IMG/VR virus record: IMGVR_UViG_2657244940_000008
Span: 1-9,363 of that record
Strand: one strand, 5' to 3'
DNA length: 9,363 nucleotides
Origin: a virus
Lineage: Duplodnaviria; Heunggongvirae; Uroviricota; Caudoviricetes
The notes below the pieces were generated by a model that had not been told where the DNA came from, ran no database searches, and saw nothing but the letters and a program-made list of their open reading frames with translations. The position numbers were made by a program, and so were the translations under genes. Positions 1 through 9,363 of the stretch are shown here, piece by piece. Every line of letters begins with the position of its first letter. The stretch's first letter is position 1.

Positions 1-49
1 ACAAGCAAGCAAATTAATAAACGATGCTTTTAGGTTTTTTCTCAAAAAC

Positions 50-391
50 TTATCTTATTACCTGTTCCATCATACAACTGAAATCGCTGTACCGGGCGTT
101 ATCCGTAACACTCCACTCCCGGCACACCACCCTGACCGTCCGGTTATGTTTCGGGGGCTTCCACAAAAAAGCCCGGTAACCACCATGCCATGACAGAAAC
201 GCGGACAGTGCCTCCCGCTCAGCATCCGTTGTCACCCGAAAAACCACCTGAAAGGTCTTCAGTTGCGCATTCAGTCCTGCCGGACGACGTTGCTAATAAC
301 CGTCGCCAAACTTCACCGTCATCACCGACGGTTTCTCCGTCACCTGCATCCCTTCCCGGGGACACCAGTGAAGGGTCTTAATCTCATCCAC
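50..391 (-). pseudogene. Minor tail protein M homologue interrupted by an in-frame amber codon (TAG at 293-295)
   Basis: Translation aligns by eye along the whole of lambda M as recalled (LHWCPREGMQVTEKPSVMTVKFGDGY-stop-QRRPAGLNAQLKTF...SWHGGYRAFLWKPP... versus FRWKVKPGMDVASVPSVRKVRFGDGYSQRAPAGLNANLKTY...EEHGGWKSFLWTPP...). TAG sits where lambda has Ser. Probable start is GTG at 389-391, overlapping the tape measure stop. The ORF track reports only the 3' piece, 50-247. Confidence 0.7.
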
Positions 392-3300
392 TCAGCATTC
401 CTCCGTCACGACGCATGGATAACATCACCGCCTGTACCCGCTGGTCAATCAGCTGCACAAGACTGCCTGCCGCCTCCGGCCCTATCTGTCCGTTAGCCCC
501 GTCATTCTGAATGGCGATATGGTAGACCGGGGAATACACCAGACCGGCACTGCCGTTCATACTGCCCACCGCGCGTACACCCAGCGAGCCATCCGCCGCC
601 CGGGTCAGGGGCATTATGGCTTCAGGTCCTGCTTCCCCCATCAGCCCGGCCCCTTTTGCAAAGGCAAAGTACGTGGGCGTATCCACAATACTGTTGCTGT
701 ACGCGCTCAGGTTTGCCGAGGTATACACGCCGCCTTTTGCATTGGCCACCGCACCGCCCAGCCAGTCACCAATGCTGCCAATAAATCCTCCTGCACCGGA
801 CATACTGTTTGCCGCCGTCTTAATTCCGTTGACAATCGCGGCATTCATAAGAACTTTTGATATTTCCTGCAGCACTGATGAGGCCCAGTTGCGCCATTCC
901 ACTTTATTCCCGTTCAGCATCTCCGTGATGTTATTCACCATCCCTGAGATACCCTCCGTCGCAAGCTGTGCTGCCTGTGAGGCGTAATCGGACGCATTAT
1001 CCACCCAGTTACTGAGCCCCTCCTGCAAGCCTTTCTGCCAGTCCGCACGCTGCACATCCGATTCGGCATAAAAGGCTGCCTGGTCCTTAAGGCGTTCGCT
1101 CAGATACTGCGCGTTCTGTGCCCGTGCCTGTCTGTAAAAATCCTCACTGATATCCCCGGCCTGATACTGAGACTGAAGGTCCGCATCCTTCTGGCGGAAG
1201 CTGTCGCGGATCTGCTGCAACTCCCGCATGCGTTCCCTGGCTCGTTCTCCCTGCCCGTACCCCAGCAGTTCGGCTTCATTTGATGCACGCGCAGCCACAT
1301 TATCATTCTTCAGGGTCTCTTCCCGGGATCGCAACTGTTCCCGGATTTTTTGCTGGTCAATCAGGGCCGCGTTACGCAGCAGTTCCTGCTTCTGCATCTC
1401 CGTCAGGGTTTTCAGTTCGCCCTGCGCAGTCTGGTACTTCAGCTTCGCCAGCTCTGTATTCTGACCCGCCAGTGCCAGTTGCTCTTTCTGCTGCTTCAGT
1501 AGCCGGGAAAAACTGTCTTCCGCTTTTTCCGTCTCTGATTTTCCACCCCGGGATTTAGGTTTGTTCGCCTCGTTATTACGCCAGGCTTCCAGAGCATTAC
1601 TGATATAACGCTGTCTCGCCTCCTGATACGAATCCCCCACAAAACCAAGGTCATCCGCCGCATACCCCAGCCGGGCACGCTCTTTTTCCTCCCCCTTCAG
1701 TCGGGACAGGGCCAGCTCACGTTCTGTTTTTGTCAGGGCGCTCTGCTGTTTATCATCCAGGGTGGCCTGCGGCAGCCGTAACGGTACATTCACCAGTCCC
1801 TGACGCTGCTGAAGCAGTTCATTCCCCAGCCCCAGCAGACGGTTGAATTCCGTATGCTGGCCGTTCATGACCAGCAGTGACTGATACGCTTTATTCTGCT
1901 CTGCCGCCTGCTGACGAATTAACGCCACACGGCGATCTTCCAGTCCGGCAAGCACATCCTGAATGGACTGCGCCTTTTCCTGCATCTGTGCCAGACGGGA
2001 CTGCTCAACAGCAAGCTGCTCTGTTGCCTGAGCAAGCCCTTCCGTTACAGTTTTCACCGAGGTCAGATGGTTTATCATGAATCCGTCACCGGTCGTCCAG
2101 CCCGGGTTCGCCAGAACATACTGATATCCTGCGATTTTTTCCTGCAGGGATTTCACCCGACTGGCCTGTTCATCAATCAGCCGGTTCTGCTCTGTCAGCG
2201 CCGCCCGTGTTCGTCCTTCATTATCTGAGGCTTCAGGCAAAGACATTGACGGCGTTTTATGCGCGATTTCATCTATCGTCAGTGCATACTGGCGCGCTGA
2301 CTCCCTGGCCTGCTCCTGATTCTGGTACAGCGTATACCATGCTGCTGCCCCCAGCATCACCAGTCCGGGTACGCCACCAACCAGTCCCAACGCACCAGTC
2401 ATCAGACGTGAGCCCACCGCCGTTGTACTGTTCAGCGCATTCTGGGCTGCGGTTCTGGCAGCAATATTTCTGTTCAGGCGTTCCTGTGTGGCCGCCAGAC
2501 GGGCTTCTGCAGCAATCTGCATCTCCGTCCCGCGGGCTGCCGCCACAGCCTGCTGTGCACGGTACACGGCTGCCCTTGCCCGCGCCGTGGCAATCTGCGT
2601 CCCCCTGAGCTGTGCTTCCGCCAGTGCCACTTCATTACGTGCTGCCGTCACAAGTCCTGCCGTGGCAGACACCGCTCCGGAGGCCATATTGCCAAAGTAC
2701 CGGGCAACCCCGACGGCAACCAGCGCACCCACGGCTGTTGCCACATTATCAATCTGTCCGGCAACACCGTTCAGCACGCCGGAGAGCGTTTTTGTCACCC
2801 CGCTGGCCTCATTCGCGCCACCCACCCAGGCCATAAAGGCGTTTTCCACCTTTGTGATACTACCGGAAACCGTTTCCGGCATGGCCGCATATTCATCACG
2901 CAATACCCCCAGCTGGCTGATTAACGCAGGGACCACTTTATCCGCCGTCAGTTTGCCGTCGTCCGCCATCGCCTTAAGGTCTTTACGGGCCACGCCCATA
3001 CCCGCAGCCAGTGCACGTACGATCCGATCTCCGCTTTCATTGACCGAATTAAATTCCTCACCGCGTAACACCCCCTGTGCCAGCGCCTGGCTGAACTGGG
3101 TGATCACCGAGCCCGCCTCTGCCGTACTGGCACCGGAGATTTTCAGCCCCGTGGAAATGGCCTCCGTCACCTTCAGTACATCACCGGCACTGTAGCCATA
3201 TTCACGCATTGAGGCTGCCGAGCGGGCAAACAGGGCCGCATTATCTGAAAATGCCGTGCCCGTCCGCTGGCTGATATCCATCAGCACTTTCTGTGATGAC

Positions 3301-3626
3301 GAAAATTCATCGGATGACTGCGACGCCTGTTTCAGTCGGGCATTCACGGAACTCCATTCATCGGCCAGAGAAATCAGGTGCCCGGTGGCAAAGGCACCTG
3401 CAAATGCCCCCGCCGTTCCGGCAACTGAAGCGCGGATTTCCGTCAACTGGCTGTTCAGCTCAGCCAGGGCGCGTCGCTGCTCCCGGGCGACTGCGGCAGC
3501 CTGACGCCCGCCATTCTGCAGGGTCCGGTAATATTCACTGCCCATGCGGGCAGCCCGCTGGATCTCCGACTGGAATGACTGCGAATTTGCCGAAATTTTG
3601 ATAATCAGTTCACGTAACGTCGCCAT
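384..3626 (-). CDS. Tail tape measure protein (1080 aa, lambda H-like)
   Basis: Largest ORF, in the canonical position after G/GT; SD GGAGAAAGG upstream of ATG at 3624-3626; Ala/Gln-rich helical repeats, an internal hydrophobic segment (LMTGALGLVGGVPGLVMLGAAAWY) and a C-terminal GLMGEAGPEAIMPL motif typical of lambda H-type proteins. Confidence 0.9.
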   Translation of the reverse strand: MATLRELIIKISANSQSFQSEIQRAARMGSEYYRTLQNGGRQAAAVAREQRRALAELNSQLTEIRASVAGTAGAFAGAFATGHLISLADEWSSVNARLKQASQSSDEFSSSQKVLMDISQRTGTAFSDNAALFARSAASMREYGYSAGDVLKVTEAISTGLKISGASTAEAGSVITQFSQALAQGVLRGEEFNSVNESGDRIVRALAAGMGVARKDLKAMADDGKLTADKVVPALISQLGVLRDEYAAMPETVSGSITKVENAFMAWVGGANEASGVTKTLSGVLNGVAGQIDNVATAVGALVAVGVARYFGNMASGAVSATAGLVTAARNEVALAEAQLRGTQIATARARAAVYRAQQAVAAARGTEMQIAAEARLAATQERLNRNIAARTAAQNALNSTTAVGSRLMTGALGLVGGVPGLVMLGAAAWYTLYQNQEQARESARQYALTIDEIAHKTPSMSLPEASDNEGRTRAALTEQNRLIDEQASRVKSLQEKIAGYQYVLANPGWTTGDGFMINHLTSVKTVTEGLAQATEQLAVEQSRLAQMQEKAQSIQDVLAGLEDRRVALIRQQAAEQNKAYQSLLVMNGQHTEFNRLLGLGNELLQQRQGLVNVPLRLPQATLDDKQQSALTKTERELALSRLKGEEKERARLGYAADDLGFVGDSYQEARQRYISNALEAWRNNEANKPKSRGGKSETEKAEDSFSRLLKQQKEQLALAGQNTELAKLKYQTAQGELKTLTEMQKQELLRNAALIDQQKIREQLRSREETLKNDNVAARASNEAELLGYGQGERARERMRELQQIRDSFRQKDADLQSQYQAGDISEDFYRQARAQNAQYLSERLKDQAAFYAESDVQRADWQKGLQEGLSNWVDNASDYASQAAQLATEGISGMVNNITEMLNGNKVEWRNWASSVLQEISKVLMNAAIVNGIKTAANSMSGAGGFIGSIGDWLGGAVANAKGGVYTSANLSAYSNSIVDTPTYFAFAKGAGLMGEAGPEAIMPLTRAADGSLGVRAVGSMNGSAGLVYSPVYHIAIQNDGANGQIGPEAAGSLVQLIDQRVQAVMLSMRRDGGMLSG

Positions 3627-3644
3627 TCACCTTTCTCCGGGCGT

Positions 3645-3664
3645 AAAAAAACCGCCTCAGCGGT
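3645..3664 (-). terminator. Short hairpin plus U-tract between T stop and tape measure start
   Basis: Minus strand ACCGC-TGAG-GCGGT followed by TTTTTT; 5-bp stem and 4-nt loop; weak intrinsic-terminator or attenuator-like structure. Confidence 0.3.
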
Positions 3665-3673
3665 TCTCATCAT

Positions 3674-3955
3674 TCATGACTGTGCTGCAAAGCTCAGCGC
3701 GTCTTCCAGCGCCGCAAACGGATCCACCTCCGGCTTATCCTCATCCTCGCCCCAGCAGAGCATGGCGTCCTTCAGTGCAACATTCATCCCCTGTGCCCCG
3801 AAAACCGCTTTCACGATCTGTGCATTACGGATATCCCCGCGCTCATCACCCAGCGGGGATACCCTGTCGAACTCCATCCACATCATCGCCTCGCTCGCAC
3901 TCAGGCTGTGCCGCAGTTCGGATAAGGTGCGCCCCAGACGGAGCGCAAGTCGCAT
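3674..3955 (-). CDS. Tail assembly chaperone T-frame segment, expressed as G-T fusion via -1 frameshift
   Basis: ORF lies in the -1 frame relative to G, directly downstream of the slippery site and upstream of the tape measure gene, the conserved lambda G/GT arrangement. The T frame is open from the slip site (3982-3988) to the stop at 3674-3676. Confidence 0.7.
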   Translation of the reverse strand: MRLALRLGRTLSELRHSLSASEAMMWMEFDRVSPLGDERGDIRNAQIVKAVFGAQGMNVALKDAMLCWGEDEDKPEVDPFAALEDALSFAAQS

Positions 3956-3978
3956 CAGAAAGCGAATTTCCGGGCGGG

Positions 3979-4353
3979 CTACTTTTTTCTGGCCGACTCT
4001 GCATCAGCGATCAGTTCCAGTGCCTGACGCAGCAACCGGGCATGTACCGGACCATAGACGGCCAGCACCTGCTCACGGTCGTCCGGAGTGAACACCCGTT
4101 GCAGGTCAGTATCACACAGGACATCGCAGAACAGCGTCACATCCGCTTCCAGGTTACGGCGGGTTTTCGCCACCACCGACAGGGTATCGTCATCCTCTCC
4201 ATCACCATTGAGCACTTCCTGCCACAGATACCAGGCCTCTGCCGAAGGCTCCCGCAGCACCACGCTGACATTTCTCCATTCCGGCACCTTCACCGTTTTA
4301 TGACGGAACCCCGACAGTCTGGCCAGCGCCAGTGTTTTCAGATCCTTTTTCAT
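3979..4353 (-). CDS. Tail assembly chaperone G (124 aa)
   Basis: ATG at 4351-4353 is preceded by AAGGGGA; the longer ORF-track start at 4401 has no SD and overlaps the major tail gene. Ends ...ARKK-TAG with the slippery heptamer A_AAA_AAG as its last codons. Confidence 0.75.
   Translation of the reverse strand: MKKDLKTLALARLSGFRHKTVKVPEWRNVSVVLREPSAEAWYLWQEVLNGDGEDDDTLSVVAKTRRNLEADVTLFCDVLCDTDLQRVFTPDDREQVLAVYGPVHARLLRQALELIADAESARKK
3982..3988 (-). other. Programmed -1 ribosomal frameshift site (slippery heptamer A AAA AAG) producing the G-T fusion
   Basis: Minus strand reads GCC AGA AAA AAG TAG. A -1 slip on A_AAA_AAG continues as GTA GCC CGC CCG GAA ATT CGC TTT CTG ATG CGC (VARPEIRFLMR), entering the 93-aa T ORF. 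The T frame is -1 relative to G. Confidence 0.7.
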
Positions 4354-4367
4354 GATGACCCATCCCC

Positions 4368-5084
4368 TTATCCGGCGGCTGCGCTCACTGTCACGGTGCA
4401 TTCAAAAGACGTCACACTCTGTGCTTTCTCTGCCGAATCGGTCACCACGCAGGTATATTTCCCCGCATCAGCGGACTGCGCACCTGGCTTACTGAAGGTG
4501 TCTGTCGTCTGACCGTCAACCGGCTGACCATCCTTCTTCCAGGCGTATTTATACGGCGGCGTTCCCCCGTTGGCACTGACTGACATTGTCAGCAGCGCAC
4601 CGGTATTCACGGTAAGTGTCTTATCCAGATTTTTCCCAAACGCCAGCGGTACCACAAAGGACACCGGTTTGCCTTTCAGACGCAGTGAAAACGTTGCTGC
4701 CACCACGCCGTTGGTACCGGATGACCAGGTGTGCTGACGCACTTCCGCCAGGAACTTAAAGCCCTTACCGGACGGAAACAGCACCTTAAACGCATACAAC
4801 GCGTCATTGTCATAGGCATCACGCAGGGCGTTCTGGGCCTGATTCAGATAAAAATTACCCGACATGGAAATCTCGGACGACGCCCCCAGACCGTTGATGT
4901 TCTCCTGCTCTGTGGAGCAGAGCGTGGTCACATCAATATCCTGTTTCTGACCGGCGGTGAACTGGACTTCCTTGATAGTGCAGTCCAGGCGCAGATATTC
5001 CGCCTTATCCATAGTTTCAGCAGTCGCCGGGGCAGATGAAATCATCACCTGCGTCAGCTGTGAGCGTTCATACAAAGCAGACAT
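4368..5084 (-). CDS. Major tail (tube) protein with C-terminal Ig-like domain (lambda V analogue, 238 aa)
   Basis: Strong SD AGGAGG upstream of ATG at 5082-5084; C-terminal segment PPYKYAWKKDGQPVDG...DAGKYTCVVTD...FECTVTV has the immunoglobulin-like signature seen on lambda V-type tail tube proteins. Confidence 0.8.
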   Translation of the reverse strand: MSALYERSQLTQVMISSAPATAETMDKAEYLRLDCTIKEVQFTAGQKQDIDVTTLCSTEQENINGLGASSEISMSGNFYLNQAQNALRDAYDNDALYAFKVLFPSGKGFKFLAEVRQHTWSSGTNGVVAATFSLRLKGKPVSFVVPLAFGKNLDKTLTVNTGALLTMSVSANGGTPPYKYAWKKDGQPVDGQTTDTFSKPGAQSADAGKYTCVVTDSAEKAQSVTSFECTVTVSAAAG

Positions 5085-5100
5085 TCTGCCTCCTGATAAT

Positions 5101-5122
5101 AAAAAACCCGCACACGGCGGGG
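5101..5122 (-). terminator. Terminator-like hairpin with U-tract between the tail-terminator gene and the major tail gene
   Basis: Minus strand reads CCCGC-CGTGT-GCGGG followed by TTTTTTATTAT; a 5-bp GC stem with 5-nt loop and T-run, then AGGAGG (5089-5094) five nt before the major tail ATG. Confidence 0.4.
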
Positions 5123-5150
5123 TATGGGTTTTGTAGAAAAAAAGAAAAAG

Positions 5151-5495
5151 TCACACCGTGACCTGAAACTCCAGGGTTGCACGGTAACAGCGGTTTTCCG
5201 GAATATAGTCCTGCATTTCACTGACGGATCCCGGGGCCAGCAGCATTATGGCTTCACGGGCGTCCTGACGTATCTGACGCGCCTGCGTCACAGTCCCGGC
5301 ATAAACGTCTATCTGCACCGACACTGAGGACTCCGCCTGCCCGCCCATCACGTCCGCAGACACCGATGAAATCAGGCTGAAAACCACCCACGGAAGCGCC
5401 ACCGACGGCCTGCCATCCAGCAGGGGGACCACATACGGGTACACCTGCCCGCCGGCAAGATGCGCCAGATGAGGATACAAATCCGCCTCCGTCAT
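5151..5495 (-). CDS. Tail terminator / tail completion protein (lambda U analogue, DUF3168-like, 114 aa)
   Basis: ATGA overlap with the upstream gene (5492-5495); lies immediately upstream of the major tail gene as lambda U does. Confidence 0.55.
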   Translation of the reverse strand: MTEADLYPHLAHLAGGQVYPYVVPLLDGRPSVALPWVVFSLISSVSADVMGGQAESSVSVQIDVYAGTVTQARQIRQDAREAIMLLAPGSVSEMQDYIPENRCYRATLEFQVTV

Positions 5496-5938
5496 CGTCT
5501 CAGTACCTCATCAATGGCCCGGTTTATCCGCGCAATCGCCACCTGAGCTGCCTGTTCACTGCGCACATCAAACGCCGGGCGCACAAACGGGTGCGGTGGC
5601 ATATTCACGGTCCCCATTTCCACAAACCGCCAGTAGAAAGCATTGCGCGGGTTATCCGCCTTCATGGTGTTATCGCTGTTACCGGTGTCCGGATTAACAC
5701 CACGGATATGGACACCGGATTCCATCCCGCCATCGCGGGAGCGCCGGGAAAGGATCACCACATTGCGGCGCAGTTTTCCCCTGCGTACCGGTGCCCGTGA
5801 CACCACTTCTTCTTTCAGCACATTCGCACCAGCACGGGTTGCCTCACGCAGCACCCGGTTATTTTCTGCACCACTCAGAAGCTGCAAATCACGGCTTATT
5901 TCTTCAAGTCCCGAAAAATCCAGCAGGGTTTCGATCAT
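5492..5938 (-). CDS. HK97 gp10-like tail-component / neck protein (148 aa)
   Basis: ATGA start/stop overlap with the upstream gene (5935-5938); size and synteny match the HK97-gp10 family position. Confidence 0.65.
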   Translation of the reverse strand: MIETLLDFSGLEEISRDLQLLSGAENNRVLREATRAGANVLKEEVVSRAPVRRGKLRRNVVILSRRSRDGGMESGVHIRGVNPDTGNSDNTMKADNPRNAFYWRFVEMGTVNMPPHPFVRPAFDVRSEQAAQVAIARINRAIDEVLRR

Positions 5939-6285
5939 TTTTCCCCTCCCAGCCGACAGAGAATTTCCAGGCGCCCGCCGGTCGCATCCGGCACGGGCAC
6001 CCCGACAACATTCAGGATACAGTCACGCCAGGGACCACTCAGCACATGAAGTCGTGACGCCGCCGTGATTTCCCGACCGGACTGACCGCGCACCCAGATG
6101 CGGATTTCCGCCTGCGCCATTTCCGCACCGGACTGCATCCGCTCCCGGCTGCCCCTGCCCCAGATATCCGCATGAATTTTCCCGCATGACACCCATTCTT
6201 CCGTCATTTCTCCGGCAGCATTACGGGTTAACACCGGGTTCAGAACACTTATCATCTGTGTCAGACGACCTGCAGATATTGCCAT
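5935..6285 (-). CDS. Head-tail adaptor / head closure protein (116 aa)
   Basis: Strong Shine-Dalgarno GGAGGGGGA directly upstream of ATG at 6283-6285; small protein in the expected synteny position for a head-tail joining protein. Confidence 0.65.
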   Translation of the reverse strand: MAISAGRLTQMISVLNPVLTRNAAGEMTEEWVSCGKIHADIWGRGSRERMQSGAEMAQAEIRIWVRGQSGREITAASRLHVLSGPWRDCILNVVGVPVPDATGGRLEILCRLGGEK

Positions 6286-6294
6286 TCCCCCTCC

Positions 6295-6621
6295 TCATAA
6301 CACCGTCGGACAACGCAAATCGTAAATCAGCACGGAAACAGAAAACGGCAACTCCCCCTGCACGAGGTCTTCCCGCTCCGCAAGATCCGGATTCCGGTAC
6401 AGCATCCCGGTCAGTCGCATGGCAGCCCCCTTCATCCGGGTTAATGCCTCACCCGGGATCAGTTCACCGTCCTCACGAATCACTTTATCCCGGCTGCCCT
6501 GAATGTAGGCCAGCAGCACGGCGGTAGCCTGACGAACCTTGTCCATCAGCATGTCATCATCCGCGTCATGGTCGACACGCAGATGTGCCTTGATCTCTTC
6601 CAGTGTCAGTAATGCCGTCAT
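6295..6621 (-). CDS. gp6-like head-tail connector protein (108 aa)
   Basis: Size and position immediately after the head gene; start overlaps the upstream stop as ATGA; sequence has the character of HK97 gp6-type connector proteins (by eye, no search). Confidence 0.7.
   Translation of the reverse strand: MTALLTLEEIKAHLRVDHDADDDMLMDKVRQATAVLLAYIQGSRDKVIREDGELIPGEALTRMKGAAMRLTGMLYRNPDLAEREDLVQGELPFSVSVLIYDLRCPTVL

Positions 6622-9363: not shown

Follow-up and report, generated by a model that had tools for sequence, protein, structure and literature searches.

An Amber Codon Private to One Assembly Interrupts the Gene M Homologue of a Lambda-like Escherichia coli Prophage

Gene Content of the Prophage Fragment

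The stretch of DNA analyzed in this work (hereafter the window, 9,363 bases) derives from a lambda-like prophage in a draft Escherichia coli genome. It is the entire contig CDRA01000390.1 of the draft assembly GCA_000947375.1, which comprises at least 390 contigs, and it is presented in the contig's own orientation; the locus L003 is its reverse complement. The convincing genes are all located on the minus strand and together constitute the late structural module of a lambdoid prophage. From upstream to downstream, the features are as follows:

6618-9242, minus strand: portal protein gene with a repeat-rich C-terminal extension
6295-6621, minus strand: head-tail connector gene
5935-6285, minus strand: head closure protein gene
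5492-5938, minus strand: gene for an HK97 gp10-like protein
5151-5495, minus strand: tail completion protein gene
4368-5084, minus strand: gene for the major tail protein with an Ig domain
3979-4401, minus strand: tail assembly chaperone G
3674-3955, minus strand: tail assembly chaperone T
384-3626, minus strand: tape measure protein gene, 1080 amino acids, intact, directly upstream of M (open reading frame; Pfam TMP_3, Phage_HK97_TLTM and Tape_meas_lam_C)
50-391, minus strand: gene M homologue (distal tail/tail-tip protein), 113 codons and a stop, with an amber codon at codon 33 (translation, PF05939 and lambda gpM)
1-49, minus strand: A+T-rich spacer after M, identical in the relatives L002 and L006

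Apart from the M homologue, the remaining nine genes of the window contain no internal stop codons, and their lengths equal those of annotated relatives. Plus-strand open reading frames antisense to these genes (24-179, 190-381 and 263-496) had no Pfam match and were treated as spurious. A tRNA scan of the 9.4 kb found no tRNA gene in the window, and an Rfam scan found no RNA family; a promoter and terminator scan returned one terminator-like hairpin, which is located within M and could be expected by chance.

Many complete E. coli genomes have a module annotated with this layout, and in them terminase and a capsid gene lie upstream. The window ends 49 nt past M. In relatives, the downstream order is L-K-I-J: L, a C40 peptidase (K), a tail assembly protein and J come after M, in some cases with a porin gene inserted. 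In the part that precedes this module, the relative L009, of the same prophage type, carries a gene for a 645-aa 'phage major capsid protein' (6738-8675 of that locus) between the large terminase and portal genes, with no separate protease or capsid gene after the portal, an order unlike that of both lambda and HK97.

The porin insert is a gene for a 387-aa OmpC-like protein placed between M and L. It is annotated as ompC in strain STEC17-183 (L002, 3857-5020) and is present as a 387-aa open reading frame in L006 (828-1991), while the window ends in the spacer that precedes the porin gene. In strains G6/7 and UCPROB-002, L follows M directly; in three further relatives (L004, L005 and L008), a different A+T-rich insert is found after M. 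The window itself is mosaic: its near-identity to L006 extends to about position 3925, and over 3926-5086 the two differ at 68 positions. The 3' end of M agrees with the lineage that carries the porin gene, and most of M with prophages of the G6/7 type. The ends of the contig probably mark the limits of repeats between paralogous prophages in the draft.

Two further features of the module were observed. In gene G, a slippery heptamer A-AAA-AAG is located directly before the TAG stop (3979-4000, minus strand), where a -1 frameshift would be expected to produce the G-T chaperone fusion. In the portal gene (6618-9242, minus strand), a 162-bp tandem repeat spans positions 7084-7838 with 4.7 copies at 93% identity, a copy number that may be unreliable in a short-read draft. 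This repeat encodes 54-aa units (TPDDVRPMLEQMVKEAVSHIPVPRDGRDYDPDVLQKAVNDAVANIP.PADGKS.) in the long C-terminal extension of the HK97-type portal protein. Strain UCPROB-002 carries the same portal array, also of 4.7 copies, and its portal gene is annotated as frameshifted.

The Gene M Homologue and Its Amber Codon

The minus-strand translation of 391 to 50 reads VDEIKTLHWCPREGMQVTEKPSVMTVKFGDGY, a stop codon, and then QRRPAGLNAQLKTF, continuing to EQVIR and the terminal stop. The terminal stop is TAA at 52 to 50, and the sole internal stop of the homologue is TAG, codon 33, at 295 to 293 on the minus strand. The parts of the gene referred to below are as follows:

400-404, minus strand: Shine-Dalgarno sequence GGAGG, seen by inspection of the sequence and preceding the GTG by 8 nt
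389-391, minus strand: GTG start of M, overlapping the tape measure stop as GTGGATGA (overlap 384-391)
296-388, minus strand: codons 2-32 of M, which with the GTG are the only part expected to be translated, as a 32-aa peptide
53-292, minus strand: codons 34-113 of M, the C-terminal 80 codons, untranslated

The presence of an in-frame TAG at 293-295 with homology on both sides had been noted in a sequence-only reading of this DNA, and translation, Pfam and alignment with lambda gpM all confirm it. When Gln replaces the stop, the protein matches the PF05939 (Phage_min_tail) profile over positions 1-108 of 108 with 113.7 bits and an E-value of 7e-33, against a curated cut-off of 39 bits. Each side of the stop is also recognized by itself: the 32 preceding residues match profile positions 1-28 (E 1e-6), and the 65 that follow match 50-108 (E 8e-13). 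Lambda gpM (PDB 8IYK, chain M; 8iyk_M) aligns at residues 2-108 (E 2e-27), with its Ser29 placed at the amber position. Members of the family, lambda gpM included, thus cover both sides of the stop, as an alignment with M homologues had been proposed to check. A natural gene boundary, or a shorter natural form of M, is ruled out since both the PF05939 profile and lambda gpM span the site. The proposal that the TAG is a nonsense lesion and not a gene boundary is supported by the same matches and by the sense codon that close relatives carry there.

The relationship to lambda gene M extends beyond the sequence match, which covers the full length of the protein. The homologue is of similar size (113 aa here vs. 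109 aa in lambda) and is located directly downstream of the tape measure gene, with an 8-nt overlap with its stop; in lambda, too, M directly follows the tape measure gene with overlapping stop and start codons, and the window's relatives share the downstream order L-K-I-J. Three differences were found: a GTG start, which lies four codons ahead of the position of lambda Met1; the amber codon, in place of Ser29 in lambda and of Gln in close relatives; and the porin gene between M and L in the window's lineage. The uninterrupted frame of about 110 aa expected of this family is broken by the TAG at codon 33, and the homologue is disrupted. Judged by its sequence and position, the feature at 50-391 is a member of the PF05939/gpM family by descent and, in effect, a pseudogene.

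Translation Start

It had also been remarked that the codons upstream of the amber lack an ATG in register with lambda Met1, with the GTG at 389-391 named as one candidate start. The GTG is present and corresponds to the annotated start of intact homologues: the 113-aa (342-nt) proteins WP_047645337.1, WP_001672459.1 and WP_115255701.1, which carry the label 'phage tail protein' in E. coli genomes, begin at the equivalent GTG in PGAP/RefSeq annotation. In the GGAGGAATGCTGAGTG region, 15 of 16 columns are invariant among the three relatives compared. With the GGAGG upstream and the GTG start used by PGAP, the missing ATG is no anomaly, and the start of M reads as an ordinary coupled GTG with a four-codon extension relative to lambda. 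After the amber, the closest in-frame restart is a GTG at 247 to 245, which lacks a Shine-Dalgarno sequence and whose product would miss the first 48 residues.

Ancestral Codon and Distribution of the TAG Allele

At codon 33, relatives carry CAG at six loci and GAA at one. Among complete genomes, the closest relative is strain G6/7, with 98% identity over 641 nt and CAG at this codon; the more distant STEC17-183 has GAA. As a control, a pattern search that allowed any codon at position 33 found five prophage fragments in IMG/VR, each with CAG, and no match in species-representative genomes. The base that makes the stop is window position 295, where the plus strand has A here and G in relatives (CAG Gln to TAG); it had previously been suggested that base 294 should be checked in the reads, and comparison with relatives corrects this to 295.

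The most informative relative is the IMG/VR fragment IMGVR_UViG_2693429642_000014 (L006), which is identical to window positions 1-3925 except at three positions. One is position 295, with A in the window (TAG) and G in L006 (CAG), and it is the only difference across the whole M gene. Another is position 1557, a synonymous CCT/CCC change in Pro690 of the tape measure gene, and the last is a single N in L006, also in the tape measure gene. Because L006 is near-identical and has CAG, an intact allele exists on essentially the same DNA, with CAG as the ancestral codon, and the amber is a single C-to-T transition in the coding strand.

The TAG allele was absent from 5,426 complete E. coli genomes in a 61-mer search (best identity 98.4%), and exact-sequence searches did not find it in species-representative genomes, IMG/VR or JGI metagenomes. 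The 65-aa C-terminal remnant has no record as a called gene in other assemblies, and the exact tape measure protein is recorded on the source contig only. Across these collections, the amber codon is, as far as the sequences go, private to one assembly.

Explanations for the Amber Codon

The explanation that we favor, and consider probable, is a recent inactivating transition in prophage gene M with loss of function. A single C-to-T change in the coding strand, seen as G to A at position 295 of the window, would have turned the CAG of codon 33 into TAG, and translation from the normal GTG would stop after 32 residues. The resulting stub would be unable to replace gpM, because gpM is a structural hexameric ring in which all 109 residues are ordered. 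In lambda, this ring is located at the distal tail and anchors the L/J tip to the tail tube; the protein has a beta-sandwich fold, and six M subunits suffice per tail (PMC10721106). The window copy would yield no functional M, and the prophage alone would be unable to build infectious tails, because the product has 32 residues and there is no good restart. The loss of tail assembly is drawn here from the known role of gpM in lambda.

A sequencing or assembly error, with CAG and an intact M in the true prophage, is the alternative that deserves most attention, and we regard it as unlikely but not negligible. Such a consensus error may have arisen, because the change rests on one draft contig. 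The source assembly is fragmented, and the window is one short, complete contig of it; this sequence family occurs up to seven times per genome, which favors mis-assembly; and the TAG is a singleton, seen in one assembly and in no other collection, where a consensus error would look identical. A single base separates the window's M from an otherwise identical sequence. Yet the known paralogous alleles have CAG or GAA at this codon (a Ser codon in lambda), and TAG would not result if copies with CAG and GAA had been collapsed into one. The region is also not noisy, with one other called difference from L006 in the 3.9 kb around the site, and consensus substitution errors are rare in short-read assemblies. 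Far less credible is the idea of a natural gene boundary at the TAG, or of programmed recoding (reassignment or readthrough) typical of the phage group, to which we attach a practically negligible chance. TAG-to-Gln recoding occurs in some phage lineages, and here an in-frame TAG stands where relatives have Gln. Recoding or programmed readthrough is nevertheless not supported, because the TAG is private, gene G ends in TAG, the other window genes are free of internal stops and the window lacks a tRNA gene. Relatives do not share the stop (CAG in six close relatives, GAA in one, and TAG in none of the four collections searched), in-frame TAG codons do not recur in other window genes, and neither a tRNA nor an Rfam element is present in the window. 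The use of TAG as the true stop of gene G (AAAAAAG-TAG), together with the private status of the stop in M, rules out reassignment of the codon.

It is also conceivable, and in our judgment improbable, that the amber is real and M is still supplied, by an amber suppressor tRNA, by low-level readthrough or in trans from intact M genes of other lambdoid prophages in the same genome. With Gln as the ancestral residue, a suppressor of the glnV/supE type would restore the ancestral protein exactly. Readthrough or complementation would be eased by the small demand for the protein, six M subunits per tail (PMC10721106), and genomes with this module contain up to seven copies of the region. In E. coli O157 Sakai, defective prophages are packaged and transferred, and the morphogenetic genes of its co-resident lambdoid prophages are very similar (PMC2669165). 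Against continued supply stand the lack of a tRNA gene in the 9.4-kb window and the sequence flanking the stop, which is identical to that of the CAG allele, so that no readthrough context has evolved. Moreover, gene G ends in TAG right after its frameshift site, and a strong suppressor would alter the G product too. The narrower proposal that the isolate has a natural Gln-inserting amber suppressor tRNA, with the prophage as a natural suppressor-dependent tail mutant, is more doubtful still; if it were true, the M protein would regain precisely its ancestral sequence. There is no sign that the host of this prophage is a suppressor strain. The sequence-only reading had held that tail assembly should be blocked unless suppressed, which is reasonable but incomplete; it omits both complementation in trans and an error in the draft assembly.

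Significance for the Prophage and Its Relatives

The probable inactivation of M has well-known counterparts in phage genetics. The classical lambda sus (amber) M mutants used in tail-assembly genetics carry nonsense lesions of the CAG-to-TAG type, as here. In a host without suppression, a phage with such an M amber is expected to make no active tails, and a suppressor that inserts Gln would be expected to rescue it. In contrast to those mutants, which were selected in the laboratory on suppressor hosts, the change in the window would be a spontaneous one in the prophage of a sequenced isolate.

Counterparts are also known among resident prophages. In E. coli O157 Sakai, the lambdoid prophages that reside together commonly carry defective morphogenesis genes (PMC2669165). 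The Sakai Sp prophages resemble the one described here in having the capsid gene ahead of the portal gene, a connector of the HK97 type and tail genes like those of lambda, and in carrying single inactivated morphogenesis genes with the rest intact and rescue by a sibling prophage possible (PMC2669165). Unlike in those prophages, one lesion is visible in the 9.4 kb of the window. The finding is ordinary in this respect, as point-inactivated morphogenesis genes are already familiar in resident lambdoid prophages.

In annotation, the feature at 50-391 is best recorded as a pseudogene, a disrupted homologue of M, subject to confirmation of base 295 from the reads, and the prophage as one that probably cannot make tails on its own. 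Beyond annotation, the finding matters very little and opens no new question. If the mutation is real, the inactivation would be very young, as over 3.9 kb the sibling sequence has just one further called difference, which is synonymous. It would then represent an early step of prophage decay, with every other gene of the window still intact, and a small example of the first step of prophage domestication, in which rescue by a sibling prophage may be possible, as in E. coli O157.
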